Below are positions 1-64,000 of a stretch of 64,000 bases of DNA, piece by piece (the first letter of the stretch is position 1; each line of letters starts with the position of its first letter). The stretch covers positions 864,001-928,000 of the forward strand of contig CAVWUU010000004.1 of assembly GCA_963758295.1 (NCBI GenBank), read 5' to 3'. This DNA is from Candidatus Eremiobacteria bacterium (lineage in GTDB: Bacteria; Vulcanimicrobiota; Vulcanimicrobiia; Vulcanimicrobiales; Vulcanimicrobiaceae). The notes under the pieces were generated by a model. The model was not told the DNA's origin. It did not search any database and was given only the letters and a program-made list of their open reading frames with translations. The position numbers were made by a program, and so were the translations under genes.

Positions 1-615
1 CAGCTGATCGATCAAATAGTCGATGAAGGCTTCCTCTCGCGGAAACTCCGGCGGCAACGCGTGCGCTCCTAAGAACGTGGCTACGAGCGACGGCACGCCC
101 GGATCGTCGCGATGCCGTTGGATGATGTCCAGCAACTGCGTTTCGCCCGGAGCATGAAGGGCATAGCCGGTCTTGGTTTCGAGCGTAGTGGTGCCGTGCG
201 ACAGAATCAAACTCAAGCGCGGGCGAACCGTTCGTTCGTAGAACGCTTCGGGCTCCAACAACGCATCGCGCGTTCGTTCCACGGTATAGAGCATGCCGAG
301 CGGCGCTTTTTCTCCGCGCTGCCTCGCGGCGAAATCCGGCTCACGGTTTCCCGCGAAGAGCGGATGCGCGTGCGCGTCCACAAAACCCGGCACGATCGTG
401 GAATCGGGGAAATCTAGTTCGTTCGCTTCCCGTCGCTTCAGGCTTTTCTCGACTTCGCGACGGCTGCCGATTGCCGCGACGCGACTGCCTTCGACGATTA
501 ACGCCGCGTCGTCGATGCGACCCAAATCGTCGAAAGTGACGCCGTTTTGTACGGCGTCACCATTGCACGGGACGATCGTTTTTGCTCGAACGAGCAGCGG
601 AACTACAGGCGCCAA
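1..615 (-). CDS. hutI: Imidazolonepropionase (3' end runs off the left edge)
   Basis: Not in the ORF track. Manual minus-strand translation gives [28 protein letters not shown] and [12 protein letters not shown] (HutI amidohydrolase motifs). Probable TTG start at 615 overlaps the hutU stop. Confidence 0.9.
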
Positions 616-2264
616 TCGATGTCTTTTTCGTCGGCGGTTTCGATGGCGATTTCGTATCCCGCATCCGCGTGCCGGACGACGCCCATTCCGCAATCCGTCG
701 TCAAGACCGCCTGCAAACGCTCTTGCGCGTCTTGCGAGCCATCGGCAACGACGACCATACCGGCGTGTAAGCTGTAGCCGATGCCGACGCCGCCGCCGTG
801 GTGGAAGCTCACCCAGTGCGCTCCCGCCGCGGTGTTCAAGAGCGCATTCAAAATAGGCCAATCGGCGATGGCGTCGGACCCGTCTTTCATCGCTTCGGTT
901 TCGCGATACGGCGAGGCGACGCTGCCGGTGTCCAAGTGGTCTCGGCCGATCACGATCGGCGCACTGACTTCGCCGCTGCGTACGAGCTCGTTGAAGCGAA
1001 GGCCGGCTTTGGCACGATCGCCGTAACCGAGCCAGCAAATACGAGCCGGAAGGCCCTGGTACGATATGCGTTCGCGCGCGAGTTTAATCCACCGCTGCAA
1101 TCCCGCATCATTCGGGAAGAGCTCCAGCAGCTCACGATCCAGACGCGCGATGTCCTTCGGATCGCCGGAAAGGGCGGCGAAGCGGAACGGTCCCGAACCC
1201 TTGCAAAATAGCGGCCGGATAAATGCCGGAACGAATCCCGGAAAATCAAACGCACGGGCATATCCGGCGCGTTTCGCTTGCGCGCGCAAATTGTTTCCGT
1301 AATCGAAAACGACGGAGCCCGCATCTAAGAAACGCACCATCGCTTCCACGTGCTTTCCGCAGCTCTCCATGGCGCGGCGCTCGTACTCTTCCGGCGAACG
1401 CTCGCGCAGAGCCGCCGCTTCTTCGAGCGAGACGCCTTCGGGGACATACCCGTTGAGCAGATCGTGCGCCGACGTTTGATCGGTTACGGCATCGGGGCGT
1501 AAGCCGAGATCGTAGAGCTCCCAGAATTCAGTTGCGGCATTGCCTTCATAGCCAATGGAAATTGCCGTCCCCGCAACCTTCGCGCGTTCGACTTCCCGCA
1601 AGGCTTCTTCGCGCGACTCAACCACTTTGTCGAGATAGCGCAAATCGCGTCGCCGCTCGAGCCGCGCACGGTCGACGTCGACGACCAGGGCAATGCCTTC
1701 GTTCATCGTAACGGCAAGCGGCTGGGCGCCGCCCATTCCGCCGATGCCCGCCGTCAAGCAAACACGCCCTTTAAGCGTGCCGCCGTAATGCTGCCGTGCA
1801 AGCTCGGCGAACGTCTCGTAGGTTCCTTGCACGATTCCTTGCGTTCCGATGTAGATCCACGAGCCGGCCGTCATTTGACCGTACATCGTAAGACCTTGCC
1901 CTTCGAGCTCGCGGAAAGTCTTCCAATCGGCCCACTGCGGAACGAGATTCGAGTTCGCAATCAGGACGCGCGGCGCCCGCGCGTGAGTTTTCCAAACGGC
2001 GACGGGCTTGCCGCTCTGCACGACCATCGTTTCATCGGCCTTAAGGCGTCGCAGCGTGCGAACCAAAGCGTCGAACGCCGGCCAAGACCGGGCGGCCCGG
2101 CCGTTTCCGCCGTACACGACCAAATCGTCGGGGCGTTCGGCGACCTCCGGGTCGAGGTTGTTCATTAGCATGCGAAGCGCCGCTTCTTGCGGCCAACCCT
2201 GACAAGTCAAGCCGGTGCCGCGGGGCGCGCGCACCGTGCGTGGTCCGGAGATCGTCGTAGTCAT
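603..2264 (-). CDS. hutU: Urocanate hydratase
   Basis: Motifs [55 protein letters not shown] and HHGGGVGIG. Start trimmed to ATG 2264 (MTTTISGPR). Confidence 0.97.
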
Positions 2265-2448
2265 AACGGGCCACCACTTTGCCACGATTAATGCCATAGC
2301 CTTGACCGTTCTTGGGTAGTTTGAAGAGACGGGTGGCGCGTTTTTTGTTCGGAGGAACCGGACGATCGAAGCCATCACGGGCAGCATACCTTCCACAGAA
2401 ACGCCGGCGCAGTCGCTCGACCTTATTCTGCAGAGCCTGCCCGCGTTT

Positions 2449-4440
2449 GTGTTTGCGACGGACCAGGAGCTGCGTTTCACGACGATTCGAGGCGCGACGC
2501 TGCGCCATTTGGGTCTCGATCAGGCCAAGATCAAAGAAATGATCGGTCAATCGGTCGAGAGCTACTTCGTCGGTCCGGAAGGCGAGACAACGCTGGGCCA
2601 TTTGCGCGCCGCTGCAAAGGGTGCGGTTTCGACGTTCGATCACGAGTGGCAAGGCCGCTTTTACGTTTGCCACTGCGCGCCGCTTATGAACGGCGAAATC
2701 ACCGGCACCGTCGCGGTCGGCATCGACATTACGGCGCGCAAACGGTTGGAACGCGAACTAGAAAACGAGCGTCGCGCGTTGGCCGAGGCGCAGCGCCTGG
2801 CCGGCTTGGGAAGCTGGGTTGCCGACGTTACGAACGACCGCATTTCCATCTCGCCCGAGCTCGCGCGTTTGCTGGGAACGGAGCCGGTAACGGAGCCGTT
2901 GCCCTTCGCGCAAATCGCGCCGTTTTTGCATCCAGACGAGTTGCCGACGCTCATGCGCGAAAAAGACCGTTTACTGCGCGAGGGCGGTTCGTACGATATC
3001 GATCATCGCATAGTTCGCCCCGACGGGACGTTGCGGTACGTAAAATCGCGCGGCCGCGTGGAGCGTGACGCGCAAAATCGCGCGGTTCGGTGCATTGGGA
3101 CGATGTGGGACGTTACGGCTCGCGTGGAAGCGCAGCAAGCCGCGGAAGTTTTAGCTTATCACGACTCGTTGACCGGTCTTCCGAATCGTTCGCTGCTGAG
3201 CGACCGCATTCGTCAAGCGATCGCGCGGTCGGAACGGGATCTCTCGAGTTTTCTCATTCTTTTCATCGACTTGGACAATTTCAAGCGGATCAACGACTCG
3301 CTTGGACACGCCGAAGGCGACGTGCTCCTTACGGAAATCGGCCAACGACTGCGCAACGCTATTCGCCATACCGACACGGTGGCGCGCGCCGGCGGCGACG
3401 AATTCGTAGTCCTCATTTCAAATTCGAACGATACCGAGGAGCAAACGGCGATTCGCAAGATCCAGGCGGTCTTTCACGCGCCGTTCCGCCTTCGCGGTAA
3501 CGAGTATTTCGTGCGCGCGAGCATCGGTGTTGCCGCTTATCCCGACGATGCCAAAGGCGAACGGGAGCTGCTGCAGTGCGCCGACGCGGCGATGTACGAA
3601 GTCAAACAAGCCGGACGTAACGCGATTCGAAAGTACAAAGGCTCCGGCAACTCCGCGTTAGAGCGGCGGATGCAGCTCGAAGTCGATCTTCCCAAAGCGC
3701 TGCGCGAGAAGCAATTACGGCTCTTCTATCAATTGCTGGTCGACGCGAAGACGTTGAAAATTTCCGGTGTGGAAGCGTTGCTGCGCTGGGACCATCCGAC
3801 GCGCGGCATGCTGTTGCCTATGGCCTTTATGGACATCATGGAAAACAGCGAATTCATTGCGTCGATCGGCGATTGGACGGTACGCGAAGCGGCCACGCAG
3901 GTTGTCGACTGGCGTAAGCGTTTCAAACTTCCGCTCCGCTTGAACGTGAATTTCTCAGCGAAGCAATTGGCTTACGGCGATCATCTCGCGGAGCGCATCG
4001 CGCAAACGCTCGCCATTTCCGGATTAGAGCCTTCCGGCCTGGAGCTGGAAATTACGGAGACCGCCATAGTACAAGACCTGGAGCGCGTCATTACGATTCT
4101 TACGCAACTGCGCCAACTGGGCGTGGGCATCGCGATCGACGACTTCGGCACCGGCTATAACTCGCTGAGCTACCTTAAGCACTTCCCCGTGACCGCCTTG
4201 AAGATCGACCGGTCTTTCGTGGCGGAGCTCGGCGTGGACGCGTTCGACGAGGCCATTTCATATGCGGTAGCCGCACTCGGCAAAGCGCTGAACATCCGCG
4301 TCGTCGCCGAAGGGGTCGAGACCGAACATCAGGCTTCGGCGTTGCTGAATCTCGGCTGCGACGAACTCCAGGGCTACTACTTCGCACCTCCGCTCAGCGC
4401 GGCCGAAACGGAGGTCCGCCTAGAAGGCGCCTGGGCGTAA
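2449..4440 (+). CDS. PAS-PAS-GGDEF-EAL diguanylate cyclase/phosphodiesterase (true start probably further upstream, ~2362)
   Basis: [29 protein letters not shown]-site before [24 protein letters not shown] and EGVE. Two PAS/PAC-like segments at the N-terminus. Confidence 0.95.
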
Positions 4441-4445
4441 CGGTC

Positions 4446-4474
4446 TTGACATTATTCGATATATCGAATAAGTT
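4446..4474 (+). promoter_or_regulatory. Sigma70-type promoter with a perfect 20-bp palindromic operator
   Basis: TTGACA (4446-4451), 17 nt, TAAGTT (4469-4474). TTATTCGATATATCGAATAA (4452-4471) is a perfect inverted repeat. Confidence 0.8.
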
Positions 4475-4509
4475 ACTCGTAAGCACGGAGTTCTTGGAAA
4501 GGATCGTTC

Positions 4510-4764
4510 TTGCTTTACGAGATTCTGGCCGTTTTATGGAGCGGGCCGGCAGAGCAAGCTGATATAGCGCTTGGCATCGCCGGCCGCACGAAAAACCTGC
4601 CCGCACTCGAAGTGGTCGACGGCCACCTGTGGTTTCTCACGCGCTTCGGGTTCACCGAAGAGCTTTCGGGCGGCCGGGACCTGCTCTACCGTATTACGCC
4701 TTCAGGCTCGGCGCTTCTCGCGCTCGCAGCCGAAGAGCAGCAGCCCAAAGGAGTTGTAATTTAA
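4510..4764 (+). CDS. Small winged-helix-like hypothetical protein
   Basis: 84 aa with AAAGGA upstream of a TTG start. C-terminal YRITPSG resembles a wHTH wing. Abuts the PadR gene. Confidence 0.6.
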   Translation: MLYEILAVLWSGPAEQADIALGIAGRTKNLPALEVVDGHLWFLTRFGFTEELSGGRDLLYRITPSGSALLALAAEEQQPKGVVI

Positions 4765-4765
4765 G

Positions 4766-5281
4766 ATGTTCGGTCATCACGCGCGCCGGCACGGTTTCGG
4801 CGCACCCTTCGGTCAAGCGTTCGCGCATGGGCGCGGACGCCGCGGCGGCGGCCGCGGACGCGGCGAAATGAAATACGAGGTCCTCGAAGTCTTACTCGAG
4901 GGGCCGCGCCACGGCTACGAGATCATGCTTGCAATCGAGAACAAGCGCGGCCTGCGCCCGAGCCCGGGTTCCATCTATCCCGCGCTGCAAATGCTCGAAG
5001 ACGGCGACTTTGTCAGCGGACGCGATCGCGACGGAAAACGCACGTACGAAATTACCGATAAGGGCCGCCAGCTTTTGCAAGAGCGCCAGCCCGAAGACCG
5101 CGAGTACGACGAAAATAACCTTTACGGCATCATCGGTGAAGCGATGCGCCAAGTTCACGGCATCAAAGACGCCGTGAAAGGCATCGCGAAAACGGGCGAC
5201 ATCGAATCGTTCCGCAAAGCGGTCGAAGTGCTCGACCGCGCGCGCCGGGAGCTCTTCGCGATTTTAGCGGATCACGTTTAA
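4766..5281 (+). CDS. PadR family transcriptional regulator
   Basis: PRHGYEIM, PSPGSIYPALQMLED and YEITDKG, with a Gly/Arg-rich N-terminus typical of one PadR subfamily. Confidence 0.92.
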   Translation: MFGHHARRHGFGAPFGQAFAHGRGRRGGGRGRGEMKYEVLEVLLEGPRHGYEIMLAIENKRGLRPSPGSIYPALQMLEDGDFVSGRDRDGKRTYEITDKGRQLLQERQPEDREYDENNLYGIIGEAMRQVHGIKDAVKGIAKTGDIESFRKAVEVLDRARRELFAILADHV

Positions 5282-6816
5282 GCCACAGCGCCCTGCGCGG
5301 CCGCAACCAGCGTGCCGGTTCGAATAAGGTCGCGCGCCGTTTCGATATCCGGAGCAGGCACGCGATCTTCCGTCCAGGGGGCAATTCGCTCGCGCGCAAT
5401 TTCGTACGCCGCTTGCGTTCCGATTCCCGATTGGAGCGGCCGGCGGAAGTCGGTTGCGGCGAGCGCGCCGATGAGTTCGCACGCAAGCGCGCCTTCGACG
5501 TTCTCCAGCACGCGTGCAAGGTTGTTCGCCGAAGTCATGCCCATGCTGACATGATCTTCTTGCCCGGCCGACGTGGGAATCGAATCCACGCTCGAGGGCC
5601 AGCACAAACCCTTGTTGTCGTTGACGAGCGCTGCCGCCGCATACTGAACGATCATCAAGCCCGATTGCAAGCCCGAACGGCCCGTGAGGAAAAGCGGCAA
5701 CCCGCGGTCTTCCGCGTTCAGCAAGAGATACAGCCGGCGTTCGCCGATTGACGCGAGTTCGCTCACGGCAATTTTCAAGAAGTCCATCGCAAGCGCGATA
5801 GGCTCGCCGTGAAAGTTTCCGCCCGAGAGGAACTCGCCGTCATCCGGGAAGACCAATGGATTGTCCGTTACCGAATTCGCTTCGATTTCCGTAACGCGGC
5901 GAACGTGAGCCAGCGAATCGCGCACCGCGCCGTGGACCACGGGAATGCAACGATAGGAGTACGGATCTTGCACGCGGCCGCATTCACGGTGCGAAAGCAT
6001 GATTTCCGAGCCTGCAAGCAACGCGCGCAGATTGTTTGCGACAAGCGTTTGTCCCGCGTGCGGACGCAAATCGTTGATGCGGCGATCGAACACGCGATCC
6101 GTGCCGAGAAACGCTTCGAGCGACATCGCGCCGATTACGTCGGCCGCCTGGGCGAGCCGTTCGGCACGGAGCAGTCCGAGCGAACCAATTCCCGTCATGA
6201 CTTGCGTGCCGTTGATCAGCGCCAAGCCTTCTTTCGGCCCGAGCGTCACGGGCATCAATCCGGCACGTTGCAAGGCGACCGCGCTCGGCAGCCGCTCGCC
6301 GTTGTAAACCGCTTCCCCTTCGCCGATGAGCGTGAGCGTCATATGCGCGAGCGGCGCAAGATCGCCGCTTGCGCCAACGGAGCCTTGGCACGGAACTACG
6401 GGCGTCACGCCGCGATTGAGCAGCTCTGCAAGCAGTTCCAGCGTCTCGAGCTTGACGCCCGAATGCCCTGCGGCCAAAGAGTTTACGCGCAATACGCCCG
6501 CAGCGCGAACGAAACGCTCGCAAAGCGGCGTTCCGGTTCCCGATGCATGGCTTCGAACCAAATTCAGCTGCAGCTGCGCCGCGTCCGCCGGATGGATCTG
6601 CACGTTGGCAAGGCGTCCGAAGCCCGTCGTCACGCCGTAGATGGCCTCGCCGCTGGCGAAGCGCTCGTCTACGAAGGCACGCGCCTTTGCGACGCGTTCG
6701 CGCGCGGCCGGAGCAATCGTTACGGAGGCGCCCCCCGCGATCGCTTCGATGGATTCAAGCGTGAGGTGACGGCCGTCCAATTCGACGGCGGAAGGAGTGG
6801 ACAAGGTGGAGGCCAT
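5278..6816 (-). CDS. hutH: Histidine ammonia-lyase
   Basis: YGVTTGFG, RSHASG (HAL-type SH), MIO motif GASGDLAPL, QDPYSYRC, SGGNFHG and QEDHVSMG. Start trimmed to ATG 6816. Confidence 0.96.
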   Translation of the reverse strand: MASTLSTPSAVELDGRHLTLESIEAIAGGASVTIAPAARERVAKARAFVDERFASGEAIYGVTTGFGRLANVQIHPADAAQLQLNLVRSHASGTGTPLCERFVRAAGVLRVNSLAAGHSGVKLETLELLAELLNRGVTPVVPCQGSVGASGDLAPLAHMTLTLIGEGEAVYNGERLPSAVALQRAGLMPVTLGPKEGLALINGTQVMTGIGSLGLLRAERLAQAADVIGAMSLEAFLGTDRVFDRRINDLRPHAGQTLVANNLRALLAGSEIMLSHRECGRVQDPYSYRCIPVVHGAVRDSLAHVRRVTEIEANSVTDNPLVFPDDGEFLSGGNFHGEPIALAMDFLKIAVSELASIGERRLYLLLNAEDRGLPLFLTGRSGLQSGLMIVQYAAAALVNDNKGLCWPSSVDSIPTSAGQEDHVSMGMTSANNLARVLENVEGALACELIGALAATDFRRPLQSGIGTQAAYEIARERIAPWTEDRVPAPDIETARDLIRTGTLVAAAQGAVA

Positions 6817-6853
6817 GGCGCCAGATACTTCCGGCCGTCTTTTAGGGCGCCTG

Positions 6854-7288
6854 CTATAAACCGTTCCATTGGAAGGGCGGCGGCGACGCATACGGCGGCC
6901 CGTTTTGAATCACGATCGATTCGTGGTCGCGCAACGGGACGGAACGCAGGTCGCGCGTCCATCGCTTGCCGTCGACCCACACGGCGGGATGCTTCCATGT
7001 GATGTCATGATCCCAGACGTCCAAGAATTCGCCAAGCGTGAACACGCGGCGAACCGGCGACTCAATGTGAATCACTCCGTCCGGCGTGTGCGTGTGCAAC
7101 CAATACAAGCAGCTCGACGCCGGCACGATCCCGATGCCCTGAGGAATCTCGACCGCCTTCCCGCGATCGTAGATCGCCAAATGCGCGTGGATGTGCTGAA
7201 CGACGCCTTCGGAACGGTCGCACGTGATGCCGTCCACGGGAAGGCCAAGAAACGCCTGCGCCACGAGAATCGTCAGAAAGTAGCCCAT
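6854..7288 (-). CDS. Hypothetical His-rich exported protein
   Basis: Hydrophobic N-terminus. HIHAHL and CLYWLHTHTPDGVIHIESP suggest metal binding. Confidence 0.75.
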   Translation of the reverse strand: MGYFLTILVAQAFLGLPVDGITCDRSEGVVQHIHAHLAIYDRGKAVEIPQGIGIVPASSCLYWLHTHTPDGVIHIESPVRRVFTLGEFLDVWDHDITWKHPAVWVDGKRWTRDLRSVPLRDHESIVIQNGPPYASPPPFQWNGL

Positions 7289-7419
7289 CAGCGGGGCTTT
7301 TCGACCGGAGGCGCCGGTGAGTCATGTTTTCTTTTGATGCTTTCTTGAGTGACCGGCCGGGACGGCCGTGCCATTATGGGAGTGAGAATTAATTTCTTAG
7401 TTACACAAGAGGGGACCTC

Positions 7420-8913
7420 ATGACGGTGGCCGAGGTTGGCGAAGCCCTTCGAGCGCTTCGCTACCGGCGGGGCGACTTCGCGAACGAAGCCGCGAGGCTG
7501 CGGTTCATCGCCGGGGTTCACGGCGTGCTTCGCCCGGGAACGGTTTCCCGGTTGATCTTCACCGCCACGGTGGTCGAGCGCGTCCCTTACAAGATGATCG
7601 CCCGCGAACTCGCCATTTCGCTGCGGCAATTCTTCCGCTTGCGCAACCAGATGATCCAGGAAATTCGGTCGGGCTTGAGCGCGCAGCGGCTGCATGTCGG
7701 CGAAACGATGAACACCGACCGTCTCCAGCTGGAGATCGCGCGCCGCGCCCTCGAACACGGACACACTGAAACGGCGGTGAGTACGCTAAACAGCGTCATG
7801 AATCGCTCGCTGCGGGTGCAGGATTTGGTGGAAGCGCTCGTGCTGCAGGCCCGTGCCTCATGCGATGGCGGCACACTTGCCGGCACGCAGTCGTCCCTGG
7901 AAGAGGCATGCCGCATCGCTTCGCGCTTCGACTCCGAACAGCGCGTCGAATGGCAAAGAGACGTCGCGCTCACGCGAGCGTATGCGTTCTACCGCGACGG
8001 CGCGTACGACGCGGCCATGGAGGCTTCGCAACACGCGCTTCCGCTTCACGAAGTCGTTCCTACGGCGGACCCCTACGTCGCCCGCAAGCTCGCGCGTCAC
8101 GCACTCTTTCTTGCGCTTCAGCATGAAGAGGCCGGCTCCCCGGAACAGGCGTTGGAGTATTTGCGCGCGGCGCATGACGTCCTAACATCGCTGGAGCGTC
8201 CGCCGGGACCGGAGCTCGCGCAAGTTTACGTGCATCGTGCGTTCGTTCGGGCGGGCATGCCAACCGACGCTACGGCGGCGCCGAACGATGCGGCGGAAGC
8301 CGTTCGCATTGCGGAGTGGCATGGGTTGACGGCGGAGCTGGTATGGGCAAATCTGGCGCTCGCAATGTCGACGTACGGGTCTAACCCGCAAGAAGGCGCT
8401 TCCGTTTGGGCTTCGCGTGCCATGCAACTTGGTGGGGAACACTTATCCGGCGATCCGCTTGCACGCACCCTTTTCATCGGGTCGCGATTCGAATGCGCTG
8501 CGGGCCGTCCGGACGACGCGCTCGTCCATGTCTTACGAGCCAAACCGCACGTCCGGGGAAACAATCTGCTTCAGGCCATCTTCCACCTGGCGCTGGCGCG
8601 AGCATATCAAGCCGGCGGCGATCACGAACACAGCATCGACGCCGCAACACAGGCTATCGGAATGATGGAAGGCCGCAGCCATTCGCACTACATCGGGCTG
8701 GCCTATTTGAAGCGAGGCTCTTCCCGCGCCATGCGAAAGTTGCCGGATGCGCGCGACGACGTGGAATCGGCGATTCACTACCTGGAACGCGGCGCGCCGC
8801 TCAGCGATCGGATGGAAGCCTTGACGCTGTCCGCGTCCGTAACGCGCAATCGCGTTCACCGGCGCGAGGCCGAGGAGTTACGCCACTTACTGGCCGCTGC
8901 GTCCGGCCAATAA
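7420..8913 (+). CDS. Putative regulator: N-terminal HTH plus TPR-like helical repeats
   Basis: YKMIARELAISLRQFFRLR resembles a sigma-4/LuxR-like HTH and is followed by Ala/Leu-rich helical repeats. SD GAGGGG upstream. Confidence 0.7.
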   Translation: MTVAEVGEALRALRYRRGDFANEAARLRFIAGVHGVLRPGTVSRLIFTATVVERVPYKMIARELAISLRQFFRLRNQMIQEIRSGLSAQRLHVGETMNTDRLQLEIARRALEHGHTETAVSTLNSVMNRSLRVQDLVEALVLQARASCDGGTLAGTQSSLEEACRIASRFDSEQRVEWQRDVALTRAYAFYRDGAYDAAMEASQHALPLHEVVPTADPYVARKLARHALFLALQHEEAGSPEQALEYLRAAHDVLTSLERPPGPELAQVYVHRAFVRAGMPTDATAAPNDAAEAVRIAEWHGLTAELVWANLALAMSTYGSNPQEGASVWASRAMQLGGEHLSGDPLARTLFIGSRFECAAGRPDDALVHVLRAKPHVRGNNLLQAIFHLALARAYQAGGDHEHSIDAATQAIGMMEGRSHSHYIGLAYLKRGSSRAMRKLPDARDDVESAIHYLERGAPLSDRMEALTLSASVTRNRVHRREAEELRHLLAAASGQ

Positions 8914-10194
8914 CGCGACGCGATCGTCCGGCAATCGTACGCCGGCGGAAGCCAGCTCTTTGCCCAGCAGCTCGAAACCGCGTTGCCCATGCAGCGGCTT
9001 CAAGAACGGATCCACGTGCAAAAACGCAAGGTCCGGTTCCCGTTCGGCAAGGGCTGACGAAAGCACGCGCAGCGCCTCGTTCGCAAGGCCCATCGCGGCG
9101 AAAATTCCGGCCTGCAAGGTGCGCGAGCGCACGCGGCCGAGCGCGGCGCGGGAATTCACGGCGTCGCCGGCGACTGCATCGGCAACGCCTTGCGCCGCTT
9201 CCAGCCGGTCGCAATACGCGCCGCCGTTAAAACGGGTGCGCAGGGCACGCACTTCTTCGGCCGCGCCCAGCAGTGCCAGACACGTCGCTAAGAATGCGGC
9301 CGCGGGTTCGAACGACTCGTCGATTTGAAGGACGTCTTCCAAGCGCGCGCGCGCCTTTTGGCGGTCGCCGGCGTAAAAATCGACGGCACCGTACATCGTC
9401 AACAGTTCGAGTGAAACAGGATCGAGCTGAACGGCGCGCTCCACTTCTTGACGTGCCTGTTCCGTCGCGGAAGACGACGCATAGGTAAGACCCTTTGCGA
9501 CAAGCGCCCGGGGCCCATGGGGCGCGTAGAAAAGCGAACGATCGTAGTACTCGCGAGCTCGTTGCGCGTCATATCCGTAGAGAAACGCGACGTCGCCCAG
9601 CGAACGGTATGCCTCGGCATGCTCCGGATCGAGCGTCAACGCTTTGGTTGCCGCCTGAGCCGCGCGGGGAAATTCCGATGAGGCTGCGGATTCATAACTA
9701 ACCGCAAGCGCAACGCGGGCTTCCGCGATGCCGGCGTAGGCGTCGGCGAGGGACGGATCTTCGGAAACGGCGCGTTGAAACGACTCCAGCGCTTCGCGGA
9801 ACGATTTCGGGCAGCGTTTCGAAAGCAAGAACTTTCCACGCGCGTACCATCGCCAAGCCGGGCTCCTGAGCAAGTTCACCGAGGAAAAAATTTCGACCGG
9901 TACGGAAACGCGGTAGCCCGAACCGCTTATGGTAAGCAGCACCGTCAAGGCCGGCGTATGATGCGCAAACGCCTGGCGCAGCAGAAAGATATGCTGGGTA
10001 AGGTTATTTTCATGAACCGGATCGTCCGGCCAAAGCGCATGCAGCAACTGCTCGCGCGTTACGATGCCTCCGGGACGGTCCAGGAGATACTGCAAAACTT
10101 GCAACGATTTCGGCTGGAGTTTGACGCGTGTCTCACCGCAGGTCAAATCGCGAGTTTGCGGATTAAAGGCGTACGGACCGAAATGGTAGATCAT
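8887..10194 (-). CDS. OmpR/CadC-type winged-helix regulator with TPR repeats
   Basis: YHFGPYAFN, VTREQLLHALW, NLTQHIFLLRQAF and TISGSGYR form a Trans_reg_C-like domain. TPR-like repeats follow (ALTLDPEHAEAY, AVQLDP). Confidence 0.85.
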   Translation of the reverse strand: MIYHFGPYAFNPQTRDLTCGETRVKLQPKSLQVLQYLLDRPGGIVTREQLLHALWPDDPVHENNLTQHIFLLRQAFAHHTPALTVLLTISGSGYRVSVPVEIFSSVNLLRSPAWRWYARGKFLLSKRCPKSFREALESFQRAVSEDPSLADAYAGIAEARVALAVSYESAASSEFPRAAQAATKALTLDPEHAEAYRSLGDVAFLYGYDAQRAREYYDRSLFYAPHGPRALVAKGLTYASSSATEQARQEVERAVQLDPVSLELLTMYGAVDFYAGDRQKARARLEDVLQIDESFEPAAAFLATCLALLGAAEEVRALRTRFNGGAYCDRLEAAQGVADAVAGDAVNSRAALGRVRSRTLQAGIFAAMGLANEALRVLSSALAEREPDLAFLHVDPFLKPLHGQRGFELLGKELASAGVRLPDDRVALLAGRSGQ

Positions 10195-10249
10195 CTACTT
10201 CGCTACTATGCGAGCGTTGAAGCCGTCTCCGGCGCGTTTTATGCCAGCT

Positions 10250-10319
10250 TTGTGACGGAGCGCATCGATGGGTACAATTGGCTCATACCAGTTCCGCGCA
10301 CAACGCGAACGTGTATAAT
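10250..10319 (+). promoter_or_regulatory. Two tandem candidate sigma70 promoters
   Basis: TTGTGA (10250-10255)-17-TACAAT (10273-10278) and TTCCGC (10292-10297)-16-TATAAT (10314-10319). Confidence 0.5.
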
Positions 10320-10325
10320 TGACCT

Positions 10326-10442
10326 AACAGACTCGAGGAACATCAGGTATCCGTTCAGGCGTAATCTCAGCTCAGCATCAAACCTCAAACGCTTCGAACC
10401 GGAGAAGGAAACGGGTGCAGCCTAAAGCCGCGCCCGTTTTTC
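10326..10442 (+). ncRNA. Candidate small RNA 1 (~115 nt)
   Basis: Lies between TATAAT (10314) and a terminator-like hairpin. No ATG-started ORF inside. Confidence 0.4.
10409..10441 (+). terminator. Intrinsic terminator candidate
   Basis: AAACGGGTGC (10409-10418) pairs with GCGCCCGTTT (10430-10439), ending in a T5 run. Confidence 0.6.
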
Positions 10443-10591
10443 CGTTGCCTCGAAAGCCGCCGCTTTTCGTCTCCCGCACGAGCCTATAGGCGATTTGCAC
10501 CCGCGAAAAGTCGCATAGTGTATAACCAAGCGCTCGGAGTGGGTAAGTCGGAAAATCTTGTGGATAGGGTGTGAATCCTCAAAATGGTGTA

Positions 10592-10620
10592 TTGAAGCGC
10601 CGTTTTTCATCTGTTACGAT
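10592..10620 (+). promoter_or_regulatory. Strong sigma70-type promoter with extended -10
   Basis: TTGAAG (10592-10597), 17 nt, TACGAT (10615-10620) preceded by TG-n. Confidence 0.7.
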
Positions 10621-10626
10621 GCGGTC

Positions 10627-10816
10627 ACTTCGTCAACGAAGTGCGACGCACGTATCGATCGCAACCGCAAACGCCGTGACAAGTTGCGCTGGCAGCTTTC
10701 CGAAACGCCGGTTGAACCGCCGGATCAACGCAGGTAGGGTCTCCCACCCGGGGCCAAACCGGCGAGTCCGGTGAGCGAATACGTCAAAACCCGCCGGCTT
10801 ACCCCGGCGGGTTTTT
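10627..10816 (+). ncRNA. Candidate structured ncRNA 2 (~190 nt), family unassigned
   Basis: Bounded by a good promoter and a perfect terminator. Nested long-range pairings ACGTAT/ATACGT, TCGC/GCGA, ACCG/CGGT and CGCCGGTT/AACCGGCG. No credible ORF. Confidence 0.6.
10786..10816 (+). terminator. Intrinsic (possibly bidirectional) terminator
   Basis: Perfect 12-bp stem AAAACCCGCCGG / CCGGCGGGTTTT with a 6-nt loop and a T5 run. Confidence 0.85.
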
Positions 10817-10841
10817 GCGTGTAACGCTGGTTGCGGGGTAC

Positions 10842-11046
10842 GCGCGTTGGGAGTGGGGCGAGCATCCTCCTTCGGGGGACACCCGAAAACCCGCATCGTG
10901 CGGATTTTCTGCTCGCACATTTTTTCGTGCTAAGACGGGCGGTGTCTGCAGAACAAGCACAGCGCTCGATGAAAGCGCGCATCCTGCCCAGCACGAAAAA
11001 ACTGTGACGCCCCCGAAGGAGGACGCTCGCCCCACTCCCAACGCGC
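10842..11046. repeat. 205-bp palindromic element with 37-bp terminal inverted repeats (REP/MITE-like)
   Basis: 10842-10878 and 11010-11046 are inverted with 1 mismatch in 37 bp. Inner inverted pair at 10916-10931 / 10990-11006 plus small internal hairpins. Confidence 0.85.
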
Positions 11047-11129
11047 TCGCCTACACATCGGTTTTGAGTGAACTGCAGAGATGCTGGCGGGCGTTTTTTG
11101 CTCAATACGGGCGGCCGCGCCTTTCGAAT

Positions 11130-12110
11130 TTATGTGTATTTTTTCACTATGTCGGCGACGAGGACGCTGATGCGTGTGCGGATTTCTGTTGGGTGCACGA
11201 TTTCGGCTTGGGCGCCCCAGCCGAGGACCCAGCGTACGAGTTCGTCGACGTCGCCAACTTGGTAGTCGATTTCGGCTGAACCGTCGGTATTGCGGGTGAT
11301 TTGGCGTTCTGCTACCACGCGTGCGGCGATTGCGGCTTTTGAGACGCGGGGCGCGAACTTTACGCGCACGCTCGTGGTGTCGGCACCGTGCATTACGCCG
11401 CTGATCGATGCGGCTGCGTAGGCTTCGACGTCGAAGTCTGCGGGTCTGGTGAAGGTGCGGGCAAGGAGTTCCGGTGAGGACACGTTGTCGACGGCGAACA
11501 CCCGTTTATCGCGGCGCGAGTGATCGTAAGCAACGCAGTAGATGCGTCCCGAACTCACGATGAAACCGTAGGGGTCCACGGTGCGGGCGCTTTGTTTTCC
11601 CTCTTTGTCGGAATAGCTGAATTGCACGCTGCGCGACGTACGTTCCGCCGCCGCGAAAACCGAAAAAGCCTTTTCGCCGGCTTCGTCCATGCGAATTTCC
11701 GCAAGCCGGAATGCCATGGGCGACGGCGCTTCGGCGCGCGCTTTGGCCGAACGTCCCGACGAGCCTAGGAGTTTGTCGGTAATCTCGTCGATCGACTGCC
11801 CGATCGCGCCGCCGATCGATGCACCGAACGAACGAAGCGCGACGAGTCCGAAAAGCTCGCCGCCGCTGAGGTCCAAACGTTTGAGACTGTAACCTTCGGC
11901 GAACTTGTACGTCGCCGTGATGCGGTCGAAAAACCACGGAAAGCCCGCCTCGGATAGCACGGCGAGATAGCGGCGCAAGCTACGCGTGCTCGGCCGTTTT
12001 CCGCCTTCGGCGATACGGTCTTTCAAATCCTCGAAAGAATGGCGGCCTTCGTCGATGGCATTGAGCAGCCGGACGAGCAGGACGATCTTCGGTTCTGTGG
12101 TGCGTTCTAT
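11130..12110 (-). CDS. HTH-WYL-WCX transcriptional regulator (PafB/PafC/DriD-like); start uncertain
   Basis: N-terminal HTH (STRSLRRYLAVLSEAGFP), WYL-type RTVDPYGF..IYCVAYDHSRRDKRVFAVDNV and C-terminal WVLGWGAQAEIVHP. Start proposed at ATA 12110 (see findings). Confidence 0.9.
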   Translation of the reverse strand: MERTTEPKIVLLVRLLNAIDEGRHSFEDLKDRIAEGGKRPSTRSLRRYLAVLSEAGFPWFFDRITATYKFAEGYSLKRLDLSGGELFGLVALRSFGASIGGAIGQSIDEITDKLLGSSGRSAKARAEAPSPMAFRLAEIRMDEAGEKAFSVFAAAERTSRSVQFSYSDKEGKQSARTVDPYGFIVSSGRIYCVAYDHSRRDKRVFAVDNVSSPELLARTFTRPADFDVEAYAAASISGVMHGADTTSVRVKFAPRVSKAAIAARVVAERQITRNTDGSAEIDYQVGDVDELVRWVLGWGAQAEIVHPTEIRTRISVLVADIVKKYT

Positions 12111-13831
12111 GCGCGTGGTCTCCCGGGCGACGGTTCTATCGTTGGTATCGGACTTGGCGACGCCGACGGTGAGGCGGACGAGGGCACGGACGGCACCGCG
12201 ATGGGCGACGGCGGCGGCTGCGGTTTCGGGAAGCACCCGTCGGGCGCCGAAATCGGCGGCGGTGTAGGCTGTGGCGGCGTCTGCGTGATTCCTACCTCCA
12301 GCGGATAGTTCGACCCGCCGTCCGTCATCGTTTGAAGGTTCAACCGATACGTTTGATTCGGCTGCAACGTGTACGCGCTCACCTCATATGGTTGCGGAAC
12401 GCGAACGCATCCCATGTCGACCAGCGAATTGCCTAGCAAGAAGCTCGAACGAACGACGCCGCCGATCGGCCGTTCGTAGAGAAAGACCGTTGCCGGCGCC
12501 GACGTTGGATTAGCGAGCGAGAAGCCGATATTCCAAAGCACGCCGTAGTCACCGTAGTCGTGGCCCGGCGAGTTCGCCGCAACATTCGGCGGCGTGGGCT
12601 CGCGATCGCCGTAGACGAACTTTGCGTCCGGACCGCCGACGGCATAGGAAACATTCGCGCTGCCGTAATTGGCTAGCGAGAAGATGCCCGTGCGATGATG
12701 GCCGTCGTCGGGCAGTTGCGGACGGCTCAGCAACGTCCGCGGATCGATGCCGGGCGAAACGGCTACAACGGTAACATTCACCGGTCCGCCGGCCAGAACG
12801 CGCAATCCGACGGTGCCGGCGACGCCCTGCCGGTACTGCATCGGCAAGTCGTGCAAGACGTATGGAGTTGAATCGAGATCGACGATCGTTCCTTGATTGC
12901 GGGGCTGGAACAGCAAGAAGTTTTTGCTCGTAGCGTGGCCTACGCTCATTACGTCGATGTTCGGCCCGGCCGTCGAATCGATGATTTGCACTGACGACGG
13001 ATCCTGCGATTGGGACGATAGGATGACCGCCACGCGGCGCGCTTGCGGGCCGTTGTCGTGATAAAAATAAAGCCGCACCGGCCGCGCGGCATCGAACGTT
13101 CCGCGGTAAAGCACGCCGTCGGCGTTTACGCGTTCGGGATCGTCGTCGTAAAAAAGCAACGAAGGCAGAAACGTTCCCGCATCGACGTTTTGCACCGTAA
13201 CCGTCGTACTGTCGTTCACGTCGAGATACGTGTCGCCGCCGGCGATTTGCACCGGGACGGTAAACTGCGTCTGCGCACCCGGCACAAGCGGCGAAGGTGC
13301 CGGCGTCACGGGCGCGATGGCGACTTGCGCGCCCGGCTGGCTCAGCGTGAGACGTGCGACGAGCGAGGCGACCTGCTGTGCGAGCCACGCGGGATCGACT
13401 GGGGATCCGGTGACTTTCAGCGTCGCTGTTTTTTCAACGGTGCCGGCCGCAAACGCGACGCGCACCGGTACGTCGATCCGGCTGGCGCCGCTGATAACGT
13501 GAATCGTATCGTTGCCGGTTGCTTGCGTCGCCGTGACCGTCACCGTCAAAGCGCTTTGGTCGACGGCGAGGATTACGAGCTTCCGGTCGGTCGTCGCCTG
13601 AAGCGGCGCGTTTGCGCCGGTGACGGTGATAATTTGCTGCTGCGCGGGAGAAAGAGAGACGGACGCCGGTTGAACGCCGAGCGTTCCGGAGGCAGGCGTG
13701 AACGCCGGCGATGGTGATGTTTGCGGGAACGGCGATGCGGCCGGTGACGCCGGCGCGGCGGGCGTGACAAGCACCGGCGGCGGTGGAGGCGGGGTCACCT
13801 GGGCTACGACGGCGACAATCGCGGCAAACAT
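12107..13831 (-). CDS. Exported beta-rich protein with Pro-rich termini
   Basis: Signal-like N-terminus, Pro/Ser-rich linkers and an Ig-like Thr/Val-rich region. LFYDDDPERVNADGVLY and DYGDYGVLWNI recall DUF3370-like proteins (tentative). Confidence 0.75.
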   Translation of the reverse strand: MFAAIVAVVAQVTPPPPPPVLVTPAAPASPAASPFPQTSPSPAFTPASGTLGVQPASVSLSPAQQQIITVTGANAPLQATTDRKLVILAVDQSALTVTVTATQATGNDTIHVISGASRIDVPVRVAFAAGTVEKTATLKVTGSPVDPAWLAQQVASLVARLTLSQPGAQVAIAPVTPAPSPLVPGAQTQFTVPVQIAGGDTYLDVNDSTTVTVQNVDAGTFLPSLLFYDDDPERVNADGVLYRGTFDAARPVRLYFYHDNGPQARRVAVILSSQSQDPSSVQIIDSTAGPNIDVMSVGHATSKNFLLFQPRNQGTIVDLDSTPYVLHDLPMQYRQGVAGTVGLRVLAGGPVNVTVVAVSPGIDPRTLLSRPQLPDDGHHRTGIFSLANYGSANVSYAVGGPDAKFVYGDREPTPPNVAANSPGHDYGDYGVLWNIGFSLANPTSAPATVFLYERPIGGVVRSSFLLGNSLVDMGCVRVPQPYEVSAYTLQPNQTYRLNLQTMTDGGSNYPLEVGITQTPPQPTPPPISAPDGCFPKPQPPPSPIAVPSVPSSASPSASPSPIPTIEPSPGRPRA

Positions 13832-13854
13832 ACCGGTGTGGTATGGTGATGCGG

Positions 13855-14478
13855 ATGACGCTCCACCTTCCGGCGATTCCTACGGAGGTCGCCCGCGATA
13901 TTGCCGCGATCGGCCGCTTCGCCTCGCATCGCGGCTGGCTGCCGGCAACCAGCGGAAACATCTCCCGGAGGATCGACACGCGTCATGCCGCCATCACGCG
14001 CTCGGGTATCGATAAAGGTGCCGTCGGCGAAAATGACCTGATCGTCGTCGACCTCGACGGCTCGCTGCCGGCCGGCGTTTCGGCCGAGACGCCGCTGCAC
14101 GTTGCGCGATACCGCCGCGATCCGGCCGTCGGCGCCGTGATCCACGTCCATTCGGTGGCGGCGACCGTGCTGTCGCGAGCAGATGCCCCTGGGGGCTTCG
14201 TGCAGTTGGACGGATTCGAAATGCACAAGGCACTGGCCGGAATCACCACGCACGAAAGCGTCGTTAGGCTGCCGATTTTCGCGAACGACCAGGACACCGA
14301 GCTTCTGGCGCAACGCGTGGAGGCGCGCTTGGGCGAAGCCGCAACGGTGCCCGGCTACCTGCTCGCCGGCCACGGCCTTTACGTCTGGGGTGCGAGCATG
14401 GCGGAAGCACAACGCCACCTGGAGGGCATAGAATTTTTACTTCAGTGTGCACTCGAGGAACGGAGACTGCAGCGATGA
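13855..14478 (+). CDS. mtnB: Methylthioribulose-1-phosphate dehydratase
   Basis: GWLPATSGNIS, SAETPLH, HVHSV and GHGLYVWG (class II aldolase fold), in context with mtnD and mtnC. Start at ATG 13855 inferred from the promoter position. Confidence 0.92.
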   Translation: MTLHLPAIPTEVARDIAAIGRFASHRGWLPATSGNISRRIDTRHAAITRSGIDKGAVGENDLIVVDLDGSLPAGVSAETPLHVARYRRDPAVGAVIHVHSVAATVLSRADAPGGFVQLDGFEMHKALAGITTHESVVRLPIFANDQDTELLAQRVEARLGEAATVPGYLLAGHGLYVWGASMAEAQRHLEGIEFLLQCALEERRLQR

Positions 14479-15035
14479 CCACGACGCTTACGACGATGCT
14501 TCGCGTCTACGAAGACACGGCGCCCGAAACGGTCGCGATTGAGACGACCGACGGCGACCGGATCGCAGAAGAGCTTGCAAAAATCGGCGTGCGCTTCGAA
14601 CGCTGGGCCGCCGATGCGGAACTGCCGGCGGGCGCCGATCAGGAAACGGTCATCGCGGCGTATCGTTCTTCCGTCGATCGCTTGATTTCCGAATGCGGCT
14701 ACCGATCGGTGGACGTTCTTCGCCTCGAGCGCGGAACGCCGAACACCGGACCGGTCCGCCAGAAGTTTCTGAACGAGCACCAGCATTCCGAAGACGAAGT
14801 GCGGTTCTTCGTCGCGGGCCGCGGGGCGTTCTACCTGCACGCCGGGGGACGCGTTTATCAAACGGTGTGCGTGCAAGGCGACCTCATATCGGTACCCGCC
14901 GGAACAAAGCACTGGTTCGACATGGGACCGGATCCCGAATTTACGGCCATCCGCCTCTTCATCAATGCCGATGGATGGATTGCTAATTTTACCGGCGATC
15001 CGATTGCAGGCGCGTTTCCGAAGCTCGACTCTTAA
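14475..15035 (+). CDS. mtnD: Acireductone dioxygenase
   Basis: KFLNEHQHSEDEVRFFVAGRGAF and VPAGTKHWFDMG. ATGA overlap with mtnB. Confidence 0.95.
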   Translation: MTTTLTTMLRVYEDTAPETVAIETTDGDRIAEELAKIGVRFERWAADAELPAGADQETVIAAYRSSVDRLISECGYRSVDVLRLERGTPNTGPVRQKFLNEHQHSEDEVRFFVAGRGAFYLHAGGRVYQTVCVQGDLISVPAGTKHWFDMGPDPEFTAIRLFINADGWIANFTGDPIAGAFPKLDS

Positions 15036-15039
15036 CGCA

Positions 15040-15735
15040 ATGGAATTTCGCGCGTCGGCCGCCCTTATCGATATCGAAGGCACGGTCGGATCGATCGCTT
15101 TCGTGCGCGACGTGCTTTTCCCGTACGCGCGGGACCGCATGGACCAGTACGTCGACCGGCACAAGGAAGATCCACGCGTGCGCGCGTTGTTGGACGAAGC
15201 AGCTCGCGAAGCAGGCGTCGACGTTCATGACCTTCGCGCGATCCTGGCGAGTTTGCATGCGTGGGCGGCAGCCGATCTGAAAGTTACGGTCTTAAAAGAA
15301 CTTCAGGGCCTCATCTGGGTCGAAGGCTTCGAATCGAGCGGGCTTCAAGGGCATCTGTATCAGGACGCGATCGACGCCTTGGAGCGGTACAGCGATGCCG
15401 GCGTCGCGCTTTACATATATTCTTCGGGCTCCGTTGCGGCGCAGAAATTGCTTTTCGGCCACAGCGTTGCCGGTGATTTGCTTCCGCTCTTTCGCGGTTT
15501 TTACGACACGACGACCGGCGGAAAGCGCGAAGCGACATCCTACGAACGCATCGTGCGTGACGTCGGGGCGCCGCCGAACGAAACGATCTTCTTCTCCGAC
15601 AACGAAGCTGAGTTGGATGCCGCCCGCGAAGCCGGGCTGCAAACCGTGCAGCTGGCGCGCCCTGAAGACGGGACGGTTCCAACAACGCGTCACACTTGCG
15701 TAGAGTCTTTCAATGAGGTCGAATTAACGCGATGA
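15040..15735 (+). CDS. mtnC: Enolase-phosphatase E1 (acireductone synthase)
   Basis: DIEGT, FVRDVLFPYA, LKELQGLIW, IYSSGSVAAQKLLFGHS and FFSD. Confidence 0.95.
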   Translation: MEFRASAALIDIEGTVGSIAFVRDVLFPYARDRMDQYVDRHKEDPRVRALLDEAAREAGVDVHDLRAILASLHAWAAADLKVTVLKELQGLIWVEGFESSGLQGHLYQDAIDALERYSDAGVALYIYSSGSVAAQKLLFGHSVAGDLLPLFRGFYDTTTGGKREATSYERIVRDVGAPPNETIFFSDNEAELDAAREAGLQTVQLARPEDGTVPTTRHTCVESFNEVELTR

Positions 15736-16199
15736 AAACCGCCGCCCGATACTTCGAAGATTTTCACATCGGCGAGACGCTTCAAAGCGCGGAATTCCAC
15801 CTCAGTGAAAAAGAATGCATCGCATTTGCCCATCTCTACGACCCGCAGCCGTTTCATTTATCGAACGAAGACGCGGAAGCCAGTGTCTTTCGGGAGCTTA
15901 CCGCAAGCGGCTGGCAAACCGCAGCTATCACGATGCGGCTGATGGTTGAGAGCGGGGTCTTTCGCGCGACGGGTATCATCGGCACCGGCATCGACGACCT
16001 GCGTTGGCTTGCGCCCGTGCATCCCGGCGATAGCCTATACGTACGCGCCGAAATCGTCGAAAAGACGCCGTGGCCGGGAAATAAGGGACGAGGCACGGTT
16101 CGCGTAAGGCTGCACACGATCAATCAGCACGGCGTCGTCGTGATGTCGCAGATTGCAAATCTGATGGTCGCCGCGCGGCCGAACGGCGCTGCTCAATGA
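15732..16199 (+). CDS. MaoC family dehydratase
   Basis: YFEDF, YDPQPFHL, ASGWQT and LRWLAPVHPGD (hotdog fold). Confidence 0.9.
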   Translation: MKTAARYFEDFHIGETLQSAEFHLSEKECIAFAHLYDPQPFHLSNEDAEASVFRELTASGWQTAAITMRLMVESGVFRATGIIGTGIDDLRWLAPVHPGDSLYVRAEIVEKTPWPGNKGRGTVRVRLHTINQHGVVVMSQIANLMVAARPNGAAQ

Positions 16200-17377
16200 G
16201 CGCGACGCTTCACGCGTCAGCGGAGTTCGACGGCGAAATCGATCTAGCGAAGCTACGCGCGCGCACAAGCGAAAAGTGGCGGCGTTATCCCGAAAGCGTG
16301 TTGCCGCTTTTTGTAGCGGAGACGGATTTTCCGGTTGCGCCCAACGTTGCTCGCACATTGCACGAAGCCGTCGACCGCGGGGACTTGGGATACGCGATCG
16401 AGCAAAGAACCGTAGGCGAAGCCTATGCCCGATTCGCGATCGACCGTTACGGTTTGGCGATCGATCCGGCAAACGTGCTTGTCGTTCCTGAAGTGATGAT
16501 CGGCGTCGCGGAAATTCTGCGGACGATTGCGTCCAGCGATGAAGCAATCGTCATTAACCCGCCCGTTTACCGGCCGTTTTTCTTGACGATACGCGAAGTC
16601 CATCGCCCGATCGTCGAGGCTCCGCTCACAACAAGCGGCGGCCGGTACGAGCTGGATTTCCCCGCGCTCGAAGCAGCGTTTCAGGGCGGGGCGCGCGTTC
16701 TTCTTTTTTGCAATCCGCACAATCCCGTCGGACGCGTCTATTCTGCCGAGGACGTGGAACGTGTCGCAACGCTTGCAGAGCAATACGGCGTTGCCGTGCT
16801 CGCCGATGAGATACATGCGCCGCTCGTTCTGCCCGGCGTAAAGCACACGCCGTTCGAAAGCGTAGTGGAACGCACCGGCGTAAAAGCTATCACCCTAACG
16901 TCCGCATCCAAAGGCTGGAACATCGCGGGACTGAAGTGCGCGCTCGCGATTACGTCGAGTGAGTGGGGTCGTTCGGTGTTCGCGCGTCTTCCGCGCGAGA
17001 TCACCGAACGCAGCGGCATTCTTGGCACCGTCGCGACAATCGCCGCATTTCGCGACGACGTCGCGTATCTGGATCGCGTGCTTGCGCATCTCGACCGCCA
17101 ACGCGTTGCATTGCGCGAACTGCTCGATGCCAACGGTTTCGAATCCGTCGGTTACACACCGCCCGAAGCAAGCTTCCTCGCGTGGCTCGATTGCCGCCCG
17201 CTCGAGCTTGGGAACGATCCCGCCGCCGTATTCCTCAAAAAAGGACGCGTTGCTCTAAATCCCGGACGCCATTTCGGCAAGGAAGGCAACGGCTTCGTCC
17301 GCGTCAACTTCGCTACTTCCACTCCCATCCTCGAAGACGCCGTCGCGCGAATGCGCTCCGCGCTCCTATCGTGTTGA
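16196..17377 (+). CDS. MalY/PatB family PLP-dependent enzyme (C-S lyase/aminotransferase)
   Basis: SEKW, LFVAETDF, CNPHNPVG, DEIH, SASKGWN (PLP lysine) and RVNFAT. Confidence 0.9.
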   Translation: MSATLHASAEFDGEIDLAKLRARTSEKWRRYPESVLPLFVAETDFPVAPNVARTLHEAVDRGDLGYAIEQRTVGEAYARFAIDRYGLAIDPANVLVVPEVMIGVAEILRTIASSDEAIVINPPVYRPFFLTIREVHRPIVEAPLTTSGGRYELDFPALEAAFQGGARVLLFCNPHNPVGRVYSAEDVERVATLAEQYGVAVLADEIHAPLVLPGVKHTPFESVVERTGVKAITLTSASKGWNIAGLKCALAITSSEWGRSVFARLPREITERSGILGTVATIAAFRDDVAYLDRVLAHLDRQRVALRELLDANGFESVGYTPPEASFLAWLDCRPLELGNDPAAVFLKKGRVALNPGRHFGKEGNGFVRVNFATSTPILEDAVARMRSALLSC

Positions 17378-17409
17378 CCCGCGCGTCATCGCGCGCTTGT
17401 CGAACGAAC

Positions 17410-17446
17410 AAAAAGCCCCGAGAGTGAATCTCGAGGCTTTCGTTTT
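17410..17446 (-). terminator. Terminator between the convergent MalY-like gene and clpC
   Basis: On the minus strand AAAGCCTCGAGA / TCTCGGGGCTTT (one G-U) followed by TTGTT. T-rich on the other side too. Confidence 0.75.
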
Positions 17447-17460
17447 GGCGGTGCGCGCTC

Positions 17461-19962
<2,502 letters not shown>

Positions 19963-20078
19963 GGTCTGCTTGTTTCCTCCGGTACTACTCGCGGTGCGAG
20001 CAGTGTCTGTCTATAAACTCTACCCGTCGAACTCCGGTTTCGTGACGCTTCTTATTGCGAGTTTTCGGCTTTTACCGA

Positions 20079-20534
20079 TTAGAAAGTGAAGCGGAGTCCG
20101 AGGAACCCGGCCGTCGTCCCGTTCGTTCGCGTTCCTTTATAGGCTCGCAACTCGACGGTCGTGTAGGCTGCTACGGGTTTGCCCACAAAAATCGTTAGCA
20201 CCGGGCCGTTTTCGCGATCGGACGATAACGTACCGATTCCCAGCCCGCCGCCCACGTATGCGCCGCCGAAGCCGCCGCCCGAGAGGCCCCGAACCTCCGC
20301 GGTAACTGCGTACCCTCCTTGCTTGGTAACCGGAACGAGTACTGTGCCCTGTATTTCTATAGGAAGACTGGGCACCGAGGCGGCCGAGCTCAGGAGCACC
20401 GCGCCGCCGGCTTGCGACGGACTGCTGGTGACGAAACCGCCGCCTGCGACGGAAAGCTCTGCGGCCGTGGATCGGATCGAGGAAGCGAGCACGCATGCCA
20501 GCATCAGCAATCCGGGGCAGAGCCATCTCTTCAT
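20079..20534 (-). CDS. Exported Gly-rich beta-strand protein (small outer-membrane barrel-like)
   Basis: Signal peptide MKRWLCPGLLMLAC, alternating-pattern strands and C-terminal aromatic GLRFTF. Confidence 0.65.
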   Translation of the reverse strand: MKRWLCPGLLMLACVLASSIRSTAAELSVAGGGFVTSSPSQAGGAVLLSSAASVPSLPIEIQGTVLVPVTKQGGYAVTAEVRGLSGGGFGGAYVGGGLGIGTLSSDRENGPVLTIFVGKPVAAYTTVELRAYKGTRTNGTTAGFLGLRFTF

Positions 20535-20711
20535 GCGGTTTGAGGGTACGTCGAACAACTGACGTACGCCTCGCTCGTATTAAAGAAAGCGGTGGATAAT
20601 GTTTTGTGAGGTCCACCTAAAGACACTGGGCGCTCCGGCGTGGTTGCAGAGCGCACCGCGCTTGCCACCCTAGTGGAACGCAGAACCGGCCGCGCGGGTT
20701 AGAATACCCGT

Positions 20712-21023
20712 ATGCCAACCTCCGAACAAGTTCGCGAAGCCCTCACCGAAGTCAAAGACCCCGAGCTGAATCTGGGAATCCTAGAGCTCGGTCTCGTCTA
20801 CGACGTCGTCGCCGAAGGGGAATCCGGCGAACACGTTACTGTCACCATGACGCTCACGTCGCCGATGTGCCCCGTCGGGCCAATGTTCAAGAAATCGGTC
20901 GAGGATCACGTGCTTGCGATCGACGGCGTCAAAACCGCGAACGTCGAGATCACCTTCACCCCGCCATGGGATCCGCGCACCATGGCTTCTGAGGACGTGA
21001 AAGCCGCCCTCGGCATTTGGTAA
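20712..21023 (+). CDS. DUF59/SufT-PaaD family metal-sulfur cluster assembly factor
   Basis: DPEL..ELGLVYDV, MTLTSPMCP and PPWDP. Confidence 0.92.
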   Translation: MPTSEQVREALTEVKDPELNLGILELGLVYDVVAEGESGEHVTVTMTLTSPMCPVGPMFKKSVEDHVLAIDGVKTANVEITFTPPWDPRTMASEDVKAALGIW

Positions 21024-21027
21024 TCCG

Positions 21028-21528
21028 CTAACGGTGAAGTTTATCGGCGTCCACGATCGCTAACGACGCCGTGCCGTGAGCGATTAAGCGGCCCTTTTCG
21101 TCGTGAAGCCGTCCTTCGGCCGTGCCAACCGTCGTGCCGATATGGACGGCAACGCCGTCGGCAACGAGCTTCACGCCGTTTGGAAAGAGCGGCCTCACGA
21201 AATGGACGTTCAAATCGAGCGTCGTGCAGAGTTTCTGCGCGGGAAGTTTCGACATCACGGCGAGCGTTACGACCGAATCGAGCAACGTCGCCGCTAACCC
21301 GCCATGGATAATGCCGGCGGGATTGCACATCCACGGCGCCGCGGTTGCCGCAAACGTGATACGTCCCGGTTCGACGCTTTGCATCGCTAAACCGAGCGTC
21401 TGGGCGAACGGGGGCGCCGAGATTTCGCCGGCAAGCATTGCACGCATCCAATCGAGATGCTCGCGCCCGAGCACGCCGCGCACAACGTCGGTGGGATCGC
21501 TCCATTCATAGACGCGCGTGTTGCTCAT
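21028..21528 (-). CDS. PaaI family thioesterase
   Basis: NPAGIIHGGLAATLLDS, TLDLNVHFVRP and GRLIAHGTAS. Confidence 0.9.
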   Translation of the reverse strand: MSNTRVYEWSDPTDVVRGVLGREHLDWMRAMLAGEISAPPFAQTLGLAMQSVEPGRITFAATAAPWMCNPAGIIHGGLAATLLDSVVTLAVMSKLPAQKLCTTLDLNVHFVRPLFPNGVKLVADGVAVHIGTTVGTAEGRLHDEKGRLIAHGTASLAIVDADKLHR

Positions 21529-22118
21529 CAGCGGCGCTCCAGGGAAACGAGCCATTCACGCAGGGTAGCGGTAGCGCGCCGCGCATTCGTTCGGCTGCGC
21601 AAACCGCGAGCCAAGATCAGCGCGCCTTCCAGCGTCGCCATAATGAAGTCCGCGACAGCATTTGGATCGACGCTGTCCCGAAACTGCCCTTTCTCCGATG
21701 CTTGCACGGCGTTGCGATGGAGCGCGCCGCGCATTTCCGCAAACGCCGCTTTCACGCGATCGCGCAGAAACGGCAACGCGTCATCGGCTTCGAACGCAGA
21801 ATTCGCGAGCGGGCATCCGCCGTCGACTACCGGGCATTCCACGTAACGCGCGAATGCGTCGACATACTCCAGAAGATATGGCGCACCGGGGTCGACGCCG
21901 GCGAGAGCTTCGGCAAAATACGCTTTCACCCGCGCGAAGGCATAGTCGAACGCAGCAATGGCAAGCTCTTCCTTGCTCGAAAAATGGTTGTATAGCCCGC
22001 CCTTTTCCAAATGGGTCGCCACGAGAATGTCGTTGATGGAGGTTCCGGCGAAGCCGTTGCGATTGAAGATCGGCGCGGCCGAAGCAAGGATCGACTCACG
22101 ACGGTGCGAAGCTTTCAC
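21528..22118 (-). CDS. TetR/AcrR family regulator
   Basis: FNRNGFAGTSINDI..LEKGGLYNHFSSKEEL and GGCPLAN. GTG start at 22118. Confidence 0.92.
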   Translation of the reverse strand: MKASHRRESILASAAPIFNRNGFAGTSINDILVATHLEKGGLYNHFSSKEELAIAAFDYAFARVKAYFAEALAGVDPGAPYLLEYVDAFARYVECPVVDGGCPLANSAFEADDALPFLRDRVKAAFAEMRGALHRNAVQASEKGQFRDSVDPNAVADFIMATLEGALILARGLRSRTNARRATATLREWLVSLERR

Positions 22119-22121
22119 GAA

Positions 22122-22135
22122 ACCGACCGTTCGGT
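22122..22135. promoter_or_regulatory. Putative TetR operator
   Basis: ACCGACCGTTCGGT is a 12/14 palindrome in the ~35-bp gap between the divergent TetR and MFS genes. Confidence 0.65.
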
Positions 22136-22153
22136 CTGTGAGGAAGACAATCC

Positions 22154-23707
22154 TTGAACTCACCAGGACAAATGCCACCGCAAGACAGTGTCGTCGAATA
22201 CGGGCTCAGGCGATGGCTTATAGTCATCGGCGTCATGTCTGCGACGCTGCTTCAAGTGCTCGACGCGACGATCGTCAACGTCGCGCTTCCCACGATTCAG
22301 GGCAACTTGGGCGCGAATTTCGACCAAGGCGCGTGGATCGTCACCGGTTACATCATCGCGGCCGTTATCGTCATTCCGCTCACGCCGTGGCTGCAGCTGC
22401 TGATCGGGCGGCGGAATTACTACGTGGCCGCAATTATCGGCTTTACGGTAACCTCCGCGCTTTGCGGATTCTCGACTTCACTCAGCGAGCTTGTCTTCTT
22501 CCGTATTCTCCAAGGTTTGTGCGGCGGCGGTCTCATTTCCACCGGTCAAGCGATCATGCGCGACACGTTTCCGGCGAAGCAGCTAGGATTGAGCCAAGCA
22601 TTGACGTCGATCGGTGCCGTGATCGGACCGTCCATCGGGCCGACGCTCGGCGGCGTGTTGACCGACGCACTCTCGTGGAACTGGGTCTTTTACATCAACA
22701 TCGTCCCGGGAATTCTCTCCGCGCTGCTTTGCTTTATGCTACTGCGCGATCCGCGTACGCGCGGCCGCGCGTCGCTCGACGGCGTCGGCTTAGCGCTCAT
22801 GGCTACCGGCCTCGGTTCGCTGCAATACGTGTTGGACGAAGGCGAACGCTACGATTGGTTCAACGACCAGAACATCGTAGCCACCGCGTTCTTAGCAGTC
22901 GCTTCACTCGCAACGTTTGTTTACTGGGAACTGAAAGTCGTCAAGATCCCGATCGTAGACATCCGGATTCTCTTACGAAACCGAACCGTTGCCGCCGGCT
23001 GTTTGCTGGCCATGACGCTTGCATTCGGGCTCTTCGGCGGCGTCATTCTGGCGCCGCAGTTCCAGCAAAGCCTTTTGAATTTCACCGCAACGCTTTCGGG
23101 CGAATCGATTCTCGTTCGCGCGATCGGCATTATGATTATGACGCCGGTAACGTTGATGCTGTTGAGCCGGTTCAAAGTCAAGCCGCAGGTGCTGCTAGGC
23201 ATAGGCTTCGTTATCGTGGCATTCGCCAACGTGAACACGGCGCAAGTCCTAACGACGCAAAGCGCCTTTGGCACGTTCGTTTTTCCGCTGTTCTTCGGCG
23301 GAATCGGCTTCGGCATGCTGTTTGTACCTCTTTCCGTCAGCGTATTGAGTTCGGTGCAAGGCATCGAGACGCAAAAGGCAACGTCGCTTTTGAGCCTTTT
23401 CCAGCAACTTGGCGGGTCAATCTCAACCGCAACGCTGGTCACGCTGCTCGATAGGCGAGGCGCGATTCATCAAGACGCGCTCGCCGCGAACGTGACTCTT
23501 GCACGCCCGGCAGTGCAGCACGTCATTCAAATGCACGGTTCATTCTCGAATGTGGCAGGCGCCGTCGCTCAACAAGCGAGTACTATGGCGTTTGCCGACG
23601 CATTTTACGTCTTGGGCATCGTTACGCTTGTGCTCACGCCACTTGTGCTTTTACTGCGCGCGCCGAAGGCGGCGGCATCGGCCGCCCACGCGGTTGCGAT
23701 GGAGTAA
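22154..23707 (+). CDS. DHA2 (EmrB/QacA) family MFS efflux transporter
   Basis: LDATIVNVALPTIQGNLGA, FRILQGLCGG, GPSIGPTLGG and WNWVFYINIVPG, with about 14 hydrophobic segments. Confidence 0.95.
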   Translation: MNSPGQMPPQDSVVEYGLRRWLIVIGVMSATLLQVLDATIVNVALPTIQGNLGANFDQGAWIVTGYIIAAVIVIPLTPWLQLLIGRRNYYVAAIIGFTVTSALCGFSTSLSELVFFRILQGLCGGGLISTGQAIMRDTFPAKQLGLSQALTSIGAVIGPSIGPTLGGVLTDALSWNWVFYINIVPGILSALLCFMLLRDPRTRGRASLDGVGLALMATGLGSLQYVLDEGERYDWFNDQNIVATAFLAVASLATFVYWELKVVKIPIVDIRILLRNRTVAAGCLLAMTLAFGLFGGVILAPQFQQSLLNFTATLSGESILVRAIGIMIMTPVTLMLLSRFKVKPQVLLGIGFVIVAFANVNTAQVLTTQSAFGTFVFPLFFGGIGFGMLFVPLSVSVLSSVQGIETQKATSLLSLFQQLGGSISTATLVTLLDRRGAIHQDALAANVTLARPAVQHVIQMHGSFSNVAGAVAQQASTMAFADAFYVLGIVTLVLTPLVLLLRAPKAAASAAHAVAME

Positions 23708-23728
23708 CACATGGGTAATAAAGAGGCC

Positions 23729-23893
23729 ATGGAACGCAAAAATAACGACTCCGTAGAGCGTCTTTTTGAAGAAGACGATCAGGACAAGGCCGTAACGGCT
23801 GCTGACGACACCGGGATGGTTTCCGCCGAACGCGTCGCGGTTGAAGCGGAGATCGAGCGGGGGCTGGAAGGCGGCGACGAGCCGGGAGCCTAA
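23729..23893 (+). CDS. Small acidic hypothetical protein
   Basis: AAGAGG SD before ATG 23729. 54-aa Asp/Glu-rich ORF that fills the gap. Confidence 0.5.
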
Positions 23894-23904
23894 CGGATGC
23901 GTTC

Positions 23905-25458
23905 GTGAGAACGCACCACGAAAAGTATCGAGAACTCGAACGCAAACGCGCGCTGGCCGACGCACCGGCCGGCGAAGCTGCCGTCGAAAAGCAACACGCT
24001 CGCGGCAAGCGCACCGCCCGCGAACGCATCGCCGCGCTGGTCGATCCGGATTCTTTTACCGAGCTCGACCAGTTCGTCGTTCACCGCGCCAATGCGTTCG
24101 GCTTAGACGAAAAAGAATTTCTCGGCGACGGCGTGGTCACCGGACGCGCTACAATCGACGGACGCCAAGTCTTTCTGTTCTCGCAGGACTTCACCGTGCT
24201 CGGCGGTTCGCTCGGCGAAGCGTTTGCCGAAAAGATCTGCAAGGTCATGGACCTCGCGGTTCGCACCGGCTCGCCGATGATCGGCATCAACGACTCCGGC
24301 GGCGCGCGCATCCAAGAAGGCGTGGTTTCGCTCGGCGGTTACGCGGAAATCTTCTGGCGCAACGTGCAAGCCAGCGGCGTGGTTCCACAGCTTAGTTTAA
24401 TCGCCGGACCGTGCGCCGGCGGCGCGGTTTACTCGCCGGCCATCACCGACTTTATTCTCATGACCGAAGAGATCTCGCAGATGTTCATCACCGGACCGGA
24501 GATCATTAAAACGGTTACCGGCGAAGATGTGACGTTCGAGCAGCTCGGCGGCGCCATGACGCACGCCACCAAGAGCGGCGTTGCCCATTTGGTTGCCTCC
24601 GACGAGGACGATCTCGTCGAGCAAACCAAGACGCTGTTCTCATACATCCCGCAAAATAACTTGGAAGAAACTCCGCGCTTCGCTTGCGACGACGATCCGC
24701 AGCGCCAAACTCCCGAACTGGACGAAGTCGTTCCCGACTCGCCGAACAAACCGTACGACATGCATCAGGTGATCGAAGGCGTGCTCGACTACGGCGACTT
24801 CTTTGAAATCCAGCCTCTCTACGCGCAGAACCTCATTTGCGGCTTCGGCCGCGTGAACGGCCGCAGCGTCGGCGTCGTCGCAAATCAGCCGAACGTGCTC
24901 GCCGGCGTGCTCGACATCAAATCCTCGATCAAGGCGGCGCGCTTCGTGCGCTTTTGCGACGCATTCAATATTCCGCTTGTGACGTTCGTAGACGTTCCCG
25001 GCTTTTTGCCCGGAACCGATCAGGAGTACGGCGGGATCATTCTGCACGGAGCAAAGCTGCTCTACGCCTTCGCGGAAGCAACCGTTCCGAAAATCACCGT
25101 GATCACGCGCAAAGCCTACGGCGGCGCCTATGACGTTATGGCGTCCAAACACATTCGCGCCGACGTAAACCTCGCGTGGCCCACCGCCGAAATTGCCGTA
25201 ATGGGTGCCGAAGGCGCCGTCAAGGTCATCCAACGCCGTGAACTCGCCGCGGCAAAAGACAGCGAAGCGAAGATGAAAGAACTCATCGACGAGTACACGG
25301 AGCGTTTTGCAAATCCGTACATCGCCGCCCAATACGGCTACGTCGACGACGTCATCGAAGCGCACCGCACTCGAGGCGCCATTGCAACCGCGCTCGAGAT
25401 GCTCGAGAACAAACGCGTAGAGCGCCCGAAGCGCAAACACGGCAACATTCCGCTGTAA
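23905..25458 (+). CDS. pccB: Acyl-CoA (probably propionyl-CoA) carboxylase carboxyltransferase beta subunit
   Basis: [47 protein letters not shown] and KHGNIPL. Confidence 0.93.
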
Positions 25459-25467
25459 GGAGGACCG

Positions 25468-26178
25468 ATGACGACACGCAAGGACTTCCTCGCTGCCGGC
25501 GCTTTCGCCGCGGTGGCGCCGGTTGCAGTTGGCGCTGCGCCGCTACCGGCCGCTTCTCCGAAAGCTACACCGTCGCCCAAAAGCTTCGAAAAGTTAAACT
25601 TCGATCTCCAGGCGTTCAACGCGCTTCTTGACCGCGAAGCATCACACAAGCATCTATTCGCTTCGATAAATATCGACTCCGGCGAAGTCCTCTCGGCAAT
25701 GCGGAACACGGTAAAAGCCTACGGCGACATAGGCACTCCCCTCGCCGACGTGTTTCCCGTAGCCGTCCTTTATCACGGAGCCTCGATAGCCATCGGCTTT
25801 GACGACGCAATGTGGAATCAATACTTTCTTCCGCTCGCGCGCAAGTCAAAAAAGAGGCACTGGCCCGCCATAAAAGATTTTCAAGCCGCGATCGACCCAA
25901 AAACCAAGGGCAATCCATTCCTCAAAAAACAAGGCGGCGAGTGGGACTACTCAATTCCCTCTCTCATCGCCGACGCCGGCGCCCACTTCTTCGTCTGCAA
26001 CAATGCCGCCCACGGCTTCGCCGGCGTCATCGCCGATGAACTCGCACTGAAGGCGGACGACGTTTATCGGAATTTGAGCTTTCATCTAGTGGCAAATGCG
26101 ATGCTTGTACCAGCGGGCGTTTGGGCGGTGCATGCGGTTCAAGAGCATCGATTTTCTTTGTTGCAGACGTCGCTGTAG
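25468..26178 (+). CDS. Tat-type exported protein, DsrE-like
   Basis: Signal MTTRKDFLAAGAFAAVAP. FFVCNNA and VPAGVWAV..QE resemble the DsrE/F fold. Confidence 0.65.
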   Translation: MTTRKDFLAAGAFAAVAPVAVGAAPLPAASPKATPSPKSFEKLNFDLQAFNALLDREASHKHLFASINIDSGEVLSAMRNTVKAYGDIGTPLADVFPVAVLYHGASIAIGFDDAMWNQYFLPLARKSKKRHWPAIKDFQAAIDPKTKGNPFLKKQGGEWDYSIPSLIADAGAHFFVCNNAAHGFAGVIADELALKADDVYRNLSFHLVANAMLVPAGVWAVHAVQEHRFSLLQTSL

Positions 26179-26239
26179 TAAGTGAATGGCGCTGCTCCGG
26201 CACAGCGCCGACGGAGAGATTTGCAAGCATGAATGACTG

Positions 26240-26806
26240 GTGAGGAAAGTGGATGATCTGAAACTTCAGGCACCATCGCTGGAGCTTGCAACGTCTTTTG
26301 AAAACATGCGCGATGCATGTTTGACCAACGGAGAGAATGCGTGGACGGGACGAACGGCGCTTGCACTCACCGGCGTTCCGGAATTCATTGCGTTACTGAA
26401 CCGTCGCGCCGCAGGCGCAGACATCCCGGCAGGCTGGGTACCGGAAACCACTTTTTGGGTCGTTCGATCGAATACCGAAGTCGTCGGCGAGCTTGAACTC
26501 CGCCATCCGCTCAACGACTGGCTACGCCAAGTCGGCGGAAACATCGGCTACATGACTCATCCCGCTCGCCGCAGTCAGGGCATCGCAACCTTCGCTTTAC
26601 GTGCAGGCTTGCAAACCCTGAAACAATGGGGCCTTTCGCAGGCTCTAATCACTTGCCGCGACGACAACGTTGCTTCTATCCGAGTGATCGAAAAATGCGG
26701 CGGAATTCGCATGGAGGATGCAACTATCGCCGGGTCCACACGCCGGCGCTATCTCATCACTCTGCTTAGCCCGAACGACGCCGCCCCGCCTCCAACGCCG
26801 CAATAA
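26240..26806 (+). CDS. GNAT family acetyltransferase
   Basis: LRHPLN, GGNIGY, RRSQGIAT and DDNVASIRVIEKCGG. Confidence 0.9.
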   Translation: MRKVDDLKLQAPSLELATSFENMRDACLTNGENAWTGRTALALTGVPEFIALLNRRAAGADIPAGWVPETTFWVVRSNTEVVGELELRHPLNDWLRQVGGNIGYMTHPARRSQGIATFALRAGLQTLKQWGLSQALITCRDDNVASIRVIEKCGGIRMEDATIAGSTRRRYLITLLSPNDAAPPPTPQ

Positions 26807-27074
26807 ACGCCTCAGCCCGCTTAGTAGCGGAAAACTCCACAATCGTATACTCACTCACGCCCTCGCGGGCGAACGGATCGTCCTTCAGAATCTCGTCGAT
26901 CTGTGGACGCGGCATGTCGACCGTAACGATGACTCCGCCGTCGCGAGGTTCCATCGGGCCGGAGACGATGAAGTGTCCGGCGGCGTACTGGCGGTCCAGA
27001 AATTCCCGGTGCTCCGGAAGCCAGCGGTCGACCTCATCGAGGGGCTTTACGTAGCGTGATAGGAGCAGAAACAT
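26766..27074 (-). CDS. YciI family protein
   Basis: HREFL, SGP, GGVIV and DDPF. Confidence 0.88.
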   Translation of the reverse strand: MFLLLSRYVKPLDEVDRWLPEHREFLDRQYAAGHFIVSGPMEPRDGGVIVTVDMPRPQIDEILKDDPFAREGVSEYTIVEFSATKRAEAFIAALEAGRRRSG

Positions 27075-27129
27075 GGCTGCGCGGTTCGTAGAAAAGGACG
27101 CCGCCCCTTGCGCTTGTATCTATGGAACC

Positions 27130-27915
27130 GTGAAACTGCTTGAAGGAAAGCGCGCGCTCGTTACGGGCGTTGCCAATCGCTGGTCGATTGCCACCGGGAT
27201 CGCAAAGAAGCTGCACGAGCATGGCGCTCGAGTTGCCCTGACGTATCAGGGCGAACGCGTCAAGGATGAAGTAGAAAAACTTGCGGCGGAGTTGGGTGGC
27301 GGTCCCGTTATCGAGTGCGATGTTTCCAACGACGAGTCTCTTGCGGCGGCCGCTAAAGCCCTACAGCCTTTCGGAAACTTGGACGTACTCGTTCACTCGA
27401 TCGCTTTTGTGAAGAAGGAAGATCTTTCGGGAACCGTTTACGAGACTTCTCGCGACGGATTCAATATGGCGCTCGATATCTCGTCGTACTCGCTCATCGG
27501 TCTCGTGAAGCACCTTGACAAGCAGTTGAACGATGGCAGTTCTATCATGGCTCTGTCGTATCTTGGCGGAACGGCGATCGTGCCGAACTATAACATCGCC
27601 GGCATTGCGAAGGCAGCGCTGGAGTCGATCGTCCGTTACCTCGCGTACGATTTGGGTGCACGCGGCATTCGCGTGAACGCGATTTCCGCCGGGCCGATCA
27701 AGACCGCGAGCTCGCGGCAGGTCGGCGGCTTTTCGAAGATTCTCGACGTCGTGCCGAAAGTGGCGCCGCTCAAACGGAACATCACGGCGGAAGATGTCGG
27801 TAACACGGCCGTCTATCTCGCGTCGGATCTCGCGAAATCGATTACGGCCGACGTGCATTTCGTCGATGCGGGCTACCACGCGATGGGCATGTATCCGCCG
27901 GAATTCGGTTCGTGA
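27130..27915 (+). CDS. fabI: Enoyl-ACP reductase
   Basis: GVANRWSIA, VHSIAF, DISSYSL, YNIAGIAKAALE and NAISAGPIKT. GTG start at 27130. Confidence 0.93.
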   Translation: MKLLEGKRALVTGVANRWSIATGIAKKLHEHGARVALTYQGERVKDEVEKLAAELGGGPVIECDVSNDESLAAAAKALQPFGNLDVLVHSIAFVKKEDLSGTVYETSRDGFNMALDISSYSLIGLVKHLDKQLNDGSSIMALSYLGGTAIVPNYNIAGIAKAALESIVRYLAYDLGARGIRVNAISAGPIKTASSRQVGGFSKILDVVPKVAPLKRNITAEDVGNTAVYLASDLAKSITADVHFVDAGYHAMGMYPPEFGS

Positions 27916-28100
27916 TTCAGATTCGCGGCGAGGCGACGCCGGAAGAGAGCGCGGCGATCGTTGCCGCGCTTTGCGCGCTGAGATCCTCCGCGGAAAAGCC
28001 GGCCGAACGCGCGCCTTCGCCTTGGAAATTCGCTGCGTTTCATCCCGAATTAGCTATCGATACGCTTCGTCACGCGCAAGGGAAACGAATTGTTTTCTAA
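27912..28100 (+). CDS. Acyl-CoA carboxylase epsilon subunit-like protein
   Basis: 62 aa. IRGEATPEESAAIVAAL...SPW matches the AccE/PccE pattern. Overlaps the biotin carboxylase start. Confidence 0.7.
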   Translation: MIQIRGEATPEESAAIVAALCALRSSAEKPAERAPSPWKFAAFHPELAIDTLRHAQGKRIVF

Positions 28101-29850
28101 GATCCTCATTGCCAACCGCGGCGAAATCGCGGTCCGCATCATTCGCACCGCGCGCGAGATGGGGATTGCAACGGTAGCCGTTTACTCCGAGCCCGACCGC
28201 GATGCCATGCACGTGCGCATGGCGGAGGAAGCGTATCTGCTCGGTCCGGCTGCGCCCTCGCAAAGCTACTTGAATATCGACAAGCTAATAGAAGTCGCGA
28301 AGCGCGCCGGCGCCGATGCCGTTCATCCCGGCTACGGGTTTCTTGCAGAAAATGCCGGCTTCGCGCGACGCGTGCAACAGGAAGGCCTCACGTGGATCGG
28401 CCCGCATCCCGATGCGATCGACGCGATGGGCGACAAACTTCGCGCACGGCAAGCGATGAAGAAAGCGAACGTGCCGTTCGTGCCGGGCGGCATCGAGCCG
28501 ATCGAGGACGTTGCCGGCGCGCGCAAAGCCGCGGAAGCGTACGGTCTGCCGCTGGCATTGAAAGCCTCCGGCGGCGGCGGCGGAAAAGGCCTGAAAGTTG
28601 CTCGCACGTTCGAAGAACTCGAGTCCGCCTTCACGACGGCGACGCGCGAAGCCGAAGCGTATTTTAAAAACGGAACGGTTTACGCCGAACGGTATCTCGA
28701 AAACCCCAAGCATATCGAGCTGCAGATCCTGGCCGACAAGCACGGCAACGTCGTGCACGTAGGCGAACGCGATTGCTCGCTGCAACGGCGGCACCAGAAA
28801 TTGTGGGAGGAAGCGCCCGCCATTATTCCCGAGAACGTGCGCCTAGGTCTGCGCGATGCCGGCATTCGCGCCGCACAAGCCATCGGGTACGATTCCGTCG
28901 GCACCATCGAGTGTCTGGTAAGCGGCAACGAGTTCTTCTTCCTCGAAATGAACACGCGCATCCAAGTCGAGCACACCGTAAGCGAAATGATTTCGGGGCT
29001 CGACTTGATTCGCGAACAGATTCGCGTTGCGGCGGGGGAGCCGCTGGGCTACACGCAAGACGACGTGGTTTTCCGTGGCGCTTCAATCGAAGGGCGCGTG
29101 AACGCCGAAGATCCCGCTGCCGGATTCCGGCCTGCGCCGGGCACCGTCACCGCGTATCGCGAGCCGGCCGGACTCGGCGTGCGCATCGATTCGGCAGCAT
29201 TTCCCGGTTTCGTTATCTCCCCCGATTACGATTCGATGATCGCGAAGCTCGTCGTTTGGGCGCCGACTCGCGCCGAAGCGATTGCCCGGCTCGCGCGCGC
29301 TATCGGCGAATACACGATTGAAGGCGTGCCTACGACGTTGCCGCTGCTGCGCGCCCTATGCGATGCACCGGCCGTCCGCGACGACACCTATGGAACGGCC
29401 ACGCTCGAACCGTTCGCCGCTGCACACTTCGCTTCGGTGCAACCTAGCGCAGCGAGCACGAACGGCGCCATACCGGCGGCAGAGTCGAACGTTCCCGCGA
29501 TCCGCATCGAGGTGAACGACAAGCTATTCCACGTTCGTCTTATCGACGTGCCGGAGGGCTTGCAATCCGGCGCAAGGGCAAAGGCGGCGCAGCGCGCTCC
29601 GCGTGCCGAACGCAAAAAAGCCAAAGGCGGCGCGCACGGAAACGACATCGTTTCACCCATGCATGGCGTCGTCGTTGAAATGAAAGTGGCTCAAGGTGAC
29701 GAGGTCGCCGAGAACCAAGTCGTTGCCGTCATCGAAGCTATGAAGATGATGAACGAAATTCGCGCTCACAAAACCGGTAAGGCCGCGGCGATTCATGCGG
29801 CAGCCGGAGCAACCGTGGAAGCGAACGAGCCGCTCGTAACGATCGAGTAA
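28090..29850 (+). CDS. Biotin carboxylase-BCCP fusion (acyl-CoA carboxylase alpha subunit)
   Basis: ILIANRGEIA, HPGYGFLAEN, ERDCSLQRRHQK, EMNTRIQVEH and the biotinylation site EAMKM. Confidence 0.96.
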   Translation: MFSKILIANRGEIAVRIIRTAREMGIATVAVYSEPDRDAMHVRMAEEAYLLGPAAPSQSYLNIDKLIEVAKRAGADAVHPGYGFLAENAGFARRVQQEGLTWIGPHPDAIDAMGDKLRARQAMKKANVPFVPGGIEPIEDVAGARKAAEAYGLPLALKASGGGGGKGLKVARTFEELESAFTTATREAEAYFKNGTVYAERYLENPKHIELQILADKHGNVVHVGERDCSLQRRHQKLWEEAPAIIPENVRLGLRDAGIRAAQAIGYDSVGTIECLVSGNEFFFLEMNTRIQVEHTVSEMISGLDLIREQIRVAAGEPLGYTQDDVVFRGASIEGRVNAEDPAAGFRPAPGTVTAYREPAGLGVRIDSAAFPGFVISPDYDSMIAKLVVWAPTRAEAIARLARAIGEYTIEGVPTTLPLLRALCDAPAVRDDTYGTATLEPFAAAHFASVQPSAASTNGAIPAAESNVPAIRIEVNDKLFHVRLIDVPEGLQSGARAKAAQRAPRAERKKAKGGAHGNDIVSPMHGVVVEMKVAQGDEVAENQVVAVIEAMKMMNEIRAHKTGKAAAIHAAAGATVEANEPLVTIE

Positions 29851-29859
29851 GGAGCTGGA

Positions 29860-30828
29860 ATGCGCGCTGTCCAGCTTACCGTTTTTGGAGAACCCCGCGA
29901 CGCGCGCGTAAGCGACGTCCCCATGCAAGAAGTGCGGCCCGGTGAGGCTCTGGTGAAGGTGCTCGCGGCCGGGATCAATCCTAGTGATTTAGTAAACATT
30001 CGCGGCGGTTTCAAGCAAACGAAATTGCCTCGAATTATCGGGCGCGATTTCTCGGGAACCGTCGTCGAAGGTCCGCCAGAGTTGAAAGGCCGCAACGTAT
30101 GGGGCTCCGGCGGCGACATCGGCTTCACTCGCGACGGCTCTCACGCGGAGTATCTCGCGGTTCCGCAGTCCGCGCTTAGTCTTCAGCCGTCGAAGCTTTC
30201 CGCCGAGAGCGCGGCGGCGTGCGGCATTCCGTTTATTACCGCTTACGCGGCGCTCGTGGAGCGCGCACACGTAAAAGCCGGCGACTTCGTCGCTGTTTCG
30301 GGCGCTGCGGGATCGGTTGGAACGGCGGCCATCGAAATCGCGCACGCTCGCGGCGCACATACCATCGCGCTCGTAAAGGACGAGAGCGAAGCCAGTCGTG
30401 TCAATTCCGGGAAAGTGCTTGCGATCGCGCAGTTCGATCGCAACGATCTGGAAGGCGTCGTCGCGAAGCACACGAACGGCCACGGCATCGACACGGCGTT
30501 CAATACCGTTGGGGCGTCGGTCTTCGGGGCGCTCTACCAATCGCTGGCGATCGGCGGCACCATGGTCATCATCTCGCGGATCGGCGGCGCTGAAGTAAAG
30601 CTCGATCTCTTCGACTTCTATCGTCGCGATCTATCGCTGCAGGGTCTGGATACGGCGAAGTACGACGGCCAGAGATGCGCGAGAATTTTGGACGAGTTGC
30701 GCCCGGGTTTTGAAAAGGGGACGATCCGTCCGATACTCGTCACAAAGGCGTTCCGCTTAGACGACGCTACGGAAGCCTATGAAACCGTCGCGCTTGGAAC
30801 GCCGGGAAAATTCGTTCTCGCTCCCTAG
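29860..30828 (+). CDS. MDR superfamily (quinone oxidoreductase-like) dehydrogenase
   Basis: AGINPSD, GRDFSGTV, GAAGSVG and GKFVL. Confidence 0.88.
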   Translation: MRAVQLTVFGEPRDARVSDVPMQEVRPGEALVKVLAAGINPSDLVNIRGGFKQTKLPRIIGRDFSGTVVEGPPELKGRNVWGSGGDIGFTRDGSHAEYLAVPQSALSLQPSKLSAESAAACGIPFITAYAALVERAHVKAGDFVAVSGAAGSVGTAAIEIAHARGAHTIALVKDESEASRVNSGKVLAIAQFDRNDLEGVVAKHTNGHGIDTAFNTVGASVFGALYQSLAIGGTMVIISRIGGAEVKLDLFDFYRRDLSLQGLDTAKYDGQRCARILDELRPGFEKGTIRPILVTKAFRLDDATEAYETVALGTPGKFVLAP

Positions 30829-32483
30829 TGTAACTTCGGATACGTAATCTCTATCCCGTTCTGGCTGATCGTGAGGCTTGTTACCGTGCCTTGCGCGTCG
30901 CGCGCAAAATGGACTTGCGCGTCGACGTCCTTGACGTAGAACTCGTCTTTCGCGGAGGGGTAAAGTTCTATCGCGCTCTGCGAGCCGATTTTCGAGAATA
31001 CGTGGCCGTTCTCGACGGAAACCACGTTGCGCACACCCTGCGTCGCATACGTTCCGGCATAGCTCTCCAGCGTTGCGGTATCCAGGCTTGCGACCGGAGG
31101 ATAAGCCGGTTGGATTTCGGTCGCCAGCTGTTTGCCTTCAGCATCTACTTTATAAAACGGCAGATGCTGTCCGTTCTGCGTTAGAATGACGCCGACCACT
31201 TTGCCGCCTTGGCGGACGAATTCCAAATATGCCTGAACGACTTTGTAGTAAAAATGGTCGGGACGCGAGGCGTAAACGGCAACGCTTTGCTGGCCGGAGA
31301 GTTGCGCTTTCAAAACCGCTCCGGATCGCTCGACGTGGTACTCCAATCCGGCGGACGTATTGACGTATTTTCCGGCGTACTCATCGAGCGTCGCTTCGCT
31401 CAGCGTGACGAGTCTCGGTTCGGGCGCGAGGGCGTAAGCTGTATTCAAAACGTGTGCCGCGATGTCCACGACTTGCGGACCGTTGCTTAGCATGACGACG
31501 CCCATGCGGCGGTCGCCGCTCATCAAGACCACGGAATGATATCCAGCCGTGTCGCCGCCGTGATCGATGAAGTGGCTCACGTCGTTGATCCACCAGGCGA
31601 GTCCGATGTGATGGCCCTCGAACGTCGCGCGCGGCTGCTCCGCGAAGAGCAGCGTCTTTCCGAGCGGACCTTCTCCCATGGCCGCTCGCAGGTACTTCAA
31701 CATGTCGGTCAAGTCGGAGCGGATGGCGCCGGCGCCGGCGAGGGCGTCGGTAAATTCCCAGGAATGAACGGTTGCGCCGCTGTCATCGTGGCCTTGAGCG
31801 AAGCGCGCGCGTTGCGCCGCATTCAACGCGATCGTTGTTTCGTTCATTCCAAGCGGACGCCACACGCGTTCACGGACCATCGATTCATAATCCGCATGCT
31901 GTTCTCGCGAAAGCGCGAAGCCGAGCAGCCCCATCCCCAAATTCGAGTACTCGAATTCAGCTCCGGGGTCGCGCGTAAGTTTGTACGACCGTAAAAACGC
32001 CAGCAGCTTTTCCGGCGTGTAATCGGCATAGGGGTCGTCGCTTGTTGCATTGAGGTCGTCCGGGACCCGCGGCAGGCCCGAATGCTGCGTCGCAAGAGTC
32101 AGCAGCGTGATTCGCTTTCCGTCTTTCGACGGAACGGAGGCAGAGGGCGGAAGATAGCGCGACACCGGGTCGTCCAGATGGACCTTGCCTTGCATGACCA
32201 GTTCCGCGAGCACCGTCGTCGTGAAGGTCTTCGTCACGGAGCCGATTTCGAAGAGCGTATGCTCGTCCAACGGGCGCGCCGTGCCGCTGGAGCCGGCCTT
32301 ATAAACGGTAACCTTTCCGTTATCGATGACGCCGAGGATGATGCCCGTTTGCGGCTGCGCCGCAACGCGCGCTTGGAGGATCTGCTGGATTTCCTCCGGC
32401 GTTGCGCTCGCCGCCGAAGCAGCGGCCGCGGTAGCGGCACCCCAAAGAAAAGCGGCAGCAATGCCAAGGCAAGCTATCTTCAT
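30825..32483 (-). CDS. Exported serine hydrolase, beta-lactamase/PBP family with C-terminal DUF3471-like domains
   Basis: FEIGSVTK (SxxK), YSN and HGGDTAG. Signal peptide from ATG 32483. Confidence 0.9.
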   Translation of the reverse strand: MKIACLGIAAAFLWGAATAAAASAASATPEEIQQILQARVAAQPQTGIILGVIDNGKVTVYKAGSSGTARPLDEHTLFEIGSVTKTFTTTVLAELVMQGKVHLDDPVSRYLPPSASVPSKDGKRITLLTLATQHSGLPRVPDDLNATSDDPYADYTPEKLLAFLRSYKLTRDPGAEFEYSNLGMGLLGFALSREQHADYESMVRERVWRPLGMNETTIALNAAQRARFAQGHDDSGATVHSWEFTDALAGAGAIRSDLTDMLKYLRAAMGEGPLGKTLLFAEQPRATFEGHHIGLAWWINDVSHFIDHGGDTAGYHSVVLMSGDRRMGVVMLSNGPQVVDIAAHVLNTAYALAPEPRLVTLSEATLDEYAGKYVNTSAGLEYHVERSGAVLKAQLSGQQSVAVYASRPDHFYYKVVQAYLEFVRQGGKVVGVILTQNGQHLPFYKVDAEGKQLATEIQPAYPPVASLDTATLESYAGTYATQGVRNVVSVENGHVFSKIGSQSAIELYPSAKDEFYVKDVDAQVHFARDAQGTVTSLTISQNGIEITYPKLH

Positions 32484-32537
32484 AAATGGAGAATGCGGGC
32501 CGGGTGAAGGCAATCCTTCCACGAAATCGTGGTCGTT

Positions 32538-34118
32538 ATGGCACGGGATCTCAACGCCAGCGGCGTTCCGCTGAAGCCGCACTACGATCGCCCCGGTGGC
32601 ACGCCGCACGAATCAGGCGAACCCGGGACGTTTCCGTACACTCGCGGTATTCGCAAAGACATGTATCGCGGGCGCTTGTGGACGATGCGGCAGTATGCCG
32701 GCTTTGCAACCGCCGCGGAATCGAACGCGCGGTACCGGTACCTGCTCGATAGGGGACAAACCGGTCTTTCCGTCGCGTTCGACCTGCCGACGCAACTCGG
32801 CTATGACTCTGATGCGCCCCAAGCGCGCGGCGAGGTCGGCAAAGTTGGCGTTGCCATCGATTCGGTCGACGACATGGCGACGCTCTTCGATGATATTCCA
32901 CTCGATCGAGTCACCGTCTCGATGACCATTAATGCGCCGGCGTCGATTCTTTTAGCAATGGTGCTCGCTGTTGCCCGGCGGCGCGGCATCCCGTTCGAGA
33001 AGCTCGGCGGCACGATTCAAAACGACGTGCTCAAAGAGTATGTCGCTCGCGGGACCTACATTTTTCCCCCGTCCCCGTCGATGCGCCTGGTGACCGACGT
33101 CATGGCTTACTGCGCGCGCGAAGTTCCGCAATGGAACACAATCTCGATCTCGGGCTATCACATCCGTGAGGCCGGCTCAACCGCGGTAGAAGAAATTGCG
33201 TTCACGCTTTCAAACGCGAAAGCATACCTCCGTGCCGCTAAAGCAACCGGCATTGACCTCGATACGGTGGCGCCAAGAATCTCGTTCTTTTGGAACGCGC
33301 ACAACGACTTTTTCGAAGAGATCGCGAAGTTCCGCGCCGCGCGCTTCCTTTGGGCTCATATCACGCGCGACGAGTTCGGCTGCAAAGATCCTCGTTCGCA
33401 GATGCTGCGCTTCCACACGCAAACCGGCGGATCTACCCTCACTGCGCAGGAGCCCGATAATAACGTCGTCCGGGTAACGCTTCAGGCGCTTGCAGCCGTT
33501 CTCGGCGGTACGCAATCGCTCCATACGAACGGCAAAGACGAAGCGCTCGCGCTACCTACCGCGGAGAGCGCAAAGCTGGCGCTGCGGACCCAACAAATCA
33601 TCGGTTACGAATCGGGCGCCGCGGACGTCGTCGATCCGCTTGCGGGGTCGTACTACGTCGAAACCCTTACGAACGAGCTGATCGAACGGGCAACGAGCCT
33701 CATCCGCGAAGTCGACGAAATGGGCGGCAGCATTGCGGCTATCGAAACCGGATGGATGCAAACGCGCGTCGCCGATTCAGCATACCTGGCGCAGCAGGCG
33801 ATCGAACGCGGCGAAGCCGCGGTCGTCGGCGTAAATAAATTTGCCGAAGCCGGACGCGACGGCGTCTCAATCCCCTTGCAACGCATCGACGAGCGCGTGG
33901 AACGGGAACAGGCGCAACGGCTCGCGGCCTTCCGCGCCTCGCGGAACGGCTCGCTCGTGAAAGCACGGTTGGAAGACGTGCGAATCGCGGCTGCAGGCAT
34001 CGACAACCTGATGCCGCACTTCGTCGAAGCGGTCGACGCAGGCGCGACGCTTGGCGAAATCTGCAACGTGTTACGCGACGTCTTCGGCGTCTATCGCGCA
34101 AAGGAAATCGTAGCTTGA
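32538..34118 (+). CDS. Methylmalonyl-CoA mutase, substrate-binding (large) subunit
   Basis: [16 protein letters not shown] (Tyr specificity residue), [23 protein letters not shown] and DEALALPT. No DxHxxG B12-binding domain. Confidence 0.95.
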
Positions 34119-34516
34119 AAATCGACCACGTCGCGATCGTCGTCAAAGATCTGGACGCGACCATTGCACTCTATACCGAAACGCTCGGGTTCCGCCAAGT
34201 TTACCGTGAGATCGTCGCCGACCAGGGCGTCGAAGCCGTGGGATTAGAAGCCGGCGATTCGATTATCGAACTGCTGCGTCCGCTCGATGAAGCTTCATCG
34301 ATTGCGAAATATCGAGGCGACGCCGCGACGAAACTGCACCATACCGCCTATCGAGTCGACGACATCACCGCAAAACTTGCCGAATTGAAAAGCAAAGGCG
34401 TGAGGCTTATCGACGAGGTTCCCCGGAAAGGCGCGCACGGCAATCTGATCGCGTTCCTTCACCCTAAATCGTCCGCCGGCGTGCTCGTCGAGCTATGCCA
34501 GCGCGAAAATAAATAA
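34115..34516 (+). CDS. mce: Methylmalonyl-CoA epimerase
   Basis: [22 protein letters not shown] and [15 protein letters not shown]. Adjacent to the mutase. Confidence 0.92.
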
Positions 34517-34620
34517 GTCGCAAATAGCGGCGCGAGCGCGCAGAGCGCTCGAAGTATCAGGACGAACGCCTCACCCGTAGGTACGTGTGAGCCGTTCACC
34601 ACTTGGGTAGCGTCAATTTC

Positions 34621-35290
34621 ATGAAGGCTTCCGCGTTAATTTTCGATTTGGACGGCACCCTTGTCGATTCAGTTTACGAGCATGTCGCGGCATGGCACAA
34701 GGCGTTTTCCGATGCAGGCGTTGCGATCCCCGCGTGCGAGATGCATAAGCGTGTCGGCATGACGGGCGCTCTGATGATGGAAGCGCTTGACGATGCTTTT
34801 TCCCTCGGCTTAAGTGCGGATACACGAGCGCGGATCCGCGAAGAACACGGCCGCATCTACCGCGACAAACATCCATTGCGCGCAAGCGCTTCCCGGGGCC
34901 GTCGATCTTTGGCAGATTCTCGAAGCGCGAAAAATCCCGTGGGCCATCGCGACAAGCGCCGAACCGCAAGACGCAAACGTTTTGCTCGAAAAACTCCATC
35001 TTCCAGAAAACGCGGTAGTCGTTACTCAGGCGGAAGCAACGGCCTCCAAGCCGGCGCCGCAGCCGTTCGAAGCAGCAGCTAAAAAGCTGCGAGTGGACAT
35101 CGAAGACTCGCTCGTCGTAGGCGATGCCGTGTGGGACGTTCTTGCGTCGCGTCGTGCGGGCGCGTTCGGGATCGGCGTGCTGACCGGCGGATACGGACGC
35201 GAAGAACTGACCGCCGCGGGCGCGTATCGCGTGTACAACGACGTCGGCGAAATGGGGCGAAGGCTCAGCGAACTGGGACTTGGCGGTTAA
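34621..35290 (+). pseudogene. HAD family hydrolase with an apparent frameshift near 34867
   Basis: FDLDGTLVDS is in one frame. ALPGA, IATS, SKPAP and VGDAVWD are in another. Confidence 0.8.
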
Positions 35291-36903
35291 AGATTCGGCG
35301 CGAGCCGCACGTCGAGACCGGTTTCGAACGTGCGGTTCCACGGCAGCGTGATTTGCATCGCCGCGATATGCAGTTCGGGATAGAGTTGCGAAAGCGTCGC
35401 TTGCGCTTCGTTCCACAAGAGAGTGCGGTTTCTATCCGCCGTAGCGCTCGCAAGATCCGGCAACAGGTACGTGTGATCCGCAACGCCCTGCGCGTCCAGC
35501 CAACGATTCAAATCCGGCCGGACGTCGACGTGGAAGTCGACGTCATCGACGAATCGCATGAACGTAAATGTTTGATGCGCAAGTTGGCTGTAACTGTGCG
35601 TGCGGCGGCCCGCGCCCGCAGCAATCGCTTCGGCAAGCGCCGTTCCAACCGTGTTGGCATCGGTATTCCATGCCGCGTAGGCGTCCAGGTGCGAGGCGAT
35701 ACCGCTGCTCAAGAGCCGTTGCGCAAAGGCGCCTTGCACCGCGTAGCTTTGTTCGTAACTGAGATCGGCGAGCGCGACGGGACGATTTGCCTCAACGTCA
35801 TTGGAAAGACTTTGCAGGAATGCATCATCGAGCGGGCCGGTTCGTGGAACGTGAACGGCCAGAACGATATCGGGATTCGCCTCGTCCTCGACACCCCCGC
35901 AGAGCGCGATTAAACTTTGAATCGTCGAGGCGATCGGCGCAAACTCGAGCGGGTCCTGATACCGGGCACCGCTTGGTGTTGAGTAGTGGACCGCAATTCG
36001 CGGCGTCCACCGCGCGTCGCGGGCCAACGCATTAGCCACGAGAGCCATGCCTAATTCATCCGCGCCCGGTTCGATAGAAGCGCGATCGCCGCTGATGCCG
36101 CCGAGGAACGACTGCAACGAATGGACCTCCGGAACGTGCAAGCCCACGGGCCCCGCATCGTCTTGTCCAAGCACGAGCCGGTCGATGCTTCCGCTCCGGG
36201 TGAGATCGAGCAACAACCGGTCGACGCCGTAATTACGGGCGCGTGTTTGCAAATACGCATCCAGGAGCGGCTCGCCCATCAACCCGCGCAAATGTGCGGC
36301 AGTCGCTTCTTCTTCAGGGAGCACCGGGTCGTGCAAGTTTGCGTACCGCTGAAGATACGACCATTGCGGATACGCCGCGAAGAACTTGGCCGCGTCGCCG
36401 ATCGCCGGAACGCCGGTGGGTGCAAGCCGCATAATGGTTCCAAACACGCCGATCCATGCGTTGGGCCGGGTCGCGCGCAACATCGAGACCTGACGGAGGC
36501 GAAAATAGGCGTCGGCATAGGTTGTGCCCGGAACCCGCGAGCCCACAAGCCCGCCATAGGCAAGCATGTCGCTGGAAAGAACGTAGGCCCGCGCGTCCCG
36601 CGGGGCCTGCGCGTTTAGCCAGAAGCTGATGGCATCCGGCTGACCGAATTGTAAGTAGCGCCCGATCACGCCGGCGGGCGGCGTTGCAATGCGGCGCCCG
36701 GCAATATCGCCGAGCATTACCGGAAGTTGCAACGTTACGGGACGATCGTCCAACGGAACAAGCACGATCGGGGCAGACTGCGCGTACGACATCGCGGTCA
36801 TCAAACAAAAGACCGTCACCGCCGCAACGAAGCAACGCATCATAAACGGCAACGGGGCGACGCGCGGCGTCATGGCGGTGGTGTGGAACCCCGGTTGCGT
36901 CAC
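35287..36903 (-). CDS. DUF4127-like exported protein
   Basis: VPLDDRPV, SSDMLAYGGLVGSR, FGTIMR, GQDD, PGADE and YAAWNTDANTVG. Confidence 0.8.
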   Translation of the reverse strand: MTQPGFHTTAMTPRVAPLPFMMRCFVAAVTVFCLMTAMSYAQSAPIVLVPLDDRPVTLQLPVMLGDIAGRRIATPPAGVIGRYLQFGQPDAISFWLNAQAPRDARAYVLSSDMLAYGGLVGSRVPGTTYADAYFRLRQVSMLRATRPNAWIGVFGTIMRLAPTGVPAIGDAAKFFAAYPQWSYLQRYANLHDPVLPEEEATAAHLRGLMGEPLLDAYLQTRARNYGVDRLLLDLTRSGSIDRLVLGQDDAGPVGLHVPEVHSLQSFLGGISGDRASIEPGADELGMALVANALARDARWTPRIAVHYSTPSGARYQDPLEFAPIASTIQSLIALCGGVEDEANPDIVLAVHVPRTGPLDDAFLQSLSNDVEANRPVALADLSYEQSYAVQGAFAQRLLSSGIASHLDAYAAWNTDANTVGTALAEAIAAGAGRRTHSYSQLAHQTFTFMRFVDDVDFHVDVRPDLNRWLDAQGVADHTYLLPDLASATADRNRTLLWNEAQATLSQLYPELHIAAMQITLPWNRTFETGLDVRLAPNL

Positions 36904-37784
36904 AACAGCTCGCGCAATCTTCCTTGCTGCGCGTCGAGTAACGTGCGCGCCGCGCCGGCATCGACGTTTCGTTTCTCCATGACCGCTGCAACTTTCACGC
37001 TTCCCGCGGCTGCGGCAAGCAACTCGAACGCGCGCTCTTCATCGACACCGGCAAGCATTCGCACGAGGCGCACCGCGCGCCGGCGCAATTTCTCGTTCGT
37101 GGCGACTACGTCGACCATAAGGTTGTCGTAGACTTTTCCGAGCCGAACCATAACCGCGGTCGAGAAGGTATTCAACGCAATCTTCTGCGCCGTGCCGGCT
37201 TTCATTCGCGTCGAACCCGCAATGGGTTCGCGCCCGGTTGCCAACACGATCGTCAGACGGGCCACATTGGCAAGCGGTGAATCGGCGGCATTCACGATCG
37301 CCGCGGTAAACGCGCCGGCTGCTTTGGCCGTGGCTATTGCTGCGACGACGAACGGCGCACCGCCGCTTGCCGAAATCCCGATGACGACGTCTTTTTCTCC
37401 GGCATGCGAACGCATTTCGGACGCGCCGGCTTCCGCATCGTCTTCGGCGCCTTCCACGGCGGAGCGAAAGGCTCGCTCGCCGCCGGCAATGTGTGCGCAC
37501 ACGAGATCGGGCGGCGTGCCGAAGGTCGGCGGCATCTCCGCCGCATCGAGCACCGCTAGCCGTCCGCTCGTTCCCGCGCCGACGTAGTGCAAGCGGCCTC
37601 CGCTCAGCAGCCGCGCTACCGTTTCGTCCACGGCTTGCGCAAGCGCCGCGCTTTCGGCAATAACCGCGTCCACCGCTTGGCGTTGCGCAACCGCGAGCGT
37701 CGTGACGACTTGCTCTACCGGCAGCAGGTCCAGTCCGGCGGTCGCAGCGTCGGCGAGTTCGGTTACCGGCAGCGAATCTTTCAT
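36900..37784 (-). CDS. murQ: N-acetylmuramic acid 6-phosphate etherase
   Basis: GAGTSGRLAVLDAAEMPPTFG, EGAEDD, GSTRMKAGTAQK and NLMVDVVATNEKL. Confidence 0.96.
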   Translation of the reverse strand: MKDSLPVTELADAATAGLDLLPVEQVVTTLAVAQRQAVDAVIAESAALAQAVDETVARLLSGGRLHYVGAGTSGRLAVLDAAEMPPTFGTPPDLVCAHIAGGERAFRSAVEGAEDDAEAGASEMRSHAGEKDVVIGISASGGAPFVVAAIATAKAAGAFTAAIVNAADSPLANVARLTIVLATGREPIAGSTRMKAGTAQKIALNTFSTAVMVRLGKVYDNLMVDVVATNEKLRRRAVRLVRMLAGVDEERAFELLAAAAGSVKVAAVMEKRNVDAGAARTLLDAQQGRLRELL

Positions 37785-38686
37785 ACCGCCGAAAGGAGGT
37801 TGCGCGCCATGGCGAGCGCCCCGAAGTGCGGAGCCGGCGCGCCTTTCACGATATGCACGAACGGCATCTCATTGCTGATGCGCGTTTCCAATAAGTACGT
37901 CAGCAGCGAGTTCTGCGCCAAGAGGCCGCCGCCAAAAACCAGCGGCACTTCCCGGTCTTGCAAGCCGGCCGACTTGACGAGCGACTTCAGCAGATCGAAG
38001 AGTTCCAGTGCCGCGTTCTGCACGATCTTCGCGGCGCCGCGTTCGCCCGCACCCGCCAAACGGAGAACGTCCGGAGCGAGGGCGGCAATTCGCCGAGTCG
38101 GATGCGGCATCTCGTACACTTCGTTCAGAACGGCCTGCGCCGACGTGGCGCCAAGCCGCGCTTCGACGGCTTCGATCAACTCATCGCGCGGCGAGCGGCC
38201 GTCATACGAACGCAAGGTCATACGCAAGGCCGCGGCGCCGATTGAGAAAGCCGAACCTTCGTCGCCGAGCAAATACCCGTAGCCACCGGTGCGAAAACGT
38301 CGGCCGTCGCATTCGGCATACGCAATCGATCCGGTTCCCGCAACTAAAACCATTGCGTCACCGGACGGGACGCCGGCGCGCAACGCAATAAACGCATCGT
38401 CGGAAACACCCAGTGCTACGCCGGGAAGGCGCACCGACAGCGCGCGCTGCAACGACTGCGCGAGATCGTCGCGACCGGCGCCTGCCGCGCCGACGAAGAC
38501 GGCGGCTGGGGCCACTCCTTCAAGCGCGCTGCCGACGGCGCGGGCGATGACGTCCGCCGCGTCGTCCACTCCGGCGATGCGCACGTTGGCGGGATCGCCG
38601 ACGAATTCGCCGATCGTCGCGTCGCCCTTCACGGCAATTACATTCGTCGCCGTTCCACCAGCATCGACGCCTACGACGATCGACAT
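37781..38686 (-). CDS. BadF/BadG/BcrA/BcrD family N-acetylglucosamine/MurNAc kinase
   Basis: GVDAGGT, AGTGSIA and GGYGYLLGDEGSA. Confidence 0.88.
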   Translation of the reverse strand: MSIVVGVDAGGTATNVIAVKGDATIGEFVGDPANVRIAGVDDAADVIARAVGSALEGVAPAAVFVGAAGAGRDDLAQSLQRALSVRLPGVALGVSDDAFIALRAGVPSGDAMVLVAGTGSIAYAECDGRRFRTGGYGYLLGDEGSAFSIGAAALRMTLRSYDGRSPRDELIEAVEARLGATSAQAVLNEVYEMPHPTRRIAALAPDVLRLAGAGERGAAKIVQNAALELFDLLKSLVKSAGLQDREVPLVFGGGLLAQNSLLTYLLETRISNEMPFVHIVKGAPAPHFGALAMARNLLSAV

Positions 38687-39819
38687 TCCCGTTCTACCTC
38701 CGAAAGCAGTTCTGCAAGCCGCACCGGCGCAATGGCGCCGAGCGGCACGGCACGCGAAGCGCCGGTCACGCGCGGCACATTTGCGGCTCGCTCGCGAAGC
38801 GTTTCGTATCCCAGCATCGCGAAGGCAATCGCCTCTTTTGCTTCGGCCGGAATTCCGTGCGCATCGCTCGTTTCGACGGCGACGTCTGGAAGCCGTTTCT
38901 GAAGTCGCCGCATCAGCTCGTGGTTATACACGCCTCCGCCGCTCACGATCAGACGCCGCGGTAGCGCGGACGCCTGCGAAAGCGCAGCGGCGACCGACGC
39001 CGCGGTTAACTCGGTCAAAGTCGCCGCCCCGTCTTCCAACGAGAGCGCGGCCAGTGCGGGGTACGCGCGTAAAAATTGCGCGCCGAAACGTTCCCGCCCG
39101 GTGCTCTTCGGCGGATGCCTATCGAAGTACGGCTCTTCAAGCATGCGGCTCAACAGGGATTCGTCGACGGCGCCGGCGGCCGCAAACGCTCCCTCGCGAT
39201 CGATTGTCATGGCGCCGTTCGTTCTTTCACGTACGAACGCGTCGATCAACATGTTCCCGGGGCCTGTATCGAAGGCCATTACGTCGTGCGTTCTCACGCT
39301 TGCCGGCAAAAACGTGACGTTTGCGATGCCGCCGATATTCAGCGATGCGCGGTCTTCATGCCGATCCGAAAAAAGCAGTCCGTCAATGTAGGGCACGAGC
39401 GGCGCTCCGTGTCCGCCGACCGCGCAGTCGGCGCTGCGAAAATCGAAGCACACGGTTGCATTCAAAGCTTCGCGAATAACGAACGGATCACCGATTTGCA
39501 ACGTGATCTGCGCTTCGCCGTCGTGCCAGATGGTTTGTCCATGCGAAGCGACGTAATCGACACGCAAAGCGCCGGCAACTTGCCTCGCTGCGCGCGCAAG
39601 AGCGCTTCCGACGCTGCGGTGCAATCGTGCAAGGTCGGGTACCGTTGCGGTATTTGGCGGCAACGCTGCGCGTAGCGCCGCGTGCAGCTCTTCGTCGAAC
39701 GGCACGGTGAGAAACTTCAGGAGTTCCACGCCGTAAGTTACTCCGCGCGGCGACATTTTAACGAGTGCGGCATCGATTCCGTCGAGCGACGTTCCGCTCA
39801 TCAAGCCGACGGCGATCAT
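38671..39819 (-). CDS. anmK: Anhydro-N-acetylmuramic acid kinase
   Basis: GLMSGTSLDGID, SHGQT, GGHGAPLVP, NIGGIAN, DTGPGN, PPKSTGRE and KEAIAFA. Confidence 0.96.
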   Translation of the reverse strand: MIAVGLMSGTSLDGIDAALVKMSPRGVTYGVELLKFLTVPFDEELHAALRAALPPNTATVPDLARLHRSVGSALARAARQVAGALRVDYVASHGQTIWHDGEAQITLQIGDPFVIREALNATVCFDFRSADCAVGGHGAPLVPYIDGLLFSDRHEDRASLNIGGIANVTFLPASVRTHDVMAFDTGPGNMLIDAFVRERTNGAMTIDREGAFAAAGAVDESLLSRMLEEPYFDRHPPKSTGRERFGAQFLRAYPALAALSLEDGAATLTELTAASVAAALSQASALPRRLIVSGGGVYNHELMRRLQKRLPDVAVETSDAHGIPAEAKEAIAFAMLGYETLRERAANVPRVTGASRAVPLGAIAPVRLAELLSEVERECRSS

Positions 39820-40850
39820 GATGCGATAGCCTCGACGATGCCTTCGTAGAACGCCGCACGCAGCGGCCGCGAGTCGCGCCGGCCGTAGTAGACGGAGTTG
39901 GTCAAAAGCACCGCCTGAAGATCGCGGTCAGGATCGGCCCACACGCAAGTTCCGGTAAAACCGGTGTGACCGAAGCTGCGCGGTGAGAAGTACCGCCCGC
40001 ACGAGTTGTCGTCGTTGGTTTTCAAAGCCCACCCGAGCCCGCGCCGCAACACCGGATCGTACGCAGCTTCCTCGATGGCCGCGCACGCGAGCGAAGACGG
40101 CAGCAACATCTGCTCTCGACCCGCGGCGGCATCCAAATACGGCTTCGTCAGCCAGGCAACGTCGGCCGCAGTCCCAAAAAGGCCGGCGTGGCCGGACACG
40201 CCGTTCATTAACGCCGCCTTTTCGTCATGAACGCGTCCCTGCACGCGTCCGCGCCAACCATCCTTTTCGGTTGCGGGAATCTCGGTCCGTTCGCGCTCAG
40301 CGGGCATGAATTCCACGGACGAGCGATTCGTGCGTTGCGCGACGACGGCGCCGAGCGACTTGCCTTCGATGCGCGCGACGAGCGTTCCGAGCGCAATCAT
40401 CCCGAGGTCGCTATAAATCACACGTTCGCCCGGCGACGCGAGAAGCTCGCGCGTGAGGGCAAAATGCTCGACGTTGCGATCGAAGAGCGTGCGATAATCG
40501 GCACCCGAGTACATCCCGCCGGTGTGCGCGAGAAGCATCCGCGCCGTAACTGCTGCATGCGGCCGGTTTTGCCATTCGGGAATCCACCGAACCGCCGGCT
40601 CGTCGAGGTCCAGCCTCTGTTCCGCGGCCAGCTGCAATGCACACGTTGAAACGAAGAGTTTCGTAATGGACGCGAGATCGAATCGCGTGTCGACGTAAAC
40701 CGGACGTGCGCCGCCATCGTCGCGCGTCGCTCCGTAGGCGCGTTCGAAGAGCACGCGATCGCCGGTTTGGACGCGCGCAACGATGGCGGTCGCCCACGAA
40801 CCGATCGCCTCGTTCAACGCGCGATCGACGCAGCCGAATCGTTTATCCAT
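39816..40850 (-). CDS. Serine hydrolase, beta-lactamase family (AmiE/NamA-like candidate)
   Basis: FDLASITK, YSD, VHDE, GHAGLF and HTGFTG. Start ATG 40850. Confidence 0.88.
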   Translation of the reverse strand: MDKRFGCVDRALNEAIGSWATAIVARVQTGDRVLFERAYGATRDDGGARPVYVDTRFDLASITKLFVSTCALQLAAEQRLDLDEPAVRWIPEWQNRPHAAVTARMLLAHTGGMYSGADYRTLFDRNVEHFALTRELLASPGERVIYSDLGMIALGTLVARIEGKSLGAVVAQRTNRSSVEFMPAERERTEIPATEKDGWRGRVQGRVHDEKAALMNGVSGHAGLFGTAADVAWLTKPYLDAAAGREQMLLPSSLACAAIEEAAYDPVLRRGLGWALKTNDDNSCGRYFSPRSFGHTGFTGTCVWADPDRDLQAVLLTNSVYYGRRDSRPLRAAFYEGIVEAIAS

Positions 40851-42351
40851 CGAGTCGCACCGGTAGCGTCCCGCCCGCTGCCGCATTGCCGAAGAGCACG
40901 TCTGCGACGGCACCAATCGATGATTCGTCGTCACCGTACGCCGCAATCAGGTGACGCGCTTGCGGGACCAGCGCGCAATCGTAGGGTTCGCGGAGTGAAA
41001 CGACGAGCGCATCCGGAAATCGCTCCACAACCCTCCGGACCGCCTCGAGCTGTTTGCGATAAACATGCGCGCGGCGCATCAACACGACCGGCCGCCGTCC
41101 CGTCGCCGCCACCGCGTTGACGAGAGTTCGAACCTCTTCCGCTTCGGGTTCCAAAGCGGCAACGAGAATTTCCAGCGCCGGCGCTTCGCGCTGCAGCGAA
41201 GCATGCTGTTCGTGGCGTCCTTGTACGCCTTCGCTTGTAGCGCCTTGAAACGAAATCGCGAGCGCTGCCGTCGGATCGACGTGCGGTGTTCCCCGAATGA
41301 CGGTCACCCCTGTGCGCGCGAGTTCCCGGCCGATGCCGGGATGCGGAGGGGCGGCCTCAAGCGGAATGGGATCGTGCGCGCGCACGCGCAAACGGTGAAC
41401 GCGTTCGTAGGCTTGCTGCAAGCGCGTCAAAGGCAGTCGCCCTTCGTGCACCTCGTCCATCAAACGCTGCGCGGCCTGATACGCGAGATAGGGATCGTGG
41501 CTGACCAGCGCGCAGTCGGCGCCTGCGAAAATCGCCTGCGCGACACCTTCGACGGTTCCAATATCGCGAGCAATGGCGTCCATCTGCATGCAATCCGTGA
41601 AGCAGACACCGTCAAAATGCCATTCGTCGCGCAACACTCCGGTCAACAATGCGGGTGAAAGCGTCGCCGGACGCTCCGCATCAAAAGCCCGCATCACGAC
41701 ATGAGCGGTCATGATCGCTGAAGCGCGGGCCGCATTGCACTGGAACGGAACGAGGTCGCGCGCTCTGATGGTTTGCGCATCCGTGTTGACGACGGGCAGC
41801 TGCAAATGAGAATCGAACGCGGTTGCTCCATGGCCCGGAAAGTGCTTGAACGTTGCCGCGACGCCGCCGCTTTCCAACCCTTCCGCAAGCGCGGCGCCGA
41901 GATTCGTGACATGCTCGACGTCACTGCCGAACGAGCGGGTTCCGATTACCGTATTTCGCCCATCCAACGCCAAGTCGACATCGGGAGCGAAGTCGATGGT
42001 GAATCCGGCGCGCCGTAAATCGAAGGCCATTTGCTCGCCGGCATGGCGCACGAGCCGCGCGCGCCCTGCCGCGCCTGCCGCCATCATCGGTGGGATGGTT
42101 TCCACCCCATCGACAAGTCGCGCGACGCGGCCGCCTTCTTGATCCACCGCGAGCACCGGCGTCACGGAATGCAATGCGCGTAAGTCGTCGGTCAACGCGC
42201 GCACTTGGACAAGACTTTCCACGTTGCGCGCAAAGAGCACGTATCCCGCGAACTGCCTTTCCTTCAAAAACGCCCCAAGGCTGCCGTCCAGCGACGTTCC
42301 GCCGAAGCCTGTGACGATTACCCCGCAGGCCAGACGCTCCAACTCGTTCAC
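40843..42351 (-). CDS. nagZ: Beta-N-acetylhexosaminidase (GH3)
   Basis: VDQEGGRV, RSFG, KHFPGHGATAFDSH and TDCMQM. Confidence 0.93.
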   Translation of the reverse strand: MNELERLACGVIVTGFGGTSLDGSLGAFLKERQFAGYVLFARNVESLVQVRALTDDLRALHSVTPVLAVDQEGGRVARLVDGVETIPPMMAAGAAGRARLVRHAGEQMAFDLRRAGFTIDFAPDVDLALDGRNTVIGTRSFGSDVEHVTNLGAALAEGLESGGVAATFKHFPGHGATAFDSHLQLPVVNTDAQTIRARDLVPFQCNAARASAIMTAHVVMRAFDAERPATLSPALLTGVLRDEWHFDGVCFTDCMQMDAIARDIGTVEGVAQAIFAGADCALVSHDPYLAYQAAQRLMDEVHEGRLPLTRLQQAYERVHRLRVRAHDPIPLEAAPPHPGIGRELARTGVTVIRGTPHVDPTAALAISFQGATSEGVQGRHEQHASLQREAPALEILVAALEPEAEEVRTLVNAVAATGRRPVVLMRRAHVYRKQLEAVRRVVERFPDALVVSLREPYDCALVPQARHLIAAYGDDESSIGAVADVLFGNAAAGGTLPVRLDG

Positions 42352-43334
42352 GTGATCGCTCTTCCGCTCTCGGCGTCAAATCTCCGCACGTACGCGGCGT
42401 CGTACGAGAAGCTCACCGTTTCACCGGCTGACGCCGCTTGCGCCGCGGGGACGCGCGCCACCACAACGCCCTCGCGGCTTTCGATATAGACGTAGGCGTC
42501 CGCGCCGGTGCTTTCCCGACGGATCACCCGTCCCTCGAATGGCCCGCCCGGACCGATGCGAACGTGTTCGGGCCGGATGCCGATCGCGCCGCCCGAAGCG
42601 CGCGGCAGCACGTTCATCGGCCGGTCGCCGAGAAACGCCGCAGCCCGAATCGTAGCCGGGGCATCGTACACGCGCTGCGGCTCGCCGGCGTCTTCCACGG
42701 CTCCGTCGATAAGCACGACGAGCTCGTCGCCAATGGCGAGTGCTTCGGCATGATCGTGCGTCACGTATACGATGGGCCCTTCAAAGCGTTGACGAACGCC
42801 AAGCAATTCGTTGCGCACTCGAGCGCGTAGTTCGGGATCCAAATGCGCAAGCGGCTCATCGAGCACAAGCACGGCCGGATCGGAAAGCATCGCCCGTGCA
42901 ATCGAAACACGCTGGCGTTCGCCGCCGGAGAGCATTCCCGGGCGCCGGTTCAAATGCGCGGAAATATCGAGCGCGCGCGCAAGCTCGTCGACCCGCGCAT
43001 GCGACGGCCGCGTGCGAAGCGCAAACTCGAGGTTTGCGCGCACGGAAAGATGTTCGAACAGTGCGTCGGTTTGGAACACCATAGCGATGCGGCGCTCTTG
43101 AGCATTGAATTTCTCGAGCGAACAACCGCCAAGCGCAACCGTTCCCGCTTGGACGCGCAGAAGGCCCGCAATCCCCCGAAGCAGCGTGGTCTTTCCCGCG
43201 CCCGACGGTCCGACAATCGCCAACGTGCGTCCTGGCGATACGGAGAACGAAACGTCGCGAACGGCGCTTCGAGTCGATCCGGGATACTGAATGGAGAGAT
43301 TATTGACGTGCAGCGTCTCAGGCGACGTCGTCAC
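42348..43334 (-). CDS. Sugar-type ABC transporter ATP-binding protein
   Basis: GPSGAGKT, LSGGERQR, LDEP, VTHD and C-terminal GIRPEH (TOBE-like). Confidence 0.92.
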   Translation of the reverse strand: MTTSPETLHVNNLSIQYPGSTRSAVRDVSFSVSPGRTLAIVGPSGAGKTTLLRGIAGLLRVQAGTVALGGCSLEKFNAQERRIAMVFQTDALFEHLSVRANLEFALRTRPSHARVDELARALDISAHLNRRPGMLSGGERQRVSIARAMLSDPAVLVLDEPLAHLDPELRARVRNELLGVRQRFEGPIVYVTHDHAEALAIGDELVVLIDGAVEDAGEPQRVYDAPATIRAAAFLGDRPMNVLPRASGGAIGIRPEHVRIGPGGPFEGRVIRRESTGADAYVYIESREGVVVARVPAAQAASAGETVSFSYDAAYVRRFDAESGRAIT

Positions 43335-43337
43335 GTG

Positions 43338-43700
43338 CTATTTAAGGCGAATCATCTGCGCGACGAGGCCGCCGCCCACTTCGAAAACCGAGATCTCCAC
43401 GTTCTCGCCGCGCCGCAAGTCGCCGACCGAGGCGAACTCGCCGCCGCGATAGATCGCCGTGCTCGGCACTACCGCCACCACGATGTCACCGCCGCGGCTG
43501 CGGACGACCAGTGTGCCGCTGGAATAATCGATATTTTCGATCTTGCCGTGAATCACGCCGGCGTCGTGCGCCGCTTTTCCGGATTCCAGCGACCGGTAGA
43601 CGTGATTGGGATAGGGCGGGGGATCAGCGGGCGCAACAAGGGGAGCCGCGATTAGAGCGGCGAGGGTCAAAGCGAACGCTGAAAACTTCCCCATGGTCAT
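43338..43700 (-). CDS. Small exported OB-fold/DUF5666-like protein
   Basis: Signal peptide MGKFSAFALTLAALIAAP. GKIENID and DLRRGENVEI. Confidence 0.65.
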   Translation of the reverse strand: MTMGKFSAFALTLAALIAAPLVAPADPPPYPNHVYRSLESGKAAHDAGVIHGKIENIDYSSGTLVVRSRGGDIVVAVVPSTAIYRGGEFASVGDLRRGENVEISVFEVGGGLVAQMIRLK

Positions 43701-43773
43701 TTCATGAACGTGAAGCGACGGCTTTCCGTTTCCCAAGCACGGTTTCCTTATCCGGCACAGCAGCGAGCCCAGC

Positions 43774-44073
43774 TTAGGCAAGGGCTTGCCGGTAGGCGCT
43801 TCGAGCCTCCTCGGCGTCCGGGCCGCCGGCCCGAGCTCGTTCCACGGCGTCTCGGAGTTGCACGACAGCGGCATCCTCGGCTTTCCTTCCGCTTAAAACC
43901 AAGCGCAGCGCGATAAGCGTGAGGTCCGGCGTGCGCGCTCCCAGGAGCTTCATTCCCTCGTAGAACGGCCGCGCGGCGGCGACGTCGGACGGCGAGGCGA
44001 GCAGTGCGGTGACTACATCACCTTTTGCAGGCGAACCGTCGAGAAGATACCGGTCGATCAACTCGAAATCCAT
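43774..44073 (-). CDS. Hypothetical helical protein (99 aa)
   Basis: The C-terminal part of ORF 43774..45204 (MDFELIDRYLLDG...) reads protein-like and fills the gap. The remainder is antisense shadow. Confidence 0.6.
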   Translation of the reverse strand: MDFELIDRYLLDGSPAKGDVVTALLASPSDVAAARPFYEGMKLLGARTPDLTLIALRLVLSGRKAEDAAVVQLRDAVERARAGGPDAEEARSAYRQALA

Positions 44074-44076
44074 GGC

Positions 44077-45540
44077 ATGCCATTCGCCGCTCGCCTCGCG
44101 CTGCTCTGCGCCGTCGCGGTGATTACTTTCGGAGCCGCGCGGCCCGAGCCGGTTTCCCAATTGTTGGACCGCATGCGTTCCCACGGCGGTCCCGTTTGGC
44201 GCGCGCATCTGTCGTCGCGCTCGTTGATCGCGGTCGGAGACCGTAGTGCCAACGTCGAAAGCGAATCTCAGGGCGTCCGGTTCTCGACGTACCAATGCGC
44301 GCAGACGCTGTGCACCGGCACCTATTTCGACGGTGAGCGGACTTACGCGATCGACATCAACGGCACCATTCTTCCGCAGTCGGATCTGCCCGATACCTTT
44401 TTGCGCGCTGAGCGCACCGTCGCGTCTCACGCATTTCTGGATCCGGCGTTCCAAGATGACGGCGGGAAAATCACCGACGGCGGCGCGTCGACGATAGACG
44501 GAACGAAATACCGTATGCTCCTCGTCTCGCAGCCGGACACCGTCGCAATGCAAGTTTACGTCGATCCGGCAACGGGTTTCGTTCGGTATCTGCGCGACGT
44601 GAACGGCGATGCGACGCTTGAGTACCGGGATTACCGGAAGATCGAGAGCGGGTTGTGGCTGCCGTTTCTCGTTCTGCGCAACGGGAGCGTCCTCGAACGG
44701 TACGACGACCGCAGCATTCGCCCGGGAGACTTCGAAGAACCGCACGGTCCCGTACCGGCTTTCAACGGCCCCGCGGTCGCGATCGATACCGATCCTAACC
44801 GCTCGATTCCACTCTTTCCATGCACGCTTGGCGGCATTGAGACGACGTGTTTGCTCGACACAGGAAATTCCGGCCTTGCCATTAGCACCGAGCTCTCCCA
44901 TCGCCTTCACGCGCCCGTCGTAGGTGAAATGCAGGTCGCCGGTCTCGGAAGCTACGCAACGCAGGTCGTACACGCCGGGCCGATGGCTGCCGGCAATGCG
45001 ACGTTCCCGAACGCGAATTACGTCGTGTTGAACGACATTCACCGGTTCGGTTACGACGTCGTGCTTGGAGCGGACGTGCTCGCGGCGACGCGAGTGCGTC
45101 TCGACGCAAGCAAACACACCGTTGCCTTCGACGCGCCGGAACCGGCCGAAAGCGTAAGCGTCCCCGTGCACTTCCAGAACTTCGTGCCGACCGTCGCGGT
45201 GCAACTCGGGAATCTGGGCGCGCAGCTAGCGGTCGACACGGGCGACGAATCGGTCATCAATCTTTCGTACGATTTCTATAACGAACACCGGGACTTGTTT
45301 TCAGCGACCGAACAGCGAACGGTCACCGGAATAGGCGGCTCGAGCGTGGAGCTCATCGGCGTCATTCCAAACGTGCGCATCGGCAGTCTTGTCGTGCGCG
45401 ATCAACGAATCGGAACGACGACGACGTTGCACAGCACCGCATACGGGCATCTTGGCGCGGGCTTCTTGCAACAATTCACGGTGCTGCTTGACTATGCGCG
45501 CGGACGCGTCGATTTCGTTTCTCCTTCACCTGCTCCGTAA
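44077..45540 (+). CDS. Exported protein with two retropepsin-like aspartyl protease domains
   Basis: LLDTGNSG...VLGADVL and AVDTGDES...HLGAGFL, with a signal peptide. Confidence 0.85.
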   Translation: MPFAARLALLCAVAVITFGAARPEPVSQLLDRMRSHGGPVWRAHLSSRSLIAVGDRSANVESESQGVRFSTYQCAQTLCTGTYFDGERTYAIDINGTILPQSDLPDTFLRAERTVASHAFLDPAFQDDGGKITDGGASTIDGTKYRMLLVSQPDTVAMQVYVDPATGFVRYLRDVNGDATLEYRDYRKIESGLWLPFLVLRNGSVLERYDDRSIRPGDFEEPHGPVPAFNGPAVAIDTDPNRSIPLFPCTLGGIETTCLLDTGNSGLAISTELSHRLHAPVVGEMQVAGLGSYATQVVHAGPMAAGNATFPNANYVVLNDIHRFGYDVVLGADVLAATRVRLDASKHTVAFDAPEPAESVSVPVHFQNFVPTVAVQLGNLGAQLAVDTGDESVINLSYDFYNEHRDLFSATEQRTVTGIGGSSVELIGVIPNVRIGSLVVRDQRIGTTTTLHSTAYGHLGAGFLQQFTVLLDYARGRVDFVSPSPAP

Positions 45541-45668
45541 GCGCCCGCCCCACGGCGCGCGCGGCCGGCAGAAACTTTTCGAGATCGACGGCATAAACGG
45601 CGCCGAACTCCTCGAGCTGCTCGAGAACGAAAGGTAAGCGCGGCCCGGCGCGCCAACGCGAAGCGATA

Positions 45669-46220
45669 ATGAAAGCCGGCGCCTTTGCGTTGCTCCTTGC
45701 TTGCGTCGCGATGCTTCCTGCAAAAACCGCGGCGGCATCCGAATCCGTCGACGAGTGCACCGTCGTCGCCGTCGAAATGGTGGACAAGGTTGATTCGTCC
45801 GAGGCCCGCGCGGGTGATTTCTTCCGCTTTCAAACGATCAACGCGGTAACGCACGGCGACCAGATCGTCATTCCGGCTCGGACGATGGGTTATGGGATCG
45901 TGGCGATTGCTTCGGCCGCGGGAAGAAGCGGCCACGCCGGCTCGCTCGTTTTGGAGCCGCGCTACCTAATAATGCCCGATGGAAGGCACTTGGGCGTGGT
46001 GCTCAATCACAATACCGCGAATTTGGAACGCAGCGGAGCCAGCGGAAACATGCCGGGCTATCTTGGAGCCATCCCGGTTCCGGGCGTCGGCGCCGCAGTC
46101 GGCGTCTTCAATTACTTCCATAAAGGCAAGAACATCGTCGTTACGCGCGGCAGCGTTTTTACGGTGTTTCCGAGTGACTCGCCGTCGGTCGAGCACTGCC
46201 AGGACCACCCGACGTACTAG
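45669..46220 (+). CDS. Hypothetical exported protein
   Basis: Signal peptide. VDSSEARAGDFFRF and IVIPART recall TrbI-like/LssY beta folds (tentative). Confidence 0.7.
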   Translation: MKAGAFALLLACVAMLPAKTAAASESVDECTVVAVEMVDKVDSSEARAGDFFRFQTINAVTHGDQIVIPARTMGYGIVAIASAAGRSGHAGSLVLEPRYLIMPDGRHLGVVLNHNTANLERSGASGNMPGYLGAIPVPGVGAAVGVFNYFHKGKNIVVTRGSVFTVFPSDSPSVEHCQDHPTY

Positions 46221-46977
46221 CGATCCACTCGGCCGCAGCGCTTTCTACGTAATCCGCGCGATCGCGATGAGGCGAATGTCCGCATCCGGATAAAACGAGG
46301 CGGTCCACCGGGCCGCCGCTTTCTTTGGCAATCATGTCGATTTGCGCGAGAGTCCCGTACTCGTCATCGGAACCTTGAATGCAAAGCGCGGGCGCCTTGA
46401 TTGCGGGCAGCATTGCGGTGATGTCCCATTCCAAGAATGCCGGCGCGAGCCAGATGTCGTTCCAGCCGAAAAATGTCCGGTCGACGTCGCGATGATAACG
46501 CGCCATGCGTTCGCGCAGCGAACTGTTCCGAAAGCGCTCGCCGATAGCGGCGATACTCTGCACCGACAACGCCTCCACGAAGACATGCGGCGCTTCAAGA
46601 ACAAGAGCGGAGACTTGCTCAGGATATGCAGCTGCAAATATCGCGGCGATGGAAGCGCCGTCGCTGTGGCCGAAGAAAATCGGGCGGTGCAGCGCCAGTT
46701 TCTCAACGAGTTCCGGCAGAGCGTCAAGCGCCTCGCGGTGCATGTACTCGATCGCACGATGCTCTTCGAGCGTTTCCGAGAAGCCGTTGCCGTACCGGGA
46801 ATACACGACGCCCGGAAATCCGCTTTTTGCGCAAAGCCGATCGGGGAAATCGCGCCATAGCGCGATCGATCCTAAGCCTTCGTGCAGAAAGACGATCGCG
46901 GGCGCTTGCGAACGTTTGCCCGCGATGCGACGGATCTCCAAATTTCTGCCGGCGATGCGGATCGTTCCGTTCTCCAC
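46159..46977 (-). CDS. Alpha/beta fold hydrolase
   Basis: FLHEGLGS, GHSDGA nucleophile elbow, QGSDDEYG and GHSPH. Confidence 0.92.
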   Translation of the reverse strand: MENGTIRIAGRNLEIRRIAGKRSQAPAIVFLHEGLGSIALWRDFPDRLCAKSGFPGVVYSRYGNGFSETLEEHRAIEYMHREALDALPELVEKLALHRPIFFGHSDGASIAAIFAAAYPEQVSALVLEAPHVFVEALSVQSIAAIGERFRNSSLRERMARYHRDVDRTFFGWNDIWLAPAFLEWDITAMLPAIKAPALCIQGSDDEYGTLAQIDMIAKESGGPVDRLVLSGCGHSPHRDRADYVESAAAEWIASTSGGPGSARPTASHSETP

Positions 46978-46994
46978 CCGCGGCGAATTCGGAG

Positions 46995-47513
46995 CTAGTG
47001 CGGCTTGCTCTTCTCGATCTTGTAGTACTTTTGCGCCAGCGCCAGATGCGATTCTAACACCGGCAACGTCTTTTCCGCGAAAGCCTTCACTTTCACGTTG
47101 TCACCGGAAGCCGCTTCTTTCTTGAAAAGCGCGATGGCCTGCTCGTGGTCGAGTATCTCTTTCTTGAAGTAGGCCGCGGGTGCCATCTTGGCCGCCCGCT
47201 CGGGCTGCGCGTTCATCGGTGCGGGCGAGTAGGTCGGCGGCACTTGCCCGGCAACGCCGTTAGGCACGGAAACTTTCAGTTCGTTGGCGAGCGCAAGCAA
47301 TTCGCGATTTGCCGTCGAGTGATCGGTGACCATCTTGTTGGCGAAATCGTGCACGTACGAATCGGAAACGTCGGCCTGAACCGATGCTTCTTTGATTTCA
47401 GCGGTTCCGGACTTCAACGCCGCTTGGATGAACGTGGCGTCGTTTGCCGCCGCTAAAACGGGCACGGCTGTGGAAAAAATGGCGGCAGTCGCGAGAATCG
47501 TGCGAATCTTCAT
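46995..47513 (-). CDS. DUF4142 family exported protein
   Basis: DATFI, FANKMVTDH, DHEQAIALF and FAEKTLPVLESHL. Confidence 0.88.
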   Translation of the reverse strand: MKIRTILATAAIFSTAVPVLAAANDATFIQAALKSGTAEIKEASVQADVSDSYVHDFANKMVTDHSTANRELLALANELKVSVPNGVAGQVPPTYSPAPMNAQPERAAKMAPAAYFKKEILDHEQAIALFKKEAASGDNVKVKAFAEKTLPVLESHLALAQKYYKIEKSKPH

Positions 47514-47529
47514 GGGTACAAGTGTTCCC

Positions 47530-48384
47530 ATGAACGCAGGTCTCCCACCTCAACATCAGAACCGGCAGCCCGGAATTCAGGGCGAACTTCGGCCGCAGCC
47601 GAAGGAAGACGACGCGCGCTTGCATTCGTCGCGGCGCTTTGAAGACAAAATCTTCGTGATAACCGGGGGCGACAGCGGTATCGGTCGCGCCGTAGGTCTC
47701 GGCGCGGCACGCGAAGGCGCAAACGTTGCAATCGTCTACCTCAACGAAGACGAAGATGCCAAGGCCTCGCAAAAGCAAATGGAAGAGCTCGGAGCGCAGA
47801 CGCTTTCATTCCGCGGCGACGTCGGAGACGAGGCCTTCTGCAAATCCGTAATCGACGAAGTCGTCAAGCGCTTTGGAAAACTTGACGTGCTGATCAACGA
47901 TGCGGGCGAACAGCATCCGCAGGAACGAATCGGCGATATCTCGGCGGAACAGCTCGAACGCACGTTTCGCACGAACATGTTCGGCTATTTCTTCATGGCG
48001 AAAGCCGCGATCGCGCACATGTCCGAAGGCAGTGCCATCGTAAACGTCGCGTCGGTAACGGCGTACGAGGGCAATGCGACCCTCATCGACTACTCGAGCA
48101 CGAAAGGCGCCATCGTTTCGTTCACGCGCGCGCTTTCGAACTCTATCGTCGGAAAACAGAAGATCCGCGTGAATGCCGTAGCGCCTGGACCGATTTGGAC
48201 ACCGTTGATTCCGGCAAGCTATCCGGCAGACCGAGTGAAAGACTTCGGCAAAGACACGCCGATGGGCCGGCCCGGCCAGCCGGAAGAAGTCGCCGCCGCG
48301 ATTCTCTTCCTTGCGTCGGATCAAGCGTCGTACGTCAGCGGACAAACGCTGCACGTCAACGGGGGAACGGTCGTCAACGGCTAG
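47530..48384 (+). CDS. SDR oxidoreductase (YghA/YhdF general-stress type)
   Basis: ITGGDSGIGRA, YSSTKGA, NAVAPGPIWTPL and PMGRPGQPEE. Start ATG 47530. Confidence 0.92.
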   Translation: MNAGLPPQHQNRQPGIQGELRPQPKEDDARLHSSRRFEDKIFVITGGDSGIGRAVGLGAAREGANVAIVYLNEDEDAKASQKQMEELGAQTLSFRGDVGDEAFCKSVIDEVVKRFGKLDVLINDAGEQHPQERIGDISAEQLERTFRTNMFGYFFMAKAAIAHMSEGSAIVNVASVTAYEGNATLIDYSSTKGAIVSFTRALSNSIVGKQKIRVNAVAPGPIWTPLIPASYPADRVKDFGKDTPMGRPGQPEEVAAAILFLASDQASYVSGQTLHVNGGTVVNG

Positions 48385-48731
48385 AGCCGTTGGATGCCCG
48401 CGCCCTCTTCTCCGGGAATCGGCTGTTCTTGCGTAGCCTTTTCGACGGGTAGGCCATGCTCTTTCCACTCGTCGATTCCCCCGCGCAACAGCAGCACTCG
48501 GCCGTAGCCTTGCTGTTCCAAACGGTTCGCCACTTCTTCGGCCTCTTTTTCGTTGTCGGCGCAGAGCGCGATCGTTCCGTCTTTCGCAAGAGGAAGCACG
48601 AGTTTATCGGCTTCCAAAAGCTTCTTCGGGTCGTAGCGCACCGCGCCGCGAATCTGTTCGTTGTGCGTGTGCTTGCGAATGTCGAGCACCGGCGTTGCGG
48701 CGTCGAACTCGTGCGGTTCTATCGTTGTCAC
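48381..48731 (-). CDS. Rhodanese-like domain protein
   Basis: LDIR, IRGA and LRGGIDEW. Confidence 0.8.
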   Translation of the reverse strand: MTTIEPHEFDAATPVLDIRKHTHNEQIRGAVRYDPKKLLEADKLVLPLAKDGTIALCADNEKEAEEVANRLEQQGYGRVLLLRGGIDEWKEHGLPVEKATQEQPIPGEEGAGIQRL

Positions 48732-48895
48732 TTCGCCGTCACTTGGTTGGGATAGTTTGGCTCGTGACGCGCCGCCAAAGCGGGATCGAGCGCCGTTTTC
48801 GGATCGTTGTCACCCGGAACGGACGACTCTTCAACGTAAGGTTTCTTGCTGGACACGTCGCGGTCGGGATGCGGACGGTCATCATGCTTGTCCAT
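48728..48895 (-). CDS. Small hydrophilic hypothetical protein
   Basis: 55-aa ORF (MDKHDDRPHP...) between the AlkB-like and rhodanese genes, with a GTGA overlap. Confidence 0.5.
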   Translation of the reverse strand: MDKHDDRPHPDRDVSSKKPYVEESSVPGDNDPKTALDPALAARHEPNYPNQVTAK

Positions 48896-48902
48896 ACGCG
48901 AT

Positions 48903-49487
48903 TCATACCTGGACGCGCCGCATGCGAAACGCCACGCTGATTCTCGCGTCACTCGGGCGCGGCGACTTAGCGACGGTATGTTCCCAAAATTCTTGCGCGC
49001 GGCCGCTCATCACGAATAGGCTGCCTGCCTCGAGGTCCACGGAGTGCATTCGGCGCGGCTGCGCCTTGGTGCGGACCTGCATGCGACGCGTTGCACCCAA
49101 ACTCAGGAGCGCAATTGTCGGACGGTGGACCAACTCGTCGAGATGGTCGTTGTGCCACGCCACACTGTCGCGTTCGCTTCGATAGTAGTTCAAACCGACC
49201 GAATTAAACCGTTCGCCTAGGGCCGCTTCGACGTCGGTTTTGACGGCTGCCACCTGGTGGGGAAGTGCGTCGCCGGGACGATACGCGTAGACGAGGCGCG
49301 GCACGTCGACCTCCCGATCGTACATCCACATGGTTTCCGTCTTCCAAGGCGTGTTCTCGAGCAAATACCGGAACAGGCCGTCGGCCTCGGACGGGTCGAT
49401 GAGTGAAGGGTAGTAGCGGATTGTCCCGGTCTCGGCGTCCTCGAGCGTACGTGGGCCGGCGTCAAAAAGCGGTAGTTGGGCACCCAT
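48903..49487 (-). CDS. AlkB-like 2OG-Fe(II) dioxygenase
   Basis: LNYYR..DSVAWHND, LSLGATR, WEHTV and RISVAFR. Confidence 0.9.
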   Translation of the reverse strand: MGAQLPLFDAGPRTLEDAETGTIRYYPSLIDPSEADGLFRYLLENTPWKTETMWMYDREVDVPRLVYAYRPGDALPHQVAAVKTDVEAALGERFNSVGLNYYRSERDSVAWHNDHLDELVHRPTIALLSLGATRRMQVRTKAQPRRMHSVDLEAGSLFVMSGRAQEFWEHTVAKSPRPSDARISVAFRMRRVQV

Positions 49488-49502
49488 CTCTTAAAGTCTT
49501 AG

Positions 49503-49564
49503 TTGACAATCCCGGCGGCGGGAAGTACCCTTCTCTTAACGAATTAGTATTAACGAATTAGGAG
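49503..49564 (+). promoter_or_regulatory. Promoter followed by a tandem 12-bp direct repeat and SD
   Basis: TTGACA (49503)-17-TACCCT (49526). TTAACGAATTAG at 49536 and 49550. AGGAG at 49560. Confidence 0.6.
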
Positions 49565-49573
49565 TTGCGTCGT

Positions 49574-49777
49574 ATGTCGATGAAGACGGCCCTGGCTCTT
49601 CTCGCGTTCTTCGTTGCGGCCGCGCATTGTGCCGGCCACGCGTTGGCCGAGCAGCGACTCTCCATACGCGCCGTTTCGGCCGCTGCGCGCATTGACGGGA
49701 AGCTTCGCACCGCGTTCCTTATGACAGACGAAAGGCTCGCTACGTTGCATTCGGCGCCGGTAAAGGAAGTGAATTGA
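49574..49777 (+). CDS. Small protein with a signal-peptide-like N-terminus (67 aa)
   Basis: SD AGGAG, ATG 49574 and hydrophobic MKTALALLAFFVAAAH. Confidence 0.55.
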   Translation: MSMKTALALLAFFVAAAHCAGHALAEQRLSIRAVSAAARIDGKLRTAFLMTDERLATLHSAPVKEVN

Positions 49778-49910
49778 CGGTGCTTTCCCCCATGCAAATC
49801 GAGCGGATCGTGAAAGCCTTCTTTTCAGACAATCGCAAACCGGGTCGGCTTCTTGCGCCGTCGCAATACACGGCAACGACACGGCAGACTGGTCCGCTTC
49901 GCGGCTGGAG

Positions 49911-50753
49911 CTAGATGGTTCCTCGAACAAAAGATTCGAATTTCGGCAGCGCCTCCGGAGAAAAGGCCGCGAAATTCGAGTATTCGTAGTATTCCTCGTA
50001 CAGCGCATAGTTGAGGTCGTATAAGCCCTCCCGCTTGAGCAAGAAAACCCGGTATCCCGCCGCTTCGAGCATGCGATAACAACCGCGAAGTGTTTCCCCC
50101 GCCATTTGCCAAGCGCGATTGTACTCGAACTGCACTACGCCGATCCGGCGATCTTGCAAAGCGTCGAGCGCGCCGCGAATGACGCGCGCATCGTAGCCTT
50201 CGGCATCGATTTTCAAGAAATCCGCGTTCGCCCAACCGAGACGCGCCAATTCCGCATCCACCGTGGTAACGCGAACCGAGCGCTGCACGCCTTTGATGCG
50301 GCCAAGCCCGGGAACGAGCGTGCTGCCTTTGCCGGCGTCGCGTTCTTCCACGAAGATAAGCTCCCCCGGTGCATCGCCGGCGGCCGCTTCAATCAGCGCA
50401 ATGCGCGCGTCGGCCTTGAAACGAGCGCGCAGCCGCTGTAGGGCGCTATGCGAAGGCTCGAAAGCGACGGCTTGGAACGGCGCTCCATTCTTTAGCGCAA
50501 CAACGCCCGCCAGCCAATCCCCGACGTTGGCGCCGACGTCGATGAAATGCGTACCGTGTGACGCCACCGCGTCTCGCAGCCAGCCTTCGCCGGTATCCGC
50601 GACGTTCGGGCCTTCAGCGAGGTGGTATTTGATCACACAGCGTGCCTGATTCCGGACCAAAATCGCCAAGCGAACCATGATGCGAGAACGCCCCAGCGTT
50701 TGCTGAGCGCGATCGGCGACCGTACGTATCCAGGAATGCGGCATTCGCCCCAT
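49911..50753 (-). CDS. FkbM family methyltransferase
   Basis: FIDVGANVG, AFEP, FLKIDAEGYD and VQFEY. Confidence 0.9.
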   Translation of the reverse strand: MGRMPHSWIRTVADRAQQTLGRSRIMVRLAILVRNQARCVIKYHLAEGPNVADTGEGWLRDAVASHGTHFIDVGANVGDWLAGVVALKNGAPFQAVAFEPSHSALQRLRARFKADARIALIEAAAGDAPGELIFVEERDAGKGSTLVPGLGRIKGVQRSVRVTTVDAELARLGWANADFLKIDAEGYDARVIRGALDALQDRRIGVVQFEYNRAWQMAGETLRGCYRMLEAAGYRVFLLKREGLYDLNYALYEEYYEYSNFAAFSPEALPKFESFVRGTI

Positions 50754-50754
50754 T

Positions 50755-51783
50755 TTAGGCAACCCACTGAAAACGCGCAAACGCCATGGCATCTACGACC
50801 AGCGCGACGCAGGAAAAAACCGCGGCTGCATAGCCAAGTGCCGGGGCGCGGCCGAATGTCAACGCCAGTACGAAAGAAACCGGAAGCACCGCGTACAGGC
50901 TTCGGTCTGCCGACAGCGGCGTTCCCCCGAATACGAGTGCCGCGAGCGTCCCAAAAATAAACACCGTAGCGGCCGTGCCTAGCCTTTCGCGATAGATCGT
51001 TACGCCGGCAATCGCCGCCCCCAGCAGAGCGATAGCGATCCAGTCGTGGACCCTTCCGCCGGCTGCGCCACGAAGCAGGCCGAGCCAGGCATTCGGATCG
51101 ATCCATGTCGCGCGGCGCCAAGCCGCCTGCGCATGAACGAAAGCTAGCGCGTCGCCGAAACGCCGTTCGCAAAAGATCGAAAACAGCGCAACGCCGGTGA
51201 AACCAATAGCGGATTGCGCTGCGGCGGACGCGCTTCTTTTGTCGACGAGCGCCCCGGCTACGAGCCCGAGCGCAAGAGCAACTCCGAGGGGGCTCGTCGC
51301 CGATGCCGCGGCGCACGCAAGCCCGGCCACCCAAAATCGATCGCTCGAGTACGCCCAAAACGCGACCGCGACGAAGAGCAAAAATAGTCCCTCAGAATAG
51401 GCCACGCTGCAGAACAGGGACAGCGGAGAAAGACAGAGCGCGACGGTGCACCATCGAGCGATCCGTTCGTCGAAGCGTTTCTTTGTGTAGGCGTACGCGA
51501 CCAAGACCGCGCCGAGAAATGCGCCATTCGCAACGATCGCTCCGGCGAGCGGCCACAAAATGCCGGCGCGAAGAAGCACCGATGCGAACATCGGGAACAG
51601 CGGAAAAAAAGCGACGTTGTGCTGATTTCCGTCTCGCGCGAACTCGTAGCCATGCGCCGCGATCGATCCGTACCATGCGCCGTCCCAATTGCCGAATGCG
51701 GCGAGTCGATGTGGCGCCGCTGCGAGGACTGCACAAACGACCGCAACTCGAGAAAAGAACCAAACAGTGAGCGGGAAGCGCAT
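50755..51783 (-). CDS. GT-C membrane mannosyltransferase (PIG-V-like)
   Basis: WDGAWYGSIAAHGY, AFFPLFP and YSEGLF, with many TM segments. Confidence 0.88.
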   Translation of the reverse strand: MRFPLTVWFFSRVAVVCAVLAAAPHRLAAFGNWDGAWYGSIAAHGYEFARDGNQHNVAFFPLFPMFASVLLRAGILWPLAGAIVANGAFLGAVLVAYAYTKKRFDERIARWCTVALCLSPLSLFCSVAYSEGLFLLFVAVAFWAYSSDRFWVAGLACAAASATSPLGVALALGLVAGALVDKRSASAAAQSAIGFTGVALFSIFCERRFGDALAFVHAQAAWRRATWIDPNAWLGLLRGAAGGRVHDWIAIALLGAAIAGVTIYRERLGTAATVFIFGTLAALVFGGTPLSADRSLYAVLPVSFVLALTFGRAPALGYAAAVFSCVALVVDAMAFARFQWVA

Positions 51784-51911
51784 CGGCCGTTCCTAGGCTA
51801 GAAAGCAAGCGAAATCTTCCTAAGCAACATTGGCGTAGGTCGAACGCCCCTGGTCCAACGAACCTGGTTGGCCGTTGTGGCGACGAGGCTGGCGCCGTAG
51901 TGTGATGGAGC

Positions 51912-54071
51912 ATGTTTTTGCGCGACAGACGGCCATCCCGTTCAGTTGACTACTTGCTTTCGGCACTGAGTCCGCAAGAGGTCGCGACGTCCACGGCCTC
52001 GTTCGTTCGCTCACGCGATGCGGTTTTGATGGTGCCGGAGATTCGGCGCAGTATCACGCGAATGCAAGGCAGCGAGCGGGCGCAGTACGCTTTGGCGCTG
52101 GGGCACGAGCTGGCGATCCGGGACGATTTTCCGATCGCTGAGCCCACAATGGAGGCGCCCGATCTCATTGCGATCGTAGATGCCGACCGCGACGGCGCAA
52201 TCGACCGCTTTGCAACGTTCCTCGGACGCAATCCGCGCGTCATCCGCACGCTGGATCCCGAATCGATTCGTTCGATCCTTCTGCCCGTTATCCGGTCGCG
52301 TGAAGCCGACGTTCAGGGCACGGACCTTCCGGACGATGCACCGTATTCCCACGAACTGGCGACGGCGCTGCAAAGCCTGGTGCCGGCCATTTCGTTTAAA
52401 GCCCTTGGCCGGACCGCTGCGGCACCGTTCGTCGCGAGCGGGCGCGGCGTTGCGTCCGCATCGATGTTTTTGTTCTCGCTTCCACGGCGGCTGTGGAGCG
52501 CGTTTATACGTTTCGCGAAGTCGCTTGGAAACGTGACGATCGCCATAGCGCGGATCCTCGGAAAAGCGATTGCCGCGCCGTTCGTCGGGCTTTATAAAGT
52601 TCTGGTTTGGACGCTCGCCGCGATCGGACGCGGCGTAACGGCGCTCGGCAACGGAACGATCGCGCTGATCATGGCCATCGCGCGTGCAATTGCCGCGAGC
52701 GCGCGTTTCTTTGCGAACGCGATTACGAACGGCACACGCGCGGTAGGTCGCGCAATGGGAAGCGCAGCTCGCTTTACCGGAAAGACTACTGTCGTAGGAG
52801 CGCGCTTCGCTCGGACAACGACGGCTGCCGGCGTCCGTTTCGCCGGCAGAAAAACAGCCGCCGGGGCGCGTTTCGCGGGGAGTACAACCCTTGCAGGCGC
52901 GCGTTTCGCGGGGAGTACAATCCTTGCAGGCGCGCGTTTCGCGGGGAGCGGCATTGCAACGGGATCGCGGTACGGGCGCAATGGCTTCGCTACCGCAGCA
53001 CGCCTTGCGCTGCGTATTCCGGCGGCGCTTTGGAAGGCCCTTAGCGTTGCGGCGCTCGCACTTTGGCGTCCACTTGTTGCATTTGGATCGTTCGCGGCGA
53101 CAGTGCCTGCGCGCATCGCGTCCTCAACGCGGCGCGCGGTGTCGGGGCCGGTCGCATCGGCGGGACGGAAGACCGCTGCGGCTTCCAAAGGCGTTGTTGC
53201 TGCCGCAAGCGGCGCAGCCGTTGTGGCAACGGCATCTTCTGCGCGAGCCTTAAGCGCAACGCGCAATGGGCTGGCGATAGCGAGCCATTCAGCCGGCGAC
53301 GCCGCGAAGAAGGGTTTGCCCTGGGCGCCGGTTTTTGGAACGCCGCTTGCCGTCGTTACGAGCGGCGCTCTAGCCGCCGTGTTGTTCGCTGCAATCGTCT
53401 TACCGTTTGCGCGTTCGTTCCATGTCGCTCCGTCGAGCGCTCCGGTGGCAGCCGCGACGGCGCCCGTTGTAGCGCACGTGCCACATCGCATACACGGACG
53501 AGTCGCCCTTAAACCGCAACCGAAACGTATCGCGCGGGTGAAGATCCATCGCGCCCAACCGCGTCCGGTTCGCGTAGCGGCAGCGCCGCATAGACCCCGC
53601 GCAAGCCATAAGGCTGACGGTGTCGCGTGGAAGTTCGATCCGTTGGCGAATCCGTTCACGTCGAAACACCGCATCGTCGCTCGAGCACCGCGGCCGCGCA
53701 ACGTTCGCGTAGCGCAGGTTGCGACGGCGCGCGTTGAGCCGCAGATCGTGCAACGCGCACGCTTGATCGTTACGTCGTACCTCGCATCGCTGATGCGGGG
53801 CGATGCCAGCACGGCGCTCGGTCATCTGGGCCTGAGTGCAAACGCGCCGATCAGTAACTTAAGCGAGGGCCCGGTCCTCCAGCGCGCAGCCGGTTTCCGG
53901 ATCGTGCACGCGACGGCGCCTAACGGGGGCACGGCAAAGATCGACGTGGAGATTACCGGACCGCAAGGCCGCTACTTTGGCGTCTATACCGTCCAAGCGA
54001 ATGGCCCGGCCGCCTGGATTACGGACCACACGGTTATTCCGACAAACGCCGCCGTGGCCGTCCACCGTTAG
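51912..54071 (+). CDS. Hypothetical membrane protein with 11-residue amphipathic repeats
   Basis: 719-aa ORF with SD GGAG. Basic Ala/Gly-rich repeats, one TM segment, an Arg/Pro-rich linker and a small C-terminal domain. Confidence 0.75.
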   Translation: MFLRDRRPSRSVDYLLSALSPQEVATSTASFVRSRDAVLMVPEIRRSITRMQGSERAQYALALGHELAIRDDFPIAEPTMEAPDLIAIVDADRDGAIDRFATFLGRNPRVIRTLDPESIRSILLPVIRSREADVQGTDLPDDAPYSHELATALQSLVPAISFKALGRTAAAPFVASGRGVASASMFLFSLPRRLWSAFIRFAKSLGNVTIAIARILGKAIAAPFVGLYKVLVWTLAAIGRGVTALGNGTIALIMAIARAIAASARFFANAITNGTRAVGRAMGSAARFTGKTTVVGARFARTTTAAGVRFAGRKTAAGARFAGSTTLAGARFAGSTILAGARFAGSGIATGSRYGRNGFATAARLALRIPAALWKALSVAALALWRPLVAFGSFAATVPARIASSTRRAVSGPVASAGRKTAAASKGVVAAASGAAVVATASSARALSATRNGLAIASHSAGDAAKKGLPWAPVFGTPLAVVTSGALAAVLFAAIVLPFARSFHVAPSSAPVAAATAPVVAHVPHRIHGRVALKPQPKRIARVKIHRAQPRPVRVAAAPHRPRASHKADGVAWKFDPLANPFTSKHRIVARAPRPRNVRVAQVATARVEPQIVQRARLIVTSYLASLMRGDASTALGHLGLSANAPISNLSEGPVLQRAAGFRIVHATAPNGGTAKIDVEITGPQGRYFGVYTVQANGPAAWITDHTVIPTNAAVAVHR
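52866..52948 (+). repeat. 33-bp coding tandem repeat (~2.5 near-identical copies)
   Basis: GCGCGTTTCGCGGGGAGTACAA(C/T)CCTTGCAGGC twice plus a partial third copy. Confidence 0.9.
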
Positions 54072-54179
54072 GAAGTCGTAAGGATCTAATAAAGGAGGCC
54101 GGTTTCGGCTGCACAACGAGGTGTGGCGGCCGGCTCCCGACTTATCGCCCGGCTGCCTCGTACCGATTACTTTTAGTAG

Positions 54180-54848
54180 ATGCTGAACGACCTCATCACG
54201 TTTTTCACGGGAGCGCCTCAGAACCGCCGGAAGTATCCGCGCCGTTCGGGCCCGTTTCAGGCGTGGGTTGCGCAGGGCACCGGTTGGACCGCCATTACGT
54301 GCTTGGACGTTTCAGGCAGCGGCGTCGGCGTCGTTTCAAGCGTCGAAATGAATTCCGAAGTCAACATGCGCCTCGCGATAGAGAATCGCAACATTCTCAT
54401 CCGGGCGAAGCGCGTCTGGCAGCAGCCCGGAATGGTGAAAGGCAAGCCCGCGTGGCGTTACGGTTTGACCTTCATCGGGATCAGCGCCGACGATTGGGAT
54501 GCCGTCATTCGTTTCTGCAATAACGATACGGTGGTCCAAGAAAATAAAGCACAGCAAGAGCTCGAGCTCGTACGCATGCAAGCCGACGACGTCGCTCGGC
54601 TTATCCCGAAAAAGCTGCAGGATCAATTGCTCGCCATGCTGGTTCAGCGTGGACGGCTTGCGCCGCTCAGCGAAAAGAATCCGCTAGTGCAATACTCCTA
54701 CGGCGGCGTGCTAAAAAGCAGCGGCCGCGCTTTGCATCGTTTGACGATTCATTCGCGGGTTCGTGACGAAGTAACCGGTGACGTGAACTCGTACAACACG
54801 CGCTTTCTCTTCGACGACGCCGGCGGAAGCGTCAACATCGACGAGTAG
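54180..54848 (+). CDS. PilZ domain protein
   Basis: RRKYPR (RxxxR) and DVSGSG (DxSxxG) c-di-GMP motifs, plus YGLTF. Confidence 0.85.
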   Translation: MLNDLITFFTGAPQNRRKYPRRSGPFQAWVAQGTGWTAITCLDVSGSGVGVVSSVEMNSEVNMRLAIENRNILIRAKRVWQQPGMVKGKPAWRYGLTFIGISADDWDAVIRFCNNDTVVQENKAQQELELVRMQADDVARLIPKKLQDQLLAMLVQRGRLAPLSEKNPLVQYSYGGVLKSSGRALHRLTIHSRVRDEVTGDVNSYNTRFLFDDAGGSVNIDE

Positions 54849-54855
54849 GGGCGCC

Positions 54856-57450
54856 TCACTCATAACGCAGCGCGTTCGCGGGTTCGACCCGCGTCGCGCG
54901 CATCGCCGGAACAAGCCCCGCTAAGATTCCAAACGCCACGATTGCCACTGCGACGCCTACGAACGTCGACGGATCGCCCGCACTCACCGCAAACAGCATG
55001 CTTTGCAGCAGGCGGCTCACCCCCGCAGCCGCAATCGTCCCGGCCGCGACGCCTATGCCGATAAGCACGATCGTTCGCCGTAATACGAGCGCTACGATTT
55101 CGCGCCGGCGCGCCCCCAAGGCAATACGAATGCCGAGTTCTTGCGTGCGTTGAGCGACGCTGTAGGCCATCACGCCATAGACGCCGGCGAGCGCCAGAAA
55201 TAGCGCAACCGCTGCCAGCGTTCCCAGGACCATGGAGGCGATTCTCCATTGCGCGAAGAGGGCAGAGACTTTCTCGCGATACGGAGTCAAGACCACGTCC
55301 GGCATTTCGGGATCGACGGTTCGCCACGCTCGCGTGACGCGCTTGGATAAAAGCGCAGCCGGAACCGGCGATCTCAACAACAGATGAACTCCGGAAACCG
55401 CCGGATCTTGCAAGAGCGGCTCGAAAAATTGCAACGGTGCTGCGGCTGCCGGATCGTCGGTTTTGAAGTCCGAGACTATGCCGACTATGCGCAGCGGCGT
55501 TTGAACCGTGTGATACGGCGCGAATTGCGAAATGGATGAGTAGACGAACCGTCCGACCGCGTCGGAGCCGGGGAAAGTTTCACGCGCGAATCGCTCGCTC
55601 ACGAGCGCGACGCGTTCGTGCGTAACGTCATCCGCGGCCGTAAAAAACCGCCCCCTCATAAGGCGCACGCCAAGCATCTGCAAAGCGCCCGGTGTCACGA
55701 GATTGAAATGGGCGTCGACTTGATTCGCCGTGCGGCGGTGCATGGGGATCGCGAAAACCGTTATGTCGGACCCTTCCCCGCTCAGCGGCGCTTCCGTCAT
55801 GAGTTCGGCCCGGCGCAACTCCGGCACCGCGTGGAACGCAGTCAGGAGATTGCGAACGTAAGCCGCTCTTTGAGCTTGGCCTTTCATCTCATTCGGAAAT
55901 TGCTGGGATTCGGAAAGCGCGATACCGTCGTACCGAAGGCCAGTGTCGACGTGCACAAGGCCGATCAAGCTGCGCACGATTAGCGTGGAAGCAACCACGA
56001 GCGTCAGCGCCAGCGCGATCTGCGCTATCACAAAAATACTTCGCAGGCGCGCAGTCGCCACCGCAGCGGACCCTCGCGTTCCGCTCTTTAAAACCTCAAC
56101 CAAGTTCGTCCGCGAAAGGACGATGGCCGGCGCGGTTGCGCAACCCACGGCAGCGGCCGCAGCTGCCGCAAAACAAAAGGCGAACACCCAGCCGTCCAGC
56201 CGGATGTAAACCTCGTACGGCAACGACCGGCTCACAAGCGCGCCGAACCGGTTCATCAGAAGCGCCGTAGCGCAAAGTGCAACGGCGCCGGCAAGCACCG
56301 CATAAAGCGCCGACTCGACGAACAACTGGGAGGCGACGCGCGTCTTCGAACTACCGACCGCAAGACGCACGGCAACTTCGCGTGCACGCGAGGCGGCGCG
56401 CGCAAGCAGCAGATTCGCCGCATTCGCGCAGCAAACCAGAAGCACGCCCGCCATGGCGATCGCGATCATGATAAGCAAAACGGCGTCATCGCCGGCGATT
56501 GCTTCTTGGTACGTGAGGACGGCAATCTTCGCGTCCTTATCGTTTTGCGGAAAATCCCGCGCCATCGATTCAGCGACACGGTTCATGTCCGACCGCGCCG
56601 CACTCAAAGGTACGCTGGATTTTAGGCGCGCGATCGTAGTGAAATCGGCCAGGCCACGGTCGAAAGCGTCGGCTGTATGTGGAGCGACCCAGACGTCCGC
56701 GGACCCTCGAGTGAAGAAATCAGCCGGGACGTCGGGCATAACGCCGATGATGTGATATTCGCGATCGTCAAGCACGATCGTGGCGCCAAGAGCGCTTGTC
56801 GTCGCCTGAAATTGCGAGCGCCAAATCGATTCGGAAATCACGGCGTTCGCGCTTCCGGCCCGCATATCGCGTGCGTCGAGAAGCCGTCCGAGCAGCGGCC
56901 GCACGCCCAAGACGGCAAAATACTGCGCCGTCACCTGCGCTTCCGCGAGGCGCTTCGGGACTCCGCGACGCGTCTGGACCGCGGCGATGTGATTGAAAGC
57001 TGCGAGCGCGCTGAACGAGCGGTTGCGCCGCGCCCAATCCAAGGCGTCGGGAATGGAGTTACTGTCACCGTCCTTGATGACCGTGACGATTCGTCCGGCG
57101 TCCGGATACGCCATCGGGTGGAGCACCAGCGCGTTCAACACGGCGAACACCGACGTATTCGCTGCGATGCCGATGCCGAGGGTCAACACGACGATCGCCG
57201 TGGACAACGGGGATTTCACGATCATGCGCCACGCATACGAGACGTCGCGTGAAACCGATGCGCCACGCTCGGCGAACGCGACCGCCAAGATATCGCAATA
57301 GGCTCGCAAGAGCGTTTGGAATACAGCCGGTTCGCCGCGACCTTTGGCTTCTTCCAAGGAGTCGCGCAGATCGCGCACCATATCGCGCCCGTACTGCCGG
57401 CGGAACTCCGCAGGCGCGAGCATCATAAGCAGCCGGTAGAGCGCGATCAC
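54856..57450 (-). CDS. MacB/FtsX-like duplicated ABC permease (ADOP-like)
   Basis: LTLGIGIAANTSVF, CANAANLLLAR, REVAVRLAVG, QRTQELGIRIALGA and RATRVEPANALRYE. Confidence 0.92.
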   Translation of the reverse strand: MIALYRLLMMLAPAEFRRQYGRDMVRDLRDSLEEAKGRGEPAVFQTLLRAYCDILAVAFAERGASVSRDVSYAWRMIVKSPLSTAIVVLTLGIGIAANTSVFAVLNALVLHPMAYPDAGRIVTVIKDGDSNSIPDALDWARRNRSFSALAAFNHIAAVQTRRGVPKRLAEAQVTAQYFAVLGVRPLLGRLLDARDMRAGSANAVISESIWRSQFQATTSALGATIVLDDREYHIIGVMPDVPADFFTRGSADVWVAPHTADAFDRGLADFTTIARLKSSVPLSAARSDMNRVAESMARDFPQNDKDAKIAVLTYQEAIAGDDAVLLIMIAIAMAGVLLVCCANAANLLLARAASRAREVAVRLAVGSSKTRVASQLFVESALYAVLAGAVALCATALLMNRFGALVSRSLPYEVYIRLDGWVFAFCFAAAAAAAVGCATAPAIVLSRTNLVEVLKSGTRGSAAVATARLRSIFVIAQIALALTLVVASTLIVRSLIGLVHVDTGLRYDGIALSESQQFPNEMKGQAQRAAYVRNLLTAFHAVPELRRAELMTEAPLSGEGSDITVFAIPMHRRTANQVDAHFNLVTPGALQMLGVRLMRGRFFTAADDVTHERVALVSERFARETFPGSDAVGRFVYSSISQFAPYHTVQTPLRIVGIVSDFKTDDPAAAAPLQFFEPLLQDPAVSGVHLLLRSPVPAALLSKRVTRAWRTVDPEMPDVVLTPYREKVSALFAQWRIASMVLGTLAAVALFLALAGVYGVMAYSVAQRTQELGIRIALGARRREIVALVLRRTIVLIGIGVAAGTIAAAGVSRLLQSMLFAVSAGDPSTFVGVAVAIVAFGILAGLVPAMRATRVEPANALRYE

Positions 57451-57800
57451 AACGCACCGGCCGGCAATAGTTTGCGCGATTGTGCCGCACGCACTACGAC
57501 GGCAAGACGCGCCGCCTCGGCGCGAGCGACGTCGCGGCCGCGCGCGGTAAGCCGGTACGAGCGGCGACGTTGCGCGTCGTCACCGGGCGCGTCGATTTCT
57601 TTGATCCAGCCGTCCGCCAAGAGCTGCTTCATCATGCGGTAGAGCGTCGCCGGCGGCAACGCCACCTCGCCGCCGGTTAACTCGGCGACTTCTTTGCTGA
57701 TGGCGTACCCGTGCCGGTCCGCATCCGCGAGGGACAGCAGGATGTAAAATGTCGTACTGCTGAGCGGCAGTACTTCCCGGGCGCCGGCCGATACTCTCAT
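57447..57800 (-). CDS. PadR family transcriptional regulator
   Basis: FYILLSLADADRHGYAI, PATLYR and RRRSYRLTARG. Confidence 0.92.
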   Translation of the reverse strand: MRVSAGAREVLPLSSTTFYILLSLADADRHGYAISKEVAELTGGEVALPPATLYRMMKQLLADGWIKEIDAPGDDAQRRRSYRLTARGRDVARAEAARLAVVVRAAQSRKLLPAGAL

Positions 57801-57836
57801 TTTGAGACTATATCCAAAATGAGACTATCCCGTCAA
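57791..57836 (-). promoter_or_regulatory. Leaderless promoter with repeated operator half-sites
   Basis: Minus strand TTGACG-18-TATAGT-6-ATG. ATAGTCTCA occurs twice, and a near-palindrome ATACTCTCA-TTT-TGAGACTAT covers the start codon. Confidence 0.75.
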
Positions 57837-57837
57837 A

Positions 57838-58332
57838 TCATCCTTCGTAGAGTGTGGAAAGCGCGAGCGTGGTGGCGGTGGCAGCGGCCTTGGGCAAATT
57901 GCGAATCTGAGCGACCAGCTCTTCGAGGTCGGACGAGCTGCGCGCACGCACTTTCACGAGGAGGCACCATTTGCCGGTGATTCGATGGCACGTGTCGACG
58001 GCCGCGGAGTCGCTCGAGAGCTCCATTACCTGTTCGGCAAAAACGCGGCAGTCGCCCGACTTCGTGCGAACGCGAATGAAGGCGAGGAGAGGATAGCCCA
58101 AGTGTTCCCAATTCACGTCGACGGTGTAGCGAGTAAGCACACCGGCCGCTTCTAAGCGGCGCATGCGCTCGCGAATGGCCGGCCGCGAGAGCGAGAGCAG
58201 CTCCGAAAGCTCTTCTTGGCTTCGCCGTCCGTTGTGCCGCAAAGCCTGGAGCAGTTGGAGGTCGATCTCGTCGACCTTAGGGCCGGCCGTTACGGGCTTT
58301 CGATTCGAAGATTTGGGTGCTTCGGCCAGCAT
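57838..58332 (-). CDS. Lrp/AsnC family regulator
   Basis: DEIDLQLLQALRHNGR, LSRPAIRERMRRLEAAGV and CHRITG. Confidence 0.92.
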   Translation of the reverse strand: MLAEAPKSSNRKPVTAGPKVDEIDLQLLQALRHNGRRSQEELSELLSLSRPAIRERMRRLEAAGVLTRYTVDVNWEHLGYPLLAFIRVRTKSGDCRVFAEQVMELSSDSAAVDTCHRITGKWCLLVKVRARSSSDLEELVAQIRNLPKAAATATTLALSTLYEG

Positions 58333-58376
58333 GGCGAAAGGTGCCTCGACTTTCCAAAACGTAGGATTTCGACAAC

Positions 58377-58411
58377 TTGCATTGACGTTATGCAATGTGC
58401 TTTCGTAGTAT
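58377..58411 (+). promoter_or_regulatory. Promoter for the EamA gene with an overlapping inverted repeat
   Basis: TTGACG (58382)-18-TAGTAT (58406). TTGCAT-N7-ATGCAA at 58377-58395. Confidence 0.6.
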
Positions 58412-58421
58412 AGCACTCATT

Positions 58422-59339
58422 ATGGAAAGCGCACTCCCTTCGGCTTCGCCCCGTTTTCGGACTCGGGCGCTCCCGTGGGTAGCGCTGGTGACCGTCTGGA
58501 TTCTCTGGGGATCCACGTATATCGGGATCCGCGTTGCGGTGGAAACCATTCCACCCTTCTTGATGGCCGGGATCCGGTACATCATCGCGGGACTCTTACT
58601 TTCCGGGGCGCTAATCGTTTGGAAGCGTTCCCTCCTGACGCAGATTACCGCTTCGCAGTGGAAGTCGCTCGCCATCATGGGCTTCTTGCTGCTGGTCTGC
58701 GGCAACGGCGCACTGTGCTTCGCCGAACAAAGACTCGCCTCGGGCGTCGCGGCGCTCATCGTGGCCACCGTCCCGATCTGGATGCTCGCGATCGACGCGG
58801 TGCTCGAGCGGCGAATGCCTGCTCCTCTTGCGAGTGCCGGATTGATCCTCGGGACGCTCGGAATCGCGCTGCTTGTTGGATTGCACTCCGCGTCGATTCC
58901 GCTCGCGCCCACCCTGATCGTCTTAGCCGGCTCCTTTGCGTGGGCGGCAGGCTCCGTCTACGCGCGACGGGATACGTCGGGACACGGCAACCCGCTCTTT
59001 CCGGCCCTGGAAATGCTGCTCGGCGGCATCATGCTCACGATCGCGGGTCTCGCGACCGGCGAAGGCGCGCACTTTCACTTTAACGCCATTTCGCACGCAT
59101 CGATTCTGGGATGGTTATGGCTCGTAGGCCCGGGCGCAATTGTGGGTTATACCGCGTATGGGTACGTCGTGCGCACGCTTCCGACGCACGTTACGGCTAC
59201 GTATGCTTACGTCAATCCGGTTGTTGCGGTGCTGCTTGGAACCTTGATCCTCAGCGAGCCCATCACGGCCAACATCTTGGCCGGCGGCGGCGCCGTAATT
59301 TTATCGGTGGTTGCGATTCTCTTCAGCCGTCGCGCTTAG
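58422..59339 (+). CDS. EamA/DMT (YedA-like) transporter
   Basis: WGSTY, PPFLMAGIR, SGVAALIVATVP and YAYVNPVVAVLLG, with about 10 TM segments. Confidence 0.93.
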   Translation: MESALPSASPRFRTRALPWVALVTVWILWGSTYIGIRVAVETIPPFLMAGIRYIIAGLLLSGALIVWKRSLLTQITASQWKSLAIMGFLLLVCGNGALCFAEQRLASGVAALIVATVPIWMLAIDAVLERRMPAPLASAGLILGTLGIALLVGLHSASIPLAPTLIVLAGSFAWAAGSVYARRDTSGHGNPLFPALEMLLGGIMLTIAGLATGEGAHFHFNAISHASILGWLWLVGPGAIVGYTAYGYVVRTLPTHVTATYAYVNPVVAVLLGTLILSEPITANILAGGGAVILSVVAILFSRRA

Positions 59340-59619
59340 CGACATTTTTCGACTGCATTCCGCGCTGTTTCATCAACGTGTGAATGGCGGAATGCGATCC
59401 CTTGTGTTCTTCGCAGTGAAGCTGGTTGCAATTGAATTGTTTGCAACGCTCGCGGGCCAAGTTTTCGCAACCCGGCGTCTCGCAACCGCGGCGTTCCGCA
59501 GACGTGACGCGCGACCATTTTCTTTTACGTTGATGCACCCTTGATCTAAGCTCCTCGCGACAGGCTTCCAGCCGGCTTCGACGACTCCCCTCCAGGACTT
59601 CTACGCGGCGCTTCGCGCA

Positions 59620-60483
59620 TCAGCCGCGCGACTGACGATCGATAGCCTCAAAGTCTTCGTCGGAAAGCCGAATCTCGGCGGCCGCCACGTTCTCGACTAA
59701 ATGTTTCGGGTTCGAGGTTCCCGGAATGGGCAGCATGACCTTGGACCGCTTTAATATCCACGCCAGCGCCAATTGCGACGGGGAGATATTCAATCGCCGC
59801 GCGATGTGCGAGAAATCAGATCCTTCGTTCGCAAGGTCTCCGGCCGCCAGCGGAAACCACGGGATGAATCCGATGCCGTTCGCTTCGCAAAAATCCAGCA
59901 CGTCTTCATGCTTGCGGTCAGCCAGGTTAAACAGATTTTGTACGGTCACGACTTCGAAATACTTTTGCGCAGCTTCGACCTCTTCAACCGAGACCTCACT
60001 CAAGCCGACGTAACGGATCAAGCCTTCTTGCTGCATTGCGGCAATGGCTTCGAACTGCGCTTCGCGCGGAATGTCGGGATCGATGCGATGCAGCTGCCAA
60101 AGATCGATACGTTCGACGTGCAGACGCCGCAAGCTCATGTGCACGGCTTGCCGCAGATACTCCGGCTTGCCGTCGGGCGTCCATTCATCGGGACCGGTGC
60201 GAAGCAAACCGCCCTTGGTAGCGATCAGAAAGCCCTCGTACGGATACAAAACCTCGTGAATGAGGTTCTCGCTAACGAAGGGGCCGTAGCTATCGGCGGT
60301 ATCGACAAAGTTAACGCCCAGCGAACGCAGCCGGCTCAGTGTTTCACGCGCCGCATTTGCGTCGTCGGGTTCTCCCCAGATGCCTTTTCCGGTAACGCGC
60401 ATAGCGCCGAAACCCAAGCGATTTATGCTCGCGTCGCCAATGCGAAATTCTCCGGCCGCAGCGGCCGATGGTGTGCCGATCAT
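59620..60483 (-). CDS. Aldo/keto reductase
   Basis: [32 protein letters not shown] and LPIPGTS. Confidence 0.93.
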
Positions 60484-60573
60484 AACTACCTCTATCAGCG
60501 ACGGTGCCCTGGCATTATAACCCGTTCACGGTTGATTCATGTTTTCGGAAAAAAATCAGGTGCAGAGGTGGCC

Positions 60574-60914
60574 ATGAAAACGGTTGCATACTCGCCGGCC
60601 GGAGTAACGGCAAACGCCGGGCTGCTAAAGCTTGGAACTGCGCTTGCCGCGCTGTTCGGCCTGCGTTCGTCGCTTCCGGCGTTCACACGATGCGCACGGA
60701 ACTCGCAACAATGAATGCGCCACTGGATTGCGTCAGTGGAACACTCGTTCAAAAGAACGTTCTTGCTCGTACCAACCAGGGGCTTGGAATGATGACCAAA
60801 GCTTTGCGTTTGACGAACGTCCAACTTGCACAAATGTCGGCGGAGCTTACGGTAATGAGAAAGAACCTCGATGCCATGACGCACCGCATCGCCCATGCGA
60901 AGCTCCGCTTTTGA
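60574..60914 (+). pseudogene. Membrane-anchored coiled-coil protein with an apparent 1-nt frameshift near 60663
   Basis: SD GAGGT plus ATG 60574 gives MKTVAY...LGTALAALFGL. The hydrophobic helix and heptad pattern continue in another frame (AFVASGVHTMRTELATM...). Confidence 0.55.
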
Positions 60915-61624
60915 GGACTTCCCTTGCGTCGATCTGGACGCTGCAGGCACGCTCGTTACAATCCGAACTGATCGACGGCGACGTCGACTCCCGGGAAGAG
61001 CTCTACAAGAGTTTTCATGACATTGCGTTTGCCAATCGGTGGTTCGGTGGAATCGCGGCCGCACGGAGCGCCTTGCGCGGCGTGCCCGCCGGAACGGTGC
61101 TTGACGTGGGCTGCGGCATCGGTGACATCGTGCGCACGTTGCGCTGTGAAAGCCGCACCCGCTCGGAGGACGTGCGCTACACGGGCCTCGATTCGAATCG
61201 CGAATTGATCGATGAGGCAACGGCGCGAGCAGGCGGCGATGCCGGCCTGGCCTTTGTGCACGGCGACGGAACCGTCTTGCCGTTTCAAGACGCATCGTTC
61301 GACGCCGTTACGTGCAATCTCGCGCTCCATCATTTTGCCCCGAGCGCGGCGGTTGCGCTCTTGCGAGAAATGCGACGGGTCGCTCGTCTTGCGCCGATCG
61401 TTACGGATCTGCAACGCAGCGCGCTCAGCTGGGCGGCTTCCTATGCATTCAGCCGCGTTTTCTCACGCAATCGTCTTACAAGACACGATGCGCCGCTTTC
61501 CGCTCGGCGCGCTTATACGCCCGGCGAAGCTCTTGACCTCGCGCGGCGCGCGGGATGGAAGAATCCGCAGGTGCGAACGTTCGGCTTGATCCGGATGGTG
61601 TTGATCGATGCCCCAGCTCTTTGA
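60911..61624 (+). CDS. SAM-dependent methyltransferase
   Basis: ELID, NRWFGG, VLDVGCGIGD, LALHHF, DLQRS and TRHDAPLSARRAY. TTG start overlaps the upstream TGA. Confidence 0.88.
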   Translation: MRTSLASIWTLQARSLQSELIDGDVDSREELYKSFHDIAFANRWFGGIAAARSALRGVPAGTVLDVGCGIGDIVRTLRCESRTRSEDVRYTGLDSNRELIDEATARAGGDAGLAFVHGDGTVLPFQDASFDAVTCNLALHHFAPSAAVALLREMRRVARLAPIVTDLQRSALSWAASYAFSRVFSRNRLTRHDAPLSARRAYTPGEALDLARRAGWKNPQVRTFGLIRMVLIDAPAL

Positions 61625-62771
61625 CGTTGCCGTCGTCGGAGCCGGACCGGCCGGCGCGGCATGCGCGCTGCGTCTTGCGCGCGCGGGCTTTTCCGTCGCC
61701 CTCGTTGACGAACGGGAATTTCCCCGCCATAAGCTCTGCGGCGAGTATCTGAATCTGGGAGCGGTGCGCGAGCTTCGCGACCTTGGCGTCGGGGAAAGCC
61801 TCGCATCACGCGCGACGCCGTTGCGAGGGATGCGGCTCTTCGCGCACGATGAGTCGGCCGAGTTCGTCTTTTCTTCTTCAGCCTGGTCGATGCCGCGAAC
61901 GATGCTCGACGAGGCACTACGGTGTCGTGCGATCGATGCCGGCGCGCACGCGATCTGCGCGCGGGTTCAAGGCGTGCGCATTGGCAGCGACACTGTTTCC
62001 CTCACGTTGGCTCACGACGGCGAACCTGAGATCCAAGCGTCCTTTGCAGTCGGCGCCGACGGCATGCGATCGAAAATCGCACATATCCTCGGTTTGAGCG
62101 CGCTGACCAACGGCAAACGTTTTGCTACGGGCGGCCACTACGCCGCTCCTGTGACGGGCGAATGGATCGAAATGTTTGCCGGCACAGAGGGATATTTGGC
62201 GATAAATCCGTTGTCCGAGGCATCCGCAAACGTAATGTTCGTCTTCGATGAGCAGCATTTGCGCCGTCATCGCGGCACGCTGCCTGCCGAGCTTCTGCGT
62301 TTTTCCAAAGGTGTCAGCAACGGCCGGTACATTCTAGACGACACCAAACTGTTGGAACGGCGGCGCGCGGTAGGTCCGCTTTCGCACGTTACGCGCAGCC
62401 TCGTGCAAGACCGGGTATTGCTCGTGGGTGACGCAGCGCGTTTTGTGGACCCGTTTACGGGCCAGGGCGTGTTCTTAGCGCTCGCCGGCGCGCGTTTAGC
62501 AGCTGCAGCGATCGCCCGGGCATTCACCGATTGCCGCTACGCTCCGGCCTTTTCGTGGTACCGTGGCGAGCTCGCGGGCGTGTATCGCGAGCGGGAACGA
62601 GTCGCGATGTTGATGCGAACCATGCTGCGGAGCCGGTTTCTTTCCCGCCGGGCAGCAGCCGCTTTACGGAGACACCCGTTGGATTTTTCACCGCTCGTCG
62701 ACGCGGTTTGCGGGGCGAATCAAATCCCTGCATTGCAGCTTGCTCGCGCCGCCGGCAACGCACTAAGATGA
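61608..62771 (+). CDS. FAD-dependent oxidoreductase (geranylgeranyl reductase/monooxygenase-like)
   Basis: GAGPAG, FPRHKLCGE, GADG and GDAARFVDPFTGQG. Confidence 0.9.
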   Translation: MPQLFDVAVVGAGPAGAACALRLARAGFSVALVDEREFPRHKLCGEYLNLGAVRELRDLGVGESLASRATPLRGMRLFAHDESAEFVFSSSAWSMPRTMLDEALRCRAIDAGAHAICARVQGVRIGSDTVSLTLAHDGEPEIQASFAVGADGMRSKIAHILGLSALTNGKRFATGGHYAAPVTGEWIEMFAGTEGYLAINPLSEASANVMFVFDEQHLRRHRGTLPAELLRFSKGVSNGRYILDDTKLLERRRAVGPLSHVTRSLVQDRVLLVGDAARFVDPFTGQGVFLALAGARLAAAAIARAFTDCRYAPAFSWYRGELAGVYRERERVAMLMRTMLRSRFLSRRAAAALRRHPLDFSPLVDAVCGANQIPALQLARAAGNALR

Positions 62772-63211
62772 GATCCGTCACGAGCATCACCATCGATGCC
62801 CCGGCTTCGCGCATCTATGAATTCGCGCATGCCACCGATCGTTGGCCGCAGATTCTTCCGCACTATCGATACGTGCACGTTCTTTCGGAGAATGGGAACG
62901 AGCGTACCGTGGAAATGGCGGCGCGGCGTTCGATCTTCCCCGTTAATTGGACTGCCGTTCAAACGGACGACCCGCAGACGCCCGCAATTTATTTCCGTCA
63001 CGTTCGAGGCTGGACGCGCGGAATGGACGTCGTTTGGAGTTTCGAAGAGCGCGGGTCGCAAACGCACGTTTCGATCGTCCACGATGTGGCTTTTCATTTT
63101 CCGGTTGCAGCGAGCCTCATCGAACGGCTGATCGTTACGCCGTTCTTCATCGAAGGCATCGCGCGGCGCACGCTCTCGCGCATGAAGTCCCTGGCGGAGG
63201 GCCGTGCGTGA
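62768..63211 (+). CDS. SRPBCC (polyketide cyclase/aromatase-like) protein
   Basis: SITIDAP, WPQILPH and GMDVVWSF (START/SRPBCC fold). ATGA overlap. Confidence 0.85.
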   Translation: MRSVTSITIDAPASRIYEFAHATDRWPQILPHYRYVHVLSENGNERTVEMAARRSIFPVNWTAVQTDDPQTPAIYFRHVRGWTRGMDVVWSFEERGSQTHVSIVHDVAFHFPVAASLIERLIVTPFFIEGIARRTLSRMKSLAEGRA

Positions 63212-64000
63212 TGGAGCCGCATCGCGTAGCCATAACCGGACTGGGAGCGATCACGCCGATCGGTACCGGCAAAGAAGCCTTCTGGAATTCATTACTGGAC
63301 GGCACGGTTGCCGTCGACCGGCTGACGCGTTTTGACGCTACCGAATATCCGTCAAAGATCGCCGCGCAGATCGACGATTTCGACGCCTCGACATATCTGG
63401 ACAAGCGGCGGCTGCAGTGGACGGACCGTTTTTCGCAACTTGCTGTTGCCGGTGCAAAACTTGCGTGCGAGGACGCGGCCTTCACTTTACGCAACCGCGC
63501 AGACGTTGGCGTATACACCGGGTCGGCGTTGGGCGGCCTAACCTTCGCCGAAGAGCAAATCGAGCGCTTTCATCGTGAAGGGTTGCGCAGCGTGCGGCCC
63601 CTCTTATCGCTCTCCGTTTTCGGAGGCGCTGCTGCATCCAATATTGCCATCGAGTTCGCATTTCACGGGCCCACGATTGCCAACGCCGATTCATGCGCGG
63701 CGGGCGCAATCGCGGTCGGCGAGGCCTTTCGGGCAATTCGCAACGGCGACATCGCTGCGGCCATCGCGGGAGGCGTGGAAGCGCCGCTCGCCCCTTTGAC
63801 GTTCGGCGCGTTTACGGTTGCACGCGCGATGTCGACAAGAAACGACGATCCCAAGCGCGCCAGCCGCCCCTTCGACCGCGACCGGGACGGGTTCGTAATG
63901 GCCGAAGGCGCCGGCTTCGTGGTGCTGGAGCGTTACGAAGATGCGCTAGAGCGAGGCGCACACATCTATGCCGAAATCACGGGCTTTGGAACATCGAACG
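63211..64000 (+). CDS. Beta-ketoacyl-ACP synthase (FabF/KS-alpha-like), truncated by the right edge
   Basis: Manual translation: RVAITGLGAITPIG, DRFSQLA, active-site DSCAAG and SRPFDRDRDGFVMAEGAG. Confidence 0.93.
   Translation, partial: MEPHRVAITGLGAITPIGTGKEAFWNSLLDGTVAVDRLTRFDATEYPSKIAAQIDDFDASTYLDKRRLQWTDRFSQLAVAGAKLACEDAAFTLRNRADVGVYTGSALGGLTFAEEQIERFHREGLRSVRPLLSLSVFGGAAASNIAIEFAFHGPTIANADSCAAGAIAVGEAFRAIRNGDIAAAIAGGVEAPLAPLTFGAFTVARAMSTRNDDPKRASRPFDRDRDGFVMAEGAGFVVLERYEDALERGAHIYAEITGFGTSN

Follow-up and report, generated by a model that had tools for sequence, protein, structure and literature searches.

What occupies positions 10592 to 10816 of the window, a 64,000-nt stretch of DNA from a Candidatus Eremiobacteria bacterium, and what might its product do? 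An earlier note, made from the letters alone, had proposed a stand-alone, undescribed structured RNA at this locus. That much of the proposal is supported: the noncoding RNA (ncRNA) gene spans window positions 10627-10816 on the plus strand, is about 190 nt long, has its own sigma70-type promoter and its own terminator, both conserved, shows covariation, and matches no Rfam family.

The promoter (10592-10620, plus strand) was found where the note had placed it and is kept in homologues. It consists of the -35 element TTGAAG (10592-10597), a 17-nt spacer, and the extended -10 element TG-n-TACGAT (10612-10620), and this spacing predicts a transcription start near 10627. The extended -10 is kept in 46 of 47 homologue matches (2 of the 47 are duplicates), and the TTG of the -35 and the TA...T of the -10 are invariant in 38/38 diverse copies. 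The intrinsic terminator (10786-10816, plus strand) has the 12-bp stem that had been claimed (10786-10797 with 10804-10815) and a U-tail to 10816; a terminator-like hairpin is present in 136 of the 138 parsed copies. There is an A-run 5′ of the stem, so that the convergent gene is probably served by the same hairpin, as judged from its letters. A generic promoter and terminator scan listed neither element, which we attribute to its thresholds: the promoter scores 8 of 12 matches (cut-off, 9), and A/U pairs absorb the tail. The fold of the 190-nt stretch has a z score of -3.33, and 1 of 200 shuffles was equally good. We regard it as very likely that a real ncRNA is transcribed here.

The RNA leads no gene: as the note had claimed, no plus-strand gene follows, and the next gene encodes a convergent WYL-domain regulator. 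A riboswitch or other cis-acting leader was rejected on this ground, together with the absence of a same-strand WYL gene (0/120 copies) and the differing neighbours of paralogues. A small protein was also judged unlikely: the copy described here contains no ATG, a closed ATG frame is missing from 37 of 136 copies, and lengths are spread evenly over the three frames, although a closed frame of at least 10 codons does occur in 84 of the 136.

The RNA is widespread in its order. BLAST placed it in 10 of 60 related genomes (E up to 1.2e-6), a first covariance model matched 57 of 80 others from the family, and inspection by eye of the syntenic site recovered far more divergent copies; models R1 and R2 miss true divergent copies, and sensitivity for distant homologues is limited throughout. 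Of 150 genomes in the order, 136 matched a model of the promoter and P1/P2 core, usually with two copies each and never with more than four; the matches include 4 of 4 genomes from the order's second family. The 14 genomes of 150 without a match imply that the RNA is dispensable somewhere or has diverged past the model's reach. Among unpublished genomes, G026 (locus L010) supplied one promoter-model seed and a single copy to the parsed set of 138. The 136 positives include G024 and G195, the negatives of family f3 include G048 and G059, and G004, G013, G033, and G034 enter denominators only; the conclusions are independent of all of them.

Second copies lie at unrelated loci, beside nadA and an OPT transporter gene, HIT/yqeY, or mutS, with upstream boxes (described below), promoter, and terminator kept, and three cassettes stand in tandem in each of the genomes G029, G104, and G141. 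Comparison of the copies shows boxes, promoter, RNA, and terminator moving, by their sequences, as one cassette. The third tandem cassette of G029 (L290) is truncated or decaying: its boxes, promoter, P1, and P2 are kept, but the tail strand of the pseudoknot and the second arm are missing. At L120 (G035:C6:325730-327510), the cassette and part of the WYL gene occur twice, inverted and identical, near a contig end, possibly as an assembly artefact.

Wider searches gave little. Model R1 under strict filters had no match among 69 genomes from 17 other families or among 2 from family f2. Within f3, model R2 gave only matches with E above 0.02, and model R3 gave weak matches in 3 of 13 genomes, which by eye were box clusters beside coding sequence or noise; R3 then matched 0 of 8 further f3 genomes and 1 of 29 genomes of other families, the latter a short box-only match. 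Two other phyla had matches in 1 of 40 and 2 of 40 genomes, all of them origin-like arrays. A box-plus-promoter pattern matched 14 times in 11 of 39 genomes, and the 11 matches inspected held no RNA cassette. There were no matches to a tight pattern in viral contigs and none by BLAST in phages and plasmids. In metagenomes, a pattern search found 23 contigs, all at least 1.9 kb long and thus uninformative on transcript ends, and model R2 confirmed 23/23 (one is cut off). In family f18, of another class of the phylum, L278:1501-1700 and L279:1501-1700 hold a DnaA-box-like array, a promoter, and a short conserved stretch that looks structured, with no R2 or R3 match.

The fold was followed through 138 distinct copies, parsed from 198 raw matches (10 were skipped for a short match or no promoter parse, and the rest were duplicates); P1 was found in 136, P2 in 135, and the terminator in 136, and the median length is 198 nt (range, 127-236). 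The automatic parser placed helices wrongly in a number of divergent copies, among them L298, L299, L339, L341, L069, and L071. P1 is the 5′ hairpin of the earlier note, found at 10627-10642 (plus strand, as are all elements of the RNA), and has at least 4 bp in 136 of the 138, with compensatory changes in divergent copies. It is followed by the P2 hairpin (10643-10662; 10643-10646 with 10659-10662), whose loop carries the 5′ strand of a pseudoknot (10650-10655). P2 is 99.4% paired, and its fourth pair is A-U in 25 sequences, G-C in 12, G-U in 2, and U-A in 1 (n=41). The P3/P4 arm (10663-10713) is variable in length and has its base at 10663-10667 with 10709-10713 and hairpin P4 at 10681-10698; double changes occur in 3 of 4 base pairs at its foot and in 8 of 8 inner pairs. 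This arm is short in L127, L039, and L284 and nearly absent in some copies. The P5/P6 arm (10718-10773) has internal loops and an apical hairpin at 10738-10755; P5 has double changes in 4 of 4 pairs, and the arm is absent in some copies, L292 among them as judged by eye. The pseudoknot 3′ strand (10779-10784) pairs with 10650-10655, with double changes at 6 of 6 pairs. Since either arm can be short or absent, P1, P2, and the pseudoknot form the invariant unit of the RNA, as read from the aligned copies.

The pseudoknot is supported by loop and tail sequences that are wholly different yet complementary in L072, L343, L348, L292, and L347, and by eye in L298 and L299. The cognate loop-tail pairing score exceeded those of 2000 of 2000 permutations, although only 5 of 61 loops had their cognate tail as the best or joint-best match. 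The earlier note had proposed collecting homologues and testing covariation; when this was done, double changes exceeded those in shuffled data. A first 47-pair model, counted on 42 sequences (the short variants L010 and L039 and two duplicates were left out) and still including an inner closing stem rejected later, had 94.5% of cells paired and 26 double-change pairs versus 10.1 in shuffles (0/500 as good). The pseudoknot model had double changes in 33 of 44 pairs versus 17.7 in shuffles (0/500; 41 sequences); both models were counted on MAFFT rather than structure-fitted alignments, and the shuffle and permutation controls ignore relatedness.

These results change the architecture first suggested. 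The proposed apical stem (10706-10713 with 10757-10764) failed: among 42 sequences it pairs in only a few (52.4% of cells), and 433 of 500 shuffles did equally well. The large 5′ internal segment, taken for a bubble, turned out to be a covarying arm with its base at 10663-10667/10709-10713. The proposed closing stem stood in part: 10650-10655/10779-10784 is general, as a pseudoknot, while the inner part can form in only 44 of 61 sequences, against at least 4 bp of the competing P2 helix in 60 of 61. In a single sequence, the minimum-energy fold has a 10-bp interrupted closing stem, with a computed -82.7 kcal/mol versus -79.5 kcal/mol plus about -4 kcal/mol for the pseudoknot model. In the main lineage, both forms are thus possible at similar computed energy, and a switch between them is conceivable.

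Those energies bear on whether this could be a second 6S- or Ms1-type RNA, an open-promoter mimic that binds RNA polymerase, which we consider distinctly unlikely. The RNA has the size (about 190 nt) and the own strong promoter and terminator of such RNAs, its minimum-energy fold has the closing stem that is possible in 44/61 sequences, and the main lineage may have a rod-like alternative conformer; the end hairpins recall Ms1, and protein binding is proposed here too. 6S and Ms1 are described as long hairpins with a central single-stranded bubble, Ms1 with short end hairpins (PMC4191392). Here, in contrast, there is a pseudoknot core and no such rod; two covarying arms fill the junction and leave 4 nt unpaired, neither RF00013 nor RF02566 matches, and a separate 6S-type gene occupies its own syntenic locus. 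The 6S-like label of the earlier note was dropped for these reasons. As formal candidates, 6S RNA was rejected because RF00013 has no match at the locus at E up to 10 and because its architecture of closing stem, central bubble, and terminal stem is replaced by the pseudoknot and covarying arms, the apical stem having failed; Ms1 RNA was rejected on its differing fold and on 0 matches of RF02566 in the source genome at E up to 1.

The probable 6S RNA gene of the source genome is at G000:C1:214746-214933 (L031:1501-1688, plus strand); with 31.9 bits against a cut-off of 46.4, it is the genome's only RF00013 match. It adjoins an AP-endonuclease-like gene and rpiB and is syntenic with matches in 4 of 5 other genomes, one of which is above the cut-off.

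Other known families were no better candidates. An Rfam scan, also proposed in the note, gave no family match at the locus: its 12 weak matches (E values of 0.098 to 7.6) were all far under their cut-offs, the window had none at the gathering score, and there was none in 5 homologue loci (at E up to 0.5) or in 20 further loci. The note had seen no SRP, RNase P, or tmRNA signature, and the corresponding models (RF00169, RF00010, and RF00023) score above their cut-offs elsewhere in the genome and not here. A raiA-motif RNA was rejected on the lack of an Rfam match, the single pseudoknot, and the WYL/hutH context, and a bacterial Y RNA because Ro60 (TROVE, PF05731) occurs in 0 of 5 RNA-bearing genomes, the control being positive in 2 of 14. 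For a TnpB guide scaffold (reRNA), PF07282 was found in 1 of 5 genomes, which is not the source genome; for TnpB and IscB scaffolds alike (reRNA and omega RNA), there is no free guide segment, the terminator abutting the pseudoknot and the RNA starting at P1. HDV-like ribozymes are nested double pseudoknots with P3/L3 inside the P1 loop; here, in the modelled fold, the pseudoknot strand is separated from the P2 3′ strand by only 2-4 nt, and Rfam gave no match.

A clue to control lies upstream. The earlier description of the gene overlooked an array at 10517-10578 that is part of the gene. All its 9-mers are DnaA-box-like and on the plus strand: A0 (10517-10525, at about -110; one mismatch to the DnaA consensus), A (10538-10546, about -89), B (10559-10567, about -69), and the weaker C (10570-10578, about -58), 11 bp after B. 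In 128 upstream regions, with positions counted from start sites parsed to within about 1 nt, a box lies at -88 to -90 in 118, at -68 to -70 in 112, and at -57 to -59 in 98, with a minor peak of A0 type, present in only some copies, at -109 to -112. There are 413 same-strand and 24 opposite-strand box matches, with peaks 20-21 and 11 bp apart, and a perfect consensus box in 72 of the 128. Roughly 10 bp are missing near box C in 3 of 38 aligned copies, which brings box B one helical turn closer. The array belongs to the RNA gene, because paralogues in unrelated neighbourhoods retain it.

The box at -89 has the pattern TGTG-N-ATAA with a free fifth position, which is the reverse complement of the consensus TTATNCACA (PMC4447404). 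That fifth position is degenerate in box A (A in 18, C in 12, G in 6, and T in 2; n=38), as in TTATNCACA, and boxes B and C depart from the consensus at positions 7-9. Conserved boxes matching TTATNCACA at a promoter, the sequence mark of DnaA-regulated promoters, are thus present, and we think that the RNA gene is probably controlled by DnaA.

Direct repeats 11 bp apart could also be read by a regulator of the OmpR type. The RNA could be as described and its array be read by such a direct-repeat binder, shared with dnaA and minC, for which the 11-bp step from B to C and their departures at positions 7-9 would speak. Box A, however, is the DnaA pattern down to its free fifth position, the perfect box occurs in 72/128 arrays, and the promoter model cross-reacts with origin-like DnaA arrays, all of which makes an OmpR-type reader improbable.

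Control by DnaA, the reading that we prefer, finds echoes elsewhere in the genome. The box B 9-mer recurs upstream of dnaA in the same genome, with a near-identical B-C pair there. The promoter model gave seven weak matches in seven genomes before one gene, which in the two checked is minC followed by minD. The source genome's own minC has a perfect box, although its matrix score, 16.2, lies within the null range (maximum, 18.9). When the source genome was scanned with the matrix, the array of the RNA gene, on which the matrix had been trained, was alone in rising above the null, and the dnaA site was absent from the top-scoring rows. The array before minC-minD (G000:C1, about 64330-64430, minus strand, and loci L360-L366) was seen in both families of the order and is a candidate link from DnaA to division, as far as its letters go. 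Three further DnaA-box-like sites and a TACGAT -10 element precede a membrane-protein-like frame at G000:C4:336282-336337.

The promoter model also matches dense tandem DnaA-box arrays that resemble replication origins in other phyla. An origin at the RNA locus was rejected: dnaA lies on a different contig in the source genome, and three relatives with single-contig assemblies have it at a distance of 0.7-1.6 Mb. On contig C1, GC skew changes sign, from negative to positive, close to dnaA; at the RNA locus it is uninformative. The array might still be the working part as DNA, a site of DnaA titration or recharging whose occupancy is tuned by transcription, with the RNA secondary. The loci datA and DARS and the box clusters of Bacillus subtilis are such sites, and the array here is better conserved in sequence than the RNA and multiplied with each copy. 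Against this, a pseudoknot that covaries across wholly different sequences needs selection on the RNA, transcription heads away from the boxes, and there are only 3-4 boxes, phased to the promoter. We hold this possibility to be highly improbable.

The neighbours of the gene offer one more candidate partner. The WYL/WCX (PafB/C-like) regulator gene (11130-12236, minus strand; Pfam WYL and WCX) is the usual convergent neighbour; among 120 copies in loci of at least 2 kb, 97 have it on the opposite strand and none on the same strand, in a sample biased by the many loci fetched via the WYL gene. On the other flank, a winged-helix/TPR gene is oriented away from the RNA gene. Could the RNA be a ligand or partner of the WYL regulator in a response to nucleic-acid damage? 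WYL domains bind single-stranded nucleic acid, the two genes stand tail to tail in 97/120 copies, and neither the RNA nor the WYL gene was found in family f3. Yet the WYL orthologue is still there in 6 of the 7 RNA-negative genomes tested, for which reason the adjacency is probably ancestral gene order, and paralogues and the copy of G018 lie far from the WYL gene; a WYL partnership thus appears remote.

Two further features of this stretch are recorded here. Two large convergent genes for TPR-containing, regulator-like proteins are inserted between the hutH operon and the RNA gene (window 7420-10194), and the one nearer to the RNA gene was seen only in the loci of the two closest relatives. 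A 37-nt inverted repeat (97%; window 10842-10878/11010-11046) lies between the terminator and the WYL stop, its two arms enclosing 131 nt; the genome has it only once, and the closest relatives lack it.

From these data, the following sequence of events can be proposed. The housekeeping polymerase would transcribe from about 10627, activated by DnaA bound in phase upstream of the -35. Activation rather than repression is suggested by our analysis of box placement, because the boxes lie upstream of the -35 and in phase, as at B. subtilis sda. The RNA would then fold into the compact pseudoknot core carrying two exchangeable arms, which covariation supports, and would act by shape, holding a protein of replication, division, or transcription in proportion to copy number. 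Action by shape on a protein is proposed because the loops are unconserved, the pseudoknot strands change together, and no conserved pairing with the dnaA or minC leaders was found; multiplied cassettes would be expected where dose matters. We lean towards such a protein-binding mode, which we infer with less assurance than control by DnaA. The whole reading, of a real transcribed ncRNA that is controlled by DnaA and binds a protein, has about as much chance of being right as of being wrong.

A first guess at the partner would be DnaA or a factor acting on DnaA, closing a feedback loop. The grounds for this guess are weak: a search of 5 genomes gave no YabA, and no Hda-like second DnaA matched in the source genome, which leaves room for another DnaA regulator. 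A feedback regulator of initiation, in which DnaA drives the RNA and the RNA binds DnaA or an initiation factor in an Hda- or YabA-like job, is a speculative and rather unlikely form of the model.

The RNA could instead pair with mRNAs. CcnA of Caulobacter crescentus is described as about 180 nt long, encoded inside the origin, presumably activated by CtrA, with weak DnaA boxes within the gene, and as pairing through a CCCC loop with GGGG motifs of mRNAs (PMC8959179). A similar trans-acting cell-cycle sRNA would use a C-rich loop, and the apical loop is indeed YYCACC in the source genome and several genera, with the upstream boxes linking the gene to the cell cycle. Tetraloops, however, replace this loop in many copies, the whole arm is absent in some, and complementarity of the RNA showed no conserved run with the leaders of dnaA (5 genomes) and minC (7 genomes), in a test of the longest complementary run that covered these two leaders only. 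A pairing sRNA is accordingly unlikely. Like CcnA, the present RNA is an ncRNA of similar size putatively tied, here by its boxes, to replication control; unlike ccnA, its gene lies a long way from dnaA, carries the boxes upstream, and encodes no conserved seed.

CcnA is the nearest in role, and raiA-motif RNA is the nearest in kind. The raiA-motif RNA (ModT) is likewise about 200 nt long, stand-alone, pseudoknotted, supported by covariation, and not a riboswitch. It is described as having six to eight helices, two pseudoknots, and 51 highly conserved positions, as adjoining raiA/comFC in Bacillota and Actinomycetota, and as being of unknown biochemical role (PMC10861870). The RNA described here differs in its one pseudoknot, few invariant bases, multiple copies, DnaA-box array, and lack of an Rfam match. 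For the promoter, the closest parallel is B. subtilis sda, which lies outside the origin and is activated by DnaA through boxes upstream (PMC4447404). Both are non-origin promoters with upstream DnaA boxes; in contrast to sda, the product here is a structured RNA and not a protein, and the link to DnaA comes from sequence only.

The gene represents an uncatalogued RNA family with an unusual regulatory signature, whose mechanism we infer. A literature search found no paper on this RNA family, and the main texts of PMC11109978 and bioRxiv 10.64898/2026.10.21.760802 name neither the phylum nor DnaA; the latter, a 2026 preprint on large-scale clustering of intergenic regions, may hold the family in its database or supplements. 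Large structured bacterial RNAs seldom carry a clue to their controller, and here the cassette itself points to DnaA. The same boxes stand before the cell-division operon minCD, and the cassette has been duplicated up to four times per genome while its compact pseudoknot core was retained. The host family has a cultured member, Vulcanimicrobium alpinum (PMC9758169), so these claims can be approached by experiment. If control by DnaA is true, an abundant soil lineage would use RNA as a further layer in coupling replication to division.
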